Source: Kineosporiaceae bacterium (lineage in GTDB: Bacteria; Actinomycetota; Actinomycetes; Actinomycetales; JBBAYJ01). From it: a DNA stretch of 64,000 nucleotides. The translations under genes were made by a program, and so were the position numbers. Below are positions 1 through 64,000 of this stretch, one piece after another. Within the stretch, counting starts at the first letter, position 1, and every line of letters begins with the position of its first letter. A model generated the notes under the pieces. That model saw only the letters and a list, made by a program, of their open reading frames with translations, did no database searches and had not been told where the DNA came from. Location of the stretch: contig JBHJOJ010000022.1 in assembly GCA_050329835.1 (NCBI GenBank), positions 14,502-78,501 on the forward strand. The letters are read 5' to 3'.

Positions 1-37
1 ACGGGGGAGGTGCGCGGGGCGGGAGTAGCGTCGCGGG

Positions 38-472
38 GTGAGCAAGGGGAACGGCGACCGGGCGGTGCGGCAGCTGCGGCTGGTGGTCCACGCCGAGGAC
101 TACGACGCGGCGCTGCAGTTCTTCCGCGATGTCCTCGGCATGCCGGAGGAGGAGTCCTACGCCGGCGACGGCGGGGCCCGGGTGGCGATCCTCGATGCGG
201 GCCGGGCGACCGTGGAGCTCTCGAACCCGGCCCAGATCGACATGATCGACGAGGTCGAGGTGGGCCGCCGGGGCGTCGCCCCCCGGCTGCGGGTCGCCTT
301 CGAGGTCCCGGACGCGGCGGCCGCCACCGCGGCGGCCGAGCGGGGCGGGGCGGCGCTCGTCGCACCTCCGACCCGGACCCCGTGGCACTCCCTCAACAGC
401 CGGCTCGAGGCGCCCGCCGGCCTGCAGATCACCCTGTTCCAGGAACTGGGCGAGGATCCGGGTCCCGGCTGA
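38..472 (+). CDS. VOC/glyoxalase-family protein
   Basis: 144 aa. Paired beta-alpha-beta-beta-beta pattern (LRLVVHAEDYDAALQFFRDVLGM ... VAFEVPD). High GC3. GTG start is uncertain. Confidence 0.7.
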   Translation: MSKGNGDRAVRQLRLVVHAEDYDAALQFFRDVLGMPEEESYAGDGGARVAILDAGRATVELSNPAQIDMIDEVEVGRRGVAPRLRVAFEVPDAAAATAAAERGGAALVAPPTRTPWHSLNSRLEAPAGLQITLFQELGEDPGPG

Positions 473-1382
473 CCTCACGCAGCAGCCGGGCGAGCACGGC
501 ACCGGCGGCGACCGACAGCACGAGGAACGCCGCGAGCGGCCCTACGACCTCCCCCGCCGTCAGCCGCCCGCCCGCGACCGCCTGCCCGACCGTCCGGGCG
601 GCCGACAGCGGCGCGAGGGCCGTCGCGAGCGTCAGCACCGGCACGGCCGCCGCGTACCCGGCCGGTGACCCCCGGAGCAGGAGGACGCCGGCCGCGGCGG
701 CCGCCGGCGTGACCACCGCCAGGTCCAGGGTGTGGGTGACCGGGGTGGTGTACACGTCGAGCCGGCCCGGCACGTCGCCCGTCACCAGCGCCGCCACCAG
801 GTCGGCGCCCCACATCGCGACCAGGACGCCGGCCCCGGCCAGCGTCAGCAGTGCCGCCGCCCGCCGCGGCAGCCGGTCCAGCGGCAGCGTCGACACCGGG
901 AGGGTCGACACCGTGAGGACGAGCGCCCACAGCGCCGCGGCGAACGTCGCCACGTACACCGGGTACAGGGCGTTGTAGGCGATCGTGCCCAGCGCCACGC
1001 CGCCGAACACGTACGTGAACACGGCCAGCATCCCGGTCACCAGCAGGTGGCCGAGACGGCTGCCGCGCCGGTGCATCGCCGTCGCCACCAGCAGCAGGGG
1101 CACGCCGAGGACGAGCACGACGAGGTCGGTGCCGAGCTGTGTCCCCGCCGCGAAGGGCGTGTCGGACCCGTACAGGCCCTCGCCGACGAGGGAGACCGCC
1201 TCACCCCGGACGCTCGTCGCGCCGATGCCGGCCACCCCGGCGTCCCAGGACGACAGCCCGGCGGCGGACGTCGCCGCCGCCATCACCGCCACCGCCATGC
1301 CGAGGCCCATGACGAGTCCCCGGTGGTCGCGGTCGGCGGCCCCTGCGGTGCCCGGCCCGGTCGTCGCGCTCGTCAGGTCCAT
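429..1382 (-). CDS. Integral membrane protein, unknown function
   Basis: 317 aa with multiple hydrophobic helices. GAGGAG SD upstream of the ATG at 1382. Lies 16 nt downstream of the FAD dehydrogenase stop. Confidence 0.6.
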   Translation of the reverse strand: MDLTSATTGPGTAGAADRDHRGLVMGLGMAVAVMAAATSAAGLSSWDAGVAGIGATSVRGEAVSLVGEGLYGSDTPFAAGTQLGTDLVVLVLGVPLLLVATAMHRRGSRLGHLLVTGMLAVFTYVFGGVALGTIAYNALYPVYVATFAAALWALVLTVSTLPVSTLPLDRLPRRAAALLTLAGAGVLVAMWGADLVAALVTGDVPGRLDVYTTPVTHTLDLAVVTPAAAAAGVLLLRGSPAGYAAAVPVLTLATALAPLSAARTVGQAVAGGRLTAGEVVGPLAAFLVLSVAAGAVLARLLREVSRDPDPRPVPGTG

Positions 1383-1398
1383 GACGGATCTCCTCGCC

Positions 1399-3090
1399 TC
1401 ACGATGTCGCCGCCGCGGCGGCCCGGCCGGCGACCCGGCCGGAGAACAGGCAGCCGCCGAGGAACGTGCCCTCCAGTGACCGGTACCCGTGCATCCCGCC
1501 CCCGCCGAAGCCCGCCGCCTCGCCGGCGGCGAACAGCCCGGGCAGCGGGTCGCCGGCGACGGTGAGGACGCGCCCGGAGAGGTCGGTCTCGAGCCCGCCC
1601 AGGGTCTTGCGCGACAGCGGGCGCAGCCGGACCGCGACCAGCGGACCGGCGCCCGGGTCCAGCAGGCGGTGCGGCCGGGCCACCCGGATCAGCCGGTCGC
1701 CCAGGTAGCGCCGGGCCCCCCGGATCGCGGTGAGCTGGGCGTCCTTCCCGAAGGGGTTGGCCAGGGCGCGGTCGCGGCCATGGATCTGCCGCGCGACGGC
1801 GTCCGGGTCGAGCGGCGGCACCCCGCCCGTCACCGCGTTCATCCCGGCGACGAGTTCCCGGACGGTGCCGGCGGTGACGAAGTCCTCGCCCCGGTCGAGG
1901 AAGGCCCGGACCGGGGCCGGCGCGCCGGCGCGCACCCGCGACAGCACGCCCCGGACGTCCCGGCCGGTCAGGTCGGGGTTCTGCTCGGACCCCGACAGGG
2001 CGATCTCCTTCTCGGCGATCTCCCGGGTCATGACGAACCACGAGTGCGAGTGCCCGCTGCCCTGCAGGTGCGCCAGCGTCGCCAGGGTGTCGAAGCCAGG
2101 GAACAGCGGCGGGGGCAGCCGCCGGCCGGTGGCGTCCAGCCACAGGGCCGACGGGCCCGGCAGGATCCGGATCCCGTGCCGCGGCCACACCGGGGAGTGG
2201 TTGGCGACCCCCTCGGTGTAGTGCCACATCCGGTCGCCGTTGACCAGCCGGCCGCCGGCGGCCTCGACGATCCCCAGCATCCGCCCGTCGACGTGGGCCG
2301 GGACCCCGGACAGCATGTCCCGCGGCGGCGACCCGAGGCGCTGCGGCCACCGGGCGGCCACGAGGTCCGGGTCGCCGCCGAGCCCGCCGGCCGCGACGAC
2401 CACGGCCTGGGCGCGGATCTCGAACGATCCGGCGGCCTCGGAGCTGGTCGGGGCCCCGCGGGTGGCGGTGGTCGGGGCGAGCACGCTGCCGTGCACGCCG
2501 TCCACGGCTCCGGCGGTGGTGGTGAGCCCGTCGACCCGGTGTCGGAACCGCAGCTCGACCCGGCCCTCGGCGACGGCGCGGCGGACCAGGCGCTCGAACG
2601 GCTCCACGACGCCCGGGCCGGTGCCCCACGTGATGTGGAAGCGGGGGACGGAGTTGCCGGGGCCGCCCGCCGCCCCGCCGCCCCGCTCGGCCCACCCCAC
2701 CACCGGGAACCACCGCATCCCGAGCCCGTGCAGCCACGCCCGCTTCTCACCCGCCGCGAACTCGACGTACGCCCGGGCCCAGCGGGCGGGCCACCGGTCG
2801 TCCGGGTCACGGTCGAAGCCGGCCGTGCCCTCCCAGTCCTGCCAGGCGAGGTCGACGGAGTCCCGGACCCGCAGCCGGCGCTGCTCCGGGGAGTCGACGA
2901 GGAAGAGGCCCCCGAAGGACCACCATGCCTGGCCGCCGAGGTCCTGCTCGCCCTGCTGGTCGACGACGACGACCCGCCGTCCCGCCGCGGCCAGCTCGGC
3001 CGTCGCCACGAGACCAGCGAGGCCGGCCCCCACCACCACGGCGTCGGCGTCCACCCGCGTCACCCTCGACGACGCCGCCCCGCCGGTCAA
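1399..3090 (-). CDS. FAD-binding dehydrogenase (fumarate reductase/KstD-like flavoprotein)
   Basis: Rossmann dinucleotide motif DAVVVGAGLAGLVATAELAAAG near the N-terminus and C-terminal GLFAAGEAAGFGGGGMHG. Listed start is TTG; an alternative GTG lies at 3063. Confidence 0.8.
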   Translation of the reverse strand: MTGGAASSRVTRVDADAVVVGAGLAGLVATAELAAAGRRVVVVDQQGEQDLGGQAWWSFGGLFLVDSPEQRRLRVRDSVDLAWQDWEGTAGFDRDPDDRWPARWARAYVEFAAGEKRAWLHGLGMRWFPVVGWAERGGGAAGGPGNSVPRFHITWGTGPGVVEPFERLVRRAVAEGRVELRFRHRVDGLTTTAGAVDGVHGSVLAPTTATRGAPTSSEAAGSFEIRAQAVVVAAGGLGGDPDLVAARWPQRLGSPPRDMLSGVPAHVDGRMLGIVEAAGGRLVNGDRMWHYTEGVANHSPVWPRHGIRILPGPSALWLDATGRRLPPPLFPGFDTLATLAHLQGSGHSHSWFVMTREIAEKEIALSGSEQNPDLTGRDVRGVLSRVRAGAPAPVRAFLDRGEDFVTAGTVRELVAGMNAVTGGVPPLDPDAVARQIHGRDRALANPFGKDAQLTAIRGARRYLGDRLIRVARPHRLLDPGAGPLVAVRLRPLSRKTLGGLETDLSGRVLTVAGDPLPGLFAAGEAAGFGGGGMHGYRSLEGTFLGGCLFSGRVAGRAAAAATS

Positions 3091-3109
3091 GGCACCCCGC
3101 GGGCGCTGC

Positions 3110-4792
3110 TCACCCGCCGGCGGCCGCCGAACGCTCGGCCGGCACGTGGTCGAGGTCGGCGCTCAGCATCTCCATCTCCAGCACGGGCGGCGCGCCCCGG
3201 CGGAAGGCCGGCCACCGGCCCACCCGCAGCACCTGCCGCCGGCCGTCGCTGCCCTGCAGCCGCAGCCGGCCGTCGAGCGAGAGCGACATCTCCATCGGCC
3301 GCTGGGAGGTCACCGTCACCGGCAGGGACTCCCGGTCCTGGCCCCCCACCCGCAGCGGGACGTCGGATCCGTCGAGCCCGACCAGGCGGACCGCCGCGGG
3401 GCCCTCGGCCCGGACCGGCACGTCCCGCGTGGTGGCCTCGAACCCGAGCCGGCGATGGCCCGCCATCACCTGCTGCCACTCGTACAGGGGGGTCTGGGCC
3501 CGGTACAGGGTGTGGCGGTGGCTGGCGCCGGCCGCGTCCACCCACTCGAGGACCACGTCGAAGCCCGGCCGGTGCAGGGTCAGCCCGTGCTCGTCCGGGG
3601 AGGACGCCAGGCCGTGGGCGACCGAGTACGCAGGGGAGGTCACCGCCGGGTCGGTGGTCACCTCGGCGTCCCCGAACGTCTCCGCGAACCGGCGGCGGAC
3701 GGCGGGCACCTGCGACAGCCCGCCCGCGAGCAGGACCGCACCGATCCCGCCGGGCGCAGCGCTCTCGGACTCGCGCAGGTCCGCGGCCCGCACGGCCGCG
3801 TCGACGACGCGCATCGCCTCGTCGAGCTGCGGGCCGAACCGCTCCTCCAGGCGCGCCCGGGTGTAGACCACCTCGGGCAGCCACCAGTCGTCGTCCCCCA
3901 CCCTGACCGGGACCGCCTCCACCGTCGAGAGCCGGATCTTGGCCTGGCGGGCCGCGCGCTCGGCGAGCGCCTGGGCGGTCTCCGGGCGCGGGGCCGCCGC
4001 AAGGTCGGCGCCTGCCCGGCGCCAGTCGTCGGCCAGGTCGGCCACGATCGCGGCGTCCAGGGCGTCGCCGGCCCGGTGCAGCCCCACCGCGGACAGCACG
4101 CTGACGGCGGTGCGGCCATCGACGTCGCGGACGTCCAGCACCGCGACGTCGAGGGTGCCGCCGCCGTAGTCGAAGACGAGGACCCGCCCCTCGACCGGCC
4201 GGCCGGCGGCCTCCCGGGCGGCGACCCAGCCCACCCCGGCGGCGACCGGCTCGTCGACGAGCTCCGGGGAGGCGTTGCCCAGCCCGGCGCCCGCGGCGAT
4301 GGTCCGCAGCGTCCGCCGCTGTGCGGCGTCCCACTGGGCGGGACATCCGAGGCGCAGGGTCCCGACCGCGTCGAGGTCCACCCCGTGGCGGGCGGCGCGC
4401 TCCCCGGTCTCCCGGAGCAGGGTCCCGACGACCTCCTCGACCCCCACCTCGACCCGTTCGTCCCCGCGGCGCACCCAGACCGTGTCCTTCCGGGCACTGA
4501 TCTGGCGCTTGACCGACCGGATCGTCCGGGCAGCGGGGAGGCGGTCGGCGCGCTCCCCGGTCAGCAGCCGGCCGCGCGGGCTGTAGCCGGCCACGCTCGG
4601 CATCTCCGCCGTCGTGGCGCCGATCGGAAGGATCCCCGGGTCGCCGGACCCGTCGCGGACCGCGACGACCGTGGTGGATGTGCCGAAGTCCACCCCGACC
4701 GTGGCCGACGGCCGCCCGGGGTCGGGGCCGTCCTCACCCACGGTTGACGAGCCGGACCAGCGCTCGCTGGAGGACGACGACTTCCTCGCCAT
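3110..4792 (-). CDS. Hsp70-family actin-like ATPase with a non-canonical C-terminal domain
   Basis: Hsp70 NBD signatures: VGVDFGTSTTVVAV, VLVFDYGGGTLDVAVLDV, AVLLAGGLSQVPAVRRRF. The last ~180 aa are beta-rich and do not look like a DnaK substrate-binding domain or lid. The start may instead be GTG at 4741. Confidence 0.8.
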   Translation of the reverse strand: MARKSSSSSERWSGSSTVGEDGPDPGRPSATVGVDFGTSTTVVAVRDGSGDPGILPIGATTAEMPSVAGYSPRGRLLTGERADRLPAARTIRSVKRQISARKDTVWVRRGDERVEVGVEEVVGTLLRETGERAARHGVDLDAVGTLRLGCPAQWDAAQRRTLRTIAAGAGLGNASPELVDEPVAAGVGWVAAREAAGRPVEGRVLVFDYGGGTLDVAVLDVRDVDGRTAVSVLSAVGLHRAGDALDAAIVADLADDWRRAGADLAAAPRPETAQALAERAARQAKIRLSTVEAVPVRVGDDDWWLPEVVYTRARLEERFGPQLDEAMRVVDAAVRAADLRESESAAPGGIGAVLLAGGLSQVPAVRRRFAETFGDAEVTTDPAVTSPAYSVAHGLASSPDEHGLTLHRPGFDVVLEWVDAAGASHRHTLYRAQTPLYEWQQVMAGHRRLGFEATTRDVPVRAEGPAAVRLVGLDGSDVPLRVGGQDRESLPVTVTSQRPMEMSLSLDGRLRLQGSDGRRQVLRVGRWPAFRRGAPPVLEMEMLSADLDHVPAERSAAAGG

Positions 4793-5996
4793 GGGCCCAT
4801 GTATAGCCGGACCGGACGATGCGGACGGGTCGGTCGGCGAGTTCCGCCGGCCGAGCCGTCCGGGCGTCCGGTCCGTCCGGCCCGTCCGGTTCGCCCGAAC
4901 CGCCGCTGGGTTCCGACTTGTCGTCGAGGTCGTCGTCGAGGTCGTCGTCGAGCAGCTCGTGGCGCTCCGGGTCGAGGAGCACCTCCTCGCCGTGCTCGCC
5001 GATGGGCCCGACCCCGTGACCCCGGGCCACGTCCGCCAGGTCGCGCCAGATCCCGCGGGGGTCCCGGGGCGGCGGCGGGTAGGACTGCAACTCCGTGAGC
5101 AGGGCGACGGCGGTGCGGGTGCCGTCGATCCGGGCCTGGCGGTGGCGCGCCTCGGCGATCCGGGTGGTGTCGATCCGGGTGGTGTCGATCCGGGCGGTGT
5201 CGATCCGGGCGGTGCCGAGGGGGACAGGGTCGGGAGCGTCGGCCGGCAGGACCGCGCCCCCGCAGCTGCGGCAGCCCCCGGCCGGGGCGGCAGCCCGGTC
5301 GAGGCGCGCCAGCAGGCCCACAGTCGCCTCCACGAGCCCCCGGGCCTGCGAGCCGCGTCGCCGTCCCGCCACCAGGAGCTCGACCACCAGGTCCAGCGTG
5401 GGAGGGCTCACGGTGGCGGCGGGGACGCGGTGGGCGAACTGGGCGGCGACCGCGACCGGATCCACCGGGGCGGACGTGCCCGTCGCGCCGCCCAGCGCTC
5501 CCGCCAGCGACCCGAGGACCTCCCGCAGTCTCGCGTCCAGGTCCGGATCGGCGGCGAGCCCGGCCCCGAGCCGCACGTAGAACGGCACCGGGCGCGGGGC
5601 CAGGGCGAGCACCCAGGCGACGTCGGGGCGTCCGGAGCCGGCGGCGGCCGCCGCCGTGGCGCCCAGCACCCGGTCCGCGAGTCGGGCGACGGCGGCGGCT
5701 GTGACCAGGGGTTCGGCGAGGGCCGCGGTCACCTCGTCCGGCTGGGGCCAGGCCGCGAGGTCCAGGGCGGCGGCCGCTGCGGCGGCGGGCACCCCGAGCC
5801 CTGTGCGGTCCAGCGAGCGGGACAGCCGGTCGCGGTCGGCGGGGGTGGCGGCGGGGGCGCCCGCGACGTGGTCGAGCAGCTCCGGCACCGGCAGCGACGT
5901 GAGGTCCGGGGCCGGCGCCGCCGGGCCGGCGCCGGCCGCGGGCCCGTCCCCTTCGGCGAGGAACTCGAGGAGGTCGCCCGTCTCGGCACGCAGCAC
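4734..5996 (-). CDS. Hypothetical Ala/Asp-rich repeat protein upstream of the Hsp70-like gene
   Basis: 420 aa with a GTG start and high GC3. Overlaps the Hsp70-like ORF. Contains in-frame repeats (TARID x4, DDDL x2-3, GPDGPD). No domain recognised. Confidence 0.55.
   Translation of the reverse strand: MLRAETGDLLEFLAEGDGPAAGAGPAAPAPDLTSLPVPELLDHVAGAPAATPADRDRLSRSLDRTGLGVPAAAAAAALDLAAWPQPDEVTAALAEPLVTAAAVARLADRVLGATAAAAAGSGRPDVAWVLALAPRPVPFYVRLGAGLAADPDLDARLREVLGSLAGALGGATGTSAPVDPVAVAAQFAHRVPAATVSPPTLDLVVELLVAGRRRGSQARGLVEATVGLLARLDRAAAPAGGCRSCGGAVLPADAPDPVPLGTARIDTARIDTTRIDTTRIAEARHRQARIDGTRTAVALLTELQSYPPPPRDPRGIWRDLADVARGHGVGPIGEHGEEVLLDPERHELLDDDLDDDLDDKSEPSGGSGEPDGPDGPDARTARPAELADRPVRIVRSGYTWAHGEEVVVLQRALVRLVNRG
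5157..5216. repeat. 15-bp tandem repeat x4 (gatccggg[t/c]ggtg[t/c]c) inside the CDS
   Basis: Four consecutive 15-nt units read directly from the sequence. They encode TARID/TTRID on the minus strand. Confidence 0.9.
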
Positions 5997-6296
5997 GCGA
6001 TGCAGCGTAGGCGGCGCACCCGACCGCTGTCGGTACGCCGCCGGGGTCCGATCGGCGCGGCCGTGACGGTCTTCCCCGGCAGCGGCGGAGACGCCTGTCC
6101 ACTTCGTGGACGTTCCTCACGTAATGTCTGGAAGTACACGCAGAAAGTGACCGTTCGACTGGTGCATACCGGCCGCGGAGGGCTTAGCGTCGTCCTCGCC
6201 CCCGCGCTCCGCCCCGCGGGTTCCGCCGACGGCGACGGTTCTCGCGGGGCGGGCGGGGGCGCCAGACACCTCCCGTGCGGCCCGACCGCGATCGCG

Positions 6297-6460
6297 TCAG
6301 TCCCACCAGAGACCGACGACCTCTCCCGGTGGCGAGACCTCCAGCAGGGTGGTGCCGCCAGCCCGGGCCGCCAGCCACCGCGCGGGCGGCTGGGCGTTCC
6401 AGCAGCCCGGCCAGGGTCGCCCCGCCGCCGTCGGTCACGACCGACAGCCTCGCACCGGCC
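6297..6460 (-). pseudogene. Possible frameshifted remnant paralogous to the 6824..7321 ORF
   Basis: A short frame ends ...TTLLEVSPPGEVVGLWWD*, mirroring the C-terminus ...RISRGELVGLWWP* of the neighbouring ORF. The upstream coding-like stretch (ARLSVVTDGGGATLAGLLE) is in a different frame, and no start codon is present. Confidence 0.3.
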
Positions 6461-6530
6461 CGCACCGGCCCGGCCCGGCCCGGCCCGCGGTCCGCCGGCC
6501 ACGAGGGATCCCGGCCCCGGGTCCGGCCGG

Positions 6531-6710
6531 TCAGCCGATCCGCAGGTCGATGCCGAGGAACAGCAGCGGCCACAGCAGGATCGCCAGCACTGCGGATCCC
6601 ACGGAGGCCAGCAGGTCGGACGTGACGTAGCCCCGCACGATGGCCATCACGACGCCCACCACGAGCCAGAGGGCAAGTCCGAGGGAGATGCCCCGCCGCC
6701 GCTTGAACAT
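6531..6710 (-). CDS. Small two-helix membrane protein (59 aa)
   Basis: ATG at 6710 preceded by AGGAGG at the proper spacing. Sequence MFKRRRGISLGLALWLVVGVVMAIV...LAILLWPLLFLGI. The rest of the listed 200-aa ORF lacks support. Confidence 0.6.
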   Translation of the reverse strand: MFKRRRGISLGLALWLVVGVVMAIVRGYVTSDLLASVGSAVLAILLWPLLFLGIDLRIG

Positions 6711-6823
6711 GTCCGGTCCTCCTGTCGATGAGGCGGCCGGTCGCCCACCACGCCGTGGATGCGTCGTGACGCCGGTGCGGGGAGGAGTCTGGCGCGAACG
6801 GACGATCAGGGCATCCCGGCGGA

Positions 6824-7321
6824 TCACGGCCACCACAACCCCACCAGCTCCCCCCGGGAGATCCGCCCGGCCAGGGCGCGCCCCGGTCCCTTCCACGTGA
6901 CGTCGGGCGACTCGCCCGAGTCGTACACCTCGCCGATCGCGGTGCCGAGGGCGCCGGGGTCGCCGGGGGATCCGTCGTCCGGGTCCCGCCACCCGGCGGA
7001 GACCACACGCAGCAGGTCGTGGCGGCGGGCACGTCGCACCACGAGTCCGTCCACCCGCAGGAGCCCGGGCCCGTGCTCGGTCACGAAACCCGCGAGCCGC
7101 CCCCCGAGCCGATCCGCGACGCCGACCAGCCACCGGGGCGGCGGTCGCCCGTCCGGCGGGCGCCGCGGGAGCTCCGCCTCCGACAGGGTGAGGGCACAGG
7201 CGACGACCCCGGGCGGGGCGTCGTGGAACCGCCAGCCCGCCTGGGCGGCCCCCGGCGGGGGGCGCCCGGGCGGGGCCGTCGGCCGCCGGTACGGGGCGAG
7301 AAGGCGAGCCGCGGGTGTCAT
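6824..7321 (-). CDS. Hypothetical protein
   Basis: 165 aa with uniformly high GC3 across the frame. No recognisable domain and no clear SD. Confidence 0.5.
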   Translation of the reverse strand: MTPAARLLAPYRRPTAPPGRPPPGAAQAGWRFHDAPPGVVACALTLSEAELPRRPPDGRPPPRWLVGVADRLGGRLAGFVTEHGPGLLRVDGLVVRRARRHDLLRVVSAGWRDPDDGSPGDPGALGTAIGEVYDSGESPDVTWKGPGRALAGRISRGELVGLWWP

Positions 7322-7475
7322 GGCGAGGAGACTGGCGACCTGCGCGGGCGTCCGGCGCCGGCGCGGACCTCGCCTGTGGACCGAAGGACCGGACGGCAGT
7401 TGTGGACGAGCTCTCGCGCCCGATCGCGCCGGGCCGCCGGGCGGCCGCCGGACGCCGCCGGGGCCGCCGGACGCG

Positions 7476-8405
7476 TCAGGTCGCGCCGAGGACGTCCCTC
7501 GGCCGGTAGGCCGTCGCTCCGCGCCGGCGCCATTCGCGGGGGTAGCCGAGTGACACCTCGTGGAACGGCACCCCGTCGTGCACCGTGGTGCGCGGGACGT
7601 GCAGGTGGCCGTAGACCGCGGCGGCGGTGCGGAACCGCACGTGCCAGTCGGCGGTGAGCTCGGTGCCGCACCACTGGGCGAACTCCTGGTGGCGCAGGAT
7701 CCGGGTCGGGGCGCGCAGCAGCGGCCAGTGGTTGACGAGCACGAGCGGGACGTCCGGGTCGCACCCCGCCAGGCGCACCTCGGTGGCCCTGACCCGGGCC
7801 CGGCACCACTCCGACCGGCCGGCGTACGGGTCCGGATGGAGGAGGAACTCGTCTCGGGCGTACACCCCCGCCGCGCGTGCCACCGCCAGCGACTGCTCGG
7901 TCGTCGTGGTGCCGGGCGCCCGGAACGAGTAGTCGTACAGGAGCATGAGCGGGGCCACCCGGACCGGTCCGCCGGGGCCGGTGAAGACCGGGTACGGGTC
8001 CTCCGGCGTCACGACCCCGAGGGCGCGCGCCGCCTCGATCAGGTGCTCGTAGCGCTCGACCCCGCGCAGGGTCACCGGGTCCGAGGGGTGGGTCCACAGC
8101 TCGTGGTTGCCGGGCGTCCACACCACCGTGGCGAATCGCTCGCGCAGCCCGCCCAGGGTGCGCCGGAGGTCCTCGACCGTCTCGCAGACGTCCCCGGCGA
8201 CGATCAGCCAGTCGCCGGGCGAGGCGGGGCGCAGCGCGTCCACGTGGGGCCGGTTGTCCGCGTACCCGACGTGGAGGTCGCTGACGGCCAGCAGCCGCGG
8301 CGGGGGCACCGGCTCATCGGTCACGCGGTCAGGGTGCCCGGTGAGATCGGGACGGTGGGCGGCAGGGCCGCCGGTGACTTGCAAGCGAATGTTCCCTCGC
8401 TTCAT
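7476..8405 (-). CDS. Metallophosphoesterase (calcineurin-like)
   Basis: Motifs LAVSDLHVGY, IVAGDV, TPGNHE and GHLHVP. The true start may be GTG at 8324, which would leave a 113-bp divergent promoter region shared with the TetR gene. Confidence 0.8.
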   Translation of the reverse strand: MKRGNIRLQVTGGPAAHRPDLTGHPDRVTDEPVPPPRLLAVSDLHVGYADNRPHVDALRPASPGDWLIVAGDVCETVEDLRRTLGGLRERFATVVWTPGNHELWTHPSDPVTLRGVERYEHLIEAARALGVVTPEDPYPVFTGPGGPVRVAPLMLLYDYSFRAPGTTTTEQSLAVARAAGVYARDEFLLHPDPYAGRSEWCRARVRATEVRLAGCDPDVPLVLVNHWPLLRAPTRILRHQEFAQWCGTELTADWHVRFRTAAAVYGHLHVPRTTVHDGVPFHEVSLGYPREWRRRGATAYRPRDVLGAT

Positions 8406-8437
8406 GATGCGAGAGACCCTTCGCTTCGGGAGAGATC

Positions 8438-9037
8438 ATGACGCGCCCGTACCTCGCAGCCGCCGAGCGCCGCGCGCTCGTCCTCGACGCCACCGCCGCG
8501 CTCGCCGCCGAGCGCGGATTCCATGCCACCTCCGTCGATGACATCCGCCGGGCCGCCGGCCTCAGTGCCGGGGGGCTCTACCGCCACTTCCGCAGCAAGC
8601 GGGAGATCGTCATCGCCCTGGTGGCGCGGGACGCGGAGGAGACCGCCGCCCGCGTCACCGCGGCCGTGACCGCCGCGGGCTCGCCCGCGGACGCGGTGTC
8701 CGCCCTCGTCGACGCGCAGCTCGGCCCGCTGCGGGACCGGGCCGTGGCCGTCGTCCGGGCCGAGATCGTCGCCGTGGCGGCCCGGGACCCCGAGATCGCC
8801 CGGGCCGCCACCGACCACGACGACCGGATCTCCGCGGTGGCCCGCGACACCCTCGCCGCGGCCGCGGCGCCCGGCAGCCCCGCGGCCGCCTCCCCGGAGG
8901 CGGCCGTCGAGCTGCTCGCGACGGTCGTCGACGGGATCGCCGCCCGGTGCGCGATCCACGGGCGCTGGGAGGACGACTGGTCCGAGCTGGCGGGGGCCGT
9001 CGCCCGGTCCCTCGTCGAGGCGGGTGGGGCGGCATGA
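8438..9037 (+). CDS. TetR-family transcriptional regulator
   Basis: N-terminal HTH FHATSVDDIRRAAGLSAGGLYRHFRSKREI. Its stop overlaps the next start in an ATGA. Confidence 0.85.
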   Translation: MTRPYLAAAERRALVLDATAALAAERGFHATSVDDIRRAAGLSAGGLYRHFRSKREIVIALVARDAEETAARVTAAVTAAGSPADAVSALVDAQLGPLRDRAVAVVRAEIVAVAARDPEIARAATDHDDRISAVARDTLAAAAAPGSPAAASPEAAVELLATVVDGIAARCAIHGRWEDDWSELAGAVARSLVEAGGAA

Positions 9038-10260
9038 GCGCGGCGCCGTCGGCCGCCGCCACGGCCCGCACCGCCGGCGACCGGGACCGCCAGGCGTTCC
9101 CCGACCAGCTCCGAGGCCTCGCGCTGCTGGGGATCGTCCTGGTCAACGCCCCGTTCCTCGGCGCCTCGCTCGGCGGCTTCGGAGCCCTGGGAGGGGTCTC
9201 GGCGCAGACCGCCGAGGTCGCCGTCACGGTGCTCGCCCAGGGCAAGTTCTACCTGATCTTCGCCTTCCTCCTCGGCTACTCGGCGACGTTCATGCTCCGG
9301 ACCGGGGACCTCGCGACGGTCCGCCGGTCGCGACGACGCTGGGCCCGGCGCCTGGTCGGCCTGGCGGTCGTCGGCGTGGGGCACGCCCTGCTCTTCTTCG
9401 TCGGCGACATCCTCGTCCTGTACGCCGTCCTCGGCGTCGTCCTGCTCGTCGTGCACCGCCGGCGGGACCGGGTCCTGCTCGGCCTCGCCGCGGTCGCCGC
9501 AGGGCTCACCGCGGCGTGGTTCGCGGCGCTGGTGGCGCTCGCCGCCGTCGCGCCAGCGGGCGGCGGGGAGGTCCTCTCCACCTCGGCCTACGACGCCGCG
9601 ATGCGCGGCGGCTTCGCGGAGACGGTGGCCGGTCGCCGGGCGGTGTACCCGGAGGTGCTGGTCGCGCTCGGCCTGGTCCTCAACGGCGGGCTCAGCCTGG
9701 TGGCCGTGCTCGCCGGGTTCGTCGCCGGGCGGCGCCGGCTGCTCGCCGACCCGGGCGCCCACCCCCGGCTGCGGCGATCGGCCCGCCGGTGGGGACTGCT
9801 GGTCGGCGTGCCCGGCGCGGTCGTGGCCGGCGTCCTGGTGGCAGGTCCGGCGGACCCGGCCGCGGCGGCGGCCCACCAGGAGAGCGCGCGCTACCTGGCG
9901 GGAGTCCTCCTGGGGTTCCTCACCGCGCCCGCGCTGTCGGCCGGCTACGTCGGGGCGCTGGCCGCGCTCGCTGCGCGGCGCCCGCGCGCGCTGGCGGTGT
10001 TCGCGCCGGCCGGGCGGATGTCGCTGTCGCTCTACATCGGGGAGTCCGTGCTGCTCGCCGCCGTGTTCTGCGGCTGGGGGCTCGGGCTGTTCGGCCGGCT
10101 CGACCCGTGGGCCGTGCTGGGGGTCGGCGTGGCCGCCTGGCTGGTGCTCGACATCGCGGCCCACGTCTGGTCACGGGTGTTCCGCCAGGGCCCGCTGGAG
10201 CTGCTGCTGCGCTGGTGGACGCACGGCGAGCGGCCGGCCGTGCTGGCAGGGCGAAGGTGA
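9034..10260 (+). CDS. DUF418-type (YeiB-like) polytopic membrane protein
   Basis: LRGLALLGIVLVNAPF motif and ~9 hydrophobic segments. The internal ATG at 9034 was chosen because of the ATGA overlap with the TetR stop. Confidence 0.75.
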   Translation: MSAAPSAAATARTAGDRDRQAFPDQLRGLALLGIVLVNAPFLGASLGGFGALGGVSAQTAEVAVTVLAQGKFYLIFAFLLGYSATFMLRTGDLATVRRSRRRWARRLVGLAVVGVGHALLFFVGDILVLYAVLGVVLLVVHRRRDRVLLGLAAVAAGLTAAWFAALVALAAVAPAGGGEVLSTSAYDAAMRGGFAETVAGRRAVYPEVLVALGLVLNGGLSLVAVLAGFVAGRRRLLADPGAHPRLRRSARRWGLLVGVPGAVVAGVLVAGPADPAAAAAHQESARYLAGVLLGFLTAPALSAGYVGALAALAARRPRALAVFAPAGRMSLSLYIGESVLLAAVFCGWGLGLFGRLDPWAVLGVGVAAWLVLDIAAHVWSRVFRQGPLELLLRWWTHGERPAVLAGRR

Positions 10261-10431
10261 GCGCCCGAGTGCCCTCTCCCGAGGTCCGCGGGTGGCCGGG
10301 CTCGCGCCGGTCATGCCGACCGCGCTGATCCGCCCGGTCGTGACGTCCGAGGAGGTCGCTGGGCTTCGACTCCCCCGGCCTCGTGCAGCGGCGGGTCGAC
10401 CAGAGGTGGTCGGCGACCGGCGCCGCCCTGA

Positions 10432-10854
10432 TCAGGTGTCGAGCGGGTTCGCGGCGTGCAGGCCGTTGCGTCGCGCCGCCGCGCAGACGTCGCGGTCCGC
10501 GCTCGCGAGGACGTCGGCCCGCAGGGTGAGGGCCGCGGCGAGGTGTACGGCGTCGTAGCCGCGCAGCGCCTCCCCTCCCGCGAGGTGCCGAGCCGTCGTG
10601 ACGATCCGTGGGGTGACCCCGACGAGCGTCAAGGCGTCGAGCAACTCGTCCAGGCGTTCCCCCGCGTCCCGCAGGTCGCCGGCGGAGAGGCGTCCGCCCC
10701 GGCGGGCGGCAGCCAGCGCCGCCGCAGCCTCCACCTCGACGAGGGCCGAGGACGAGGTGAGATCGCTGGCGTTCCACACCGACACCGCCCGTTCGGTGCC
10801 CGGCTCGGTGATGATGAGCTCGATCAGGGCCGACGTGTCGACGTAGGTCATCAT
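10432..10854 (-). CDS. vapC: PIN-domain toxin VapC
   Basis: 140 aa beginning MMTYVDTSALIELI, with conserved acidic positions. The start overlaps the antitoxin stop (ATGATGA). Confidence 0.8.
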   Translation of the reverse strand: MMTYVDTSALIELIITEPGTERAVSVWNASDLTSSSALVEVEAAAALAAARRGGRLSAGDLRDAGERLDELLDALTLVGVTPRIVTTARHLAGGEALRGYDAVHLAAALTLRADVLASADRDVCAAARRNGLHAANPLDT

Positions 10855-11105
10855 CGGCGCTGATCCGCCGCGAGGTCGCTGACGGTTGCACCGACGTCGA
10901 TCGGTCGTGGCGTCACCCGGGCCGACGACACGGGTGGTCGCACGAGGCCTCGTGCGAGGAGCTGGACGAGGTGGTCTTCGACGGGCGACAGGCCTGACAG
11001 CACCGCCACCGGGCGTCCGCGGTCGGTGACGACGACCCGCTCGCCCGACCGGACACCGGGGCGGCCGGGGCGGGACGCGCCGGCGACACCGCGAGGTGGT
11101 GACAT
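10851..11105 (-). CDS. vapB: Phd/YefM-type antitoxin (VapB)
   Basis: Core GERVVVTDRGRPVAVLSGL. The N-terminus is atypical, so the start is uncertain. It lies only 6 nt from the divergent putA start. Confidence 0.6.
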   Translation of the reverse strand: MSPPRGVAGASRPGRPGVRSGERVVVTDRGRPVAVLSGLSPVEDHLVQLLARGLVRPPVSSARVTPRPIDVGATVSDLAADQRR

Positions 11106-11111
11106 GGACCC

Positions 11112-14100
11112 GTGGCACTCCCGTCCGACGACGAGCTCGTCCGCCGCGCCCAGGCCCGCGCGCTCGCCCTGCTGACCCGGTCCCTCGCCGACACCGCGCC
11201 CGCCGAGCGCCGCGCCGCCGCCCGGCTGGGGCGCCTGGTGGCCGACGAGGCGGGCCGGGACCTGCTCCTCGACCTCACCGACCGGGTGGTCCGGATCCGG
11301 GACCCCCGCCGCTCCGCCGGCACCCTCGCCCACCTCGTCGCCCGCGGCCTGCCGCCGTCGCTCGGCCCGGTGGACCGGCTCGGGCTGCGCGTGCTGCGCC
11401 GACTGGCGCCGGTGGCGCCCCGGCTGGTCCGCCGTCTCGTCGACTGGCGGGTCGCCGGCGACGTCGCGGGGGTGATCCTGCCGTTCGACGACCCCGGCTT
11501 CCGGGCCTACGTGCGCCGGCGCACCGCCGAGGGATTCCGGGTCAACGTCAACGTCCTCGGCGAGGCGATCCTCGGCGACGGCGAGGCGGCCCGGCGGCTG
11601 GCCGCCGTGCTCGACCGGGTGCGCCGCCCCGACGTCACCCACGTCTCGGTGAAGATCTCGGCGATCTGCGCGAACCTGGACGTCCTCGCCGAGGAGGACT
11701 CCGTCGCCCGGATCTGCGACCGCCTCGCGGAGCTGTACCGGGCCGCCCGCGACGCCGGCGTCTTCGTCACCCTCGACATGGAGGAGTACCGCGACCTCGA
11801 ACTCTCGCTGCGCGCCTTCACCGCGACCCTGGACCGCCCGGAGTTCGCCGGCCTCGAGGCCGGGATCGTGCTCCAGGCGTACCTGCCGGACTCCCACGCC
11901 GCGCTGCACCGGCTCTGCGGGTGGGCGAACGCCCGGCGCGCCCGCGGCGGGGCCGGCATCCGGGTCCGGCTCGTCAAGGGCGCCAACCTCGCGATGGAGA
12001 CCGTCGAGGCCGAACTGCACGGCTGGCCGTGCGCGCCGTACCCCGCCAAGGCGGACGTGGACGCCTCGCTCAAGGCCTTGCTCGAGGCGGCCCTCGTCCA
12101 CGGCGAGCCCGCAGCGGTCCGGCTCGGCGTCGCCAGCCACAACCTCTTCGAGGTCGGCTGGGCGCTGACCGTGCGCGACGCGCTGGGAGCGGCCGACCGG
12201 GTCGAGATCGAGATGCTCGAGGGGATGGCCCCGCCGCAGGCCCGGGCGGTCCGGGACGACGCCGGCGGGCTGCTGCTGTACGCGCCGGTGGTCCGGGCGC
12301 GGGAGCGGGACGCCTCGATCGCCTACCTCAGCCGGCGCCTGGACGAGAACTCCGGGCCGGAGAACTTCCTCCGGTCGCTGTTCGCCCTCACGCCCGGGTC
12401 GCCGGCCTGGGAGGCCGAGCGCGCCCGCTTCCGCGCGTCGGCGGCCGCGCGGCGGACCGTGGCGACCGCGTCGCGGCGCAGCCAGGACCGGACGGCGCCG
12501 GTCCCGCCGTTCCCGGCCGACGGCTCCTTCGCCAACGTCGCGGACACCGACTTCACCGTGGCGGCGAACCGGCGGTGGATCGAGAGCTGCCTCGCCCTGC
12601 CGCCGCCCGCCGAGCCCACCCTCCTGCGGTCGGTCGCCGGGATCGACGCCCTGGTCACCCGCGCGCGACACGCCCAGGCGGCGTGGCGCGGGACGTCCTG
12701 GTCGCAGCGCCGCGAGGTGCTCGCCGCCGTCGCCCACCGGATGGAGTCCGAGCGCGGCCGGACCGTCGCGGCGATGGCCGCCACCACCGGCAAGACCGTC
12801 CGCGAGGGTGACCCCGAGGTGAGCGAGGCCGTCGACTTCGCCCGCTGGGCGGCGGCCCTCACCCGCGACCACGAGGCGGCCGAGCGGGCGGGTGCCCGGT
12901 GGGAGCCGCACCGCCTCGTGGTCGTGGCCGGGCCCTGGAACTTCCCGTACGCCATCCCGGCGTCGGGGGTGCTGCATGCCGTCGCCGCCGGGGCGGCGGT
13001 GCTCCTCAAGCCGGCGCCGGAGGCCCGCGCGGTGGCGGCGCTGCTGGTCGAGCAGGTCCGGGCGGCCGGTGAGGCCGCGGGCATGCCGGCCGGCCTCGTC
13101 CAGCTGGCGCCGACCCCGGACGACGAGGTGGGGCGGCACCTCGTCACCCACGAGGCCGTCGGCCTCGTCGTGCTCACCGGGAGCCTCGACACCGCGCGGC
13201 TGTTCCTGTCGTGGCGGCCCGACCTGCCGCTGGTCGCCGAGACCAGCGGCAAGAACGCCATGGTCATCACGGCCGCGGCGGACGTCGACCAGGCGATCAA
13301 GGACCTCGTCCGGTCCGCGTTCGGCCACGCCGGGCAGAAGTGCTCGGCGGCGAGCCTGGCGGTCGTCGAGGCGTCGCTGTACGACGATCCGGCGTTCCAC
13401 GAGCGGGTGGCGGACGCGACCAGGAGCCTGCCCGTGGGTGAGGCGAGCGACCTGCGCTCGGTGGTGGGACCCCTGGTCGGGCCGCCGCGGGGACCGCTGG
13501 AGCGGGCGCTCACCCGTCTGGAGCCGGGGGAGTCGTGGCTCGTGGAGCCCCGCCACCTCGGCGGCCACCGGTGGTCGCCGGGGGTGCGGCGGGACGTGGC
13601 GCCCGGCTCCTGGTTCCACCTCACCGAGTGCTTCGGCCCGGTGCTGGGGCTGCTGCGGGCCCGGGACCTCGACCACGCGATCGAGCTGCAGAACGCTCCC
13701 GCGTACGGGCTGACCGGAGGCATCCAGTCCCTGGACCCGGTCGAGGTGGACCGCTGGCTGGCCCGGGTCGAGGTCGGCAACGCCTACGTCAACCGGCACG
13801 TCACGGGGGCGATCGTGCGGCGGCAGCCGTTCGGCGGGTGGAAGGACTCCTCGGTCGGACCGGGGTGGAAGCCGGGCGGGCCGCACCACCTCGGGCTGTA
13901 CGGGACGTGGAGGGCGGGGTGGCTGCCGCCCGGGTCCGACGACTTCGCGGCCGCGTGGGCCGAGCTGTCGCGCCCGCACGACGCCACGGGCCTGGTGAGC
14001 GAGCGGAACGAGCTGCGGCACCGTCCGCTGGACCGCGTCGTCGCCCGGGTGGCCACGACGGACGACCCGCAGGTGGCGCTGCTGCGGGCGGCGTCGCGAG

Positions 14101-14387
14101 CGACCGGGGTCCCCCTCGAGCTGTCGGTCCTCGGCGAGGAGGCGGAGGACGCGCTCGCCGGGCGGCTCGCGTCCGTCACCGGGCGGCGCGGGGCGACGCG
14201 GCTGCGCTTGCTGGCGCCGGCGTCGGACGCGCTGCTCTCCGCCGCGCACGCGGCGGGCGTGGCGGTCGACCGGGCCCCGGTCGTCCGGCTGGGACGGGTC
14301 GAGCTGCCCCGGTGGGTCCGGGAGCAGGCCGTGTCGATCACCCGGCACCGCCACGGCCGGCTGCTGCGGGGGCGCGATCAGACGTGA
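11112..14387 (+). CDS. putA: Bifunctional proline dehydrogenase / L-glutamate gamma-semialdehyde dehydrogenase
   Basis: 1091 aa. PRODH barrel region (VNVNVLGEA, VSVKISA, GIVLQAYL, VRLVKGAN) followed by ALDH motifs (AETSGKNAMVI, GQKCSAAS). Confidence 0.9.
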   Translation: MALPSDDELVRRAQARALALLTRSLADTAPAERRAAARLGRLVADEAGRDLLLDLTDRVVRIRDPRRSAGTLAHLVARGLPPSLGPVDRLGLRVLRRLAPVAPRLVRRLVDWRVAGDVAGVILPFDDPGFRAYVRRRTAEGFRVNVNVLGEAILGDGEAARRLAAVLDRVRRPDVTHVSVKISAICANLDVLAEEDSVARICDRLAELYRAARDAGVFVTLDMEEYRDLELSLRAFTATLDRPEFAGLEAGIVLQAYLPDSHAALHRLCGWANARRARGGAGIRVRLVKGANLAMETVEAELHGWPCAPYPAKADVDASLKALLEAALVHGEPAAVRLGVASHNLFEVGWALTVRDALGAADRVEIEMLEGMAPPQARAVRDDAGGLLLYAPVVRARERDASIAYLSRRLDENSGPENFLRSLFALTPGSPAWEAERARFRASAAARRTVATASRRSQDRTAPVPPFPADGSFANVADTDFTVAANRRWIESCLALPPPAEPTLLRSVAGIDALVTRARHAQAAWRGTSWSQRREVLAAVAHRMESERGRTVAAMAATTGKTVREGDPEVSEAVDFARWAAALTRDHEAAERAGARWEPHRLVVVAGPWNFPYAIPASGVLHAVAAGAAVLLKPAPEARAVAALLVEQVRAAGEAAGMPAGLVQLAPTPDDEVGRHLVTHEAVGLVVLTGSLDTARLFLSWRPDLPLVAETSGKNAMVITAAADVDQAIKDLVRSAFGHAGQKCSAASLAVVEASLYDDPAFHERVADATRSLPVGEASDLRSVVGPLVGPPRGPLERALTRLEPGESWLVEPRHLGGHRWSPGVRRDVAPGSWFHLTECFGPVLGLLRARDLDHAIELQNAPAYGLTGGIQSLDPVEVDRWLARVEVGNAYVNRHVTGAIVRRQPFGGWKDSSVGPGWKPGGPHHLGLYGTWRAGWLPPGSDDFAAAWAELSRPHDATGLVSERNELRHRPLDRVVARVATTDDPQVALLRAASRATGVPLELSVLGEEAEDALAGRLASVTGRRGATRLRLLAPASDALLSAAHAAGVAVDRAPVVRLGRVELPRWVREQAVSITRHRHGRLLRGRDQT

Positions 14388-14803
14388 CGCGGGGCGACCT
14401 CCAGGCCATGGGTGGCAGCGCCCTCCCGGAGTCGACGGTCCCAGGCGACCACGATCGCGTCCGGCAACGCCCCGGCACTGGCCACGTGCACGGCGTCGGC
14501 ACCGCGGAGTGTCCGCTCGCTTGCGATCTCGCCCGCCCGGTCAGCCGTGGGTGGCGTCAACGGCACCTGGGCGATCGCCGGCCAGTAGTCCTCGGTCCAG
14601 GCCCGGACCTGCTCGCGGTGGTCCGAGTCGGTCAACCGGCCCGCCCTGTGTGCGGCCGCCAGGGCGGCGCGCACCTCGACGTGCCCGAGCAGGCTGCACG
14701 CGACGAGGTCGGCTGCGTCCCACAGGCCCGCGGCCGTCTCGCTCCCGGTCTCATCGACCAGCAGCTTCACGAGCGCGCTGGCATCGAAGTAGAGGATCGG
14801 CAT
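14378..14803 (-). CDS. vapC: PIN-domain toxin VapC (second copy, not a duplicate of the first)
   Basis: 141 aa beginning MPILYFDASALVKLLVDE. Its stop overlaps the putA stop region by 10 nt in convergent orientation. Confidence 0.8.
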   Translation of the reverse strand: MPILYFDASALVKLLVDETGSETAAGLWDAADLVACSLLGHVEVRAALAAAHRAGRLTDSDHREQVRAWTEDYWPAIAQVPLTPPTADRAGEIASERTLRGADAVHVASAGALPDAIVVAWDRRLREGAATHGLEVAPRHV

Positions 14804-14809
14804 CTCGGG

Positions 14810-15115
14810 TCAGTCCCGCTGAACGGACACCAGGTCCGCCACGGACCCACCGGTGGCACGGGCACGTCGCGCGCCCGTGGCCCGCGGGCGCGATGCCGAG
14901 GAGGGGCGCACCAGTATGCCGTCGTGATACATCCGCTCGATGGCGGGCGCGGTCTCGATGCCGAGGAGCCGTGCCACCGGAACGCCACGGTCCGTGACCA
15001 CGATCTCCTCGCCGTCACGAGCCCGATGCACGTAGTCGGCCAGCGATGCCCTGAGGGCGCTGATGGCGATGTCCACGGAGGCAACCGTACATGACGTGAC
15101 CTGTCCGATGTACAC
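14810..15115 (-). CDS. vapB: Phd/YefM-type antitoxin (VapB)
   Basis: ISALRASLADYVHRARDGEEIVVTDRGVPVARLLGI. Lies 6 nt upstream of vapC. Start is GTG at 15115 or 15076. Confidence 0.7.
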   Translation of the reverse strand: MYIGQVTSCTVASVDIAISALRASLADYVHRARDGEEIVVTDRGVPVARLLGIETAPAIERMYHDGILVRPSSASRPRATGARRARATGGSVADLVSVQRD

Positions 15116-15154
15116 CTGGTTGCCGGCTCGCTCACCGGCCTGACCGGGACCACA

Positions 15155-15267
15155 GGACGCGCTCGCCGGGCGGCTCGCGTCCGTCACCGAGCTGCCCCGG
15201 TGGGTCCGGGAGCAGGCGGTGTCGATCACCCGGCACCACCACGGCCGGCTGCTGCGGGGGGCGTGAG
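15155..15267 (+). pseudogene. Orphaned duplicate of the putA 3' end
   Basis: 15155-15190 is identical to 14146-14181. 15191-15262 matches 14302-14372 with 2 mismatches plus one extra G in the terminal G-run. It reads DALAGRLASVTELPRWVREQAVSITRHHHGRLLRGA*. Confidence 0.75.
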
Positions 15268-15876
15268 GGGATCGTCGGTCGGTCGGCGTGCGGCGAGGCG
15301 CTCGACGACGCCCGCGAGGAACCGCTCGTGCGCCTCGATCTCGAAACCGAGGTCGAGGACGTCGGGCAGCGGCCGGCGGCGCCAGTGCTCCCCGGGCAGC
15401 GGGAGGTGCGTCGCGTCCAGCACGGCCTGCAGGCCGCGGACCCACCGTCGCGTCGCCACGACGTGGTCGGCGAGCAGGAGCGTGCCGCCCGGCCGCAGGA
15501 CGCGGCCCATCTCCGTCAGAGCCTGCCGCTGGTCCGGCACGACGCAGAGTCCGAAGACGCAGAGGACCGTGTCGACGCTCGCGTCGGGCCAGGGGAGCCG
15601 TCGCGCGTCGCCCCGGCGCAGGTCCACCTCGCGGCCGAGCGCGCCGGCCCGGCGGCCGGTGACGGCCAGCATCCGGGTGCTCAGGTCGAGGGCCGCGAGG
15701 CGGACCTCCGGCCGGTAGTGGGGGAGGGTGAGCCCGGACCCGATGGCGACCTCGAGCGTGCGTCCGATCGCGCGCCCTGCGAGCCAGCGCCGCGTGCCCC
15801 GCAGGACGCGCGGGTCGAGCGCCCGTTGCAGCAGGTCGTACGGGCCGGCGACGACGTCCCACGCGCGACCGGTCAC
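15226..15876 (-). CDS. Class I SAM-dependent methyltransferase
   Basis: Motif I TLEVAIGSGLT and post-I/II elements (DASVDTVLCVFGL, LRPGGTLLLADH). The GTG start overlaps the upstream small-ORF stop (GTGA). Confidence 0.8.
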   Translation of the reverse strand: MTGRAWDVVAGPYDLLQRALDPRVLRGTRRWLAGRAIGRTLEVAIGSGLTLPHYRPEVRLAALDLSTRMLAVTGRRAGALGREVDLRRGDARRLPWPDASVDTVLCVFGLCVVPDQRQALTEMGRVLRPGGTLLLADHVVATRRWVRGLQAVLDATHLPLPGEHWRRRPLPDVLDLGFEIEAHERFLAGVVERLAARRPTDDPLTPPAAAGRGGAG

Positions 15877-16073
15877 ATCACGGCAGTCTGGCGGGCGCCC
15901 GTCTCCAGCCCCGGCAGCCGGCGCCTGCGGTGCAGGCCCCCCGCGTACCCGGTGCGGACGCCGGCGAGGCGCTCGTCGACCTGGTCGGCGCCGCGGCTCA
16001 GGACGAACGCGGTGCGGGACCGCGTCGCTGTCGGCCGCCCGACTCTCGACCTCTGGACGTCGTATCGCTCCAC
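15873..16073 (-). CDS. Small ORF (66 aa) coupled to the methyltransferase; may be the C-terminal part of a disrupted gene
   Basis: High GC3 and a GTGA stop/start overlap with the methyltransferase. An in-frame stop lies just upstream, next to a 17-bp tandem duplication. Confidence 0.35.
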   Translation of the reverse strand: MERYDVQRSRVGRPTATRSRTAFVLSRGADQVDERLAGVRTGYAGGLHRRRRLPGLETGARQTAVM

Positions 16074-16098
16074 CCAGGTGACCTGAACACCGCGTCAG

Positions 16099-16132
16099 CC
16101 GGACGGTCCTGGAAGCCGGACGGTCCTGGAAG
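16099..16132. repeat. Perfect 17-bp tandem duplication (ccggacggtcctggaag x2)
   Basis: Read directly: 16099-16115 equals 16116-16132. Confidence 0.95.
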
Positions 16133-16268
16133 AACGACGCCTCCACCGACGAGCGTGTCGTACTCCACGGGATCCCCGACTCCGATCGGCCCACCCTGCG
16201 TCATCCGTCGTGCCGCACCCCGGTCATGCCGGCTCCGCCGTCGCCACGGCTGGGCGGCTGCTGGGTGG

Positions 16269-16715
16269 TCAGTCCCGGTCGCGGCGGGCGAGGAGCCAGC
16301 GCGCCACCGCGGTGACGTACGCCCGGTATCCCTCGAGGGCTCGTGGCACTGCTGCGGCGAGGATCTCGAAGTCGATGGCCAGGTACTCGTGGACGACCAC
16401 GTTGCGCAGGCCCGCCGACGGGGCCAGCGCTCGTCCCAGCTCGTGGTCGACGAGGCCGGACTCGGCGGCGAGGGCGAACGACTGCCGGTAGTCCCGGGGA
16501 GATCGCCCGAGCGTCGTGGCGGCGACGTGACTGTTGACCGCTGCGGCCAGCTCGACGACATGGGTGAGCGCGCGCTCGACGACGAGGCGCGTCGCCAGGT
16601 CCGACTCCAGGCGGGCGGCGTCGATCGCGCCCAGGCCTTCGAGGAGGTCCAGGCGCTCCCGGATGAGAGCGATCTTCGCTTCCACCGTCTCGTCGTCCAG
16701 GCGCTTCGGACTCAC
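16269..16715 (-). CDS. hepT: HepT-like HEPN (DUF86) toxin, type VII TA
   Basis: R-x4-H motif in GLRNVVVHEY. The GTG start overlaps the MntA stop (GTGA). Confidence 0.8.
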   Translation of the reverse strand: MSPKRLDDETVEAKIALIRERLDLLEGLGAIDAARLESDLATRLVVERALTHVVELAAAVNSHVAATTLGRSPRDYRQSFALAAESGLVDHELGRALAPSAGLRNVVVHEYLAIDFEILAAAVPRALEGYRAYVTAVARWLLARRDRD

Positions 16716-17245
16716 CGGCCCGCCGCCATGAGCTCCAGGTCGAGGTCCCGCATCCACCTGGTGTCCATCCGTTCCAGCGTCGCGGCCATGGCGGCCCGGG
16801 TCAGAGCACCCGGCTCGCTCTCGTAGAGACCGACCGACCCGACGAGGGCACGCTCGCGGATGACCGGACCTCCCCGGTTGAGGAACGCCGGGTCCACCGC
16901 CTCGGTCCCGGCGAGTTCGACGAGGTCGCCGAGGAGGCCGACGGGATCCGGTTGCGTCGTCGCGTCGAGGACGATGCCGACGTCCAGGTCATGGGCGTCG
17001 GTCTCGCCCCGGGCGGCACTGCCGAACACCGTGAGGACCCGGATCCCATGGCGACGGCAGAACTCACCCAGTTCCCCCGACTCCGCGGCGGCGCGGAGTC
17101 GTCGCAGCCCCGCCGGGACCCCGGCCATCGCGTCGGTCGCGTCGGTCGCGTCGGTCGCGGTCACGGTCCCCACGATGCCATCCATCAGCGGGCTGCGGCC
17201 GCGTCGCGGTCGGCCCGTGCCGGCCGTGTCCGACCCCCGCGCCAT
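16712..17245 (-). CDS. mntA: MntA-like nucleotidyltransferase antitoxin
   Basis: Minimal NTase motif FGSAARGETDAHDLDVGIV. The start is ambiguous (17245, 17185 or 17128). Confidence 0.75.
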   Translation of the reverse strand: MARGSDTAGTGRPRRGRSPLMDGIVGTVTATDATDATDAMAGVPAGLRRLRAAAESGELGEFCRRHGIRVLTVFGSAARGETDAHDLDVGIVLDATTQPDPVGLLGDLVELAGTEAVDPAFLNRGGPVIRERALVGSVGLYESEPGALTRAAMAATLERMDTRWMRDLDLELMAAGR

Positions 17246-17256
17246 CCTCCCGGGCC

Positions 17257-17793
17257 ATGACCGCCGGGACCCAGAGGACGACCGTTCGACGTGCGACCGA
17301 CGCCATTGCCGCGACCACCCTGCAGTGGCTGCGGGGCGAGCGGAGCGGGACGCCGTGGAACCTCGGCCCGCCCGACCCCGAGACGTGGCCCCTGGTGGAG
17401 GACCTGATCCGGATCAACGAGGCGGGACTGGCGACCCTGTCGTCCCAGCCGGGGATGCGGGGCGAGTTCCACGGCCTGCACGTCGAGCAGCGGGCCTACG
17501 TGGACGGCGTCGCCGACTTCCCCCTCGCCCGCATGATCGTGGACGTCGCGGCGGGCACGGACCTCATGGCCATGGCGCTGCCGGTGATGCAGGACGCCGC
17601 GATCTCGGTGGCGGTCTCCCGCGGGGCGGCGGGCAACCACACCTGGGGGGACGTCGAGCGGGCGCACGACGTGGTCGAGGTGGTGTCGCCGGAGGTGGTC
17701 GACTGGCGGGATGCCTGGAAGGTGCTCGTCGTCGACCCCGAATGGGGCCGGCCCCGCGCGCTGTGGGACCTGCTCCGCTCGATCACCGGATGA
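17257..17793 (+). CDS. Hypothetical protein (resembles actinobacterial DUF6919-type proteins; family assignment is tentative)
   Basis: 178 aa with high GC3. Segment LQWLRGE...PPDPETWPLVEDLIRINEAGLATLSSQPG. Confidence 0.55.
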   Translation: MTAGTQRTTVRRATDAIAATTLQWLRGERSGTPWNLGPPDPETWPLVEDLIRINEAGLATLSSQPGMRGEFHGLHVEQRAYVDGVADFPLARMIVDVAAGTDLMAMALPVMQDAAISVAVSRGAAGNHTWGDVERAHDVVEVVSPEVVDWRDAWKVLVVDPEWGRPRALWDLLRSITG

Positions 17794-17820
17794 GCGGTCC
17801 CGCGGCGGCGCCCCACCGGT

Positions 17821-18122
17821 TCAGCCGCGCAACCAGACGCAGGCGTAGTGGGGGATGATCCTCGTGTTGAGATACCGGCCCGGGCTGCCCGCCTCGAGCA
17901 GGCCGTCCACCTCCTCGTACGGCACCTCGCGGTACCGGTACAGCGCACCCCGACGAACTCGACGTCGAGGTCCCTGGTCGCGGCGTCGTAGGCGACGGCT
18001 GCGACGACCGAGGAGGTCAGCGGAATCCGTTCCACCCGTGCCCGCTCCGTGTCCGGCACGTGCACAGCACACCACCGACCGCCCGTCAGGTCCAGGCGAG
18101 CGGGCCGCCGGGTCTGGGTCAC
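17821..18122 (-). pseudogene. KTSC-domain protein, frameshifted
   Basis: N-terminus (MTQTRRP...AVAYDAATRDLDVEFV) and C-terminus (ALYRYREVPYEEVDGLLEAGSPGRYLNTRIIPHY) are in frames 1 nt apart. The junction is at the C4 run 17948-17951. Total length is 302 nt. Confidence 0.7.
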
Positions 18123-18195
18123 GTGTCGAGGTTTTCGCCACGACGTCCCCCGGGAGGAAGCGGATCGGCGCCGGGAGCGGGCGACCCGCCGCCTT

Positions 18196-18235
18196 CTTCT
18201 TGACTGATTCCAGATTCGCGAGGAAGACTCGGCTC
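18196..18235 (+). promoter_or_regulatory. Putative furA promoter/operator
   Basis: Locally AT-rich tcTTGACTgattccagattcgcgaggAAGACT just upstream of the furA GTG. It resembles my recollection of the mycobacterial furA promoter/FurA box. Confidence 0.4.
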
Positions 18236-20945
<2,710 letters not shown>

Positions 20946-20970
20946 GCCCTCGCCGCTGACCCGCTACCCG

Positions 20971-21029
20971 CGGAACTCCACCATCCGCACGGTCGCTCCT
21001 CTGGCGATCATGCGGATGGTGGAGTTCCG
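20971..21029. terminator. Perfect 19-bp inverted repeat between the convergent katG and ddn-like genes
   Basis: cggaactccaccatccgca (20971-20989) is the reverse complement of tgcggatggtggagttccg (21011-21029), with a 21-nt loop. No U-tract. Confidence 0.55.
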
Positions 21030-21059
21030 TGGACCGGCCGGTCCCAGGGCCGCGCCCGG

Positions 21060-21512
21060 TCAGGCCCCCGACGACTCGGCGCGGGTGAGGACGAGGACGG
21101 GGATGATCCGGTCGGTGCGGCGCTCGTAGTCCGCGAACCCGGGCATCGCTGCCGTGATCTCGGACCACAGGCGCTCGCGCTCCGAGCCCTGCGCCTCGGC
21201 GACGTCCACGGTGAACGTCTCGGTCCCGACCTCGACGCGCACCCGCGGGTGCGCCATGAGGTTGCGGTACCAGTCGGGGTGGGTGGGTGCCCCGGCCTTC
21301 GACGCCACGATGACGAGTCGGTCGCCGTCGGGGTGCCAGACCAGGGGAGTCACGCGCTCGGTGCCGGTCCGGGCCCCGACGTGGTGGACCAGGATCATCC
21401 GCGCGCCCTCGAAGGGCCCGCCGACCCGGCCGCCGTTGGCACGGAACTCCTCGATCACCCGGGCGTTGAACTCGCTCACCGGGACGACAACCGCAGAGCC
21501 GGCCACGGTCAT
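21060..21512 (-). CDS. Deazaflavin (F420)-dependent nitroreductase-family oxidoreductase (Ddn-like)
   Basis: 150 aa. Motifs FNARVIEEFRANGGRVGG, GARTGTERVTPL, VIVASKAGAPTHPDWYRNL. Confidence 0.85.
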   Translation of the reverse strand: MTVAGSAVVVPVSEFNARVIEEFRANGGRVGGPFEGARMILVHHVGARTGTERVTPLVWHPDGDRLVIVASKAGAPTHPDWYRNLMAHPRVRVEVGTETFTVDVAEAQGSERERLWSEITAAMPGFADYERRTDRIIPVLVLTRAESSGA

Positions 21513-22270
21513 TCCGTCGGTCGTCCGGCGTGGCGTTCATCGTCCGGACATCTCGGGCTGTTAGACAGGCACAGAGGCAGGGCCCCCGCAGATACGAGCT
21601 GCAGGGACCCTGCCCGTTGTGCGACGCGGACCGTCGGCCGGCGAACCGGCCGCGCGGCCAGCGGGGTGACGCCCGCTCCCCGGGTGAGGTGCCGGCGGCC
21701 GAAGCCACCGGTCGTCTTCCCGAAGAACGCCTCGCCCGGTGCAGAGTGCACGCGCTCCCGCCGCCCCGTCACGGATGGCGCCTCCCGGCGAACCGGGGGG
21801 TGTGGACCGCTGCGTCCTCGGACCGTCCACTCCGACCTGCGGTGAAGGTCTTGGAGCCGATCTCTCGGGTCTCCGCCTCCCCACCGCCTGTCTCGGTGTG
21901 AGGAGGACTCTGCTCCCCCCGCGAGGGCGCCGCAAGCGATTCCCGGCAGGCCGTCGACCAGCGCTGTCCTCCGGTTCGGGCCCCGCCCTGTGCGCGAAAG
22001 GGCATCCGGCTGTGGATCCGTTGTGGACGAGCGCTCCTGGTGGCCACGTCATCCTTGCCGTGACATGTGGGCGACGGTTGTCCACAGCCTGTCGACAAGG
22101 ATCCGGAGACACCGTCACCAACGTCTCGCATCGTGAGAAGCGCCCGGGGAGGCGGGATCCCGGACGCCCGCGTCGGGCGTCCACGTGCCAGGCCAGAGCG
22201 GCCACCACGTCGTCCCACCCCGTGGTGTACCCGGCCCGCGTCTCCTCGCTGACGTCGAAGGGCACCCGGA

Positions 22271-24379
22271 TCAGGCGTCCCGCAGCCCCAGCCACACGCC
22301 GTCCCTGGCCCGGGAGACGGCGACGTGGAGCAGCCGGCGTTCGTACTCGCACCGTTCGGCGTGGGCCTCGGCCGACTCGCCCTCCCGTCGGGGGCGGGGC
22401 AGGCGGTCGCGGTCCGGGATGCACACGTGGGAGAACTCCAGACCCTTGGACCGGTGGAAGGTCCCCACCTTGACCCGGTCGACCGGCACGCCGTCGTAGC
22501 CGCCGAGCCTGAGTACCGGCACGCCGCCACCGGCGAGGACGCCGCGCCAGTGTTCGGCGGAGGCGTTGGTGACCGTGAGCACCGCCATGTCCCCCCAGCG
22601 CACGCCGCCCTCGTGCAGCCGGCGCAGGTGCGCGAGCAGTCCCGCCCGCTGGTCGTCCGCGGTGGCGTGGCGTGCCTCGACCACGTCGCCGCCGGCGCGC
22701 TCCGCCTGCACCGCGCGCAGGCCGACCTCGCGTTCGGCGTCCAGGTCGTGGAAGGCGTCCTGGACCACGACGTTCAACGAGTACCGGAGGATCGCCTCGC
22801 GGTTGCGGTAGTTGGTGGTGAGGACCGTCGACCGCCCCTGCACGCTGAGACCGGCCTCGGCCAGCGTGAAGCCTCCCCGATAGATCGCCTGCTGGCCGTC
22901 CCCGACGAGCAGCAGGCCGTCCGGCGCGGTTCCGACCAGTGCGTGCAGCAGCCGCAGCCCCACGCAGCTGATGTCCTGGACCTCGTCGACGACGACGGCG
23001 TCGACGCGGTGGCCGGCCGGTTCCTCACGCACCAGGTCCAGGGCCGCCGTCAGCAGGTCGTGGAAGTCGACGACGCCGCGGTCGGCCTTCAGCTGCTCGT
23101 AGTGTTCGTACAGTCGCCACACGGCCCGCCGGTGCACCGGTTGGAGCGGAGTGGCTCGTCCCACCCGGGGCAGCGTGAGGTAGGTGTCGAGGTCCGGCAC
23201 CGCGCGGCCCTTGATGACATGGAGCACCTCGTCGTGCCAGTAGTCGACGCCGGTGTCCAGGTCGGCGAGCGGGGAGTCCCGGCCGACCCCGCCCCAGGCC
23301 CGGTTGAGCAACGTCCGGGGATCGACCGGGTCGAGATGGACGCCGTGGTCGGTGAGGATCTCGTAGGCCAGGGCGTGCACGGACGAGAAGCGCACCGACC
23401 CGGAGTCCGACGTCCGCAGCCTCGCGAACAGCGACTCCTGCACCCGGGCGAGGTTTCGGGTGTAGGAGGTCACGAGGACCCGCTTCCCACGGCCGGCCAG
23501 GTGCCCGGCGCGATGCAGCGCGACGACCGTCTTCCCGGTACCGGCGGCCCCGCGGATCCGCGCCGGGCCGGACCAGCTCCGGGCGATCAGGCGGGCCTGC
23601 GCCGGGTGGAGCCACGTCATCCACGACTCGACGGGTCCCTCCTGGGCGCGCGCGTAGATGACGGACCACAGGTCCTCGTCGTCCAGCAGGGCCAGCTGCG
23701 CCGGGTCGAGCCGCCGGCCGCGGTCGGCAGGCGGCCGAGCGGGGGCGGCGACGTCCATGGCGGGACAGCCCTCGTCCAGCGCCGCCTCCAGCACGGCCAC
23801 CTGCTCGCCCGTCAGTCGTGGGCCGCGGCTCAGGAGGAACCGGAGCAGGTCCCCGTCACCCAGCACGGTCACCCGGCGGACCGGTGCGGCCAGGCCACGG
23901 TGTCCCGTGACGACCAGCAGGGGCAGCACCGCAGTGGGCGCCAGGCCGGTGCCGGACAGCAGGTCGGCCACGGCGTCGGCCTGGGCGGCGACCGCTTGGA
24001 CGTCGTCGGTGGCGTCGGCGTCACCGTGGCGGAGCCGGCCGTCCTCGACGACCACGTCGTGCCAGTGCTTGACGTCGATGACGAACACCCCGCCTGCGCC
24101 GACGACGATCACGTCGATGTTGGCGCGCCGCGTTCCCGGCCATCGCCGGTCCGCCAGGACGCGCCACCCGGCCTCCGGCATCTGCACCAGGAGCCGGGCC
24201 ACCGCCTCCTCCGCCCGCCCCCCGACGTCCCAGGCTGCGGCCTCCCGGATCAGCCGCCGCTGCCGCGTCGTCAGGCAGGTGGCCAGGTCGCTCAGCCCGG
24301 CGCTCTCGCGGCGGAGCAGGGCGGCGTACGCGGAGGCGGACGACATGGCGGCGGAGGCGTGGGGTGCGTGCTCGACCAT
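22271..24379 (-). CDS. NERD-domain / UvrD-like SF1 helicase fusion
   Basis: N-terminal NERD-like block (ANIDVIVVGAGGVFVIDVKHW). Walker A GAAGTGKT, Walker B VVVDEVQD, C-terminal GTFHRSKGLEFSHV. ATG at 24379 with a GAGGA SD. The upstream 163 codons of the listed ORF are not coding-like. Confidence 0.8.
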   Translation of the reverse strand: MVEHAPHASAAMSSASAYAALLRRESAGLSDLATCLTTRQRRLIREAAAWDVGGRAEEAVARLLVQMPEAGWRVLADRRWPGTRRANIDVIVVGAGGVFVIDVKHWHDVVVEDGRLRHGDADATDDVQAVAAQADAVADLLSGTGLAPTAVLPLLVVTGHRGLAAPVRRVTVLGDGDLLRFLLSRGPRLTGEQVAVLEAALDEGCPAMDVAAPARPPADRGRRLDPAQLALLDDEDLWSVIYARAQEGPVESWMTWLHPAQARLIARSWSGPARIRGAAGTGKTVVALHRAGHLAGRGKRVLVTSYTRNLARVQESLFARLRTSDSGSVRFSSVHALAYEILTDHGVHLDPVDPRTLLNRAWGGVGRDSPLADLDTGVDYWHDEVLHVIKGRAVPDLDTYLTLPRVGRATPLQPVHRRAVWRLYEHYEQLKADRGVVDFHDLLTAALDLVREEPAGHRVDAVVVDEVQDISCVGLRLLHALVGTAPDGLLLVGDGQQAIYRGGFTLAEAGLSVQGRSTVLTTNYRNREAILRYSLNVVVQDAFHDLDAEREVGLRAVQAERAGGDVVEARHATADDQRAGLLAHLRRLHEGGVRWGDMAVLTVTNASAEHWRGVLAGGGVPVLRLGGYDGVPVDRVKVGTFHRSKGLEFSHVCIPDRDRLPRPRREGESAEAHAERCEYERRLLHVAVSRARDGVWLGLRDA

Positions 24380-24554
24380 CTCGTCCTCGCTCCCGGAACC
24401 CTGACCAGGGGTTCCGCTGTCCAGTATCGGCACGTACCGGACATCGCTGGAGGTCGCGAGGGGATCTTGCCCGTCGGTGTCCCGTCGTTCACCCGGACGG
24501 GCACCGACCGGCCGCCGGCGTCGAGCGGCGGGCCGTCGCGAGCAGGAGGCCCTC

Positions 24555-24716
24555 GTGCTGGTCGCCGTGGCGCGGCGCTCGGGCCGCAGCATCCGCCCCG
24601 AGGGCCGGGCGTGGCTGCGGGCCGCCGTCCGGGCCTGCGCGGACGGGCCGAGGCTGCTCGGTGTGCACGTCATCACGCCGGAGGGCTCGCGGGAGGTACC
24701 GGCGCAGGATGTCTGA
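24555..24716 (+). CDS. Possible small protein (53 aa)
   Basis: GTG preceded by AGGAGG at 6 nt. GC3 becomes high only downstream of this start. No family recognised. Confidence 0.3.
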   Translation: MLVAVARRSGRSIRPEGRAWLRAAVRACADGPRLLGVHVITPEGSREVPAQDV

Positions 24717-24860
24717 GCTGGAGTGATACACCCCGGATGGGGGTGATCGCCGTCCGGTGCCAGGGGCTCGTCGACGGCAGGTCGGCCAGCCGGTTCCCCC
24801 AGTTTGGTCACGGTGCGGTTACGATGCCGCGTCCGTCGCACCCGACCAGGAAGATCGCTC

Positions 24861-25874
24861 GTGCCCAAAGGCCGTCACGCCGCCGAGCCCGTCCGGCGAC
24901 CCCTGCTGCGATCCCTGCCACCGCTGCGATCCCTGCCCTCCCTGCCGCGGGGCCTGTCGCGCCCGCTGCCGCGGCCCCTGCCGCGCCCGCTCGTCCTGGG
25001 CGGCACGGGGATCGCCGCGGCGGCCGTCGGGGGGACCGTGCTCGCGTTCTCCCTCGGTGCCGTCGGGCCGTTCCCGGGCACCGGGGGCGGGACCGTCCAG
25101 CCGGTCGCCGCCGATGCCGGCGTCTCCTCCCCGGACTCCGCCGTGGACACCGACTCCCTCGTCGCGGCCTTCGAGGCCCGTGAGCTCGCCCAGGCCAGCC
25201 GGGGTGCGGCCCGCTCGGCGCCGCCGACCCCTGCGGCGAGTCCCGCGCCCGCGGAGTCGACCGCCCCGGCCCCGGAGCCGCCGCCCGTGCCCGCGGTCGT
25301 CGGGCAGCTGTGGGTCACCACCGACGTCAACGTCCGCTCCGGCCCGTCCTCGGACACCGAACGCATCGGCAGCCTGGCCGCCCTCACGCAGGTCGACGTG
25401 ACCGGCGCCGCCGAGAACGGCTGGGCGCAGGTCGTGGTCGAGGGAGCGGCCGGCTGGGTCAACTCCTCCTACCTCTCGGAGTCCGAGCCCTCGCCCGAGC
25501 CGGCGGGGGTGTCCGGCGCCGACTGCCCCATCAGTTCGGACATCGAGTCGAACCTCACCGCGAACGCCGTGGCGGTCTACCGGGCGGTGTGCGCCGCCTT
25601 CGGCGACACCGTCTCGTCCTTCGGGGGGTACCGCCCCGGGGACGACGGCGATCACGGCAGCGGTCACGCCGTGGACGTCATGGTGTCCGGCGAGCCCGGA
25701 TGGGAGATCGCCCGCTACGTCCAGGCCAACGCCGCCGAGCTGAACGTCACGTACATCATCTACGAGCAGCAGATCTGGATGGCCGGCGACCCCGCGAGCG
25801 CGTGGGAGTGGATGGAGGACCGCGGCGGAGCCACCGCCAACCACTACGACCACGTGCACATCAGCGTCTCCTGA
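24861..25874 (+). CDS. Secreted/membrane-anchored SH3b protein with a conserved actinobacterial C-terminal domain
   Basis: N-terminal TM segment, Pro/Ala linker, SH3b (VNVRSGPSSDTERIGSLAALTQVDV...GWAQV) and C-terminal GDHGSGHAVDVMV...HYDHVHISV. GTG start with an AGGAAG SD. Confidence 0.75.
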   Translation: MPKGRHAAEPVRRPLLRSLPPLRSLPSLPRGLSRPLPRPLPRPLVLGGTGIAAAAVGGTVLAFSLGAVGPFPGTGGGTVQPVAADAGVSSPDSAVDTDSLVAAFEARELAQASRGAARSAPPTPAASPAPAESTAPAPEPPPVPAVVGQLWVTTDVNVRSGPSSDTERIGSLAALTQVDVTGAAENGWAQVVVEGAAGWVNSSYLSESEPSPEPAGVSGADCPISSDIESNLTANAVAVYRAVCAAFGDTVSSFGGYRPGDDGDHGSGHAVDVMVSGEPGWEIARYVQANAAELNVTYIIYEQQIWMAGDPASAWEWMEDRGGATANHYDHVHISVS

Positions 25875-25911
25875 GGCGTACCGACGTCGGGGGGTCCATC
25901 CGGGTCCCGCG

Positions 25912-27381
25912 TCAGGCGTACAGGTCGGCGGTCGTCACCAGCCGGACGTCGGCGCGCCGGGTCGCCTCGCCGGCGAGCCCGGAGTCGAAGCCGGCGCCGC
26001 TGCACAGCACGAACCCGGTGGACCGGGTGTCGTAGCGCTCGCCCCCGGCCACGACCTCCCGGATCCGCTCCAGCCGGGCCAGGTCCCCGAGCCCCATGAC
26101 CCGGCCCAGCTTCGCCTCGCCGATCGCCAGCAGCGGCGGCCGCCGGCCGGGATCCCCGACCCCGACGACGGCCAGGTCGACCTCGTGCGTCGTCCGCCGG
26201 GACGGGTCGTTGACGACCCCGTGGGCGACCCGCGCCACGGGATGCGGGTCCCAGGCGTCGCCGGTCGCCGCCCACTCCCGGCACAGCCGCTCGAAGTGCG
26301 GGCCGAGCACCTGCGCCCGGAAGCGCTCGCCGGCGGTCCGCCAGACGCGCTCGCCGACTCCCGGCCGCTCCAGTTGGCCCCACACCGGGCGCATGACGGC
26401 CTCGTAGAAGGCCACGAGCGGCTCAGTGATCCGGTAGGTCGACCGGTTGTCGCGGAAGGCGTCGGCCTCCCGCACCAGCAGGCCGGCGTCCTCCAGGACC
26501 GTCAACGGGTGCGCCAGGTCGCCGGACTTGCGCCCGAGGTATCCGGCGATGCCCCCGCGGGTGGTGTTGCCCGAGGCGACCGCGGCGAGCACGGAGTGGT
26601 AGAGCGCCGCGTCGCGGGTGTCGGTTTCCTCGGCCAGCAGGTAGCGCGCCTCGCGGAACAGCGGGCTCGCCGGGTCCAGGACCGTCCGGACCACCCAGGG
26701 ATCGAAGTCGTCCGGCCCGGACGGCGCGTCCCCGCGCACGAACTCGCGGCGGTACGCCGGCGTCCCGCCCACGACGGCGTGGACCCGCATCGCCAGGCTC
26801 GGGTCGGTGAGTCCCCAGAAGTCCGCCGCCGTTCGGTGGTCGAAGGGGTGGACCACGAGCTCCAGGCCGGCGCGGCCCCGCAACGGCGCGTTCCCGGACA
26901 GCAGACGGCCCATCACCGACATCGCCGAGCCGCACAGCAGCAGCCGGGTCCGCGATCGCAGGCGTTCCGACCGGCGCGGGCCGAACGCGTCCTGGATCAC
27001 CGACGGGAGCGACGGGCTCGAGCGGACCAGGTAGGGGAACTCGTCGAGCACCACGGGGACCGGGCGGTCCCGGCCCAGGGCCAGGAGAACGTCGAGGACC
27101 TCGGTCCAGGTCTCCAGCCGCAACGGCGTCGGGGAATCGAGATGACCGGTCAGGGCGGCCGACACCCGCCGGAGGGACTCCGCCTCGGCGGCCTCCGTGG
27201 CGCCGAGGTAGAACCCGCCGGCGGCGCGCGCGAGAGCGTCCAGCAGGAAACTCTTGCCCTGCCGACGCCGGCCCGACACCACGCCGAGAGTCGCGCCGAC
27301 ATGATCGTCGGTCACGAACGAGACCAGGCGCGACCACTCCAGTTCGCGGTCGAACATGTCTGTGGGGCGTTCCACCATCAC
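25912..27381 (-). CDS. AAA-type ATP-binding protein (ATPase plus DUF234-like C-terminal domain)
   Basis: Walker A SGRRRQGKSFLL and Walker B VVLDEFPYL, with a winged-helix-like middle region. Start is GTG 27381, ATG 27378 or ATG 27357. Confidence 0.8.
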   Translation of the reverse strand: MMVERPTDMFDRELEWSRLVSFVTDDHVGATLGVVSGRRRQGKSFLLDALARAAGGFYLGATEAAEAESLRRVSAALTGHLDSPTPLRLETWTEVLDVLLALGRDRPVPVVLDEFPYLVRSSPSLPSVIQDAFGPRRSERLRSRTRLLLCGSAMSVMGRLLSGNAPLRGRAGLELVVHPFDHRTAADFWGLTDPSLAMRVHAVVGGTPAYRREFVRGDAPSGPDDFDPWVVRTVLDPASPLFREARYLLAEETDTRDAALYHSVLAAVASGNTTRGGIAGYLGRKSGDLAHPLTVLEDAGLLVREADAFRDNRSTYRITEPLVAFYEAVMRPVWGQLERPGVGERVWRTAGERFRAQVLGPHFERLCREWAATGDAWDPHPVARVAHGVVNDPSRRTTHEVDLAVVGVGDPGRRPPLLAIGEAKLGRVMGLGDLARLERIREVVAGGERYDTRSTGFVLCSGAGFDSGLAGEATRRADVRLVTTADLYA

Positions 27382-27402
27382 CTCCGATCCGCATGATCGG
27401 AG
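27382..27402 (-). promoter_or_regulatory. Hairpin that includes the SD of the ATPase gene
   Basis: ctccgatc-cgcat-gatcggag forms a perfect 8-bp stem. On the minus strand the 3' arm supplies GGAGG directly before the start. A TATGAT-like -10 element lies just upstream in an AT-rich patch. Confidence 0.35.
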
Positions 27403-27461
27403 TTATCATAACCAGAGTTACGCAACCGCGACCGGGCCGCATCTCCGCCCGCCGAGGTCGC

Positions 27462-28655
27462 TCAGCCCGCCGCGACGACGGTCGCGCCGCCGTCCCGACC
27501 CGGTCCCGCCTCGGCGAACTGGGTCCGGTACAGCTCCGCGTAGCGCCCGCCGGCCGCCAGCAGCTCCTCGTGGCGCCCACGCTCGACGATCCGCCCGCCC
27601 TCGACGACGAGGATGGCGTCGGCCTCGCGCACCGTCGACAGCCGGTGCGCGATGACGACGGCGGTCCGCCCCTGCAGCGCCTCGGTCAGCGCCTCCTGGA
27701 CCGCTGCCTCGGACGTCGAGTCGAGGTGGGCGGTCGCCTCGTCGAGGATCACCACCCGGGGCCGGGCCAGCAGCAGCCGGGCGATCGTCAGCCGCTGGCG
27801 CTCGCCGCCGGACAGCCGGTACCCGCGCTCGCCCACCACGGTGTCGAGGCCGTCCGGCAGCGCCCGGACCAGCTCCGCCAGCCGCGCCCGCCGCAGCGCG
27901 TCCCACAGCTCCGCCTCGCCCGCGTCCGGAGCGGCCAGCAGCAGGTTGGCGCGCAGCGACTCGTGGAACAGGTGGCCGTCCTGGGTGACGAGGCCGAGCG
28001 TCTCCCGGATCGAGGCGAAGGTCAGGTCGCGGACGTCGACCCCGGACAGCCGGACCGAGCCGGAGTCGACGTCGTACAGCCGGGGCAGGAGCGAGGCGAT
28101 CGTGGACTTCCCCGCCCCGGACGAGCCGACCACGGCGACCACCGGCTCGGCCCGGAACGTCACGTCGTGGAGCACCTGCACACCGCCGCGGGTGTCGAGC
28201 GTCGCCACGTCCTCCAGGGAGGCCAGCGACACCTTGTCGGCCGACGGATAGGCGAACGACACGCCGTCGAACTCCACCGTCACCGGACCCGGCGGCACGG
28301 CGCGCGCCGTCCCGCGCTCGCGGACCAGGGGGACGAGGTCCAGCACCTCGAAGACCCGCTCGAAGCTCACCAGCGCGGACATGATGTCGACCCTGGCGTT
28401 GGCCAGCGCGGTGAGCGGGGCGTACAGCCGGGTGAGCAGCAGGGCGAGGGCCACCACGGACCCGGCGTCCAGCTGCCCCCGCAGCGCGAGGGCGCCGCCG
28501 AGCCCGTACACCAGCGCCAGGGCGAGCGACGACACGAGCACCAGTGACGTGATGAAGAGCCACTGGACCATCGCGGTGCGGATCCCGATGTCGCGGACCC
28601 GCCGGGCCCGGTGCGCGTACTCGGCGGACTCCCGGCGGCCCGAACCGGTGTCCGC
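27462..28655 (-). pseudogene. 5'-truncated ABC exporter (last TM helices plus NBD only)
   Basis: Complete NBD (GSSGAGKST, LSGGERQRL, VILDEATAHLD) but only ~125 aa of TMD. The frame is closed by an in-frame TGA at 28656-28658 and the N-terminal half is absent. Confidence 0.7.
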
Positions 28656-28734
28656 TCAGAGCGAAGCGTCCGGATGCCCCGGCATCGAGGGTGCCGGTCA
28701 CGGGAGTCGCGGACATCCGTCGTCGACTGACTTC

Positions 28735-28752
28735 TACAACCGTTGGGTTGTA
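28735..28752. promoter_or_regulatory. Candidate ArsR-family operator
   Basis: TACAACC-gttg-GGTTGTA, a perfect 7-bp inverted repeat in an AT-richer patch ~110 nt upstream of the arsR-like start. Confidence 0.45.
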
Positions 28753-28859
28753 TGTTGGTTTCGCTGGACGATGGCCGGCGTCGACCATCGGGAGGAGACC
28801 GACATGCGCGAGATGCGAGGTCCTGGCGGACCCGGCGCCGCCGCGCCAGAGGACCGGGG

Positions 28860-29252
28860 ATGAGGCCGGCCGGGTCGGAACGTGCCGACCGGGTCTTCCA
28901 CGCTCTGGCGGACCCGACCCGCCGGGACATCGTCGCCGTCGTGCTCCAGGCCGAGAGCTCGGTCTCCGGCCTCGCCCGCCGCTACCCCATGAGCGTCACC
29001 GCCGTCCAGAAGCACGTGGCCGTCCTCGAGCGCGCCGGGCTCGTGGCCAAACGCCGGCACGGCCGCGAGCAGCGCGTCTTCGGCCGGGTCGAGGACCTCC
29101 GCCACGCGCGGGGGCTGCTCGACGAGCTCGAGGCGCTGTGGCGCGGTCGCGTCGGGCGGATCGACGCGCTCCTCGCCGAGACGCCGGCGGACGCCCCCGG
29201 CGCTGTCCCGTCCGTCCACCACCCCACCGATCCCGAAGGAGCCCCCGCATGA
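28860..29252 (+). CDS. ArsR/SmtB-family transcriptional regulator
   Basis: FHALADPTRRDIVAVV...SVSGLARRYPMSVTAVQKHVAVLERAGLV. The internal ATG at 28860 has a GAGGA SD. Confidence 0.8.
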   Translation: MRPAGSERADRVFHALADPTRRDIVAVVLQAESSVSGLARRYPMSVTAVQKHVAVLERAGLVAKRRHGREQRVFGRVEDLRHARGLLDELEALWRGRVGRIDALLAETPADAPGAVPSVHHPTDPEGAPA

Positions 29253-29737
29253 CCGTCCTCAGCGTCGACAAGGACCTCGCCGCCCGGACCATGACCCTCG
29301 TCGCCGAGTTCGACGCCGCCGTCGACCGGGTGTGGCAGGTGTGGAGCGACCCGCGGCAGCTGGAGCGCTGGTGGGGTCCGCCCACGTACCCGGCGACCGT
29401 CGAGGACCACGACCTCGTGCCCGGCGGCGGCGTCACCTACTCCATGACCGGTCCGGAGGGCGACCGCCACCGGGGCTGGTGGCGGATCACGGCCGTCGAG
29501 GCGCCGCGCCGGCTGGCGTTCCAGGACGGCTTCGCCGACGCCGACGGCACCCCCATCGCCGACCAGCCCGTCACGTCGGTCGAGGTGAGCCTGGCCGACC
29601 GGGCCGGCGGCGGCACCCGCATGGAGATCCGCTCGACGTTCCCCTCCGCCGCGGCCATGGAGCAGATGCTCGCCATGGGCATGGTCGAGGGCCTCACCGA
29701 GGCCGCCGGCCAGATCGACGCGATCCTCGCCGGCTGA
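29249..29737 (+). CDS. SRPBCC/Aha1-like domain protein
   Basis: VWQVWSDPRQLERWWGPP motif. ATGA overlap with the arsR-like stop and a GAAGGAG SD. Confidence 0.8.
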   Translation: MTVLSVDKDLAARTMTLVAEFDAAVDRVWQVWSDPRQLERWWGPPTYPATVEDHDLVPGGGVTYSMTGPEGDRHRGWWRITAVEAPRRLAFQDGFADADGTPIADQPVTSVEVSLADRAGGGTRMEIRSTFPSAAAMEQMLAMGMVEGLTEAAGQIDAILAG

Positions 29738-30022
29738 CCGGTGCCGGCGGAGTCGGCACTGCGGTACCGTCCCGAAGGCCGTGGTCAGCGGCGCCCCGGC
29801 AGTTGCCGTCAGGCGTCCCGCGCGTGGGACACGGCCAGGAGCTGTGAACTCCGGGGTTCAACTCCCCATCGGCTGCGGTTAGCCCACGCGCCGCCGGTCG
29901 CCTCCCGCCCTCGGGCAGGGCACGACCCGTCCTGCGGGACACCTCCGGGTGGGCCCCCACGGCGAGTGCCCGGAGGCGGCCGGCGGTCACGCCACCCCGC
30001 CCGTCCGACGAAGAAGAGGCTC

Positions 30023-30697
30023 ATGACCCGCAGGACCATCCAGCAGGGGACGCGCGCCGTGGTGCGTCTCGACGGCGTCGTGACCACCGTCCTCGAGCCG
30101 GGTCGGCACCGCCTGCCGGGCCGGTTCTGGCGCCGCACCGTCGAGGTCGTCGACGTCCGCGACCGCCTGCTCGTCCTCACCGGGCAGGAGGTGGCCGCCG
30201 CCGACGTCCCCGGCGTCAAGGTGTCGGCGGCGCTGCGGTGGCACGTCTCGGAGCCCGCGGCCTGGCTGGTCGGGTCGCAGGACCCGGAGGAGGAGATCCG
30301 TCTCGCCCTGCAGATCGGGGTGCGGTACTGGGCGGCGACCCGGCCGGCGGCGGAGCTGGCGGCGGCACGCGCCGACGCCTCGGAGACGCTGCTGGCCGCG
30401 GTGCGGCCGGCGGCCCAGCGGGTCGGCGCCACCGTGAGCGCCGCGACCGTCCGCGACATCGTCCTGCCCGGGGAGCTCCGCCGGGCCGCGCTCGCCGCCG
30501 CGAGCGCCCGGCTCGAGGGCCAGGCGGCCCTGGAGCGGGCCCGGGCCGAGACCGCCGCCCTGCGCGCCGCCGCGAACGGGGCGCGCATCCTCGCCGAGCA
30601 CCCCGGGCTGCTGCAGCTGCGCACCGTCGAGGCCGCGGCCGCCACGGGCGGGCAGGTGGTGGTCCGGATCGGTGAGTCGGGGGCAGGGGCGCCCTGA
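30023..30697 (+). CDS. SPFH/Band-7 (slipin-like) protein
   Basis: VRDIVLPGELRRAALAA...ALERARAETAALRAAANGARIL coiled tail. ATG at 30023 with an AAGAAGAGG SD. Confidence 0.75.
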   Translation: MTRRTIQQGTRAVVRLDGVVTTVLEPGRHRLPGRFWRRTVEVVDVRDRLLVLTGQEVAAADVPGVKVSAALRWHVSEPAAWLVGSQDPEEEIRLALQIGVRYWAATRPAAELAAARADASETLLAAVRPAAQRVGATVSAATVRDIVLPGELRRAALAAASARLEGQAALERARAETAALRAAANGARILAEHPGLLQLRTVEAAAATGGQVVVRIGESGAGAP

Positions 30698-30728
30698 GGG
30701 TTGCGCCGGGGGGGCCGCGACCGACCGT

Positions 30729-31445
30729 GTGATCGTGACCCGTCGGGCGAGGCCGCCGGCGCGGCCGCGCCGGCTGCGGGTCGTCACGGCCGCGGCGGCG
30801 TCGGCGGTCGTGACGGCCTCGGTGCTGGCGGGGTGCGACAGCTCGTCGGTCGACGACGCGGCACCCGCCACGGTCACCGCGCCCACCGGTCCCACGGTGG
30901 CAGGAGCCGGGGACGGTGCCGGGGCGTCGGCCGCCCCGTCCGGCGCCGATCCGGCGGCCGGCAGCGAGATCCTCGCCGCCTACGGTGAGCTGGGTCCGCG
31001 CGCCCCCGTGCCCCCGAACGCCGGCGGCGGGACCGCGGGCTCCGGGTGCCGTCCCGGATCGTCCGCGACGCTGCCCGACGGCGTCTGGATGGTGCGGATG
31101 GTGCGGGTCGGCGGGGACGGGGCCGGGGTGGCCGGGCTCGACCTCGTGTGCTTCTCGACCGCGGAGTCGCTGGCCGCGGCCGGTGTCGACGGGGCGGCCG
31201 ACTCGGTGGCCAACGATAGCCCGCGGCTGCGCGACGTCCCGTTCGCCGGCGACGCGTCCCACTACCTCCAGCTGCCGGGTCCTCCGACGACCGCCGGCGA
31301 GACCTCGCGTCGGGTCGCCTTCTCGGCGGAGCAGCGGGGCGAGCTGCGGCTCTGGCTGGAGCGGAACGGACCCGTGCTGGTCTGGGCGCTGGTGCGGGAC
31401 GGTGCCGTCGCCGAGACCTACGCCCCGCCCCTCGCCGGGTCGTGA
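30729..31445 (+). CDS. Lipoprotein, unknown function
   Basis: Signal peptide ending in the lipobox VLAGC. The start is uncertain (GTG 30729 or 30735). Follows the SPFH gene closely. Confidence 0.6.
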   Translation: MIVTRRARPPARPRRLRVVTAAAASAVVTASVLAGCDSSSVDDAAPATVTAPTGPTVAGAGDGAGASAAPSGADPAAGSEILAAYGELGPRAPVPPNAGGGTAGSGCRPGSSATLPDGVWMVRMVRVGGDGAGVAGLDLVCFSTAESLAAAGVDGAADSVANDSPRLRDVPFAGDASHYLQLPGPPTTAGETSRRVAFSAEQRGELRLWLERNGPVLVWALVRDGAVAETYAPPLAGS

Positions 31446-31483
31446 GCGGGCTCCACCGTCGCCGACGGGACACCGTGTGACCC

Positions 31484-31837
31484 ATGGCAACCCACCCCTC
31501 GAACCGGAACTCCCTCGTGGAGGGCCACCTCCGGGAGTCCCTGCGCCGCGACCGGCACCCGATGGTCACGTTCCGGACCGGGGGGTCCGGGGAACGCCGG
31601 GCCGCACTCATGGGGACGCGGCTGGACGTGCACCGAGTGATCGAGACGGTCCGGGGTGAGGGGGGCGACATCGCGGCCGCGGCTCGGTACTTCCAGGTCG
31701 ACGTCGCCTGGATCCGGGCGGCGGTCGACCACTACGCCGTGTTCGGCGACGAGATCGACGAGTACCTCGCCGACGAGGCGCGGTTCGCCGCACGGGAACA
31801 GGCCCTGTGGGGACGCGCCCAGGCCGTGATCGCATGA
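31484..31837 (+). CDS. DUF433-like small protein
   Basis: GTRLDVHRVIETVRGEGGDIAAAARYFQVDVAWIRAAVDHYA matches the DUF433 pattern. No partner gene is visible. Confidence 0.55.
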   Translation: MATHPSNRNSLVEGHLRESLRRDRHPMVTFRTGGSGERRAALMGTRLDVHRVIETVRGEGGDIAAAARYFQVDVAWIRAAVDHYAVFGDEIDEYLADEARFAAREQALWGRAQAVIA

Positions 31838-31855
31838 GGCTGCGCCGGAGCAGGG

Positions 31856-32827
31856 TCAGCCGCGCCCGTCGAGGGCCGCGGTGGCCCGTCCGACCGAGTC
31901 CCGGATCGCGGCGAGCACGCCCGGGTCCCCTTCCACCCGGTAGGCGAGGTCCGCGTCGAGCCAGACCAGCGCCGACGCGGCCCAGGCGGGCGGCTCCGCG
32001 GACAGGGTCCACCGGGTCCGGCGGGGGCCGTCGGCGACCGCGTCCCGGACGTAGGGACCCAGGCGGGCCCGGAAGTCCGCCAGGGGCAGGTCGACCACGA
32101 CGTCGACGGTCGTCTGTCCCCGGCGCAGCGCGGACACTGCCCGGGCGACGAAGGCCGCGGCGTCGTCGTCGGGCAGCTCCCGGACCGGGTCGCGCACCCC
32201 GGTGAGGTGGACGCGGGTGATCCGGTCCGCGCGGAAGGTGCGCCAGTCCTCCCGGCGCCGGTCCCACGACACGAGGAACCAGTGGCGCCGGGCCGCGACC
32301 AGGGAGTGCGGCTCGGCCACCCGGTCGGTCTCGGCTCCGGCGGCGTCGGTGTAGTGGAAGCGGATGCGCTCGTGGTCACGGCAGGCCAGGGCGAGCCGGC
32401 CGAGCAGGTCCGGGTCGACCGGGGCGGTGGCCGGCACCTGGATGTGGACGTTCTCCGCCAGCGCCCGGATCCGCCGCCGCAGCGCGCTCGGCAGGACCTG
32501 CTCGAGCTTGGCCAGCGCCGTGAGCGTGACGTGCTCGCCGTCGGCGAGCCCGAGCGCCACCACGGTGCGCAGCCCGAGCGCCATCGTCACGGCCTCGGCG
32601 TCGGTGAGCAGCAGCGGCGGCAGGGACGCCCCCGCCTCCAGCCGGTACCCCCCGCCGGCGCCGCGGGTCGCCGTGATCCGGTACCCCAGCTCACGGAGCC
32701 GGTCGACGTCGCGGCGCAGGGTGCGGCCGGTGACGCCGAGGCGCCCGGCCAGCTCGGGGCCCGGCCACTGCCGATGGGTCTGGAGCAGGTCGAGCAGGGC
32801 CAGGGTCCGGGACGCGGTCGCCGCCAT
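31856..32827 (-). CDS. YafY-family (HTH-WYL) transcriptional regulator
   Basis: N-terminal HTH LLDLLQTHRQWPGPELAGRLGVTGRTLRRDVDRLRELGY and a WYL-type middle domain (RIRFHY...PHSLVAARRHWFLVSWD). Confidence 0.85.
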   Translation of the reverse strand: MAATASRTLALLDLLQTHRQWPGPELAGRLGVTGRTLRRDVDRLRELGYRITATRGAGGGYRLEAGASLPPLLLTDAEAVTMALGLRTVVALGLADGEHVTLTALAKLEQVLPSALRRRIRALAENVHIQVPATAPVDPDLLGRLALACRDHERIRFHYTDAAGAETDRVAEPHSLVAARRHWFLVSWDRRREDWRTFRADRITRVHLTGVRDPVRELPDDDAAAFVARAVSALRRGQTTVDVVVDLPLADFRARLGPYVRDAVADGPRRTRWTLSAEPPAWAASALVWLDADLAYRVEGDPGVLAAIRDSVGRATAALDGRG

Positions 32828-32888
32828 GTCCCGATTCTCCGGTCACAGCGGACAGGAAGTGACCGTTGCGCACCCTAGCGTCGATGCC

Positions 32889-33260
32889 ATGGAGATGAAG
32901 CTCGAAGTCGTGCCCCTGCCCGTGACGGACGTCGACCGGGCCAAGGCCTTCTATGTCGACCAGGTCGGGTTCGTCGCCGACCACGATGCGCGTGTCCCCG
33001 GCGGCATCCGCTTCGTTCAGCTGACGCCCCCGGGCTCGGCCTGCTCGATCGTCATGGGCGAGGGGATCGTCGAGATGCCGCCCGGAAGCCAGAAGGGCCT
33101 CATGGCGGTGGTGGCCGACGCCGACGCGGTGCGCGATCACCTCCTGGGGCACGGCGTGGAGGCGAGCGAGGTGAACGAGAAGGAGTGGGGCCGGTTCGTC
33201 TACTTCGCCGACCCGGACGGCAACACCTGGGCGCTGCAGGAACTGCCGAAGCGCGGCTGA
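32889..33260 (+). CDS. VOC/glyoxalase-family protein
   Basis: 123 aa: MEMKLEVVPLPVTDVDRAKAFYVDQVGF...FADPDGNTWALQE. Divergent from the WYL regulator. Confidence 0.8.
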   Translation: MEMKLEVVPLPVTDVDRAKAFYVDQVGFVADHDARVPGGIRFVQLTPPGSACSIVMGEGIVEMPPGSQKGLMAVVADADAVRDHLLGHGVEASEVNEKEWGRFVYFADPDGNTWALQELPKRG

Positions 33261-33494
33261 GGCGCCGAGGGCCGGCGATCGTCGCGGGGCTGCCCGGCGT
33301 CGGCCCGGCGCGGGCCGTCCTGACGGCCGTCGTCGTGGGCGCGGTCACGGCCGTGGTGGTCTCGGTCGAGGCCGTCGCCGGCCCCTGACCCCGCCGCCTC
33401 ACCCCGCGGCGGAGGCCTTCCCGAACCGGGAGACCGTGGTGACGGCGACGGGTGCGGTGCCTGCGCCGCCCGGGGTTCCCGGCCCGGGACGGGC

Positions 33495-33526
33495 GACGGC
33501 CCCGGCCGGGTCGGGCCGGGGCCGTC
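33495..33526. terminator. GC hairpin downstream of the carboxypeptidase gene
   Basis: gacggccccggcc-gggtcg-ggccggggccgtc, a perfect 13-bp stem 19 nt beyond the minus-strand stop at 33545. No U-tract. Confidence 0.5.
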
Positions 33527-33544
33527 GCGGAGGGAGCGGTCCTG

Positions 33545-36500
33545 CTAGGAGTCGAGGAGGTACCCGACCGTCCGGCCCAGGAGGTCACGCCGGACCTCGG
33601 GGTCGGCGATCTGCTCGACACCGAACCCGAGCAGCACCGTGCTGTCGGTCGCCACCGCCGCCTGCGCGGGCGGCACCAGGCCCTGCGACCGCTCGAACTC
33701 CCGGGTGTTGCCGGGGCTGCCCGCCGGGGGTCCGGTGACCGACCAGTCGCCGAGACCGGTCTCGAAGCCCTCGGCCGCCACCTCGGCCCCGTCGACGACG
33801 ACGCGCGTGTCGTCGACGAAGACTCCGGCGCCGCCCGTGGACGGGTCGGTGACGTAGGCGATCGAGACCTCGACGGTGGACCCGGCGTACGCCGACAGGT
33901 CGAATGTCGCCGGCTGCCACCCGCCGCTGTTGCCGGTGAGCGCGTGCCACTCGCCCGTGGCGCCGGACGGCGTGCAGGCGCCGCCGGACAGCGTGAGGTA
34001 GTTCGTCAGGGCCGGGTGCTGGTCGAGCAGGAACCCGGCCTCGCACTCGGTCGGGACGGTCTGCGTCGACAGGCCGCCGGCCTCGGGAAGGGTGGTCCAA
34101 TCGTCCCCGCCCGCCGTCCTGGCCTCGACGACGACCGAGTCGTACCCGGTCTCGAGGTCGAACGAGAGCTGGGTCGACAGATCGACGTCCGCGCCCGGTG
34201 CCACCCCGGTGAGATCCACCGTGCGGGTCAGCCGGGTGTAGAGGCCGTCGGCGTGGGTGGTTCCCGCGTACCACTCGCCCTCGACCGGGGCGTAGGGGTC
34301 CGGCCCCTCGGACGTGTACACCCCCAGCGGGCGGCTGTCGGCGAACTGCGGGAACGACTCCGGCGGCAGGACACCGCTGGTCACCGTGAACGACCCGGCC
34401 TCGTCGACAGGGTTGGTCGCGGTACCCGCGAGGTCCCCCGCGAAGCCGGACAGCGGGTCCTCGGACCCGGTGACCGCCGACACGGACTCGTTCGGCTGCC
34501 GGTCGAAGGCCCCGAGCCAGTACTGGTAGAAGTCGTCGGCCAGGATGAGGCAGTCCGAGAAGAAGTCCGTCGTGACGGCGCACTCCGTCCCCGGCTCGTT
34601 GTCGAGGCCGTAGTACAGGCCGCCGACCTGGCTGCCGAGCGCCCCGTCGTACCCGGCGGTCTCGCCGGTCACGAGCAGCTTGCCGCCCTCGTTGAGGTAG
34701 TCGCGCATCGCGAGCGTCGTGAACTGCTCGCGCTCCGCGACCGCGATCTCCGGGATCGGTCCGAAGAGGAACGTGTCGGTGAGCTCGTCCTCCGGGTCCT
34801 GGGTGATCCGGTTGTCGCCGTAGTACCAGACCACGGCGTCGAAGTGCGAGAGCACGCCCTGGTCGTGCGGCACCCCCTGCGCCGAGATGTCCCACGTCGA
34901 GACCCTGGCGCCGATCGCCTCGAGGTCCTCGACATAGGTGGAGAGGTACTGCGGCGCGGCCAGCGGCGGGTCGTAGGTGGGGTTCACGCCCTCGTAGTCC
35001 TCGTTGGCCACGACCAGGACGTCGTCACCGCGGGTGCTGCCGTCCTCGGCGACCGTGTACGTGAACCGTTCGCTCTCCACCCAGGGCCGGCGCTCGCCGA
35101 GCTTGAGCCCCGAGAACCAGACCTCGACCGAGTCGCCCGGCCGGGCCCGGATCTGGCCCCGGCGCTCGGCGTACCACACGTCGCTGTCGTCGCCGTAGCG
35201 CTCGCCGCCGTCCCACTCCCGGGTGAGGAACGGCAGCTTCTGCCCACCGTTCACCCGGTACCAGCCGAGGACCAGCTGGAGCTGCCGGTCGACGGTGACC
35301 GCAACGGTCTGCGGCGACCCGTAGGAGACGTCGAAGGTGTCGACGGCGAAGTCCGGCGCGTCGATCCCCACCGCCGAGACCGGGTCCGCGGGGTCGGCGG
35401 CCGACTTGGCGACCGAGAGGGCGAAGGGGATGTTGGTCTCGAACTCACGCTGGATCAGCGGCTCGGAGTCCGGGAAGTTGAAGACGCTCTCGCAGTCCGC
35501 CGCCTCGAAGGCGTCGGCGGGGTCCCACTCGCTGGCCGTCGCGCACGTCGACATCTCCGGGGTGAAGGCGAGGATGCCGTAGACGCTGTGGGCGTGCTCG
35601 GTGGTCTCGCCGTTCGTGGTGTACAGCTCGGCGGACAGGTCCGGGTCGTAACCGGGGACCGCGGGGTTCTCGTCCGTGCCGGCCAGCGCCTCGTAGACGA
35701 GGTCGTCCGGGGTCGGGGTCGAGACCTGCCAGCCGGTGCCGTAGAGCATGAGCTCCGCCGCCGAGTGGTAGTTGACGAGGAAGGAGAAGTCGATGCGCGC
35801 CATGAGCTCGTCCAGCGCCTGGGTCTCCGGCTCGGACCCCGGCCCCGGGCCGCGGTACGTCGAGCTCACCAGGTCGGGCGAGGACCCCTCGTTGTCGTAG
35901 CCCCACCGCTCGGGCCAGTTCCGGTTCGGGTCCACACCGTCCAGGCCGGTGATGACGCCGTCGCCGTCGTTGTCGGCGAGGTTCTTCCGCCACAGCCGGT
36001 TGCCGTCGGTGAACGTGTAGTCGTAGCCGTCCGGGTTGGCCATCGGCACGAACCACAGTTCGGTGCTGTCGACGATCCGGCGGATCTCGCGGTCCGTCGA
36101 GTAGCCGTCGAGGACGTGGTGCAGCAGCCGTCGGGTCATCTCCGGGGTGATCCACTCGCGGGCGTGCTGGGTGGACACGTACAGCACCGACGGCCGTTGC
36201 CCCTGCGGGACGCGCTGGGCGTTCTTGGTCACCCGCACCGCGAGGATGTCCTGGCCCTGCACCGACTGCCCGATGGTGACGAGCTCGGCGATCCCGGGGT
36301 TGTCGGCGGCGAGCTGCCGGAACTCCTCCTCGAGGTTGCCCTCCCCGCTCCAGGGCCGGAACACGCCGCCCGTCTCCTCCGCGGTCTCGGCGGCGAAGGT
36401 GCGCGCCTCGGCGCCGTCGGCCCCGGACACCTCCTTCGGAGTGAGCGGGACGCCGGCCGCGATGAGGCGCTCCGCCAGCACGGGAGGCGCGATCACCTCG

Positions 36501-36736
36501 ACGACGGTGGAGCCGTCCGGGCCGGTCGGAGCGGTGGCGATGTCCTCGTGGTCCAGTCCCGCGGCCCGCAGCTGCGCCAGGTGCTTCGCCGAGATCTCGC
36601 CGGTGTAGACCTGAGGCCCGGAGAGGTCGACCGGTGGATCGGGGTCGAGATCGTCGGCCATCGTCGGCACGACGCCGACCATGAAGAGGCCCGCCCCCAG
36701 GGCGAGTGCCATCGCTCGGCGGAGTGTGCGCGTCAT
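33545..36736 (-). CDS. Secreted M14-family zinc carboxypeptidase with a large C-terminal extension
   Basis: Signal peptide MTRTLRRAMALALGAGLFMV. M14 motifs QHAREW, NPDGYDY, NRNW and TPEMS, followed by ~650 aa of beta-rich domains. Confidence 0.85.
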   Translation of the reverse strand: MTRTLRRAMALALGAGLFMVGVVPTMADDLDPDPPVDLSGPQVYTGEISAKHLAQLRAAGLDHEDIATAPTGPDGSTVVEVIAPPVLAERLIAAGVPLTPKEVSGADGAEARTFAAETAEETGGVFRPWSGEGNLEEEFRQLAADNPGIAELVTIGQSVQGQDILAVRVTKNAQRVPQGQRPSVLYVSTQHAREWITPEMTRRLLHHVLDGYSTDREIRRIVDSTELWFVPMANPDGYDYTFTDGNRLWRKNLADNDGDGVITGLDGVDPNRNWPERWGYDNEGSSPDLVSSTYRGPGPGSEPETQALDELMARIDFSFLVNYHSAAELMLYGTGWQVSTPTPDDLVYEALAGTDENPAVPGYDPDLSAELYTTNGETTEHAHSVYGILAFTPEMSTCATASEWDPADAFEAADCESVFNFPDSEPLIQREFETNIPFALSVAKSAADPADPVSAVGIDAPDFAVDTFDVSYGSPQTVAVTVDRQLQLVLGWYRVNGGQKLPFLTREWDGGERYGDDSDVWYAERRGQIRARPGDSVEVWFSGLKLGERRPWVESERFTYTVAEDGSTRGDDVLVVANEDYEGVNPTYDPPLAAPQYLSTYVEDLEAIGARVSTWDISAQGVPHDQGVLSHFDAVVWYYGDNRITQDPEDELTDTFLFGPIPEIAVAEREQFTTLAMRDYLNEGGKLLVTGETAGYDGALGSQVGGLYYGLDNEPGTECAVTTDFFSDCLILADDFYQYWLGAFDRQPNESVSAVTGSEDPLSGFAGDLAGTATNPVDEAGSFTVTSGVLPPESFPQFADSRPLGVYTSEGPDPYAPVEGEWYAGTTHADGLYTRLTRTVDLTGVAPGADVDLSTQLSFDLETGYDSVVVEARTAGGDDWTTLPEAGGLSTQTVPTECEAGFLLDQHPALTNYLTLSGGACTPSGATGEWHALTGNSGGWQPATFDLSAYAGSTVEVSIAYVTDPSTGGAGVFVDDTRVVVDGAEVAAEGFETGLGDWSVTGPPAGSPGNTREFERSQGLVPPAQAAVATDSTVLLGFGVEQIADPEVRRDLLGRTVGYLLDS

Positions 36737-36903
36737 GGGACCACCGATCTCGCGAGGATGTGAGCGATACATCAGATGGCGCCGCCGACCGGCGCGTCAA
36801 CCCCTCGGCGCCGATCGGTTCCCGCGAACCTCGCGACACGCCGAAATCCTGCCCGAAGGTGCCAGAGCGCGGCGGGGGCGGCCCGGGCCCGGACGTCGCG
36901 GTG

Positions 36904-38256
36904 CTAGGCGGGCCGGCCGCCTCGGCCGCCCGGGGGCGCCGCCCCGGTCCGCAGCCACGCCGACCCTCGGGTGCGTGCCACGAGCACGGCGAGCCGCGCC
37001 GCCGTGTGCGCCCCCACCGCCCACCACAGCCCCACCAGTCCGCCGCCGGCGGCCGTCGCCGCCCAGGCCGCCACCAGGAACACGGCCAGGGTCGCGACGC
37101 CGGTGACGGCCAGGTAGGCGTGGTCCCCGGCCCCGATGAGCACCCCGTCGAGCGCGAACGTCACCCCGGCGACGACCTGGAGGAGGGCCACGAGCACGAG
37201 GACGTCGCCCAGTAGGTGCCGGACCGCGGGATCAGGGGAGAACAGACCGGGCGCCCACGGCAGGCAGGCGAGCACCAGCACCCCGGTCCCCGCCCCGGAC
37301 CACAGCCCCCACCAGGCGAGGCGACGCGTGACCGCGCGGACGTCCCCGACGTCGCCCGCCCCCAGACCGCGCGCGACCAGGGCCTGGGCGGCGATCGCGA
37401 CGGCGTCCAGCGCGAGGGCCAGGAACCCCCACACGGCAACGGCAACGGTGTGGGCCGCCAGGGCCACCGTGCCGGCCGCCCCCGCCCAGGCGACCGCCGC
37501 CAGCAGGTAGATCCGCAGCGTGAGGGTCCGCAGGAACAGCGCGCCCGACGCCGAGGCCGAGGTCCGGATGCCGGCGGAGTCCGGGCGCAGCGAGGCGCCG
37601 TGGCGCCGCGCGCGCCGGACCACCACGGCGGTCAGCGCCGCCGCCATGCCGACCTGGGCGATCACGGTCCCCAACGCCGACCCGGCGATGCCCCACCCCG
37701 CGGGGTACACGAGGACGTAGTTGAGGCCGACGTTGGCGGCGGCCCCGGTCGCCGCCACCACGAGCGGGGTCCGGACGTCCAGTGCGCCGCGCAGGGCCCC
37801 GGTGGCGGCCAGCACGACGAGCATGGCGGGCAGACCCACGGCGGAGACGCGCAGGTAGACGAGCGCGAAGGGCCGCGCGGCGGGGGTCGCGCCCAGGGCG
37901 TCGACGAGCACGGGCGCTGCGGCCGCCCCGGCGAGGGCGAGGACCACGCCGAGGCCGGCCGCCAGCCAGAGGCCGTCGATCCCCTGCTGGGCCGCCGCCC
38001 GGAGGTCGCCGGCCCCGACGGACCGGCCGACCGCCGCCGTCGTGGCGTAGGCGAGGAAGACGCACAGGTAGACCAGCGTCGACAGGACCGCCCCGGCGAC
38101 GCCGAGGCCGGCGAGCGGGGCGGTGCCGAGGTTGCCGACGATGGCGGCGTCGGCCAGCAGGAACAACGGCTCGGCGACGAGGGCGCCCAGGGCGGGCACG
38201 GCCAGCCGGAGGATCTCGCGGTCCCTCGCCCGGCCCGCGGAGGACGGGTCGATCAC
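36904..38256 (-). CDS. MATE-family efflux transporter (DinF-like)
   Basis: 450 aa with 12 predicted helices. N-terminal ILRLAVPALGALVAEPLFLLADAAIVG. Confidence 0.85.
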   Translation of the reverse strand: MIDPSSAGRARDREILRLAVPALGALVAEPLFLLADAAIVGNLGTAPLAGLGVAGAVLSTLVYLCVFLAYATTAAVGRSVGAGDLRAAAQQGIDGLWLAAGLGVVLALAGAAAAPVLVDALGATPAARPFALVYLRVSAVGLPAMLVVLAATGALRGALDVRTPLVVAATGAAANVGLNYVLVYPAGWGIAGSALGTVIAQVGMAAALTAVVVRRARRHGASLRPDSAGIRTSASASGALFLRTLTLRIYLLAAVAWAGAAGTVALAAHTVAVAVWGFLALALDAVAIAAQALVARGLGAGDVGDVRAVTRRLAWWGLWSGAGTGVLVLACLPWAPGLFSPDPAVRHLLGDVLVLVALLQVVAGVTFALDGVLIGAGDHAYLAVTGVATLAVFLVAAWAATAAGGGLVGLWWAVGAHTAARLAVLVARTRGSAWLRTGAAPPGGRGGRPA

Positions 38257-38419
38257 CGGAGGCTATCGGTCCGCCGGCCGCCGGCCGCCGGCCGCGGGGC
38301 GTCGAGCCGCGGTCGTCCACAGTGCCGGCCGGGGCCGCCCGTCCACAGGTGCGCCGCCCGGAGCTGCCCGGCCCGCTTCCTCGGCGGCAGGGTCGTCGTC
38401 ATGACGCGGAGAGCGACGG

Positions 38420-38977
38420 ATGACGACGACCTATCGTGACGACGTGCGGACCGTCGTCCTGGGGCCCCGCCCGCCCGAGATCGAGGCGCTCATCGAGCGC
38501 CGTCGCCGGCTGGGGCAGGACAGGCACGACGAGATCTGGCAGGGGGACCACCACACGGCGCCGTACGCCCACCCGTGGCACGGCTACGTCGAGGGCGAGA
38601 TCGCCCGTGCGCTGGATCCGCCGGCGAGGGGCCGCGGATTGGTGCCCACCGGGGGGTTCAACCTCGGCGCCCCGGACGACTTCCGGGTCCCGGACGCCGG
38701 GGTGCACGTGTCGCTTCCGCACGAGCTCTACGTCCCCACCGCCCTTCTCGTCGTCGAGGTGCTGTCGCCGGACGACGAGTCGTGGGAGAAGCTGCCCTTC
38801 TACGCCGGGCGCGGGGTCCGCGAGGTCCTCATGGTCGACCCGCGCGCGTCGACGATCGCCTGCCTGCGGGTGCGGGGCGACGACGGGTGGGACGAGGTCG
38901 ACCACAGCGAGGTGCTCGCCGTCGCGGTGGCCGACCTCGTCGGGGGTGTCCGGTGGCCCGAGGGGTCCGGATCATGA
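38420..38977 (+). CDS. Uma2-family (DUF820) PD-(D/E)xK endonuclease
   Basis: VPDAGVHV ... LLVVEVLSPDD ... K motif order typical of Uma2. The stop overlaps the recQ-like start (ATGA). Confidence 0.7.
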   Translation: MTTTYRDDVRTVVLGPRPPEIEALIERRRRLGQDRHDEIWQGDHHTAPYAHPWHGYVEGEIARALDPPARGRGLVPTGGFNLGAPDDFRVPDAGVHVSLPHELYVPTALLVVEVLSPDDESWEKLPFYAGRGVREVLMVDPRASTIACLRVRGDDGWDEVDHSEVLAVAVADLVGGVRWPEGSGS

Positions 38978-41124
38978 CGGCGGCCGCGCCGACCGTCACC
39001 GTCCCCGATCTCACGCTCGCCGACGACGCCCGTGACGTCCTGCGGCGCCTCACCGACCGGGCCGACGCCGACTTCCGGCCGGACCAGCTGGAGGCGATCG
39101 AGGCGCTGCTGCTCCGGGGCGAACGGGTGCTCGTCGTCCAGCGGACGGGGTGGGGCAAGTCCGCGGTGTACTTCGTCGCCACCGCGCTGCTGCGGCGGGC
39201 GGGAGCGGGACCCACGATCATCGTGTCGCCGCTGCTGTCGCTCATGCGGAACCAGATCGACTCCGCGGCGCGGCCGGGCGTCCGGGCCCACACCGTCAAC
39301 TCCGGCAACGTCACCGAGTGGGACGAGGTCCGGGAGCTGCTGGCCGCCGGCGACGTCGACGTCCTGCTGGTCAGCCCCGAGCGACTCAACAACCCGCAGT
39401 TCCGCGAGACCTGGCTGCCCGCCCTCGCGGACACCACCGGGCTGCTGGTCGTCGACGAGGCCCACTGCGTGTCGGACTGGGGCCACGACTTCCGGCCGGA
39501 CTACCGTCGGGTGCGCGACCTGCTGGCCCGGCTGCGTCCGGGCACGCCGGTGCTCGCCACCACGGCGACGGCCAACGCCCGGGTCGTCACCGACGTCGGC
39601 GAGCAGCTGGCGGCCGGCGGGCGGGAGGTGCTCACCCTGCGCGGGCCGCTGGCCCGGGACTCGCTGCGGCTCGGCGTCCTGGCCCTGCCGGAGCCCGACC
39701 GGGTGCCCTGGCTGGCCGAGCACCTCGGCGACCTGACGAGCTCCGGGATCGTCTACACGCTGACCGTCGCCCAGGCTGAGGACACCGCCGAGGCGCTGCG
39801 CGCCGCCGGGCACGAGGTGCGGGCATACACCGGCCGCCAGGACGGCGACGAGCGGGTCGAGGCGGAGCGGGCGCTGCTCGAGAACCGGGTGAAGGCGCTC
39901 GTGGCGACGTCCGCGCTGGGCATGGGGTTCGACAAGCCGGACCTGGGCTTCGTGGTCCACCTCGGGGCGCCGAACTCGCCCATCGCCTACTACCAGCAGG
40001 TGGGCCGGGCCGGACGTGCCGTCGAGAGCGCCGACGTCCTGCTGCTGCCCGGGTCGCAGGACCGGGCCATCTGGGACTGGTTCGCCTCCCTCGCCTTCCC
40101 GGGCCCCGGCGTGGTGTCCCGGGTGCTGGCCGTCCTCGGGGACTCGACCCGCCCGCTGTCCACCCCTGCGCTCGAACCGCTCGTCGACCTCCGGCGGTCC
40201 CGGCTCGAGCTGCTGCTCAAGGTGCTCGACGTGGACGGCGCGGTCCGCCGCGTCGCGGGCGGATGGGAGGCCACCGGCCGCCCGTGGAGCTACGACGAGC
40301 CGCGTTACGCCCGGGTCGCCGAGGCCCGCACCGCCGAGGCCGCGGCGATGCTGGCGTATGCGGTCCCCGCGGACCGCGCGCCCGGCTGCCGGATGCGGTT
40401 CCTGCGGGAGCGGCTCGACGACCCGTGGGCCGCGGACTGCCGGCGCTGCGACGTCTGCGCCGGCCCGTGGTACCCGGCGGCGGTGTCGGCGGCGGCGAGG
40501 CGGGCCGTGGCCCGGGTGGTCGACCGGCCCGGCGTGGTGGTCGAGGCCAGGACCTCGTGGCCGACTGGGATGGACCGGGTCGGGGTGCCGGTGAGGGGCC
40601 GGATCGCCGAGGGCGAACGGACGAGCGACGGGCGTGCCGTCGCGCGGCTGTCCGATCTCGGGTGGGGGTCCCGGCTGCGCGGGCTGCTGGCCGACGGGGC
40701 GCCCGACGCCCCCGTCGGCGACGACCTCTTCCGTGCCGTGGCCACGGTCCTGCGGGAGTGGCAGTGGGCGGAGCGTCCGGTCGCGGTGGCGGCCGTCCCG
40801 TCCCGGCGGCGTCCCGTGCTGGTGGCGTCTCTCGCCGAGCGGCTGGCGGCGGCCGGCGGCCTGGAGTACCTGGGACCGCTCGAACTCCGTCACGGCGGAC
40901 CGGCGGGCGGGTCCGGCGGCAACAGCGCGACCCGACTGGCCGGCGTCTGGGAGCGGGTCGCCGTCCCCGGACCGACGGCGGCGCGGCTGCCGGCCCTGGC
41001 CGGCCCGGTCCTGCTCGTCGACGACCTCGTCGACTCCCGCTGGACGCTGACCGTCGCGGGGCGTGAACTCCGGCTGGCCGGCGCGGACGCCGTGCTCCCG
41101 TTCGCCCTGGCGGCGGCCGGGTGA
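38974..41124 (+). CDS. recQ: RecQ-family DNA helicase with a PRTase-like C-terminal module
   Basis: QRTGWGKSAVY (Walker A), VVDEAHCVSDWGHDFRPDY (DEAH), TATA and ATSALGMGFDKPD motifs. C-terminal VLLVDDLVDSRWTLTVAGRELRLAGADAV resembles a ComF/PRT fold. Confidence 0.85.
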   Translation: MTAAAPTVTVPDLTLADDARDVLRRLTDRADADFRPDQLEAIEALLLRGERVLVVQRTGWGKSAVYFVATALLRRAGAGPTIIVSPLLSLMRNQIDSAARPGVRAHTVNSGNVTEWDEVRELLAAGDVDVLLVSPERLNNPQFRETWLPALADTTGLLVVDEAHCVSDWGHDFRPDYRRVRDLLARLRPGTPVLATTATANARVVTDVGEQLAAGGREVLTLRGPLARDSLRLGVLALPEPDRVPWLAEHLGDLTSSGIVYTLTVAQAEDTAEALRAAGHEVRAYTGRQDGDERVEAERALLENRVKALVATSALGMGFDKPDLGFVVHLGAPNSPIAYYQQVGRAGRAVESADVLLLPGSQDRAIWDWFASLAFPGPGVVSRVLAVLGDSTRPLSTPALEPLVDLRRSRLELLLKVLDVDGAVRRVAGGWEATGRPWSYDEPRYARVAEARTAEAAAMLAYAVPADRAPGCRMRFLRERLDDPWAADCRRCDVCAGPWYPAAVSAAARRAVARVVDRPGVVVEARTSWPTGMDRVGVPVRGRIAEGERTSDGRAVARLSDLGWGSRLRGLLADGAPDAPVGDDLFRAVATVLREWQWAERPVAVAAVPSRRRPVLVASLAERLAAAGGLEYLGPLELRHGGPAGGSGGNSATRLAGVWERVAVPGPTAARLPALAGPVLLVDDLVDSRWTLTVAGRELRLAGADAVLPFALAAAG

Positions 41125-41142
41125 GGGGAGCAGGTCACCGTC

Positions 41143-41535
41143 GTGACCAGTCGCCTGACCGAGATCAGCGTCGACGCGCGGGATCCGCGCCGGCTCGCCG
41201 AGTTCTGGGCCGCCGTCCTCGACTACCGCATCCTCGACGAGCGTGAGGACGGCCTGGTGGAGATCGGCTCGTGGGAGCCGATGGTCGAGGCGCACCGCGC
41301 CGGGCCGCGGCCCCCGACGATCGTCTTCGCTCGGGTGCCCGAGGACAAGATCGTGAAGAACCGCCTGCACCTCGACGTCAGCCCGGTCGACGCCACGCGC
41401 GACGCCGAGGTGGACAGCCTGATCGCCCTGGGCGCACGCCGGATCGACGTCGGCCAGGGCGAGCAGAGCTGGGTCGTGCTCGCCGACCCCGGGGGCAACG
41501 AGTTCTGCGTGCTCCGGAGCCTCGCCGCGACGTAG
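41143..41535 (+). CDS. VOC/glyoxalase-like domain protein
   Basis: 130 aa: LTEISVDARDPRRLAEFWAAVLDY...KNRLHLDV...LADPGGNEFCV. Confidence 0.75.
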   Translation: MTSRLTEISVDARDPRRLAEFWAAVLDYRILDEREDGLVEIGSWEPMVEAHRAGPRPPTIVFARVPEDKIVKNRLHLDVSPVDATRDAEVDSLIALGARRIDVGQGEQSWVVLADPGGNEFCVLRSLAAT

Positions 41536-41581
41536 CCCCGGACGCCGCTGCGGGACCGCCGGACACGGCCCGCCGCCGGGC

Positions 41582-41612
41582 TTGCCCTGGAGCGCGCTCC
41601 AAGGCCGAGACT
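41582..41612 (+). promoter_or_regulatory. MerR-type promoter with dyad operator
   Basis: TTGCCC (-35), then a 19-nt spacer containing the perfect 14-bp palindrome TGGAGCGCGCTCCA (41588-41601), then GAGACT (-10). The ATG follows 6 nt after the -10, suggesting a leaderless transcript. Confidence 0.55.
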
Positions 41613-41618
41613 CCCGCC

Positions 41619-43001
41619 ATGGCAACGCTCACGATCGCCGAGGCCGCCGAGGCGGCCGGCACGAGCACCGACACGATCCGCTACTACGACCGCGAGGGCC
41701 TTCTTGCCGGGCTCGCCCGGGACACCGTCGGCAACCGCCGCTTCACCACCGACGACGTCGGCTGGCTGCGGGTGCTGCGGTGCCTGCGGGACACCGGGAT
41801 GACGATGGCGGACCTGCGCTCGTTCTGCGCGGTGGACGGCGAGGTCCGCCCCGCGGACCGGCTCGCCATGCTCGTGGCCCACCGGGACCGGGTGCTGGAT
41901 CGCATCCGCCGGACGCACGAGCAGCTCGCCGTCATCGACGGCAAGATCGAGGCCTACCGGATGTCCGCCGCCGGCACCAGGGCGCCCGAGGTGACCCCGG
42001 TGACCCCCGCGGCGACCGCGGCCCGCCGGCTCGGCCGCAGCGATCTCGCGACGTCCGCGCTCGGGGTCGGGACGTGGGTGCTCGGTGGGCCCTTCTCGAT
42101 GCAGGGCCGCCCGGTCGGGTGGGGCGAGGTCGACGACGAGGAGTCGGTCCGCGTGCTGCGCCGGGCCGTGGACCTCGGGGTCACCCTGGTCGACACCGCC
42201 GACGTCTACGGCACCGGTCACGCCGAGCGCATCGTCGCCCGCGCTCTCGGGGAGCGGCGCGACGACGTCGTCTACGCCACCAAGTGGGGCAACACCTACG
42301 ACGAGGACGCCCGCGAGCTCACCGGGAGCGATCCGACGCCGCAGTACGCCCGCCGGGCACTGGAGGCGTCGCTGCGCCGGCTCGGCACCGATCGGATCGA
42401 CGTCTGGCAGCTGCACCCCGGGGACCTCGATCCCGCGCTGGCCGACGACCTCGTGGCGCTGTGCGAGGACCTCGTCGACGAGGGGTCGATCCGGACCTAC
42501 GGCTGGAGCACCGACGACCCGGCCCGCGCGGCCCGGTTCGCCGCCGGACCCCGCTGCGCGCTGGTCCAGTGCACCCTCAACCTGTTCGAGCCCGCCCCGG
42601 CCATCCTCACCACCGCGCGTGACCACGACCTCGGCGTCCTCGCCCGCAGCCCCCTCGCCATGGGCCTGCTGAGCGACCGGGTGACCGCCGGCACCCGGCT
42701 CGCTCCGGGCGACGTCCGCCACACCAGCCCCGAGTGGCTGGCCTGGTTCCGGAACGGCCGGCCGACGCCCGAGTACCTGGCTCGCCGCGACGCGGTGCGC
42801 GACGTCCTCACCAGTGGCGGCCGCACCGTCGCCCAGGGCGCCCTCGCCTGGCTGTGGGCCCACGACGGGCGGATCGTCCCCATCCCCGGGTGCCGGACCG
42901 TCGCCCAGGCCGAGGAGAACGCCGGCGCCCTCGGGCACGGTCCGCTGACCCCGGAGCAGTACGCCGAGGTCGAGCGGCTCCTGGGCCGCGGAGCACCCTG
43001 A
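41619..43001 (+). CDS. MerR-family HTH domain fused to an aldo/keto reductase
   Basis: N-terminal TIAEAAEAAGTSTDTIRYYDREGLL plus a coiled-coil (~125 aa), a linker, then AKR motifs (LGVGTW, VTLVDTADVYGTGHAERIV, IDVWQLH, IPGCRT) in one uninterrupted frame. Confidence 0.8.
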   Translation: MATLTIAEAAEAAGTSTDTIRYYDREGLLAGLARDTVGNRRFTTDDVGWLRVLRCLRDTGMTMADLRSFCAVDGEVRPADRLAMLVAHRDRVLDRIRRTHEQLAVIDGKIEAYRMSAAGTRAPEVTPVTPAATAARRLGRSDLATSALGVGTWVLGGPFSMQGRPVGWGEVDDEESVRVLRRAVDLGVTLVDTADVYGTGHAERIVARALGERRDDVVYATKWGNTYDEDARELTGSDPTPQYARRALEASLRRLGTDRIDVWQLHPGDLDPALADDLVALCEDLVDEGSIRTYGWSTDDPARAARFAAGPRCALVQCTLNLFEPAPAILTTARDHDLGVLARSPLAMGLLSDRVTAGTRLAPGDVRHTSPEWLAWFRNGRPTPEYLARRDAVRDVLTSGGRTVAQGALAWLWAHDGRIVPIPGCRTVAQAEENAGALGHGPLTPEQYAEVERLLGRGAP

Positions 43002-43074
43002 CCGCTGGAGGTGTGTGCGGCCGGGATCCGGTGGGCGCGGACGCCCGGGTCGAGGTCGCCCTGGACGGCTACGG

Positions 43075-44364
43075 CTACCGGTGGCTGCGCGTCACCTGGG
43101 AGGGCAGCTGCCGGTCGTCCTGAGCGCCCGCCGCACCCGGGGCCGGCAGGCGGAGGACCAGTCGGGCGCCGGGGCCGTCCTCCCGGTTCGACGCCTGCAG
43201 GTCCCCTGACATCCGGCGGGCCAGGGCCCGGGAGATCGTGAGCCCGAGACCGGACCCGTCGCCGTCGTGGTGGTGGCGGGACGGGTCGCCCCGGTAGAGG
43301 CGGTCGAAGACGTGCGGGAGATGCTCGGGCGCGAACCCCTCGCCGGTGTCCGCGACGCTCAGCAGACCGTCCTCTCCGTCGGGGGAGACGGCGACGGTCA
43401 CAACGCCCCCGTCCGGCGTGTGCCGGAGGGCGTTGTCGAGGAGGTTGCCGACGATCTGGGCCAGCCGCGCCGGGTCGGCCAGCGCGGACACCGGTCCCGG
43501 GGCCGTCACGCCCAGCCGGACGCCGGCCCGCGTCGCCATCGGTCGGGCCGCCGCCACCGCGCGTTCCGCCTCCGCCGCCAGGTCGACGGGCACGGGATCC
43601 AGCGCCAGGGTCCGCTCCTCGGCCGCGGCCAGGACCTGGAGGTCCGTGACGAGCCGGCTCATCCGGTCCAGCTGCGAGCGGAGCGCGGCGAGGGTCCCGG
43701 CGTCGGGGTCCAGAACCCCGTCCTGCAACGCCTCGACCTGGGCGAGGAGCGTCGACAGGGGCGAGCGCAGCTCGTGGGCGAGGTCGTTCTGCTGCCGCCG
43801 CCGCTCGGTGTCCGCCTCCGCCAGGCGCCGGGCCATCTCCCGGAAGGACCCAGCCAGGTCGCGCGCCTCGGTGCCGAGCCGCGGGTCCGGGACGGCGACG
43901 TCGAACCGGCCGCGGGCGATCCGGTCGGCGGCCCGCGCCAGCTCCGAGAACGGCGACGCGAGCCGTCGGCTGGTGACGAGCGCGACCCCGGCCGCGGCCA
44001 GGGCGGACACCGCCAGGGCACTGGCCACCCCGATGAGCAGGGACGTCGCGAACGCCTCCCGGGCGTGGGCGAGCACGTGGGGATCGGTCTCCCCGGCGCG
44101 CCGCAGGTGCTCGTCGAACAGCGGGGGCGCCACCACCCACGTCACGACCACGACGGCCAGCACCGCCGCCGTCACCAGCCCGACGTCCGCGACGAGCAGC
44201 CGCGACCGCAGCCCGCCGCGCCCCCTCCCCCGGGTCTTCCGCCCATAACCGGTCCCAGAGCCGGTCCCGGGCCCCGTTATCCGCCCATAACCGGTCTCAG
44301 AGCCGGTCCCGGGCCCGGTTATCCGCCCATAACCGGGTGGGGGAGGGCGGGCAGGATCAGGCAT
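43075..44364 (-). CDS. Sensor histidine kinase
   Basis: TM-HAMP-DHp (H-box AHELRSPLS)-CA (NLLDNALRHT, DTGEGF, GSGLGLTIS). The ATG at 44364 overlaps the response-regulator stop. Confidence 0.85.
   Translation of the reverse strand: MPDPARPPPPGYGRITGPGTGSETGYGRITGPGTGSGTGYGRKTRGRGRGGLRSRLLVADVGLVTAAVLAVVVVTWVVAPPLFDEHLRRAGETDPHVLAHAREAFATSLLIGVASALAVSALAAAGVALVTSRRLASPFSELARAADRIARGRFDVAVPDPRLGTEARDLAGSFREMARRLAEADTERRRQQNDLAHELRSPLSTLLAQVEALQDGVLDPDAGTLAALRSQLDRMSRLVTDLQVLAAAEERTLALDPVPVDLAAEAERAVAAARPMATRAGVRLGVTAPGPVSALADPARLAQIVGNLLDNALRHTPDGGVVTVAVSPDGEDGLLSVADTGEGFAPEHLPHVFDRLYRGDPSRHHHDGDGSGLGLTISRALARRMSGDLQASNREDGPGARLVLRLPAPGAAGAQDDRQLPSQVTRSHR
44239..44337. repeat. 42-bp tandem repeat (2.3 copies) inside the kinase N-terminus
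   Basis: 44239-44280 and 44281-44322 differ at 2 positions, and a partial third unit follows. Each unit carries ATAACCGG...CCGGTTAT arms and encodes GYGRITGPGTGS(E/G)T. Confidence 0.85.
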
Positions 44365-45070
44365 GGGCGTGGTCCACGCGGTAGCCGACGCCGCGGACGG
44401 TCTCGACGTAGCGACCTCCCCCCGGGGCGTCGCCCAGCTTGCGGCGCAGGTTGGCGACGTGGACGTCGACGACGTGCTCGTCGCCGAACCACTCGCGGCC
44501 CCACATGGCATGGAGGATCTCGCGCCGGGTCGCCGCCCGCCCGGGTTCCGCCGCCAGGGTGGCGAGGACGTCGAGCTCGGTGGGGGTCAGCCCCAGGTCC
44601 CGGCCGTCGCGGGCGACGGTGCGAGCGGCGACGTCGACGACGAGGTCGTGCACCCGCAGCGTCCGGTCCGCCGGCCGGCCGCGGTCCGCCCGCCGCCGCA
44701 GCAGCGCCCGGACCCGTGCGGCGAGCACCCGGGGGCTGAACGGCTTCGTCAGGTAGTCGTCGGCGCCGGCGGCCAGCCCGCGGACGACGTCCTCCTCGTC
44801 GTCCCGGGCGGTCAGCATGAGGATGAAGGCGTCCCCGTCGGCCCGTAGGCGCCGCGCCACCTCCAGCCCGTCCATCCCGGGCAGCATGAGGTCGAGCACG
44901 ACGACGTCCGGACGATGCCGGTGGGCGGCCGCCAGCCCGCCCGGGCCGTCGTGGGCGACCGTGCAGTCCAGGCCCAGCCGATCGAGGTAGCGGGCGACGA
45001 CAGCGGCGAGCGCCTCCTCGTCGTCGACCACGAGGACGCGCCCGCCGGGGGCCGGCACCTCACCCGTCAT
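44357..45070 (-). CDS. OmpR-family response regulator
   Basis: VLVVDDEE, DLMLPGMDG and LTKPF motifs with a winged-helix C-terminus ending VRGVGYR. The start overlaps the DUF305 stop. Confidence 0.9.
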   Translation of the reverse strand: MTGEVPAPGGRVLVVDDEEALAAVVARYLDRLGLDCTVAHDGPGGLAAAHRHRPDVVVLDLMLPGMDGLEVARRLRADGDAFILMLTARDDEEDVVRGLAAGADDYLTKPFSPRVLAARVRALLRRRADRGRPADRTLRVHDLVVDVAARTVARDGRDLGLTPTELDVLATLAAEPGRAATRREILHAMWGREWFGDEHVVDVHVANLRRKLGDAPGGGRYVETVRGVGYRVDHAHA

Positions 45071-45716
45071 TCGTGGACAGCCACTCCTCCATGAGGTCGA
45101 TCTCGGCCTGCTGGGTCTCGACGATCGCGTCCGCGAGCTCGCGGACCTCCGGGGACTCGCCGTCGTCCTGGACGTCGCGCGCCATGTCGATCGCACCCTC
45201 GTGGTGCTCGATCATCATCTCGGTCCACATCCGGTCGAACTCGGAACCCGAGGCCTCGCGCAGCTCCTCGAGGTCCTCCTCCGACATCATGCCGCCCATC
45301 CCGCCGTGGCCCATGTGGTCCATGCCCTCCCCGGACCCCATGCCGTCACCCAGCCCGTCCATCATCTGCGGCACGCCCCACTCGTCGAGCCAACCCTCCA
45401 TCTGGTCGATCTCCGGCTGCTGGGCGGCCCGGATGTCCTCGGCGAGGGCGCGGACTGTCCCGTCCTCGCTGATCTCCAGGGCGTCGTCGGCCATGACGAC
45501 CGCCTGCTCGTGGTGCGGGATCATCATCTGGACGAACATGACGTCGGCGGCGTTCGCGTCACCCTCCGGATCCACCGTCGCCGCGGCGTCCTCGGTCGCG
45601 CCGGAGTCCTCCGAGTCGTCCCCGCAGGCGGCGAGCAGGCCTCCGGTCAGGGCCAGGGCCAGGGCGAGGCCGGCGACGGCGAGCGGGCGGAGCGGGCGCA
45701 GCGCGTGGTGGCGCAT
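45060..45716 (-). CDS. DUF305 lipoprotein (copper-associated four-helix protein)
   Basis: Lipobox LLAAC. Duplicated MIPHHEQAV / MIEHHEGAI motifs and a Met/His/Gly-rich loop (GMGSGEGMDHMGHGGMGGMM). Confidence 0.85.
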   Translation of the reverse strand: MRHHALRPLRPLAVAGLALALALTGGLLAACGDDSEDSGATEDAAATVDPEGDANAADVMFVQMMIPHHEQAVVMADDALEISEDGTVRALAEDIRAAQQPEIDQMEGWLDEWGVPQMMDGLGDGMGSGEGMDHMGHGGMGGMMSEEDLEELREASGSEFDRMWTEMMIEHHEGAIDMARDVQDDGESPEVRELADAIVETQQAEIDLMEEWLSTNDG

Positions 45717-45808
45717 CGGGTGCCTCCTGCGGTCGGTGTGGTCGATCACCGCCCACGATGCCGCCGTCCCGCGCCGGTCCCGGCCCCGGACGCCCTCCCC
45801 GGACCCGA

Positions 45809-45826
45809 TCTTGACCTGTTCTTGAG
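45809..45826. promoter_or_regulatory. Direct repeat TCTTGA(C/G) with 11-bp periodicity, a candidate response-regulator site
   Basis: tcttgac-ctgt-tcttgag is the lowest-GC patch in the divergent 215-bp intergenic region. Confidence 0.3.
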
Positions 45827-45930
45827 ACAGCGAGGCCGAGCCCGCCCGGGCGACCGCGGTCGGTGCCCGCGGAGGCCGTCGTGGCGCCGACGGGGCCGTC
45901 GTCCCTGGTCGGGGGAGCAAGGATGTCCTC

Positions 45931-46812
45931 GTGACACCGCGTTCCGTCCTCCGTCGGGCTCCTGTCCTTCTCGTCCTGGTCGCCGTCGCGTCCGGTTCGG
46001 CGGCGTGCGGCGGGGACGGCGCCCGGGCCACGAGCGCGGTGGCCGCCCCGGCGACGACCGGGACTCCCGGCAGCGCGGGTGGGGCCGCGCCGGCGGGCGT
46101 CGCGACGATCGACCTCCGGTCGGAGATCGACCACGTGCACGGTCTCGCCGTCGGCGCCGCGGGCGACGTCCTGGCCGGCACCCACTCCGGCGTGGTGCGA
46201 CTGGGCACGGACGGGTCCGTCGAGCCGGTGGGGCGGTCCCGCGACGACTTCATGGGGATGACGGGTGATCCGGACACCGGGCGGCTGTGGTCGTCCGGGC
46301 ACCCGGGCCGGGGCAGCGACCTGCCGGACCCGGTCGGCCTGCTCGTCAGCGACGACGGCGGCGTGACATGGCGACCGGTGTCCCTGACCGGCGACGTCGA
46401 CTTCCACGCCCTCGGCGCCTCGGGGGACCGGGTCGTCGGTTCCGGGGGACCGGCCGGCCTGCTGGTCAGCGAGGACGGCGGCCGCTCGTGGCGGGAGGGC
46501 CCCGCCCTGGCGGCGGCCGCGATCGTGGTCGCCGGCGACGAGGTGTGGGCGACCACCGCCGACGGCGTGCAGCACAGCACGGACGGCGGCTTCTCGTTCC
46601 GCCCGGTCCCGGACGCCCCGCCGCTGGTCCTGCTCAGCCGGGCGGCCGACGGGTCGATGTGGGGGATCGACGAGACCGGCGTGGCATGGCGGTCCCCGGT
46701 CGGCGGCGGGTGGGAGAGCCGCGCCGTCGTCGGCGCGGTCGAGGCGATGGTCGCCGCCGGACCCGACCTGGCGTACGCGGTGCGAGACGGGAAGCTGCTG
46801 GAGCTGACGTGA
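45931..46812 (+). CDS. Lipoprotein with BNR/sialidase-like beta-propeller repeats
   Basis: Lipobox SAAC. Repeated S-x-D-x-G-x-(T/S)-W motifs (SDDGGVTW, SEDGGRSW, STDGGFSF). Confidence 0.7.
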   Translation: MTPRSVLRRAPVLLVLVAVASGSAACGGDGARATSAVAAPATTGTPGSAGGAAPAGVATIDLRSEIDHVHGLAVGAAGDVLAGTHSGVVRLGTDGSVEPVGRSRDDFMGMTGDPDTGRLWSSGHPGRGSDLPDPVGLLVSDDGGVTWRPVSLTGDVDFHALGASGDRVVGSGGPAGLLVSEDGGRSWREGPALAAAAIVVAGDEVWATTADGVQHSTDGGFSFRPVPDAPPLVLLSRAADGSMWGIDETGVAWRSPVGGGWESRAVVGAVEAMVAAGPDLAYAVRDGKLLELT

Positions 46813-47690
46813 CGCCATCCCCGATGCCCTGGCCCGCCGACGGCGGGATCCCCTACCGGTCCTTCCCCGCTGTCGACCTCGGGCCGTTCGACGTGCAGGT
46901 CTACGGCGTCATGGTCGCCCTCGGGGTGCTGCTGGGCGGCTGGCTCATGAGCGTCCGCAACCGCCGGTACGGGATTGCGGCCGAGCGCAGCCAGAACCTC
47001 GTCGTCGTCCTGGTCGCCGCCGGTCTGGTGGGGGCGCGGCTGGCCTGGGTCCTCCCGAACCTGGACCAGATCGAGTCGCCGGTCGACGTCGTCGCGGTGT
47101 GGGACGGCGGCCTGACCCTGTCAGGCGGCTTCCTGGCCGCGTTGATCGCCATCCCGCTCGCCACCCGTGGCATGACGCCGTCCGACCGGTGGCGGCTGCT
47201 GGACGGGGCGGCGCTCGGGATGGCCGTCGGCCTGGTCCTCGGGCGGATCGGGTGCATCGCCGTCGGTGAGCACTTCGGGCGCGAGACCACGGCCGCGCTG
47301 GGCCTGCGGTACCTGGGTGGGAGCACCGTGCAGGGGCCCCTGGAGGTCGGGACGACGTACTGGTCGTTGCCGGTCGTCGAGATCGGGTACCTGCTGGCGA
47401 TCCTCGCGGTGATGTTGGTGGCGGACCGTCGGCGCGCCGCGGGGCCCGGCACGCTGGTGGGCATCTTCGTCGTCGGGTACGGCCTCAGCCGGTTCGTCTC
47501 CGACTTCCTCCGGGCCTACGACATCACGGTGCTCGGGCTCACCGGGGCGCAGTACCTCATGCTCGCCGCGATCCCGTTCGGGGTGTGGGCGCTCGTCGCT
47601 GCCCGGCATCGAGCGAGCCACCTCACCCCAGGGATCCGCGACCCGGCCGACGCCGCTCCTCCGACGGTCGGCGACGCTCCCGTCCGGTGA
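46809..47690 (+). CDS. lgt: Prolipoprotein diacylglyceryl transferase
   Basis: GVMVALGVLLG, WDGGLTLSGG and LGRIGCIAVGEHFG motifs. The GTG overlaps the upstream stop (GTGA). Confidence 0.85.
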   Translation: MTPSPMPWPADGGIPYRSFPAVDLGPFDVQVYGVMVALGVLLGGWLMSVRNRRYGIAAERSQNLVVVLVAAGLVGARLAWVLPNLDQIESPVDVVAVWDGGLTLSGGFLAALIAIPLATRGMTPSDRWRLLDGAALGMAVGLVLGRIGCIAVGEHFGRETTAALGLRYLGGSTVQGPLEVGTTYWSLPVVEIGYLLAILAVMLVADRRRAAGPGTLVGIFVVGYGLSRFVSDFLRAYDITVLGLTGAQYLMLAAIPFGVWALVAARHRASHLTPGIRDPADAAPPTVGDAPVR

Positions 47691-48038
47691 CGTGGCCCGG
47701 GGTCCGGGCGGCCCGATCGCCCTGCCAGAGGTCGAGGACCAGCCGGACGGCGTCCTCCAGGCGCGCCAGCTCGGGCCCGCTGAGCAGGCCGCGCCGTCGA
47801 CGGAATCGCGAGAGCGGCACGGTGTGGAGGTCCGTCGCGTTCGCGTACGACACGAGGTGCCCGCTCACGCCCGCGTCGGCGTCCAGCTCCACGTGGGTCG
47901 AGCCCGGGCCGCGAGTTCCCGTGAGGAGGACGACGGTCACGGCGGACAGTCGCGGCCCGAGGACGTTCGCCGCCAGGACGACGGCCGGGTGCTCGCCGAC
48001 GGGTGCCGGGACCGGACGGTCCAGACCTCCCCGCGCAT
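47623..48038 (-). pseudogene. mazF: MazF/PemK-like toxin, frameshifted near the 5' end
   Basis: ATG at 48038 opens with the canonical MRGEVWTV. The rest (VPAPVGEHPAVVLAAN...LTGTRGPGSTHVELD...LHTVPLSRF...LEDAVRLVLDL) lies in the -1 frame, shifted at ~48012-48015. Confidence 0.6.
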
Positions 48039-48065
48039 CGGCAGCGGCGCGGTGGCCTGCCGCAC

Positions 48066-48302
48066 TCAGTCCTCGTCGGGGTACAGGGCAGCCGTGACAT
48101 CGGACACCGGCGCCCGATGCCCGTCGTAGAAGCTGTCGTAGGACTGGCCGAGGGCGACCTGTCGAGCCTTGCGATGGAGCAGGACAAGACCTTCCCGGAT
48201 GGCCTCGGAGATGCCGCTCAGGCCGAGGACCTCGGCGTCGGCGGTGACAGCCTTCGCCAGATCCTCGGGAACCCGGGCTTGGAGCACGACGGACATCGAC
48301 AT
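48066..48302 (-). CDS. Ribbon-helix-helix antitoxin
   Basis: 78 aa: MSMSVVLQARVPEDLAKAVTADAEVLGLSGISEAIREGLVLL. The stop abuts the toxin start region (TGAGTG). Confidence 0.65.
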   Translation of the reverse strand: MSMSVVLQARVPEDLAKAVTADAEVLGLSGISEAIREGLVLLHRKARQVALGQSYDSFYDGHRAPVSDVTAALYPDED

Positions 48303-48388
48303 GCGTCATACGGTGCGTCGTACAGTCGACGGTCGCACAGCCGTCTCCGGGCGTTGCGTCCCGGGCTGAACACCGAGGGCGACCGAGG

Positions 48389-50083
48389 TCAGCCCGTGGC
48401 CCCGTCGCCCGCGTCCACCTGGGCCGTCTCCACCCCCGCCGACCGACGGGTGTCCGCGACCCCCGTCACCTGCCGGGCCTCCCAGTCGACGTCGAGGGCC
48501 TGGACCGAGCCGAACCGGATCCGGCGGGCCCCGCTCTCGACCCGGACGTCCCACCCGAGGGCGGCGAGCTCGCCGGCCAGGCGCGGGGTCTCGATCGTCA
48601 GCACGCCCGAGGTGAGGACGAACCGGTCGGCGGGCACCGCGGCCGCCAGTTCCTGGCGGTGCAGCGCCCAGCGCGTGACGATCGAGGCGGTGACATTGGG
48701 GATCTGGCGCCCGCCCGGGGTCCCGATGACCAGCACCGGCCGGCGCTCGCCGTCGAGCAGCACGGTGGGGGAGCTCCAGGTCACCGACCGGCGGCCGGGC
48801 TCGGGCCGGTTGTTCTCGCCCATGCCGATGTCGCCGAACCGCTCGAGGGAGTCGTTGAGGAAGAACCCGCCGACGTACTGCCCCGAGCCCCAGTAGTTCG
48901 TGATGGTGTTGGTCATCGACACCGCGCGCCCCTCGGCATCGACGATGGAGAGATGGGTGGTGTTCCCGCCCTCGGCGGGGTCGGCGGCCGCGGAGTCCCG
49001 CGTCGTCTGCGCGACCCCCGGCAGCCCGGCGGCGATCTCGGCGTTGCGGGCGGGGTCCGTGAGCTCGTCCACCGGCACGTCGACGAACGCGGGGTCGCCG
49101 AAGAACCGCTGGACCGAGGTGTCGGCCACCTGCCAGGACCGGCTCTGCAGATCGACGAACTGCGCGGAGTCCGGCGGCAGGTCCGCGATCCCGGCGGCCT
49201 CGGAGATCTGGACCATCTGGATGAGGGCGGCCCCCGGCAGCGCCGGCGCGCCCGACAGCATGGTGTAGTCGCCGACCGGCCCCTCGGCGGGCCGCGACAC
49301 CTGGACCTCGTAGGCGGCCAGCGACTCGGCGTCGAACCCGGGCACCGCGGCCAGCTCCGGGACCAGCTCGCCGCGGTAGAAGGCGTCCGCGCCTCCGGCC
49401 GCGATCGTCCGCATGGTCGCCGCCAGGTCGGCCTGCACCAGCAGGTCGCCCTCGACCAGCGGGGCGCCGTCGGGGCGCCGGAAGTGCGCCAGCCCGCCGG
49501 TCACCCGCTGCCCGGTCCGGTCTCCGATCGATCCCGCGAGGTAGCGGGACACCGGGGCGCCCTCGGCCGCGATCCGGATCGCCGGGTCCAGCAGGTCCGC
49601 CCACGGCAGCGACCCGTGGTCGGCGTGCAGGCGCTCCATCCCGGCCACGAAGCCGGGGATGCCCGCGCCACCGTCCGGGATCGTCCCGGACCGGTTGACG
49701 ACGTCGCGGTAGTCGTAGTTGGTCGCCACCCCGTCGACCACGACGATCGCGGCGCCGCCCCCGCCGATGCCCGAGGAGGCGGGCTGCATGACCGCGTCGG
49801 CGAACGCCGCGGCGATCACGGCGTCGACCGCGTTGCCGCCCCGTTCCAGCATCTCCATGCCCGCCCGGGTGGCCAGCGGGTGACCGGAACTCACGCCGTA
49901 GGCACCGAGCGCCGGGGGTTCCGGCGAGGGGCTGGGCGCGGCGGCCTCCGACGGCGCCGTGGCCCGGGGCGCGCCCGGTCCCGTCCCGGGGGTGCTGACG
50001 GCGCAGGCGGAGAGGCCGAGCATCGCGGCGACGAGAGCCGCGACGGCGGCGGGCCGGTGCCGGAGGGGCGGGCGGCGCGGCAC
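48389..50083 (-). CDS. ggt: Gamma-glutamyltransferase-family lipoprotein
   Basis: Lipobox LSAC. Autoprocessing/nucleophile region EGGNTTHLSIVD and C-terminal GTPGGRQIP. Confidence 0.9.
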   Translation of the reverse strand: MPRRPPLRHRPAAVAALVAAMLGLSACAVSTPGTGPGAPRATAPSEAAAPSPSPEPPALGAYGVSSGHPLATRAGMEMLERGGNAVDAVIAAAFADAVMQPASSGIGGGGAAIVVVDGVATNYDYRDVVNRSGTIPDGGAGIPGFVAGMERLHADHGSLPWADLLDPAIRIAAEGAPVSRYLAGSIGDRTGQRVTGGLAHFRRPDGAPLVEGDLLVQADLAATMRTIAAGGADAFYRGELVPELAAVPGFDAESLAAYEVQVSRPAEGPVGDYTMLSGAPALPGAALIQMVQISEAAGIADLPPDSAQFVDLQSRSWQVADTSVQRFFGDPAFVDVPVDELTDPARNAEIAAGLPGVAQTTRDSAAADPAEGGNTTHLSIVDAEGRAVSMTNTITNYWGSGQYVGGFFLNDSLERFGDIGMGENNRPEPGRRSVTWSSPTVLLDGERRPVLVIGTPGGRQIPNVTASIVTRWALHRQELAAAVPADRFVLTSGVLTIETPRLAGELAALGWDVRVESGARRIRFGSVQALDVDWEARQVTGVADTRRSAGVETAQVDAGDGATG

Positions 50084-50095
50084 GGGGACTCCTCC

Positions 50096-51211
50096 TCAGG
50101 AGCTGGTCCGGACGGGGTGGTCGCGAACGGTGACGGCCGGGGCCCGGCGGGCCCAGGGGACCCGCATCACCCGCTCCAGCGGACCCGGTCCGCCGACACG
50201 ACGCCAGAGCAGCCCGAAGGCTACCGCCGCCGCCACCATCACGGCGCTCACCGCGACGCCCTGGAGGACCGGGAAGCCCCCCGGCGGGGTCACCGCGACC
50301 AGGACGACGACGTGCGTCACGTAGATCGTCAGCGACAGCCGGCCGCAGGCGGCGAGCGGCTCCAGCAGTCGCGGACGGACCTGGCCGAGGCGGGTCACGA
50401 GGGCCACCACGGCCACCGCCCCGCCCACGCTGCTCACCAGCCACAGCGGCATCTGCCCGTGGGCGACCCCGGTCAGCAGGCGGGGAAAGCCCTGGTCCGC
50501 CGCCGGGCCCAGGACCGCCCGCGAGGCCTCCGAGGCCAGCAGCCCGCCGACCGCGGCCACCGTCCCCCAGAGCACGAGACGCCGCTGCGTCACCGGCACC
50601 GACAGGTCGACCCGGGCCAGCCGGAGCCCGACGAGGAACGGCACCACCCACGTCACCAGCGGGTACCGGCCCGCGAACAGCAGTCCGAGGGCGAGCTGTC
50701 CGGGCGGGTCGCCGGGGGACACCGGCGCGTTGCCCCCGGACCCCTGCCCTGTCACGAGGTCGTAGGTGATGACGAGGACCGGCCCGGCCACGAGCATGGC
50801 GCCCGCCGCGATCACCAGGCCCCGGTCGGACAGCCGGTCGGCTAGCGGGGCCAGCAGGAACAGGATCCCGTAGAGCGCGAGGATGACGCCGATGTCGTCG
50901 GTCAGGGCCTGCAGCGTCATCCCTCCCGCCACCAGCAGTCCCGCACGCCAGGCCAGGAGCCGCCACCGGCCGGCCCGGGTTCCGGCCGCCCGCCCCAGCA
51001 GGTACCCCATGCCGATTCCGGCGATGACGACGAACAGGACCGACGCGCGCCCGTAGGGCAGCAGGTACAGGCGGTGCAGCAGGGACGTCGCCTCGGTCGG
51101 TCCCACGTTGATGACGATCATCCCGGCCAGGGCGAGACCGCGGGCCGCGTCGAGCCCGGGCAGCCGGCGACGGCCGCCCTCGCCCCGCCGGGCGGTCGAG
51201 CGTCTGTGCAT
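50096..51211 (-). CDS. DUF418/DUF1624-type membrane protein (paralogous in type to 9034..10260)
   Basis: LDAARGLALAGMIVINVG motif and ~10 hydrophobic helices. Lies 12 nt upstream of the ggt start. Confidence 0.7.
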   Translation of the reverse strand: MHRRSTARRGEGGRRRLPGLDAARGLALAGMIVINVGPTEATSLLHRLYLLPYGRASVLFVVIAGIGMGYLLGRAAGTRAGRWRLLAWRAGLLVAGGMTLQALTDDIGVILALYGILFLLAPLADRLSDRGLVIAAGAMLVAGPVLVITYDLVTGQGSGGNAPVSPGDPPGQLALGLLFAGRYPLVTWVVPFLVGLRLARVDLSVPVTQRRLVLWGTVAAVGGLLASEASRAVLGPAADQGFPRLLTGVAHGQMPLWLVSSVGGAVAVVALVTRLGQVRPRLLEPLAACGRLSLTIYVTHVVVLVAVTPPGGFPVLQGVAVSAVMVAAAVAFGLLWRRVGGPGPLERVMRVPWARRAPAVTVRDHPVRTSS

Positions 51212-51304
51212 GGGGTCCTCTCGCTGGTCTCGGCGCGCGACGAGCCCGCGCCTCGACGACGACGCGGCGCTCGCGTCCGGGCAGAGCGGCTCGCGGGCCG
51301 CTGG

Positions 51305-51682
51305 TCAGGCGGGCGCGACCGCCGGCGGTGCCCGGGAGGTGACGGCTGCGCCCCGCCGGCGCGGGACCAGGACCCGCCCGCCGGACTCGACGGCGCCCCC
51401 GACCCCGTCCGGCGCGGAGTCGCCGGCGTCACCGACGCGGCGCCGCCACACCCGGGCCGCCGCCCGGTAGAGCACCCACGTCAGGGCGGCCGTCACGGTC
51501 GGGACGAGGGCCAGGAGGAGCGGCTCCCAGAGCAGCCACAGCGTGAAGGTCCAGGCCGCGAGGGCGAGGGCGGTCTCACCCCCGACGAGCGGCGGGTGCG
51601 GTGCCGTCCAGCGCGGCCGCGGCACGGCTCGCACGGGGTCACGGGGGGCGGGGGACGGGTGCACCGCGGCCCAGGGTGCCAT
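51305..51682 (-). CDS. Small membrane protein, hypothetical
   Basis: High GC3 downstream of the internal ATG at 51682. Two hydrophobic helices (ALALAAWTFTLWLLW, LLLALVPTVTAALTWVLY). Confidence 0.4.
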   Translation of the reverse strand: MAPWAAVHPSPAPRDPVRAVPRPRWTAPHPPLVGGETALALAAWTFTLWLLWEPLLLALVPTVTAALTWVLYRAAARVWRRRVGDAGDSAPDGVGGAVESGGRVLVPRRRGAAVTSRAPPAVAPA

Positions 51683-51813
51683 CCGGATCCTGGCCCGGCG
51701 ACCCGTTCCGGAGGCCGACCTCGAATCGCCGACCCGAACGCCCCGGTTCACCCGGAACGTCGGGCCGACCACGGCGCCGAGTCGGCGAGCCCGGCTGGGG
51801 AAGTCTCCGTGCA

Positions 51814-51857
51814 ATACCTTGGGGGAGTATTTGGGTCGACTAACCCCCAGGGGGTAT
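51814..51857. promoter_or_regulatory. Two CsoR-type operator-like dyads upstream of copZ
   Basis: ATACCTTGGGGGAGTAT (51814-51830) and TAACCCCCAGGGGGTAT (51841-51857). Both are G/C-tract dyads flanked by AT, in the least GC-rich patch of the region. Confidence 0.6.
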
Positions 51858-51906
51858 GCTCCCGTCATCCTGGGGTCCCCGGGACCGACCCGAGAGGAGC
51901 GTCGCC

Positions 51907-52113
51907 ATGGCGATCACTACCTACGCCGTCCGCGGCATGACCTGCGACCACTGCGCCCGGTCCGTGACGGCCGAGATCGAACGGATCCCCGGGGTGACCG
52001 GGGTGAGCGTCGACGTCGTCGAGGGTCGGGTCAGCGTCGACAGCGACCGGCCGCTCGCGGACGAGGCCCTCACCGAGGCGGTCGAGGAAGCGGGCTACGA
52101 GGTCGTCCGGTGA
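51907..52113 (+). CDS. copZ: Copper chaperone CopZ (HMA domain)
   Basis: 68 aa with GMTCDHC. GAGAGGAG SD. Confidence 0.9.
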   Translation: MAITTYAVRGMTCDHCARSVTAEIERIPGVTGVSVDVVEGRVSVDSDRPLADEALTEAVEEAGYEVVR

Positions 52114-52430
52114 CGGCGACGTCGCCCGCCGTGCCGCCGGCGGTCCCGGCCAACAGCTACGGCCCGACCAAGCAGGCCCACCTCAAGCGGCTGCGCCGCA
52201 TCGAGGGCCAGATCCGAGGGCTGCAGCGGATGGTCGAGGACGACAAGTACTGCATCGACATCCTCACCCAGGTGTCCGCGGCCACCCGGGCCCTGCAGTC
52301 CTTCTCCCTGGAACTGCTGGAGGAGCACATGTCGGGCTGCGTCGTCGCGGCCGCCGCCCGTGGCGGGGACGAGGCGCAGGCGAAGGTGCGCGAGGCGTCC
52401 GACGCCATCGCCCGCCTGGTCCGGTCCTGA
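52110..52430 (+). CDS. csoR: CsoR-family copper-sensing repressor
   Basis: RRIEGQIRGLQRMVEDDKYCIDILTQ ... EEHMSGC (Cys-His-Cys ligand set). GTGA overlap with the copZ stop. Confidence 0.9.
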   Translation: MTATSPAVPPAVPANSYGPTKQAHLKRLRRIEGQIRGLQRMVEDDKYCIDILTQVSAATRALQSFSLELLEEHMSGCVVAAAARGGDEAQAKVREASDAIARLVRS

Positions 52431-52473
52431 GCCCACCGGAGCTCCACCCGACGTCACGCCTGGAGGTCCTTCC

Positions 52474-53372
52474 GTGCGCACCTCGCTGACCCTCGGCGCC
52501 TACGGCGCCGGCCTCGCCGTCGCCTTCGCCGCCGCCCTCGGGGTCGGCTCCGTCGTGGGCGACCCGCTGTCCGGACCGCCGCCCGGCGACGGGGGTCACG
52601 CCGGCGACGGGGGTCACGCCGACGACGCGTCCCCGCCGGGCGGGCTCATGGTCGCCGACCGGGGGCTGAGCCTGCGGCTCGCCTCGCCCACCGCCGAGGC
52701 GGGGACCGCCACCCCCGTCGGGTTCCAGGTCACCGACCGCGACGGCGACCCTGTCACGCGGTACGAGGTGAGCCACGAGGAGCGGATGCACCTGATCGCC
52801 GTCCGGCGCGACCTCGGCGGCTTCCGGCACGTCCATCCCGAGCTGGGCGACGACGGCACCTGGCGCATCCCGCTCGACCTCACGCCGGGGACCTGGCGGC
52901 TGTTCGCCGACTTCGTCCCCGCCGAGGGTGACGCCGCCGGCGACAGCCTGACCCTGGGCGCCGACCTCCACGTCCCCGGGGACTTCCGGCCCGCCGAGCT
53001 GCCCGCTCCCGCACCGGTCGCCCGGCTCGCGGACGGCTACGAGGTCGCCCTCGACGGCGAGCTGGTCCCGGGGGAGGAGAGCGAGCTCACCCTCACCGTG
53101 AGCCGCGACGGCCGGCCCGTCACCGACCTCGAGCCCTACCTCGGGGCGTACGGCCACCTCGTGGCGTTGCGGGACGGGGACCTGGCGTACCTCCACGTGC
53201 ATCCCTCGGGGGAACCGGGCGACGGCCGGACCGATCCCGGACCCGAGGTCCGGTTCGCCGCCGCGGCGCCGTCGGCCGGCGACTACCGGCTGTTCCTCGA
53301 CTTCCGTCACGACGGCGAGGTCCGGACCGCGGAGTTCACCGTCCGTGCCGACCTGACGGAAGGGATCTCGCG

Positions 53373-53376
<4 letters not shown>
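52474..53376 (+). CDS. Membrane-anchored copper-island protein of unknown function
   Basis: N-terminal TM helix, a His-rich duplicated GDGGHA segment, then a beta-rich domain with HLIAV..FRHVHP and [12 protein letters not shown] motifs. GGAGG SD. The stop overlaps the copA start (ATGA). Confidence 0.65.
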
Positions 53377-55717
<2,341 letters not shown>

Positions 55718-55718
<1 letters not shown>

Positions 55719-56012
55719 TGAGCGACGACACCGACCACGGCTCCCACGGGGACCATGCCGCCGTCTTCCGCAGTCGGTTCTGGCTGACCGTCGTCCTGAC
55801 GATCCGGTGGTCGTCTGGCCGGCGTCGTCCTGGCCTCCGACGACCCGCGCGGGGTGCTCGCCATCCGGACCTTGTCGGCGGCGACCTACCGCAAGATGAT
55901 CGTCGTCGCGCTCAACGCCCAGCTGCTGCGCCGGGTCCGGCTGGCCGGGCTGACGCAGCCCCCGCCCGCTCCTGTCGGCAGCGACGACCTCACGGGGGCG
56001 GTCGCGAGGTGA
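55718..56012 (+). pseudogene. Remnant of a second heavy-metal P-type ATPase with large internal deletions
   Basis: N-terminus MSDDTDHGSHGDHAAVFRSRFWLTVVLTI (GGAGG SD, TGATG overlap with copA). This is joined out of frame to C-terminal fragments VVLASDDPRGVLAIRTLSAATYRKM and IVVALNAQLLRR. About 600 codons are missing. Confidence 0.6.
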
Positions 56013-56130
56013 GGGCCGCTCGCGGCGGTGGGTGGGGAGCACCGCGCGCGGTCCCGGACGAAGGTCCCGCGCCGGGCGCCCCCCGGCGCACGACAGTGCG
56101 GGGGAGACCGCCCTCGAGGAGGCGTCGATC

Positions 56131-56317
56131 ATGATGGGCGACTGGATGGGGAACGGGTGGGGGTGGGGAGCCGGACTCGGCGGAGCAGCCTCCGCGGGGG
56201 GCGTCGTCCGTCGTCTCACCGGTGCCCGCCGAGGAGATCCTGCGGGAGCGCTTCGCCCGCGGCGACATCGACGCCGAGGAGTTCCGGGGGCGCCTGGAGA
56301 CGCTGCGGCGGTCCTGA
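56131..56317 (+). pseudogene. SHOCT-domain small protein, frame broken at a G6 run
   Basis: GAGGAGG SD plus ATGATG gives MMGDWMGNGWGWGAGLGG. The SHOCT motif PAEEILRERFARGDIDAEEFRGRLETLRRS* is in the +1 frame. Length is 187 nt and the G6 tract is at 56196-56201. Confidence 0.5.
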
Positions 56318-56412
56318 CGTACGGCAGCGAGCTCAAGCGTCGAGAACGTGGCGGGCGGCCCGCCCCGACGTCGTGGTGGGGGTGTCCATCCCCGGCGGTC
56401 TCGTCCGGTGCG

Positions 56413-56571
56413 ATGTCGCAGGTGAGCGGTGAACTGTGGCTGTCGCCGTCCGCCTTCGCGTCCGCCTGGGTGCTGGACGATGTGCGGCGGGCGCTCGTCG
56501 AGGGTGGCGAGGCGAAGCCTGTGAGCGACGCGGCGACCGAGTTCGAGGAGTTCCTGTCCGACGTCGGATGA
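56413..56571 (+). CDS. Possible small acidic protein (52 aa)
   Basis: High GC3 downstream of the ATG at 56413. Sequence MSQVSGELWLSPSAFASAWVLDDVRRALVEGGEAKPVSDAATEFEEFLSDVG. No family recognised. Confidence 0.3.
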   Translation: MSQVSGELWLSPSAFASAWVLDDVRRALVEGGEAKPVSDAATEFEEFLSDVG

Positions 56572-56744
56572 CGTGAGCCGGGCAGGGCGGGGCACTGTCG
56601 ATCAAGCAGCTGGTCGACCCCGCCGTGACGTCGCACGCGGGTCCGGTGACCTGCTCGGTCTGTGGAACGCGTCCACGATCCGGTCGGTGGAGCGAGCCGG
56701 CCCCGACGGCTGGGTGCCCCTCGCCTCCTGCTGACGAGGCCCGG

Positions 56745-57992
56745 TCACGGAACCTCCCGCCACAGCACGTCGAGCGGCAGCGCGGCCAGCCGGTCCCCGA
56801 AAGGCGTCGCCTCCGGTGCCAGGCAGAGCACGGCCCCGTAGGCGAAGCGGTCCCCGAGCCGGTCGGCCAGCAGGCGCAGGCCTCGGAAGTCGGTCGACCG
56901 GGGTGTGCTGGTCGCCTTGACCTCCAGACCGACGACGCGTCCGTCCGGGTGCTCGAGCACGAGGTCCACCTCGGCGCCGTCGCGGTCCCGGAAGTGGCGG
57001 ACGTCGATCCGTGATCCCGTGGCGGCTGCGATCCGCAGGATCTCACCGGCCGCGAAGGTCTCGACGAGGCGGCCCAGGTGCGCCGAACCGGGGACGGCGA
57101 GGCTCTCCGCGGTCGCCCCGAGCAGGTGGGCCGCCAGGCCGGAGTCCACCAGGACGAGCTTCGGGCGCTTGACGACTCTGGCCGTGACATTGGTCGACCA
57201 GGGGGGGAGCAGGTGGACGAGGAAGGCCGTCGCGAGGTGCGCCAGGTACCCGCTGACCGTCCGGCTGGGCAGGGCCATGGCGTCGGCGACGTCGGCGACG
57301 TTGAGCTCGTTCGCCGTCCGGGCCGCGCACAGCCGGAGCAGGCGGGGCATCTCAGCTGCCCGGTCGATGTCGGACACCCGGCGGACCACCCGGTCCACGG
57401 TCGTCCGGACGTAGGAGTCGAACCACGTCGCCCGGCGGGCCGGGGTGCGGCCCTGCACCTCGGGGAAGCCTCCGGCGCAGATCCGGCGGAGCACGTCCGC
57501 CCGGTCGAGGTCGCTGCCGCGCAGCAGGGCCCGCGGATCGGCGAAGAGGACGTCGAGCAGCGCGGGCGGGGTCCCCACCGCCTCGCCCTGGGACAGCGGC
57601 CAGAGGTCGATCACCTCGACGCGCCCGACCAGCGAGTCGGCCATGTCGGGGGCCGACAGCAGCCGCGAGGAGCCGGTGAGGACGAAGCGGCCCGGCCGGC
57701 GGTCCCGGTCGACCTCCGCCTTGACCGCCCGGAAGAGGGTCGGTTCCAGCTGGACCTCGTCGATCACCAGGGTGTCGACGGGCCGCCGGACGAACGCCCG
57801 CGGGTCCTCGCGCGCAGCCTGCCGGGCCGGCTCGTCGTCGAGCGTGACGAGATCCACCGACCCCGGGTAACGGGTCGTGGACACCAGGGTGGACTTGCCG
57901 ACCTGACGGGCGCCGTTGACGGCGACGACCGGGGTGTCCGCGAGCGCGGTGCGGACGCCGTCCTCGGCCCAGCGCGGGACGAGGCTGGTCAT
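56745..57992 (-). CDS. AAA+ ATP-binding protein with a DUF4143-type C-terminal domain
   Basis: Walker A NGARQVGKSTL and Walker B LVIDEVQ. C-terminal nuclease-like region EVDLVLE...GLEVK. Confidence 0.8.
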   Translation of the reverse strand: MTSLVPRWAEDGVRTALADTPVVAVNGARQVGKSTLVSTTRYPGSVDLVTLDDEPARQAAREDPRAFVRRPVDTLVIDEVQLEPTLFRAVKAEVDRDRRPGRFVLTGSSRLLSAPDMADSLVGRVEVIDLWPLSQGEAVGTPPALLDVLFADPRALLRGSDLDRADVLRRICAGGFPEVQGRTPARRATWFDSYVRTTVDRVVRRVSDIDRAAEMPRLLRLCAARTANELNVADVADAMALPSRTVSGYLAHLATAFLVHLLPPWSTNVTARVVKRPKLVLVDSGLAAHLLGATAESLAVPGSAHLGRLVETFAAGEILRIAAATGSRIDVRHFRDRDGAEVDLVLEHPDGRVVGLEVKATSTPRSTDFRGLRLLADRLGDRFAYGAVLCLAPEATPFGDRLAALPLDVLWREVP

Positions 57993-58020
57993 CCGCGGAT
58001 GATACTGCCGATCCGCGGAT
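57991..58020. promoter_or_regulatory. Twin 10-bp palindromes ATCCGCGGAT spaced 20 bp apart
   Basis: Identical self-complementary decamers at 57991-58000 and 58011-58020. The first overlaps the ATPase start codon. Confidence 0.45.
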
Positions 58021-58115
58021 GAAGGCGATGCCGGCACGCGGACGATCACCCGCCGGTCCGCGGGCACTTCGGGTACCCGTTCGCGACCGACCGACCGACC
58101 GACCGACCGGACTTG

Positions 58116-59477
58116 TCAGCCCCCCTGGCCGGTCGGCTCCTGGCCGTCCCTCCCCGGGGCGGTGGCCCGCGCCGCCAAAGTCCCGAGGTCCAGACCGGTC
58201 GTCGCCCGCAGCAGCTCCAGCGTCTGCAGCACGTTGTCGTTCACCTGCCGCGGCAGGGTGCCGGCGCCGTCGGCTGACACCACGGTGAGCTTCTCGATGG
58301 CGGCCATCGGGGCCGCGACCTCGCGGGCGATCTGGGGCAGCACCCCGGTCAGCATCTCGAGCACCGCCGCGTCGCCGTACTCGCGGAACGCTGCGGCGCG
58401 CTTGTCCATCGCCTCCGCCTCGGCGGACCCGCGGGCCAGCACGGCCGCCGCCTCGGCCTCGCCCTCGATGCGCACCGCCTCGGACAGGGCCACCCGGCGC
58501 GCCTTCTCGGCGTTCGCCCGGGCGATCTCGGCGGTCCGCTGCGCCTCGGCCTCCTGCTCGACCCGGTACCGCGCAGCGTCGGCCGGGCGCCGGACCTGGG
58601 TGTCGAGCTGGCGCTCGGTGAGCGCCGCCTGCCGTTCGGCGACCTTCTCCTGCTCGGCCAGCAGCGCCTGCTCCCGGTCCGCCTGGGCCATCGGCCCGGC
58701 CGCGGCGGCGCGGGCGTTCGCGGCGTCGGTCTCGGTCCGGATCTCCGCCTGCCGCAGCACGAGCTGGCGCTGGGCGCCGGCGATCTCCTCCTCGGCGCGC
58801 AGCCGGGCCTGCTCGGCGACCCGCCGGGCCTCGGCCTCGGCGACCGCCGCCTCCTGCTGGATCCGGGCGGCCTCCGGGCGGCCCAGGTCGGTGAGGTACG
58901 TGCCGTCGTCGGTGATGTCCTGGATCTGCAGGGTGTCGAGCACCAGGCCCTGCCCGGTCAGCGACGACTCCGACTCGTCGGCCACCCGCTGCGCGAACGC
59001 CGCCCGGTCCCGGATGGTCTGCTCGACGGTCAGCCCCCCGACGATGGACCGCAGCGCTCCGGCGAGCACCTCCTGGGTGAAGGTCTCGATGTCCTGCTGC
59101 TGGGTGAGGAACCGCTGGGCGGCAGCGCGGATCGAGTCCTCGTTGCCGCCGACCTTGACGATCGCCACGCCCTCGAGGTTGAGCTTGACGCCCTGCCCCG
59201 ACACGGCACCCCGGATCGTCACCGGGATCCGGCGGCTGGAGAGGTTGAGCCGGTGCAGGCGCTGGACGAACGGCCAGACGAAGACCCCGCCGCCGACGAC
59301 GACCTTCTGCCCGCTGGCGTCGAGCGGGGCGCCCGGCGCCACCCGCCGCCCGCGGCGACCGGTGACGAGGAACGCCTGGTCGGGCCCGGCCACCTTGTAC
59401 CGGGAGGCCAGGAAGGCCACGAGCAGGACGGCGAGGAGGACGAGTCCGGCGACGGAGGCGAGGAGGGAGGTGTCCAC
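58116..59477 (-). CDS. Flotillin-family SPFH protein
   Basis: N-terminal TM helix, an SPFH domain, then a long Ala/Glu-rich coiled-coil (EAEARRVAEQARLRAEEE...). 453 aa. Confidence 0.9.
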   Translation of the reverse strand: MDTSLLASVAGLVLLAVLLVAFLASRYKVAGPDQAFLVTGRRGRRVAPGAPLDASGQKVVVGGGVFVWPFVQRLHRLNLSSRRIPVTIRGAVSGQGVKLNLEGVAIVKVGGNEDSIRAAAQRFLTQQQDIETFTQEVLAGALRSIVGGLTVEQTIRDRAAFAQRVADESESSLTGQGLVLDTLQIQDITDDGTYLTDLGRPEAARIQQEAAVAEAEARRVAEQARLRAEEEIAGAQRQLVLRQAEIRTETDAANARAAAAGPMAQADREQALLAEQEKVAERQAALTERQLDTQVRRPADAARYRVEQEAEAQRTAEIARANAEKARRVALSEAVRIEGEAEAAAVLARGSAEAEAMDKRAAAFREYGDAAVLEMLTGVLPQIAREVAAPMAAIEKLTVVSADGAGTLPRQVNDNVLQTLELLRATTGLDLGTLAARATAPGRDGQEPTGQGG

Positions 59478-59495
59478 GGGGTCCCTTTCAGGCGG

Positions 59496-59996
59496 TCACG
59501 GGTCGGGCGGGTTCAGGGGTTCGACGAGGACGGAGGTCGGGCTGAGGACGTCGACGATCCGCACGTCCGTGCCCCGGGGCAGGGCCGCGCCGGCCCGGGC
59601 GTTGAGCCGGGTGATGGCGCCGGCGACGGTGGTCCGGACCGTGCCGAACCCGTCGTCGGGGATGTCGTCGACGACGGTGCCGTAGGCCCCCAGCAGTGCC
59701 GCCGACGTGATGGCCGGGTCGTCCTCGTCCCGGTCGAGCAGCCGGCTGAGCCAGATCGCGGCACCGGCCACCGCGATGGCCGCCGCCCCGCCGTAGACGA
59801 CGGCCGCCGTCCGGTCGCCGCCGGTGAGCGAGTCGGCGATCGCCCCGCCGAACCCGAAGGCCGACAGGCCCGCGCCCACGGTCATCGGCGACAGCCAGTC
59901 CGGCCCGATGTCGACCGCGTCGAGCACCCCGCCGCCGACCACCCCGATCGCCAGCACCAGCAGGCCGACGCCGCCGAGTACCAGGAACAGCGTCAC
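59496..59996 (-). CDS. NfeD-family membrane protein
   Basis: Hydrophobic N-terminal half plus a C-terminal OB-like GTVVDDIPDDGFGTVRTTVAGAITRLNARA. GAGGAGG SD. Immediately upstream of the flotillin gene. Confidence 0.8.
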   Translation of the reverse strand: MTLFLVLGGVGLLVLAIGVVGGGVLDAVDIGPDWLSPMTVGAGLSAFGFGGAIADSLTGGDRTAAVVYGGAAAIAVAGAAIWLSRLLDRDEDDPAITSAALLGAYGTVVDDIPDDGFGTVRTTVAGAITRLNARAGAALPRGTDVRIVDVLSPTSVLVEPLNPPDP

Positions 59997-60117
59997 CCGG
60001 CCTCCTCGCGCCCGCCCGGCCGGGTCCGTCCGGCCGCCGGGACGCTACCAGCGGTGCGGCGTGCGAGGATGGGTGCGGGCGCAGGTGCCCCGCCGTCCGA
60101 GGTCACAGGGGATCGAG

Positions 60118-60426
60118 ATGCGGCTGCTCGCCTCGCTGAGGAACCGGCTGCGCCGGGTCGTCGGCACGGACTGCCGGCACCCCGACCCGGCGCGCGTGGC
60201 CGAGCTCACGGCGGCCCTGGCCCGCCTCGACCGCGAGATCGCGCGCATCCGGCGCTCCGACGGCGCCTACGCCCGGGCCCACCACCTGCACGCGGCGGTC
60301 CGGGCCTACGGCGACGTCCTCGACGAGGCGCGCCGGGTGGCCGGGATCCCGGCTCCCGACGGCGACGAGGACGTCCGCCGGATGCTGGCCGAGGTCGAGC
60401 TGCGCACCCGCGGCTGGGACTGGTGA
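60118..60426 (+). CDS. Hypothetical protein (102 aa)
   Basis: High GC3 downstream of the ATG at 60118, helical. No domain recognised. Confidence 0.45.
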   Translation: MRLLASLRNRLRRVVGTDCRHPDPARVAELTAALARLDREIARIRRSDGAYARAHHLHAAVRAYGDVLDEARRVAGIPAPDGDEDVRRMLAEVELRTRGWDW

Positions 60427-60455
60427 GGATCACCCGGGCGTCCGGCCGTCCCCGC

Positions 60456-61295
60456 TCACCCGGCGACGCAGTGGTTCTCCAGCGTCCCGATCCCCTCGAC
60501 GGACGTCCGCACCAGCGAGCCGGGGGCGAGGAACCGCGGCGGTGTCCGCCCCATCCCCACCCCACCGGGCGTCCCGGTGGCGACGAGGTCGCCGGGCTCC
60601 AGCGTCACCACCGTCGAGAGGTCGGCGACCAGGGTCGCGACGTCGAACACGAGGTCGTCGGTCCGCGAGTCCTGCATCACCTCGCCGTCGACCTCGCACG
60701 TGATCCGCAGCCCGGCCGCACCCGCCGGCAGCTCGTCCGCGGTCGTCAGCCACGGGCCCACGGGGGTGCACCGGTCCCACGCCTTGCCGGCCAGGTACTG
60801 GGAGGTCCGGCGCTGCCAGTCCCGCATCGACACGTCGTTGAGGACGGCGTACCCGGCGACGTGGTCGAGGGCGCGCTCCCGCGGGATCCGCCGGCCGGGG
60901 GCGCCGATGACGACGGCCAGCTCGGCCTCCCAGTCGACCCGGTCCGACTCCGGCGGCAGCGGGAGGTCGTCGCGCGGGCCGGCCAGTGAGGCGGCGAACT
61001 TCGTGAACCACATCGGGTGCTCCGGACGCCGGCTGCCGGTCTCGGCGACATGGGCGGCGTAGTTGAGGCCGACGCACACCACCTTGGCCGGGCGCGGCAC
61101 CACGGGGGCGAGGTCGGCGCTCGTCGCGTCGGGCCCCACGGCGAGGTGCTCTCCGCCGCCGGCCGCGGCGGTCCGCCAGTCGGGTAGCGCGAGGAGGGCA
61201 CCGACGTCCGGGGAGTCGAGGAGGACGGCGGTCCCGTCGGCCTCGAGCCGGGCCGCGCGGGTGGTGCCGGCGAGTCGCAGCGTGAGCAGTCGCAC
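60456..61295 (-). CDS. Fumarylacetoacetate hydrolase-family protein
   Basis: KVVCVGLNYAAHVAE, DWEAELAVVIG and GDLVATGTPGGVG motifs. GTG start 3 nt after the luxR-type stop. Confidence 0.9.
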   Translation of the reverse strand: MRLLTLRLAGTTRAARLEADGTAVLLDSPDVGALLALPDWRTAAAGGGEHLAVGPDATSADLAPVVPRPAKVVCVGLNYAAHVAETGSRRPEHPMWFTKFAASLAGPRDDLPLPPESDRVDWEAELAVVIGAPGRRIPRERALDHVAGYAVLNDVSMRDWQRRTSQYLAGKAWDRCTPVGPWLTTADELPAGAAGLRITCEVDGEVMQDSRTDDLVFDVATLVADLSTVVTLEPGDLVATGTPGGVGMGRTPPRFLAPGSLVRTSVEGIGTLENHCVAG

Positions 61296-61298
61296 GTG

Positions 61299-61757
61299 TC
61301 AGATCAACCCCTTCCGGATGGCGAAGGCGACGGCGTGGGTCCGGTTGCGCAACCCGAACCGCTCGACGACCGCCTGCAGCGTCATCTTGACGGTGCGCTC
61401 GCTGCACCCCAGGTTCGCGGCGATCTCGACCGTCGTGAGGCCGTCGCCCGCCAACCGCAGGACGTCGAGTTCCCGGTCGGTGACGACGTCGATGCGGGGA
61501 CGTGAGCGGGCCGGGGGATCGGCGCCGGTCGTGGGCCGTGGGGTCGCGCCCGCCGGCCCGCTGCGGCCGGGCCGGCCGTGGGCCCGCAGCCACCCGGCCG
61601 CGAAGCCGGTGAGGCGCGCCGCCTGTTCGCAGCTGTAGCCCTGACGTGCGACGAGGTCGAGGGCCTGGTCCGCGGTCCAGCCCGGCAGGGGTTCCCCGGC
61701 ACCCGGCGCTGCGACGGACTGCCGGGCAGTCCCGGTCACGTGAGGCCCGCCGTCCAT
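61299..61757 (-). CDS. LuxR-family HTH regulator
   Basis: C-terminal LTDRELDVLRLAGDGLTTVEIAANLGCSERTVKMTL. The start is uncertain (ATG 61757 chosen). Confidence 0.7.
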   Translation of the reverse strand: MDGGPHVTGTARQSVAAPGAGEPLPGWTADQALDLVARQGYSCEQAARLTGFAAGWLRAHGRPGRSGPAGATPRPTTGADPPARSRPRIDVVTDRELDVLRLAGDGLTTVEIAANLGCSERTVKMTLQAVVERFGLRNRTHAVAFAIRKGLI

Positions 61758-61896
61758 GCAGGTCGACGATATGCCCCCCCGGGATCCCGACTCGCCGTGA
61801 CGCGGGGCGGGATCGGCGCAGGTGCCGCGGCACCGCCGGGCCGGGCCGAGCGCTCCGGCCTTGCCGCACGGTCGGTCATCGGGTTCGCTGACTCCC

Positions 61897-62124
61897 ATGG
61901 GGCTCCATGTCAAGGTGCAGGACCTGCCGAGGGTCGGGACCCGCTACGACCTCGCCGGCGCGCGGGTGCCGCAACGGGTCTCCGTCGTCGTCCACAAGGA
62001 CGGCCACCGCGAGCTGTACGCCTTCGAGGCCGCCGGCACGGATCCCACGGCCGTCATCGAGCTGACCGAGGACCAGGCCCGCCTGCTGGCCGCCGTCCTC
62101 AACGGCTCCTACGTCGTCGACTGA
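61897..62124 (+). CDS. KhtT-like antiporter regulatory subunit
   Basis: 75 aa: VKVQDLPRVGTRYDLAGARVPQRVSVVVHKDGHRELYAF follows the KhtT N-terminal pattern. Directly upstream of the CPA2 gene. Confidence 0.7.
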   Translation: MGLHVKVQDLPRVGTRYDLAGARVPQRVSVVVHKDGHRELYAFEAAGTDPTAVIELTEDQARLLAAVLNGSYVVD

Positions 62125-62151
62125 CCGACCCGACCCCGGAGGACCCCGCGC

Positions 62152-63729
62152 GTGCTCCCCCTGCCCGCCGTCGAGATCGTCGGCGAGGTCTTCGGCGTCG
62201 CCGTCAACGACCTCATGGCCTTCGGCGCCCTGCTGCTGGGCGCCGCGCTGCTGGCCCGCCTCGGCCGCCGCCTGGGCCTGCCCACCATCCCGTTCTTCAT
62301 GGCCACCGGGATCCTGCTCGGGCCGGCGATCCCCGGCGTCGAGCTGTTCGAGGACCCCGCGACGCTGGAGTTCCTCGCCCTCGTGGGGCTGGTCCTGCTG
62401 CTGTTCCACCTGGGGGTGGAGTTCCCGCTGGAGCAGGTGCGGGCCTCCGGCGGCAGGCTGGTGCTCGCCGGGTTCGGCTACATCCTGCTCAACGTCCTCG
62501 GCGGGTTCGGGCTCGGCACGGCGCTCGGGTGGGGGGTGCCCGAGGCGCTCGTCATCGCGGGGGCGCTGGGGATCTCGTCCAGCGCCATCGTCACCAAGCT
62601 CGTCATCGAGCTGCGCCGGCTGGCCAACGCCGAGACCCCGCTCATCCTCGGCATCATCGTCATCGAGGACCTGTTCCTCGCGCTCTACCTGTCGCTGCTC
62701 GGTCCCGTGCTCGGCGACGCCGGGAGCCCCGGTGAGCTGGCGGCCGACATCGGCGTCAGCTTCCTCTTCCTGGCGGTCCTGCTGGTGGTGGCGCGCTTCG
62801 GCGGCCGGGTGATCGCCGCGGTGATCCACAGCCGCGATGAGGAGCTGCTGACGGTCGGCGTGCTCGGCCTTCTCCTGCTGGTCTCCGGCACCTCGGCGCA
62901 GCTCGGGGTCTCCGACGCGATCGGCGCCCTGCTGCTCGGTCTGGTGGTCTCGCGGACCGCGCTGGCGGAGCGGGTCGAGAAGGTGGTGCTGCCGCTGCGC
63001 GACGCCTTCGCCGCGCTCTTCTTCGTGGCCTTCGGCTTCAGCATCGAGCTCGGGGCCCTCGGCGCCGTCGTGGTCCCGGCCCTGCTGGCGGTCCTGCTCA
63101 CCGTCGTCCTCAACCTGGTCGCCGGGGTGGGGGCAGCGCGGCTGTACCGGCTCAACCAGCGGGCCGCCGCCAACATGGGGACCACGCTGCTGAGCCGAGG
63201 CGAGTTCTCGCTCATCCTCGCCTCGCTGGGGGTGGCCGCCGGGCTGGACGGCCGCGTCGGCCCGTTCATCGCCCTGTACGTGCTGAGCCTCGCCGTCGTC
63301 AGCCCGCTGGCCGCGACCAACTCCCGGTTCATCGCCCGGGTGCTGCCCGACGTCCTGTTCCGCGGCGACTTCCGCTACGTCCGGGAAGAGACGACCACGA
63401 CCGGCTGCACCCACCTCGACCACATCCGGACCACCACCGGCCGCACGCCCGAGGGCTGCGAGCAGTGCCTCGCCACCGGCGACTCCTGGGTGCACCTGCG
63501 GCTGTGCAACGAGTGCGGCATGGTGGCCTGCTGCGACGACTCGCCGAACCGCCACATGACGGCGCACTACCGGGCGGAGGGGCACCCGATCGTCGAGTCC
63601 TTCGAGCCCGGGGAGCGCTGGCGGTGGTGCTATCCGGACGAGATCCTCGTCGTCGGCGGGCCCCCGGCCCGGATCGACGGCGGCATCCCCGACGTCGACT
63701 CGCCGGTCACCTCCTCCGGCGGGTCCTGA
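62152..63729 (+). CDS. CPA2 cation:proton antiporter fused to a C-terminal UBP-type zinc finger
   Basis: ~12 TM helices of Na+/H+ exchanger type. In-frame C-terminal CTHLD...GCEQCL...WVHLRLCNECGMVACCDDSPNRHMTAHYRAEGHPIV. GGAGGA SD plus GTG start. Confidence 0.85.
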   Translation: MLPLPAVEIVGEVFGVAVNDLMAFGALLLGAALLARLGRRLGLPTIPFFMATGILLGPAIPGVELFEDPATLEFLALVGLVLLLFHLGVEFPLEQVRASGGRLVLAGFGYILLNVLGGFGLGTALGWGVPEALVIAGALGISSSAIVTKLVIELRRLANAETPLILGIIVIEDLFLALYLSLLGPVLGDAGSPGELAADIGVSFLFLAVLLVVARFGGRVIAAVIHSRDEELLTVGVLGLLLLVSGTSAQLGVSDAIGALLLGLVVSRTALAERVEKVVLPLRDAFAALFFVAFGFSIELGALGAVVVPALLAVLLTVVLNLVAGVGAARLYRLNQRAAANMGTTLLSRGEFSLILASLGVAAGLDGRVGPFIALYVLSLAVVSPLAATNSRFIARVLPDVLFRGDFRYVREETTTTGCTHLDHIRTTTGRTPEGCEQCLATGDSWVHLRLCNECGMVACCDDSPNRHMTAHYRAEGHPIVESFEPGERWRWCYPDEILVVGGPPARIDGGIPDVDSPVTSSGGS

Positions 63730-64000
63730 GGCGGGCGGGGCCCGGCAGCCGCCGGGCGGCGACCAGCGCGGCGCCGGCACCGACGAGCCCGGCCGCCGTC
63801 AGGACCAGCCCGCCGAGGGAGGCCCCCGTCAGCGCGAGACCCGCTGCCGGAGAGGTGGAACGATCGGCGGGCGGGCCGTTCGAGGGGCCCCCGGCCGTCG
63901 TCGGCGGGCCGGGGACGGGCCCGTCCGGCGCCCCGCCCGGCCCGCCCTCGCTCGACTCGACCGCGACGACGGTGACGGTGCCCGGGGCCGAGACCGTCCC
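63707..64000 (-). CDS. 3' end of a cell-wall-anchored surface protein (partial, runs off the window)
   Basis: My own translation gives ...PAAGLALTGASLGGLVLTAAGLVGAGAALVAARRLPGPARLRTRRRR*. This shows an LAxTG sorting motif, a hydrophobic helix and a basic tail, with no internal stops across 97 codons. Confidence 0.55.
   Translation of the reverse strand, partial: GTVSAPGTVTVVAVESSEGGPGGAPDGPVPGPPTTAGGPSNGPPADRSTSPAAGLALTGASLGGLVLTAAGLVGAGAALVAARRLPGPARLRTRRRR

Follow-up and report, generated by a model that had tools for sequence, protein, structure and literature searches.

A vapBC toxin-antitoxin (TA) operon lies between two direct copies of the 3' end of putA in a stretch of 64,000 nucleotides from a Kineosporiaceae bacterium, referred to below as the window. 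With a probability of about 0.6 we read this arrangement as an insertion of vapBC at the putA 3' end that produced a long target duplication by recombination, inside a hotspot between putA and a DUF6919 gene. The observations that carry this reading are the anatomy of the locus, a single-copy target in relatives, independent assembly of the same sequence and recurrence of the footprint elsewhere.

Anatomy of the locus

The features concerned are listed with their window coordinates and strand; other contigs are cited by L numbers and proteins by P numbers.

11112-14387, plus strand: putA, bifunctional proline dehydrogenase/P5C dehydrogenase, 1091 aa (Pfam Pro_dh E=1e-56, Aldedh E=4.6e-86)
14146-14372, plus strand: proximal copy of the proposed duplicated target, 227 nt of the putA 3' end, in the functional gene (14146-14181 and 14300-14372 recur at 15154-15260)
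14373-15153, no strand assigned: putative inserted unit, 781 nt, the vapBC operon and its upstream region alone, bracketed by the two repeat copies
14378-14803, minus strand: vapC, PIN-domain toxin, 141 aa (Pfam PIN E=6.1e-12; identical protein P0121)
14810-15076, minus strand: vapB, Phd/YefM-type antitoxin, 88 aa, GTG start (Pfam PhdYeFM_antitox E=5.2e-9)
15077-15153, minus strand: vapB upstream region with an inverted repeat seen in the sequence, GTACAT (15087-15092)/ATGTAC (15108-15113), candidate operator
15154-15267, plus strand: distal copy, a displaced putA 3' remnant with a 120-nt internal deletion and its own stop (from alignment; reproduced by L096 from the other sequencing run)
15226-15876, minus strand: class I SAM-dependent methyltransferase, 216 aa (Pfam Methyltransf_11 E=2.1e-19; P0241 100% identical; gene call on L095)
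16269-17245, minus strand: HepT/MntA-like nucleotidyltransferase pair, second TA module of the island (Pfam HepT-like E=2.4e-18; NTP_transf_2/Polbeta E ~3e-5)
17257-17793, plus strand: DUF6919 gene, conserved right-hand border of the variable hotspot (Pfam DUF6919 E=6.2e-27)

Reading of the sequence, a repeat finder and manual alignment agree that 14146-14181 is identical to 15154-15189 (36/36) and that 14300-14372 matches 15188-15260 at 71 of 73 positions, the retained duplication thus comprising 36 + 73 nt (107/109 identical, ~98%) within a total footprint of 227 nt. The first-pass annotation had recognized both blocks, including the identity of the first and the two mismatches of the second, while placing the distal 36 nt one position too far (15155-15190) and giving the second block a span of 14302-14372 against 15191-15262. 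In the alignment the two blocks are offset by 1008 and 888 nt, respectively, and the distal copy is therefore short by 120 nt, i.e., 40 codons in frame, with microhomology at the deletion junction (15189/15190) confined to 'CG'. This agrees with the in-frame loss of about 120 bp and the separate stop that had been described for the remnant, the translation of which reads QDALAGRLASVTELPRWVREQAVSITRHHHGRLLRGA and ends in ...RLLRGA* (asterisk, stop; 15265-15267). The missing 40 codons belong to a conserved stretch, and the remnant has H for R in the conserved HRHG motif, at a position occupied by R in 80/80 homologues among the matches listed. Judged from the alignment, such damage is what would be expected of an unselected copy, the motif being kept in the proximal one. 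The two substitutions between the copies could also represent divergence between donor and recipient instead of later decay.

A search of the 64-kb window that tolerated <=20% mismatches returned exactly two occurrences each of the 36-mer and the 73-mer, confined to a single strand; no other dispersed direct repeats of at least 30 nt exist in the window. Background 'repeats' returned by the repeat finder in the region are <=34 nt long and <=83% identical.

Both the putA end at 14387 (...HGRLLRGRDQT*) and the 10-nt overlap of the putA and vapC (14378) stop regions, as previously annotated, were confirmed on the sequence, the translated C-terminus reading ...TRHRHGRLLRGRDQT*. The protein is 100% identical to P0001 ('MAG: Kineosporiaceae bacterium') and combines the Pro_dh and Aldedh domains with the C-terminal signature ...REQAVSxTRHR[HY]GRL, intact in the proximal copy. 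Its tail, RDQT*, is specified by the first 15 nt of the inserted unit and begins after the conserved motif ...TRHRHGRL. Because conservation of PutA stops at ...TRHR[HY]GRL, with the last one to five residues variable in 80 homologues among the matches listed, the predicted exchange of A* for RDQT* touches the unconserved tail alone and appears trivial for the enzyme. The earlier description of a rewritten C-terminus is thus correct as to the new end and overstated as to its extent.

The 781-nt unit holds two genes alone and is too small for a mobility gene. vapB lies directly upstream of vapC, with 6 nt from the vapB end to the vapC start, and its product is 83% identical to the 88-aa antitoxin of L082; the acidic residues D7, E43, D103 and D121 are present in the translated VapC. 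By the PIN domain, these residues and the adjacent small DNA-binding antitoxin, the pair fits a type II TA module with a predicted toxin. The inverted repeat upstream of vapB is probably its operator, and CGTACA-N16-ATGTACAC is conserved at this place in the window, L082 and L093. A consensus scan of the vapB upstream region gave no sigma-70 match, and promoter and terminator consensus scans likewise returned nothing. GC content is ~70-72% in the cassette vs. 77-81% in the 3' part of putA. The vapBC cassettes of L082, L093 and L097 are homologous to the window from 14367/14378 to 15091. Like other VapBC modules of Actinomycetota, this one consists of a PIN toxin after a Phd/YefM-type antitoxin, with a palindromic operator upstream and a setting in a variable region; the module itself is ordinary, whereas the insertion footprint is of interest.

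Reading of the ends of the unit, CGCGATCAGACG... and ...GACCGGGACCAC, revealed no terminal inverted repeats. A DNA transposon or MITE was rejected as a source, as the ends are not inverted copies of each other and the duplication measures 227 nt vs. the <15 bp expected. Two weak likenesses concern the vapB-proximal end of the cassette. Local alignments of 15092-15153 with the vapB-DUF6919 spacer and the DUF6919 start gave p values of 0.006-0.6 against shuffled sequences, depending on the target, a weak lead, and 15132-15159 faintly resembles the DUF6919 start with a shared AGGACG microhomology (p ~0.01-0.03, uncorrected).

On the far side, the methyltransferase stop (15226-15228) and the last 14 codons of that gene lie within the putA remnant (15154-15267), an overlap that had already been pointed out. 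The HepT/MntA-like pair beyond it is missing from L082, L085 and L086. Homology around DUF6919 begins at window ~17211-17219 in L082, L085, L086, L093 and L097.

Independent assembly

The window derives from a metagenome-assembled genome (MAG), and copies that are 98% identical may confuse assemblers, so that two strain variants fused into a chimeric contig had to be considered. The first-pass annotation itself had named re-assembly of the second copy as an artefact as a result that would speak against its reading. Logan contigs from two runs gave the opposite outcome: L081 and L095 (both run SRR3310984) equal window 14152-15183 and 15160-17157, respectively, and L096 (run SRR3311162) equals 14812-16047, all at 100% identity. 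Together they tile 14152-17157 and cross the 15153/15154 junction, the 120-nt deletion junction and the remnant-to-methyltransferase continuity, and L096, from the different run, alone spans vapB, both junctions and the methyltransferase unbroken. The junctions at 15153/15154 and 15189/15190 are novel and must consequently be present in the reads, and the ends of L081 and L095 coincide with the breaks that a 36-nt repeat would cause in a k=31 graph. Since both novel junctions recur at 100% identity in two runs, we take the locus to be no assembly artefact; a chimera is scarcely credible.

The putA 3' end in related genomes

The relatives available for comparison have PutA proteins 85-89% identical to that of the window (11-15% divergent), are not conspecific and also differ otherwise in their islands. 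Each of them (L082/L083/L084, L093/L094, L097, L085 and L086) has one putA 3' end, and two copies were found in none of the relatives lacking a cassette at the putA position. TA-less relatives carrying both copies had been specified beforehand as a contrary finding; all have a single one. In L082/L083/L084, L093/L094 and L097 the putA end is contiguous with a homologue of window 15261-15951 (methyltransferase), with no vapBC between, and in L085 and L086, which have no island, putA is directly followed by DUF6919. The continuity of remnant and methyltransferase in the window mirrors that of intact putA and methyltransferase in L082, L093 and L097, and the suggestion that the former preserves an ancestral arrangement is supported by the single putA end that runs into the methyltransferase in all three of these groups. 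It had further been predicted that putA in such relatives would be directly convergent with the methyltransferase and end in ...RLLRGA*; the first part holds for all of them, the second does not (...RLLRE* in L082). A near-identical (>95%) genome with an empty site was not found, the best relatives being 11-15% divergent in PutA. Searching genome contigs with the C-terminal 399 aa of PutA returned relatives of <=69% identity among the matches listed and gave the C-terminal motif and L044, and a search of metagenome contigs with the last 130 aa yielded four distant loci.

Relatives of the L082/L093/L097 type carry a vapBC of the same family beside DUF6919, on the far side of the methyltransferase (77-83% aa and 79% nt identity), which points to turnover inside the putA-DUF6919 hotspot. 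The window cassette is 79.1 and 78.7% identical in nucleotide sequence to the cassettes of L082 and L093 and 78.4% to the non-syntenic copy in L092, while the flanks reach 85-87%. Being equidistant from syntenic and non-syntenic copies, it looks like a separately acquired allele in a hotspot of high turnover.

These relatives also bear on two other histories of the locus. Rearrangement of resident genes would start from an L082-like ancestor by tandem duplication between AGGACG in putA (14146) and AGGACG at the DUF6919 start, followed by two deletions, one taking the first methyltransferase block and the other the second vapBC. The order putA-methyltransferase-X-vapBC-DUF6919 does occur in two sampled haplotype groups of the clade (L082, with its deletion derivative L093/L094, and L097), a related vapBC stands on the DUF6919 side in relatives, and the likeness of 15132-15159 to the DUF6919 start includes AGGACG. 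Three events are nevertheless required, the similarity at the junction is marginal, and a cassette no nearer to the L082 copy than to a non-syntenic one misfits simple relocation, so that we consider this course quite improbable.

The polarity of the exchange could, secondly, be reversed, with putA-vapBC resident and a close relative's fragment of putA 3' end, methyltransferase and HepT/MntA joined illegitimately just upstream of vapB. The resulting topology is identical, the 'remnant' being hitch-hiking donor DNA. In line with such stacking of haplotypes, the methyltransferase is only 76-77% identical in nucleotide sequence to those of L082 and L097, i.e., more divergent than the flanks (85-87%), a likeness to a putA stop region in the left flank of the L082 cassette (GGGCGTGAGATCAG) hints at a former abutment of vapBC and putA, and in L087 putA is directly convergent on a PIN gene in what appears to be an older arrangement. 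Against it, the repeats enclose vapBC and not the methyltransferase block, the putA-to-methyltransferase junction is common to three haplotype groups with intact putA (L082, L093, L097) while the putA-to-vapBC junction occurs in the window only, and a putA-vapBC-DUF6919 haplotype was not found. On balance we regard the reversed polarity as rather unlikely.

Recurrence of the footprint in other lineages

Two further lineages appear, from their sequences, to have acquired the same footprint independently at the putA end, around different TA families. In L087, a 228-nt duplication of the putA end (83% identical) surrounds a FitA/PIN and a PIN/62-aa pair, and in L044 a 63-nt duplication (84% identical) surrounds mazEF (MazE-like/PemK). 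An empty site was found for neither; for L044 it was sought in L053 and L071, the downstream regions of which are unrelated, L053 having a decayed mazEF with no distal repeat.

The return of the putA 3' end in three lineages invites comparison with site-specific integration, in which this end would be attB, the repeats attL and attR, and vapBC the residue of a decayed integrase-encoding element. Integrative elements often target the 3' ends of genes and bring a replacement end. Yet the repeats of 227, 228 and 63 nt differ in their boundaries, share no common core and are long and variable, in which they depart from typical att cores; the 781-nt unit neither contains an integrase nor adjoins one, and the gene calls for the syntenic L082 include no integrase or transposase within ~8 kb; and the window holds no tRNA genes, with no Rfam match nearby. 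Neither an adjacent recombinase nor a conserved core site, the marks of integrase-mediated islands, was thus found, and we hold this origin to be very unlikely.

The duplications of the window and of L087 have GGACGCGCT at their left edges (14147 and 5100, respectively, the latter corresponding to window 14225), and this sequence occurs only 4 times on the plus strand of the window; as a shared boundary motif it was set aside as post hoc, with two cases. Dispersed repeat pairs in L010, L031, L071 and L078 (~1 Mb of loci) were also discarded, as they resemble parts of paralogous genes that enclose non-TA genes (an MFS transporter; an AraC regulator and putA), and a duplicate in L051 is a scaffolding artefact flanking a run of N.

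Proposed course of the insertion

The insertion of vapBC with duplication of its target remains the reading we prefer, and we infer the following as to its polarity, the precise route of recombination, the sequence of later decay and maintenance by selection. The putA-DUF6919 interval would be an accessory hotspot of high turnover in a Kineosporiaceae-like clade, in which the original putA ended in ...RLLRGA* directly convergent with the SAM-methyltransferase gene, the empty site being a 227-nt putA end running ...GGGGGGCGTGAGGGG into the methyltransferase. A compact 781-nt vapBC unit (toxin, antitoxin and operator) would have entered 15 nt before that stop and duplicated the last ~227 nt of the target in direct orientation. 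The proximal copy would have stayed in frame with putA and gained four codons and a stop from the cassette edge, while the distal copy would have become a dead remnant that later lost 120 nt and acquired the R-to-H change in the conserved motif.

Recombination is the favoured mechanism, its route being suggested by the anatomy, with no transposase or integrase presumed to have been at work. The insertion may plausibly have come about by a homologous crossover in putA together with illegitimate joining, by Campbell-type integration of a circle that bore a putA fragment, or by template switching during break repair. Addiction to VapBC would then select against repeat-mediated recombinational loss. 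The first-pass annotation's view of a TA module that arrived by recombination at the putA 3' end accordingly stands in its core, on the repeat anatomy, the single-copy relatives and the contigs from two runs, with polarity short of proof.

Relation to known systems

The closest known kind of event is the 'insertion with long target duplication' of restriction-modification (R-M) units (Nobusato et al., 2000, Gene 259:99; Furuta, Abe & Kobayashi, 2010, NAR, PMC2853133), in which the direct repeats measure 30 to ~420 bp and related genomes have their sequence once; several of the described insertions overlap an adjacent gene at its 3' end and one made a gene fusion (PMC2853133). The locus agrees with the published definition (PMC2853133): the insert contains a complete functional unit (vapC, vapB and the operator region in 14373-15153), stays below 20 kb with no mobility gene (781 nt, two genes), is accompanied by a direct target duplication of >30 bp (the 227-nt footprint), and has a single-copy target in related genomes without the insert, the relatives being 11-15% divergent and not conspecific. 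The definition further asks for a repeat that is not a multicopy element of the genome; the present one is unique within the 64-kb window. Both are small addiction-type units with long direct repeats of variable length and no transposase or integrase. In contrast to the R-M cases, the same host gene end is hit here in three lineages, and the cargo is a type II TA pair with a predicted RNase toxin. Long target duplication has been proposed to reflect DNA breakage by the restriction enzymes (PMC2853133); as an RNase toxin does not cleave DNA, double-strand breakage by the cargo, the common cause suggested by these authors, cannot apply. In our literature search, no direct precedent emerged for a TA cassette between duplicated gene ends.

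Two other kinds of event share part of the anatomy. As in homology-facilitated illegitimate or Campbell-type recombination, one side is in perfect putA register and the other junction has a homology of 2-6 nt or none, and exactly such a repeat-flanked structure would arise if a circle with a putA fragment entered by a single crossover. Loss or replacement of recipient DNA is the usual outcome of these routes, in contrast to the duplicated target found here, and no donor or circular form was seen. As with integrative elements at gene 3' ends, a new 3' end keeps the gene functional and the displaced one is left beyond the insert, but there is no integrase, the replacement consists of four codons from the antisense strand of vapC, and the cases differ from one another in the lengths and boundaries of their repeats.

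Implications

To our knowledge, there is little documentation of chromosomal TA modules moving in the absence of transposases and integrases, and most accounts simply place TA pairs in islands. In the present locus the footprint is resolved to the base at both junctions, and it comes with a single-copy target in relatives and support from independent reads. For annotation, it illustrates that a conserved enzyme can take a new stop codon from antisense sequence of an adjacent gene, apparently at no functional cost, and that short fossils of gene ends can provide a convergent gene with its final codons.

That such a signature also surrounds RNase-type toxins speaks in favour of a general route of recombination acting together with selection of addictive cargo. 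We offer, tentatively and as a possibility for which we would claim well below even odds, that minimal type II TA cassettes (VapBC, MazEF) spread as R-M units do, by repeat-mediated excision and homologous re-entry at a carried gene-end fragment, with the putA 3' end as a recurrent landing site and addiction as the stabilizing force, no DNA cleavage by the cargo being needed. The idea of a general recombination route is made testable by a genome-wide screen.

Duplication of the putA 3' End Around a vapBC Cassette

At the locus under study, a vapBC pair lies between the 3' end of putA and a second, degenerate copy of that end. The features concerned are:

11112–14387, + strand: putA, Pro_dh and Aldedh domains, C-terminus ...TRHRHGRLLRGRDQT followed by the stop
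14378–14803, − strand: vapC, a PIN gene, its stop overlapped by the last 10 nt of putA
14810–15076, − strand: vapB, a Phd/YefM-type antitoxin gene preceding vapC
15226–15876, − strand: convergent SAM-methyltransferase gene, last 14 codons and stop inside the putA remnant
17257–17793: conserved DUF6919 gene, bounding the hotspot opposite putA

Upstream of vapB, 77 nt precede the second putA end. Comparison of the window with itself gave two blocks, 15154–15189 being identical to 14146–14181 (36/36) and 15188–15260 matching 14300–14372 at 71 of 73 positions, while the 120 nt that separate the blocks in putA are missing from the distal copy. The remnant translates as QDALAGRLASVTELPRWVREQAVSITRHHHGRLLRGA with a stop ending at 15267. 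The duplication around vapBC is thus present as the first-pass annotation described it, with coordinates corrected by 1–3 bases and every other described feature in place. At ≤20% mismatches, the 64 kb contain exactly two occurrences of each block, and the two blocks are the sole dispersed direct repeats of at least 30 nt in the window. Tandem repeats at 5156–5215 (15-nt unit CGATCCGGGTGGTGT, about four copies) and 44238–44321 (42-nt unit, two copies) bear no relation to this finding. An inverted repeat upstream of vapB (GTACAT-N15-ATGTAC, 15087–15113), whose arms are kept in the related contigs L082 and L093 with a diverged spacer, is the probable VapB operator.

Since the window belongs to a metagenome-assembled genome assigned to Kineosporiaceae (protein P0001, 100% identical to the window PutA), the assembly was tested against Logan contigs. 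Three are 100% identical to the window: L081 (14152–15183) and L095 (15160–17157), both from SRR3310984, and L096 (14812–16047) from another run, SRR3311162. The termini of L081 and L095 are the exact break points expected of a k=31 graph at a 36-nt repeat, and L096 spans unbroken vapB, the 15153/15154 junction, the 120-nt deletion junction, the remnant stop and the methyltransferase gene. An assembly artefact as origin of the second copy, which had been named as a possible refutation, is very unlikely.

Among the matches listed, 80 homologues from the genome collection show PutA conservation up to ...REQAVSxTRHR[HY]GRL, after which come 1–5 variable residues and then the stop. The cassette joins putA after ...GRLLRG, and the sole change in PutA is from A-stop to RDQT-stop, the new residues being encoded by the strand antisense to the 3' end of vapC. 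The C-terminal tail has been altered, as had been proposed, but the conserved motif precedes the insertion point; the tail swap looks neutral and would not amount to a remodelling of the protein. The distal copy lacks 40 codons of the conserved stretch (...LLAPASDALL...AGVAVD...) and carries H for the R of HR[HY]G that is found in every one of the 80 listed homologues; to judge from its sequence, it bears the marks of an unselected copy.

The putA–DUF6919 Interval in Related Genomes

PutA homologues 85–89% identical to that of the window were drawn from the protein collection, and the contigs encoding them were compared. The interval between putA and DUF6919 is a variable hotspot.

Table. Gene order from putA to DUF6919.
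No island (L085, L086): putA – DUF6919, tens of nt apart
Long island (L082/83/84, L097): putA – methyltransferase – MGMT (truncated in L097) – vapC – vapB – DUF6919
Long island with 968-nt deletion (L093/94): putA – methyltransferase 3' fragment – vapC – vapB – DUF6919
Window: putA – vapC – vapB – putA remnant – methyltransferase – HepT/MntA – DUF6919

Window positions 15188–15951, which comprise the latter half of the remnant together with the methyltransferase gene, align as a single block to L082 11189–11968, where an intact putA end is directly continuous with methyltransferase sequence, the convergent arrangement predicted for a locus without the cassette. A second putA end is absent from all these relatives (L082–L086, L093/94, L097), and among those compared none without the cassette at this site carries both copies.

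In L093/L094 the deletion corresponds to L082 11394–12361 (968 nt) and took most of the methyltransferase gene and MGMT, so that putA is followed by only 130 nt of the methyltransferase gene and then by vapCB; this, too, points to rapid turnover of the hotspot. The methyltransferase frame of L082 (10787–12424, − strand), uncalled by the source pipeline, is open until deep in the putA antisense; the L097 copy is intact (213 aa). A HepT/MntA-like nucleotidyltransferase toxin-antitoxin (TA) pair (window 16269–17245, − strand) lies in the same island as the methyltransferase gene; it is missing in every relative examined, and no flanking repeat of at least 30 nt was found in the window. Just upstream of putA is a divergent PIN/Phd-YefM pair (10432–11093, − strand), so that TA modules occur on both sides of putA, the upstream toxin being only ~39% identical to VapC. 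This pair is conserved in L082–L085; in L086 only a 51-nt fragment aligns (window 10992–11042, within the antitoxin coding region), which suggests its deletion there.

The relatives' vapBC (toxin 141 aa, antitoxin 88 aa) adjoins DUF6919 and is 77–83% identical to that of the window in amino acids and 79% in nucleotides, which makes the family a resident of the hotspot. The window cassette is about equally distant from the copies in L082 and L093 (79.1 and 78.7%) and from that on the non-syntenic contig L092 (78.4%; L082 vs. L092, 80.4%), with flanking putA and DUF6919 84–88% identical. Hence, it is not simply the L082 cassette relocated; these values suggest an allele that was acquired separately. 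Its homology ends on the left a few nt beyond the vapC stop (GATCAGACG) and on the right ~12 nt past the conserved inverted repeat CGTACA-N16-ATGTACAC upstream of vapB, bounds that would fit a compact mobile unit. Similar short strings bracket the methyltransferase–MGMT block of L082, GGGAGTGATCAG at the putA stop (~11253–11268) and GGGCGTGAGATCAG at the vapC stop (~12428–12443), hinting that putA and vapC may once have abutted there too.

We favor entry of vapBC into a putA–methyltransferase haplotype, because the repeats bracket vapBC and because the putA–methyltransferase junction is common to three haplotype groups with intact putA, the putA–vapBC junction being unique to the window. These same points make it unlikely that a methyltransferase/HepT-MntA block starting in a donor putA became attached on the upstream side of vapB in a putA–vapBC genome, even though this would yield an identical topology and the methyltransferase is unusually divergent from its counterparts (76–77%). 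Descent from an L082-like ancestor by tandem duplication and two deletions is highly improbable: it requires three events and fits the cassette distances poorly, against a weak hint that 15132–15159 stems from the DUF6919 start (AGGACG at 14146 and 17275).

Recurrence at Other putA Ends

Each of 87 testable putA loci was searched for a duplicate of the putA end that it carries, and a wider screen for dispersed direct repeats covered ~1 Mb; two more repeat-flanked cases emerged. In L087 (PutA 73% identical), a 228-nt repeat made up of ~150 nt from the end of putA and ~78 nt downstream (5096–5323 and 7438–7647, 83% identical overall, the distal copy interrupted by an 18-nt gap and by an in-frame stop) encloses 2.1 kb with a FitA-like/PIN pair and a PIN/62-aa pair, and the distal remnant is convergent with a third, PIN/AbrB-like pair. 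The intact putA of L087 has an extended tail, ...RPWIDTGGELTGRVGI followed by the stop, from the antisense of a duplicated PIN-gene 3'-end fragment. In L044, from an Acidimicrobiaceae metagenome-assembled genome, a 63-nt repeat of the last ~45 nt of putA and ~18 nt downstream (7157–7218 and 7870–7932, 84% identical) encloses a MazE-like/PemK pair; the related L053 has a decayed cassette copy and no distal repeat. Both cassettes are unrelated to that of the window, and with repeat copies 12–17% diverged neither case is an assembly artefact. No empty-site relative was found for L087 or L044.

The remaining repeat pairs of the screen resemble either fragments of paralogues that flank non-TA genes or a scaffolding gap, and a perfect 55-nt putA-end repeat in another locus (L051, 1765–1922) spans an N run and is a scaffolding/masking artefact. 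A 9-mer, GGACGCGCT, is shared by the left edges of the duplications in the window and L087 (5100, equivalent to window 14225); it occurs four times on the + strand of the 64 kb, including 14147, 14225 and 15155, and its sharing may be coincidence. Three independent repeat-flanked, TA-only units are suggestive of recurrence at the putA end; as the sample was selected on putA, this carries no inference for other genes.

Possible Routes of Insertion

The inserted unit of the window has no inverted ends and no room for a recombinase, there is no tRNA or Rfam match, and no integrase is among the called genes within ~8 kb in the syntenic L082. Transposon insertion was rejected, the duplication far exceeding a transposon target-site duplication. 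Repeat boundaries are unlike among the window, L087 and L044. The unit shows the same pattern as the category "insertion with long target duplication" established for restriction-modification systems by the Kobayashi group, i.e., small units devoid of mobility genes, flanked by direct repeats of 30 to ~420 bp, which correspond by alignment to one single-copy target in a related genome and in some cases overlap a neighboring gene at its 3' end (PMC2853133; PMC3874152). For those systems, the authors proposed that the cargo breaks DNA and that the unit cycles through insertion, repeat-mediated amplification and release (PMC2853133; PMC3874152). In contrast, the cargo of the window and L044 is a VapC or MazF RNase, for which such breakage is ruled out, and we therefore favor general recombination. 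Candidate routes would be a homologous crossover within putA whose second junction forms illegitimately, Campbell-type integration of a circular molecule bearing a putA fragment, or break repair with template switching; addiction would then work against repeat-mediated loss.

Overall, the first-pass observation is confirmed and its reading as an insertion is supported with qualifications. The locus adds a new, well-documented case to a known class of rearrangement, for which we found no earlier report of TA cargo in the searchable literature. Its significance would grow if this route of TA mobility proved to be general in a genome-wide screen.

Follow-up and report, generated by a model that had tools for sequence, protein, structure and literature searches.

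The apparent fusion of a MerR regulator to an aldo/keto reductase (AKR) in this DNA is very probably an ordinary self-regulated two-gene merR-akr stress operon, joined into one frame by the insertion of a single base. In the window, by which we mean the whole stretch of 64,000 nucleotides analysed, a single ORF of 460 aa can be read without a stop from the ATG at 41619-41621 to the TGA at 42999-43001. Residues 5-68 of this ORF match Pfam MerR_1 (E 1.3e-15), and there the gathering scores of both MerR_1 (57.6 bits, cutoff 21.6) and MerR (38.2 bits, cutoff 28.2) are exceeded. Residues 148-454 match Aldo_ket_red (PF00248; E 2.5e-58; 197.9 bits against a gathering cutoff of 24) from position 2 to 289 of the 291 positions of the profile, which is a full-length AKR domain. 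The uninterrupted ORF with a MerR part and a full AKR described in the original prediction therefore holds, with both domains complete by Pfam. This one-ORF state hinges on a single base, the fourth C of a run at 41995-41998.

All close relatives, whose AKRs are 68-89% identical and some of which are syntenic, carry separate merR (127-135 aa) and akr (326-333 aa) genes that overlap by 1-4 bp, with GTGA as the overlap in the closest ones. The order in the syntenic loci L001-L004 is MatE, Uma2, helicase, Glyoxalase_6, MerR (127 aa) and AKR (333 aa), and in L001, L002 and L004 merR (5621-6004) and akr (6001-7002) share 4 bp, as is also the case in L116 and L120. The split arrangement is found as well in L116/L117, L120 and L121, where the genomic contexts differ and AKR identity goes down to 68%; in all related loci where merR immediately precedes akr (8/8), the two genes are split. 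At the junction, the window reads GAGGTGACCCCGGTGACC in alignment A1 where the relatives read GAGGTGA-CCCGGTGACC, and apart from this single gap column the coding part of the alignment is free of indels. It falls in the CCCC run (41995-41998, + strand), which is CCC in L001-L004 and sits 5 nt before the GTGA overlap; the extra C brings the reading frame of MerR into that of the AKR, and the sizes add up (127+333=460). The ancestral signals are all still present in the window. GAGG (41988-41991, + strand), the putative Shine-Dalgarno sequence of the ancestral akr, now lies within the ORF, 8 nt before the GTG at 42000, and is conserved in L001, L004 and L116, where it probably serves for ribosome binding. 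In GTGA (42000-42003, + strand) the ancestral akr start GTG, which is now Val128, overlaps the TGA (42001-42003) that used to end merR and has fallen out of frame. The peptide that spans the fusion junction is ...APEVTPVTPAATAAR... The original prediction had named beforehand, as the result that would speak against it, a frameshift between the domains giving two adjacent genes, and this is exactly the arrangement in the relatives.

The junction is not common to related sequences, the nearest relatives (68-89% identity) being split. Among the top 120 homologues only 2 are fused ORFs, 49-56% identical and with different junctions; the two fused ORFs besides the window's in this AKR subfamily (P0012 and P0032) are on metagenome contigs of 1.7-1.8 kb, where errors are plausible. 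Additionally, a metagenome scan for the junction CCCGAGGTGACCC[N]GGTGACC returned 29 matching stretches and no merR-akr junction. The lineage of the window is absent from the GTDB representative genomes, where the best match reaches 63% identity and 75 of 80 loci have no merR nearby. Programmed frameshifting in the relatives is an unlikely candidate, as the CCC in ACCCGG is not slippery and the GTGA overlap amounts to ordinary coupling. A +1 insertion shortly before a stop/start overlap is a textbook route to gene fusion. The window resembles coupled pairs with overlapping stop and start codons (ATGA/GTGA) in the 4-bp GTGA overlap of its relatives and in the +1 insertion that turns them into one ORF; compared with such pairs, and with fusion by stop loss, it is a tip-of-the-tree instance with nothing unusual about it. 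Tip-level fusions at ATGA/GTGA overlaps call for caution in annotation pipelines and in domain-architecture counts.

The extra C is probably a genuine recent mutation, and an assembly or sequencing error in the homopolymer is the less probable, if still substantial, alternative. If it were an error, the organism would have CCC at 41995-41998 and would make MerR (127 aa) and AKR (333 aa) as two proteins, as its relatives all do, and no fusion. The split state of all eight related loci fits such an error, as do a difference that amounts to a one-base change in homopolymer length and the perfectly intact Shine-Dalgarno sequence, GTG and TGA, which is what would be expected if nothing had happened biologically. 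The surrounding sequence argues for a real mutation: a comparison with L002 and L004 over about 9 kb of neighbouring genes gave no other frame-breaking indel, and the GC3 frame plot of the 64 kb gave no unexplained frame switch. Furthermore, the 8.3-kb neighbourhood contains 441 C/G runs of 3 or more, so that a random homopolymer error would seldom fall on the run at 41995-41998 (a chance of roughly 1 in 441 within the neighbourhood), while a real insertion at this point would be tolerated by selection. At the 11-16% divergence from the nearest relatives, real indels close to gene ends are also to be expected, and the product is on deposit at NCBI as a 460-aa protein, encoded on a contig of 95,397 bp. 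Changes of homopolymer length are the commonest kind of sequencing error, and it was the fusion-like look of this locus that drew attention to it, which is a form of ascertainment.

The promoter is read directly upstream of the ORF on the + strand as the -35 hexamer TTGCCC (41582-41587), a spacer of 19 nt (41588-41606) and the -10 hexamer GAGACT (41607-41612), and the perfect 14-bp palindrome TGGAGCGCGCTCCA is found in the spacer at 41588-41601, all as had been proposed. The palindrome is held within a putative operator dyad of 20 bp (41585-41604; halves CCCTGGAGCG and CGCTCCAAGG) in which 9 of 10 pairs are matched; it shares 3 nt with the end of the -35 hexamer, its remainder lies within the spacer, and it is the sole such site in the window. 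The palindrome by itself is not beyond chance, since perfect 14-bp palindromes number 27 in this window of 75% G+C and about 20 in its shuffles, and the degenerate operator motif showed no enrichment in the window. The complete layout of -35, 19-nt spacer, dyad, nAnnnT -10 and ATG recurs at 13 loci from different lineages (Actinobacteria and Chloroflexi). In 12 aligned promoters CTTG is invariant and the -35 of the relatives reads TTGAC[CT], TTGC[CGT][CT] or TTGTCC, and in the -10 (nAnnnT) A2 and T6 are invariant. The half-sites TnGAG/CTCnA covary, as TGGAG/CTCCA, TAGAG/CTCTA and TCGAG/CTCGA, and the dyad-symmetric positions are 89% complementary compared with 81% in shuffles (reached by 0 of 500 shuffles) and with 12-46% when the dyad is slid. 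A MerR-type promoter whose overlong 19-bp spacer carries the predicted operator dyad is well supported by this conserved layout and symmetric covariation, in agreement with the original prediction.

The ATG (41619-41621, + strand) lies 6 nt (41613-41618) after the -10, the gene calls of the relatives begin at the homologous ATG, and the distance is 6-7 nt in 12 of the 13 related promoters. The transcript is almost certainly leaderless, and this part of the original prediction also stands. A consensus promoter and terminator scan of 41000-43400 gave no match, as expected from a scan that permits only spacers of 16-18 nt. The operator/promoter model, CTTGnC yTnGAG yrCr CTCnAr with a 19-bp spacer and a leaderless ATG, is common to Actinobacteria and Chloroflexi and could be used for mapping the regulon. 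Further upstream, a Glyoxalase_6 (VOC-fold) gene (41143-41535, + strand) ends 46 nt before the -35; it is syntenic in the closest relatives, is absent in L116, L120 and L121, and is given as context only. A longer ORF starting at the GTG at 41271 was rejected, since it overlaps the Glyoxalase_6 gene and since the relatives, the promoter and the frame plot favour the ATG at 41619.

The MerR moiety (residues 1-126; 41619-41996, + strand) was assigned as NmlR/AdhR-like from Pfam, structure matches, the AF2 model and the relatives. It comprises a winged HTH and a long putative dimerisation helix (residues 78-117), which is modelled with high pLDDT, and it is 86-91% identical to the stand-alone 127-aa MerR of L001, L004 and L116. 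Its best matches are the HiNmlR structures 5e01/5d8c (E 1.4e-21), with an alignment that extends through residue 118 and that places Cys55 (codon 41781-41783, + strand) and Cys70 (codon 41826-41828, + strand) on HiNmlR Cys54 and Cys71. The sensor cysteine is kept in all Actinobacterial relatives of the window's clade. The NCBIfam equivalog for NmlR (NF041849) scores 69.6 bits, below its curated cutoff of 175, so the label used here is NmlR-like and not NmlR. Cys54 is essential for the activation of HiNmlR and is conserved in the NmlR/AdhR subfamily, a type of MerR regulator with "no sensor region" (PMC5001606). The 127-135-aa MerRs of the relatives likewise have no C-terminal sensor region, and in the window the chain runs on into the AKR by way of the extra C.

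The likeness to NmlR/AdhR (HiNmlR, PDB 5D8C/5D90/5E01; AdhR/YraB of B. subtilis; NmlR of N. gonorrhoeae and S. pneumoniae) comprises, in the split relatives, a MerR of about 125-135 aa without a C-terminal sensor region, and in the window the conserved sensor cysteine (HiNmlR Cys54, here Cys55) and the second one (Cys71, here Cys70), an overlong promoter spacer with an inverted-repeat operator touching the -35, and the predicted control of an oxidoreductase that detoxifies aldehydes or carbonyls. By this analogy, the MerR part is most likely itself the sensor of electrophiles and the activator of the reductase. In contrast to those systems, the target in the window is a downstream co-transcribed aldo/keto reductase instead of a divergent or separate adhC/adhA, the promoter is leaderless, of the high-G+C Actinobacterial kind and predicted to be autoregulated, and the regulator is fused to its own target enzyme. 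The operators differ too, as that of HiNmlR contains the -35 elements of two overlapping promoters (PMC5001606) whereas the dyad in the window is mostly inside the spacer.

The aldo/keto reductase moiety (residues 128-460 plus the stop codon; 42000-43001, + strand) was defined from Pfam, PDB matches, the relatives and the AF2 model, and is 84-89% identical to the stand-alone 333-aa AKRs P0001-P0003. The tetrad D192 (42192-42194), Y197 (42207-42209), K222 (42282-42284) and H266 (42414-42416), all on the + strand, is invariant in the 25 aligned sequences of alignment A3. The moiety shares the full (alpha/beta)8 domain and the D-Y-K-H tetrad with AKR11/13-like structures (PDB 3N2T, a putative oxidoreductase, 1YNP, and 1PZ1, "General stress protein 69"), which match at E 4.8e-34 to 8.2e-28 while being only about 30-40% identical to it. 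It scores below every NCBIfam equivalog cutoff, including that of the methylglyoxal reductase YdjG (92.6 bits against a cutoff of 550). In the AF2 model the MerR helix ends at residue 117, residues 121-132 have a pLDDT below 50, and a confident AKR barrel starts at residue 136. The linker of about 25 aa in the original prediction is on this comparison the unmodified native MerR tail followed by the native AKR N-terminus, and it is predicted to be disordered. If the extra C is genuine, the regulator would be tethered to its own enzyme by a disordered linker of about 18 residues.

In the ancestral state, as seen in all close relatives, a leaderless mRNA starts at the merR ATG from the MerR-type promoter with the 19-bp spacer, and the TGA of the 127-aa regulator gene overlaps the GTG of the 333-aa akr (GTGA), which would couple the translation of both. 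The extra C in 41995-41998 brings the merR frame into the akr frame and gives one 460-aa chain, MerR(1-126)-Pro-Val-AKR; as the ribosome-binding site and the GTG are retained, internal initiation may still yield free AKR. From what is known of the family, a MerR dimer would sit on the dyad, and thiol-reactive carbonyl or electrophile stress would modify Cys55 (and Cys70), which correspond to Cys54 and Cys71 of HiNmlR. The modified dimer would then untwist the overlong spacer and let RNA polymerase fire, and the induced NADPH-dependent AKR would reduce the offending aldehyde or ketone.

On this model the AKR is the regulated output and not an evolved sensor domain. The contrary idea of the original prediction, that the enzyme is the effector domain of the regulator, with the barrel evolved as an effector-binding or catalytic sensor that couples carbonyl turnover directly to transcription, is not supported and seems very improbable for this locus: close relatives make separate proteins, one extra C explains the fusion, and the sensor cysteines are kept. 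The fusion is one base old here and absent from relatives at 84-89% identity, the regulator retains a cysteine sensor of its own, the linker is unmodified and predicted to be disordered, and in the split relatives the AKR is plainly a regulated gene product. In favour of the idea are BmrR and TipAL, which are MerR proteins with large C-terminal ligand domains; MerR regulators with such domains do exist (PMC5001606, introduction). In its favour too are conserved MerR-AKR fusions of another AKR lineage (P0162, P0273-P0281), which have the same operator type (L123) and have lost the sensor cysteine, and for which it may hold.

The insertion could also be real and damaging, a 36-kDa barrel on each end of the antiparallel coiled coil crippling DNA distortion or dimerisation and locking the operon in a repressed or weakly constitutive state, as the first step of regulator decay. 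The locus is indeed evolutionarily unstable: in L118/L119 only 12 codons of merR are left, downstream of a promoter and operator that are intact, the MerR of L117 has 94 aa instead of 127 aa, and the loci with an AKR and no adjacent merR (75/80) fit the same course. We consider this outcome quite unlikely, since another clade maintains stable fusions whose linkers are shorter still, which indicates that a MerR can work with an AKR at its C-terminus, and since the disordered linker should decouple the domains. For the window, the joined two-gene operon is chiefly a corrective result, in which an apparently exotic chimera becomes a standard NmlR/AdhR-like merR-akr detoxification operon joined by one base.

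The architecture had been called uncommon, which it is; it is not unique, because a conserved fused clade exists in other lineages. The stable fusions (P0162, P0273-P0281, P0284 and P0287, also P0199 and P0124) have MerR_1 and Aldo_ket_red in one chain, as in the window, and their locus L123 has the same operator type with a leaderless 19-bp-spacer promoter (CTTGTCCTGGAGCGCGCTCCAGCCCCTAGCCT, 7 nt, ATG). The P0162-type fusion is old and maintained, since at least 12 clusters with 65-75% identity to P0162 have it, on contigs of up to 449 kb. Unlike the window, these fusions belong to another AKR subfamily (33-38% identical to the protein of the window), have a short linker of about 7 residues, and carry Lys, Arg or Met in place of the sensor cysteine. 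A literature search on MerR and aldo-keto reductase with fusion, electrophile or methylglyoxal gave nothing relevant and no characterised stable fusion.

A bolder reading, which we hold to be rather unlikely, is that the extra C is genuine, that the 460-aa protein is both a DNA-bound regulator and an enzyme, and that the window represents the first step of a transition fixed in the P0162/P0199 lineages, where the AKR barrel may be the signal-receiving domain. If true, the cysteine-less Propionibacterium/Bifidobacterium-type clades would have a MerR regulator whose activity depends on whether substrate or NADPH occupies an enzyme. The effector-domain hypothesis is worth testing in that stably fused cysteine-less clade and not in the window. 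The natural series, at one locus, of split genes, fused genes, a deleted regulator and stable fusions with the sensor cysteine lost shows the origin of regulator-enzyme fusions. In their sources, the stable fusions are named "aldo/keto reductase [uncultured Propionibacterium sp.]", "MAG: aldo/keto reductase [Bifidobacterium sp.]" and, at JGI, "oxidoreductase/DNA-binding transcriptional MerR regulator".

The MerR and aldo/keto reductase (AKR) domains are encoded in a single 460-codon frame of the window sequence that opens with the ATG at 41619 and closes with the TGA at 42999-43001, with Pfam MerR_1 at residues 5-68 and a complete Aldo_ket_red at residues 148-454 of the 460-aa protein; in this, as in the promoter and palindrome, the original prediction had described the sequence correctly. 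The best matches to this protein in a search of 5.8 billion proteins were not fused. The homologues P0001, P0002 and P0003 are 333-aa proteins, 84-89% identical, that align only to the AKR 72% of the query. Their contigs share synteny with it at the DNA level, having MatE, Uma2, helicase, Glyoxalase_6, a 127-aa MerR gene and a 333-aa AKR gene. In these relatives the last 4 bp of merR are also the first 4 bp of akr (5621-6004 and 6001-7002 in one case), and the two lengths sum to 460, equal to the window protein. DNA alignment confined the difference at the merR/akr junction to one column: the relatives read CCC GAG GTG ACC CGG TGA (P E V T R stop), with akr beginning at the GTG of GTGA, and the window reads CCC GAG GTG ACC CCG GTG ACC. 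One additional C in the run at 41995-41998, 5 nt upstream of the overlap, makes the MerR frame run on into that of the AKR, and the GAGG ribosome-binding site of akr (41988-41991), the GTG that starts akr in relatives (42000-42002) and the TGA that stops merR in relatives (42001-42003, now out-of-frame) are all intact. Because this extra C joins the two gene frames, the ~25 aa previously taken for a linker are actually native MerR tail plus native AKR N-terminus, as comparison with the split relatives indicates; in the AlphaFold2 model of the window protein the dimerisation helix stops at 117, residues 121-132 are disordered (pLDDT below 50) and the barrel runs from 136. Split merR and akr genes with a 4-bp or 1-bp overlap were also found at L116/L117, L120 and L121, loci of unrelated genomic context with AKR identity as low as 68%. 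Since relatives of such varied context share the split layout, the two-gene merR-akr arrangement is the ancestral state and the single ORF of the window a tip event.

Besides the window, two fused ORFs of the same AKR subfamily were found, P0012 (56% identity with the window protein) and P0032 (49%), which also retain the internal Shine-Dalgarno sequence, the start codon and the ATGA remnant. That both lie on short contigs (L005, 1805 bp; L006, 1681 bp), that the change is one of homopolymer length and that the finding was selected because it is fusion-like all call for caution about an assembly or homopolymer error, in which case the fusion would not be genuine. Against a generally error-prone assembly, all neighbouring genes align to orthologues in a single frame over ~9 kb of coding sequence, and the same-strand frame changes that a GC3 frame plot shows across the window all coincide with a stop codon. 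Furthermore, C/G runs of at least three bases number 441 in the 8.3-kb neighbourhood, and a random homopolymer error would rarely hit the fusing run among them, whereas a real insertion exactly at the junction would be tolerated by selection. On balance, we consider the extra C probably a real mutation, an error being the less probable origin but a serious one.

Upstream of the ATG lie a -35 element, TTGCCC (41582-41587), a 19-nt spacer (41588-41606) and a -10 element, GAGACT (41607-41612), six nt before the start codon. The perfect palindrome TGGAGCGCGCTCCA (41588-41601) forms the inner part of a 20-bp dyad (41585-41604; 9/10 pairs matched). This dyad reaches 3 nt into the -35 and is centred at 41594/41595, ~3 bp closer to the -35 than mid-spacer. 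A 14-bp palindrome alone is unremarkable, with 27 in the 75% G+C window versus about 20 in shuffles, and a degenerate operator motif showed no enrichment in the window; the functional case must rest on comparison with other loci. In this regard, 12 promoters of AKR-linked merR genes from Actinobacteria and Chloroflexi, that of the window included, align gap-free as CTTG-nn-yTnGAGyrCrCTCnAr-...-nAnnnT, with a 19-nt spacer in all 12 and the ATG 6-7 nt past the -10 in 10. The same 6-7-nt spacing occurs at L118 and L123, two loci outside this alignment, and the leaderless design is thus conserved. The half-sites covary (TGGAG/CTCCA, TAGAG/CTCTA, TCGAG/CTCGA), and the central four bases of the dyad also remain symmetric (CGCG, TGCA). 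Symmetric positions were complementary in 89% of cases versus 81% in shuffles (0/500 shuffles reached 89%) and 12-46% in slid registers, and double changes at symmetric positions occupied 12 cells versus 5.5 expected. With spacer, dyad and leaderless start conserved and the half-sites covarying, the proposed MerR-type promoter is strongly supported at the sequence level.

The best solved relatives of the N-terminal moiety are the Haemophilus influenzae NmlR (HiNmlR) structures 5e01, 5d8c and 5d90 (E 1.4e-21), to which the alignment extends through the dimerisation helix. According to PMC5001606, HiNmlR is a "MerR regulator with no sensor region" in which Cys54 and Cys71 detect formaldehyde stress, and Cys54 is conserved across the NmlR subfamily and required in Bacillus subtilis AdhR. 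These residues correspond to Cys55 and Cys70 of the window protein, and Cys55 is retained in every Actinobacterial relative of the window MerR clade, plus P0012 and P0032. Since the window protein reaches 69.6 bits with the NCBIfam NmlR equivalog, whose cutoff is 175, the name NmlR/AdhR-like is used here in preference to NmlR. The AKR moiety matches the bacterial AKR structures 3n2t, 1ynp and 1pz1, falls under every NCBIfam equivalog cutoff and has the catalytic tetrad D192, Y197, K222 and H266, invariant across 25 aligned sequences.

The locus encodes a predicted carbonyl reductase under the control of an NmlR/AdhR-like MerR, and the two genes are joined by a one-base fusion whose reality is uncertain. 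What the analysis establishes is how the operon is built, that the fusion arose from one base, that the leaderless MerR-type promoter is conserved, and that the sensor cysteines and the catalytic tetrad are present. From family knowledge, a MerR dimer would sit on the dyad, modification of Cys55 (and Cys70) by an electrophile would yield the DNA-untwisting activator form, and the leaderless transcript would give the regulator and, via coupling or the internal Shine-Dalgarno sequence, the reductase, which would clear a reactive carbonyl with NAD(P)H. Should the fusion prove genuine, a flexible tether links an AKR to each regulator molecule, and the GTG at 42000 may still give rise to free AKR. 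The further proposal that the enzyme acts as effector domain was not supported at the window locus, where relatives are split and the fusion stems from one base, and this analysis gave no sign there of a barrel turned sensor.

The architecture, thought to be uncommon, is indeed rare, but it is known outside the window, including a conserved fused clade, and hence not unprecedented. When residues 1-210 were searched exhaustively against 1.84 billion representative proteins, both Pfam domains were present in four of the best 150 matches listed (P0124, P0162, P0199 and P0223). Searching with P0162 retrieved a coherent fused clade (P0273-P0281, P0284 and P0287; 65-75% identical to P0162); its contigs reach 449 kb, one of its clusters has 160 members, and the names given by sources are Propionibacterium and Bifidobacterium. 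Its member at L123 has the same promoter (L123:1103-1144; CTTGTCCTGGAGCGCGCTCCAGCCCCTAGCCT, then 7 nt, then ATG) and a fusion linker of only ~7 residues. In the stable fusions (P0162, P0273-P0281, P0199 and P0124 lineages) the sensor cysteine is replaced by Lys, Arg or Met, and these cysteine-less proteins are candidates for a MerR with the AKR domain as actual sensor; the effector-domain idea is best tested in this stable clade. A literature search found no paper on MerR-AKR fusion proteins. The same dyad and leaderless promoter serve conserved fusion clades in other lineages.

Relatives also vary around the locus. At L118 (2143-2220) and L119, where the AKR is 75% identical, merR is reduced to a 12-codon ORF (MHTTMSISEVDR, then stop) that preserves both termini of MerR and the ATGA shared with akr. 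The L118 promoter and operator are intact (CTTGTCCTGGAGTGCACTCCAGGACGGAGACT, then 6 nt, then ATG), and the operator is thus left without its cis-encoded regulator; repeated TCGATCGATCGACGATC-like units, not found in the window, lie between Glyoxalase_6 and this promoter (L118:1895-2085). L116 and L117, two contigs of separate sample origin, agree fully in promoter and junction sequence and encode the same AKR, but MerR is called as 127 aa in the former (L116:2121-2504) and 94 aa in the latter (L117:466-750), which looks like an in-frame internal merR deletion in one population. Right after the AKR stop, the window carries a 45-residue C-terminal remnant of an alpha-amylase-family gene (42986-43120, + strand, frame 2), sharing 60% identity with the corresponding terminus of the gene in the syntenic relative L004. 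Downstream of akr, L004 and L118 have luciferase-like monooxygenase and amylase genes and the syntenic L001/L002 have DoxX; the region 3' of akr is an indel hotspot. A DUF6364/PIN toxin-antitoxin-like pair lies between MatE and Uma2 in L001/L002 (1700-2427) and is absent from the window (38257-38419) and L004. Among database proteins of these families, P0223 (out-of-frame Arg/Pro-rich tail), P0248 (out-of-frame N-terminus) and P0125 (two partial AKRs joined) are visibly frameshifted or chimeric, and indel artefacts or mutations appear common in such high-G+C material. Lastly, the Chloroflexi loci L017, L024, L027, L037 and L041 have the same promoter type ahead of a merR without the sensor cysteine (confirmed for L017 and L024), and a gap of 270-820 nt with no overlap separates merR from an AKR gene with its own strong Shine-Dalgarno sequence (AAGGAGA).

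Follow-up and report, generated by a model that had tools for sequence, protein, structure and literature searches.

What might a zinc finger of the UBP type (zf-UBP) do at the cytoplasmic end of a cation/proton antiporter? The question is raised by two adjacent genes in the window, by which we mean the whole stretch of 64,000 nucleotides analysed (Kineosporiaceae bacterium, GCA_050329835.1, JBHJOJ010000022.1:14502-78501). The first gene is related to khtT, and the second encodes a CPA2 antiporter that runs on into the finger. The KhtTU and CpeAB systems, with which such a pair is naturally compared, carry out K+/H+ antiport that is activated by c-di-AMP and alkaline pH, and they are among the few transporters for which the mechanism of c-di-AMP control has been worked out. 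In both KhtT and CpeA, an RCK_C domain following the N-domain binds c-di-AMP and controls the transporter (PMC10117811). New at the present locus is the exchange of this RCK_C domain for a zf-UBP domain, the fusion architecture itself being ordinary in the databases.

A two-gene antiporter module

The locus resembles Bacillus subtilis KhtTU (YhaTU) and Streptomyces venezuelae CpeAB in that a gene for a small subunit with the KhtT N-domain is followed by the gene for a CPA2 subunit (Table 1). However, RCK_C is missing from the locus, and the transporter bears instead a zf-UBP domain. The small upstream ORF has its stop codon at 62122-62124, and the antiporter starts 27 nt further on. The encoded 75-aa protein aligns to residues 3-72 of B. 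subtilis KhtT and then ends (phmmer, PDB 7AGW/7AGV, E 1.3e-9). RCK_C (TrkA_C) is absent from it, as the protein stops at residue 75 and Pfam is silent even at E 10. Neither Pfam, in a copy without PF25991, nor NCBIfam gave a match for the 75-aa ORF, and the PF25991 KhtT_N label is carried by its orthologues in Microbacterium and Streptomyces records. The upstream gene had been taken in a preliminary description of this DNA for a KhtT-like regulatory subunit. The likeness is borne out by the structural matches (7AGW/7AGV, E 1e-9), but the product is not a full KhtT, since only the N-domain is present and RCK_C/TrkA_C is not. Such short proteins are the norm for the orthologues, which measure 74-76 aa at 83 loci. 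The 75-aa KhtT_N protein is presumed to be the cytosolic partner of the antiporter.

Table 1. Features of the antiporter locus (positions counted from the first letter of the window)
Feature	Position	Strand	Remarks
Gene for KhtT N-domain-only protein, 75 aa	61897..62124	+	ATG start; phmmer match to PDB 7AGW/7AGV
GGAGGA, Shine-Dalgarno-like	62138..62143	+	read from sequence; 8 nt 5' of the antiporter GTG
Whole antiporter gene, 525 aa, GTG start	62152..63729	+	CPA2 membrane domain + linker + zf-UBP
Na_H_Exchanger (CPA2, NhaA-fold) membrane domain, aa 32-386	62245..63309	+	Pfam E 3.6e-56
Short conserved cytoplasmic linker, aa 398-418, from last TM helix to first zinc ligand	63343..63405	+	alignment A1
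Bacterial-type zf-UBP domain, aa 419-499	63406..63648	+	Pfam PF02148; match to PDB 2IDA
Variable Pro/Gly-rich C-terminal extension, aa 500-525, with TGA stop	63649..63729	+	unconserved in A1; pLDDT <40

In Microbacterium and Streptomyces records, the gene for the 75-aa KhtT_N protein is likewise found 5' of a fused antiporter gene, the genes around the pair being different throughout. None of 100 related loci has a counterpart to the window's LuxR gene, its FAA-hydrolase gene or its downstream gene. As KhtT_N and the fused antiporter are kept together while their surroundings change, the pair can be treated as a unit: a self-contained module of two genes for cation/proton antiport (CPA2), which represents a derived actinobacterial version of the KhtTU/CpeAB kind. 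The two ORFs share one reading frame, with a TGA between them.

Within the antiporter ORF, the Na_H_Exchanger and zf-UBP domains lie in one frame with no stop and no frame change. The zf-UBP profile (PF02148) matches aa 436-497 with E 1.2e-10 and 41.9 bits, against a gathering cut-off of 22.7, and reaches 46.4 bits in a six-frame search of the genome. The in-frame fusion described earlier was thus correct in its coordinates and its motif: the 525 codons are uninterrupted, both Pfam domains are found, and the tail contains C-x-H..C-x2-C..W-x-H-L-R-x-C-x2-C-G-x3-CC-D-x-S-x3-H-x3-H..H-P. As the source genome is a draft of 314 contigs with 89% completeness, one might suspect that an assembly error or a frameshift had joined two separate genes. 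However, both domains, in the same continuous frame, are present in 120/120 of the best homologues retrieved from 5.8 billion proteins (59-93% identity, 482-535 aa), several of which come from complete genomes. We also collected 82 related loci, 80 of them via the small upstream protein and 2 via antiporter homologues, and 78 had enough DNA for comparison. In 77 of these 78 loci, which come from named species and have the short KhtT_N upstream, the antiporter aligns in one tblastn segment to residue 500 or beyond, with its linker invariant. An artefact joining separate genes has therefore next to no probability, and as an origin of the fusion in the antiporter family it is, as judged from these alignments, effectively refuted. 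The same counts show that the architecture, at first regarded as something unusual, is what one normally finds in a large clade of actinobacteria. Our literature search yielded no paper on the function of the antiporter-zf-UBP fusion or of its finger, in agreement with the earlier view of the finger as an uncharacterised cytoplasmic module.

The linker follows the pattern ...LPDxL(F/L)R..(F/W)(R/T)YVREET.., in which Y409, V410, R411 and T414 are invariant in alignment A1 (25 sequences, 58-75% identity). Such conservation is at odds with the notion of a floppy, Thr-rich spacer. The membrane domain covers positions 4-372 of the 375 in the PF00999 profile. NCBIfam places it in CPA2, where it scores 110.7 bits with TIGR00932, below the subfamily cut-off of 238, and its scores for the KefB, KefC and YbaL equivalogs are far under their cut-offs (for KefB 68 bits versus 804, and for KefC 38 bits versus 752). 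A KTN/RCK (TrkA_N) domain gave no Pfam match in the antiporter. The closest, and sole, solved relatives of the membrane domain are NapA (4BWZ, E 9e-19) and KefC (8BXG, E 5e-7). E172-D173, invariant in alignment A1, aligns with D156-D157 of NapA ('IDD') and Q155-D156 of KefC ('FQD'); the acidic pair of TM5 is present, its first residue being Glu rather than Asp as in NapA. An AlphaFold2 model of the full protein, built on the 25-row alignment, has about 13 helices and a mean pLDDT of 68.6, with values of 30-64 in the tail. The N-terminus of the antiporter should face the outside of the cell, and its substrate is assumed, by homology, to be K+ (or Na+) exchanged for H+.

The zinc finger and its relatives

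The tail (aa 416-525) matches PDB 2IDA with E 1.3e-30 and the zf-UBP domain of HDAC6 with E 4.6e-6. The 2IDA structure is that of RPA1320 from Rhodopseudomonas palustris, deposited as a 'hypothetical protein'. The two align over 84 residues, about two thirds of which are identical by eye, and they have in common every Cys/His position, the WVHLR insert, the CC-D-x-S motif and a terminal WCYxD. However, RPA1320 is a free protein of 102 aa, whereas the domain in the window is tethered about 20 residues past the last TM helix of the antiporter. The candidate zinc ligands are C419, H421, C436, C439, C452, C455, C460, C461, H468, H472, H478 and C493, together with D496. All are invariant or nearly so both in alignment A1 and in a set of 149 bacterial zf-UBP domains that are mutually no more than about 50% identical, and the same applies in the 149 domains to the CC pair, D462, S464, D496 and R450, the last of which lies in a four-residue insert.

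The bacterial domain shares with the eukaryotic ZnF-UBP (BUZ) domains of HDAC6, USP5, USP16 and USP20 its Pfam family and its fold family, most of the Cys/His positions that hold three zinc ions, and an aromatic pocket. We compared it with human HDAC6 on a HMMER alignment, on which the HDAC6 residue numbers were counted; the numbers agree with what we take to be the ligand and pocket residues of that protein. Of the twelve zinc-ligand positions of HDAC6, eleven are kept. The twelfth, C1186, is the last Cys ligand of the eukaryotic domains and corresponds here to Asp496 (Asp in 142 of the 149 domains). An extra Cys that is specific to the bacterial domains, C461 (149/149), stands beside the third CxxC...C ligand, so that the total is again eight Cys and four His, which are near-invariant in the 149 domains. 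The pocket is kept as W446 (HDAC6 W1143), W/Y492 (W1182) and Y/F494 (Y1184). Unlike the eukaryotic domains, however, the bacterial ones contain the insert with its invariant Arg (H-L-R-x), and they lack the Arg that binds the C-terminal carboxylate of ubiquitin. At the position of this residue, R1155 in HDAC6, Asp463 is found in the window, and Ser (76), Asp (39) or Asn (18) in the 149 bacterial domains; Asp precedes this position almost without exception (143/149). The equivalence of R1155 and Asp463 should be read as probable, as an alignment indel lies one residue away. Given the residues at this position, binding of a Gly-Gly tail (ubiquitin or Pup) by the bacterial finger appears unlikely.

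When 1.84 billion representative proteins were searched with the tail, 1390 clusters were recovered at E 1e-10 or better, so that the zf-UBP family comprises at least 1390 clusters at 50% identity. Most of them are 90-170 aa long and, judging by this length, are stand-alone proteins. The earlier description was acquainted with the domain in actinobacteria only in this form, but our even sample of the phylum (401 genomes) also contains confirmed fusions to CPA1 antiporters (four genomes, with linkers of about 150 aa), to an MFS pump, and to a cNMP-binding histidine kinase that ends in the same finger (two genomes). As in the antiporter of the window, the bacterial-type finger stands at the extreme C-terminus of these proteins. 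However, the carrier families differ, and KhtT_N adjoins none of the CPA1, MFS or kinase fusions in the 401-genome sample. Directly next to each of the two kinase genes lies a gene whose product joins a receiver domain to a pyridine-nucleotide-disulphide oxidoreductase. This context, which supplies a redox lead, belongs to an architecture other than the antiporter module. It agrees with a proposal by Burroughs, Iyer and Aravind, who reportedly predicted in 2011 that a bacterial ZF-UBP takes part in a cyclic-nucleotide-dependent redox signalling system. On RPA1320, 2IDA and the bacterial zf-UBP in general, our literature search found nothing concerning function.

Finger-bearing antiporters and their canonical counterparts

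Among the 401 genomes of the phylum sample, zf-UBP was present in 105 and KhtT_N in 93, and the two adjoined each other in only 2, the window genome (G000) and a second one (G226). These two alone combine a short KhtT_N frame, of 107 and 120 codons, respectively, from stop to stop, with a finger-bearing antiporter. For comparison, we took 17 other KhtT_N loci from different families. In all 16 of them that were resolved by tblastn, the KhtT ORF is 159-174 aa long. TrkA_C was confirmed by Pfam on three of the long KhtT proteins and on the window genome's own paralogue (E 1e-14 to 1e-17). A finger was found in none of the antiporters at the 17 loci (0/17). These finger-less sister antiporters stop 5-25 residues past the last helix or 'LARxLPxR'. 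Where a membrane domain without a finger comes closest to the one described here (55-59% identity), its partner is a canonical long KhtT. On another contig, the window genome holds a canonical KhtT(N+TrkA_C)/antiporter pair, and it also has a DAC cyclase, so that both systems coexist in one organism.

We built a maximum-likelihood tree from 96 rows of membrane-domain sequence only (LG+G4, quick IQ-TREE search). In it, all antiporters with a finger fall into a single clade (SH-aLRT 99), which is nested among canonical ones: seven canonical antiporters are its sister group (SH-aLRT 100), and more distant canonical ones lie outside. One change of state accounts for the finger and canonical labels on the tree. 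As the pairing of finger and short KhtT_N arose once, it counts as a single evolutionary event and not as repeated independent co-occurrence. Since the outer groups have no finger, the parsimonious reading of this tree is that zf-UBP was gained and RCK_C lost on one stem. The short KhtT_N and the zf-UBP tail go together in the loci compared and mark a single clade. Three exceptions were seen: an allele of Streptomyces litchfieldiae (L024) in which the core of the finger is deleted in frame and KhtT_N is kept; a damaged copy in G226; and an orphan short KhtT_N-like ORF in another genome of the sample (G189).

Possible roles of the finger

We favour, with a probability of roughly 0.55, the view that the finger serves in cis as a regulatory or sensor domain, having replaced RCK_C in a c-di-AMP-independent module, a thiol, redox or electrophile signal being its most likely input. 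In this proposal, which is built on comparisons of sequences, the finger would take over the job of RCK_C and gate K+(Na+)/H+ exchange, either directly or via the way in which the KhtT N-domain sits on the transporter. The KhtT N-domain would have been kept, presumably as the portion of KhtT in contact with the transporter. With its RCK_C replaced by the finger, the module would no longer be under the control of c-di-AMP and would work beside the canonical c-di-AMP-type pair of the same genome.

The redox input is the most speculative part of the proposal, although it is the most likely of the inputs, and it is suggested by context. The Cys-rich zinc cluster might respond to thiols, redox state or electrophiles: once oxidised or alkylated, it would lose zinc, the conformation of the tail would change, and antiport activity would change with it, giving a protective response like that of Kef. 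Escherichia coli KefC/KefB, in which a CPA2 membrane domain is likewise joined to a cytoplasmic C-terminal domain, are gated by thiol chemistry, using glutathione adducts and a KTN/RCK nucleotide-binding domain, and for this reason they serve as the model for the redox reading. Unlike Kef, the antiporter of the window has a zinc finger where the KTN domain would be. No redox gene accompanies the antiporter module. In its strong form, in which a zinc-thiolate finger directly switches a K+/H+ exchanger in response to redox state or electrophiles and has taken the place of c-di-AMP control, we hold the idea only tentatively. If it were true, zinc release would switch the antiporter open or shut and so tune cytoplasmic pH and K+ during thiol stress; bacteria that use mycothiol would thereby have an equivalent of Kef gating that does not depend on glutathione, and the large bacterial zf-UBP family would have its first assigned function.

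The finger could also be purely structural, serving dimerisation, folding, stability or the docking of KhtT_N, while sensing nothing and leaving any regulation to another part of the system. Cys/His zinc sites are usually structural, the short invariant linker would fit a rigid attachment, and the tail-less S. litchfieldiae allele retains the rest of the module. However, CPA1, CPA2 and MFS transporters and sensor kinases have each acquired the domain independently, and it is often found on its own, which is the behaviour of a portable signalling module; moreover, in this clade it is present just where the system's only known sensor domain has been lost. We therefore consider a purely structural role rather doubtful. 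Sensing of free zinc or another metal, with at least one labile site tuning antiport by its occupancy, seems improbable. The Asp that takes the place of a canonical Cys ligand (D496 for HDAC6 C1186) could make one site bind more weakly, but the invariant C461 restores the full ligand count and suggests three complete structural sites. In addition, there are no metal-homeostasis genes nearby, and nothing obvious connects a K+/H+ antiporter with zinc.

That the finger reads a free peptide C-terminus, such as the GGQ/GGE tail of Pup or the end of the short KhtT_N protein, is the least likely of the three inputs put forward at the outset and is in our judgement very improbable. The homology of the finger to the ZnF-UBP of HDAC6 and the conserved pocket positions speak for such a role, and the short KhtT_N does end 1-3 residues past a conserved G(T/S/A)(F/Y)(F/V) motif. 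However, where the carboxylate-binding Arg would be needed, the finger has Asp, preceded by the near-invariant Asp, so that the charge of the site is reversed, and Ser or Asn are the other residues common there. The aromatic motif, moreover, also occurs inside the long KhtT proteins, ahead of the linker to RCK_C, and therefore belongs to the fold of the N-domain rather than to a free tail. Finally, stand-alone copies of the finger are present in phyla that lack Pup (PMC2602986).

With a cis regulatory finger as the preferred reading, the swap turns a vague tail into a specific and testable regulatory hypothesis. The clade is a natural variant, found widely, that has parted with the c-di-AMP receptor domain and acquired a different module on the transporter, and it offers a clean comparative system for finding out what the bacterial zf-UBP does, in a family that has a solved structure (2IDA). 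A comparison set is at hand: sister transporters with and without the finger; KhtT partners of both the short and the long type; an organism that carries the finger-type and canonical systems side by side; and a natural tail-deleted allele. As this allele keeps KhtT_N without the finger core, the finger may be dispensable for the basic function of the antiporter.

Neighbours of the module and related genes in the same genome

The gene convergent with the finger-bearing antiporter gene overlaps it by 23 nt at the 3' ends, and its protein ends in LALTG, followed by a hydrophobic stretch and then by RRLPGPARLRTRRRR; judged from these residues, this C-terminus is a cell-wall sorting signal. On the other side of the module, the listed TTG start of the LuxR/GerE-family regulator gene overlaps the KhtT_N start, and the true start is therefore probably located further in. 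The adjacency of this regulator gene to the module is not conserved in other genomes. The window's own genome (G000) also carries a canonical pair, in which the antiporter gene is cut off by the contig end, as well as a gene for a c-di-AMP cyclase.

Locations of the genes and loci described in this part
Feature	Location	Strand	Remarks
Convergent downstream gene	63707-64000	-	continues past the window edge; predicted sortase-type sorting signal
LuxR/GerE-family regulator gene, divergent	61299-61913	-	HTH spans aa 143-198 in the ORF as listed
Canonical KhtT (N-domain + TrkA_C) and antiporter	G000:C238:1-1632 (L103)		window's own genome
DAC-domain c-di-AMP cyclase gene	G000:C242:4552-4908		window's own genome
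Module copy in G226	G226:C59:8000-14000 (L101)
Streptomyces litchfieldiae antiporter	L024:3501-4940
Orphan KhtT_N-like ORF in G189	L102:3073-3324
Response_reg/Pyr_redox_2 and kinase gene pair in G137	L122:4774-8135
Response_reg/Pyr_redox_2 and kinase gene pair in G067	L123:6127-9855

Tail-less, damaged and partial copies

The antiporter of Streptomyces litchfieldiae has the C-terminal end '...PDWMLRPGWRWCFPDETLVRAPLGTSRK'. In this protein, an in-frame deletion has fused the linker (PGWR|YVREET) to the end of the finger (WR|WCFPDE) with loss of the zinc-binding core. The locus retains an undamaged gene for the 75-aa KhtT_N. The deletion reflects either a tail-less allele that occurs naturally or an error in the assembly. 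Within the 401-genome phylum sample, G226 is the only genome besides the window's own that has the module, and its antiporter lacks approximately 130 residues of the membrane domain and shows a frame change. This copy is likely to be a pseudogene or a misassembly. In G189, a KhtT_N-like ORF (about 76 aa) stands as an orphan with no adjoining CPA2 gene, and an NhaA-like gene is present 2.4 kb from it.

The finger in other architectures

CPA1-type Na+/H+ antiporters (L104, L107, L110 and L111) carry the same bacterial finger as their C-terminal part, preceded by a linker that is helical and about 150 aa long, and an MFS_1 transporter (L115) also ends in this finger; no KhtT_N gene adjoins the fusion at any of these loci. 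A stand-alone second zf-UBP gene lies on the minus strand immediately 3' of the fused antiporter gene, and convergent with it, in Actinoplanes (L005, L007, L008 and L009) and Actinorugispora (L066).

A gene pair is conserved in G137 and G067, the first gene encoding Response_reg and Pyr_redox_2 (thioredoxin-reductase-like) domains and the second cNMP_binding, HATPase_c and zf-UBP. Immediately upstream of the pair in G137 are genes for a stand-alone zf-UBP protein, a metallophosphoesterase and two ferredoxins. P0123, a 1559-aa match to the zf-UBP tail in the protein search, matches it in 27 separate stretches, which suggests finger-like repeats arrayed in tandem.
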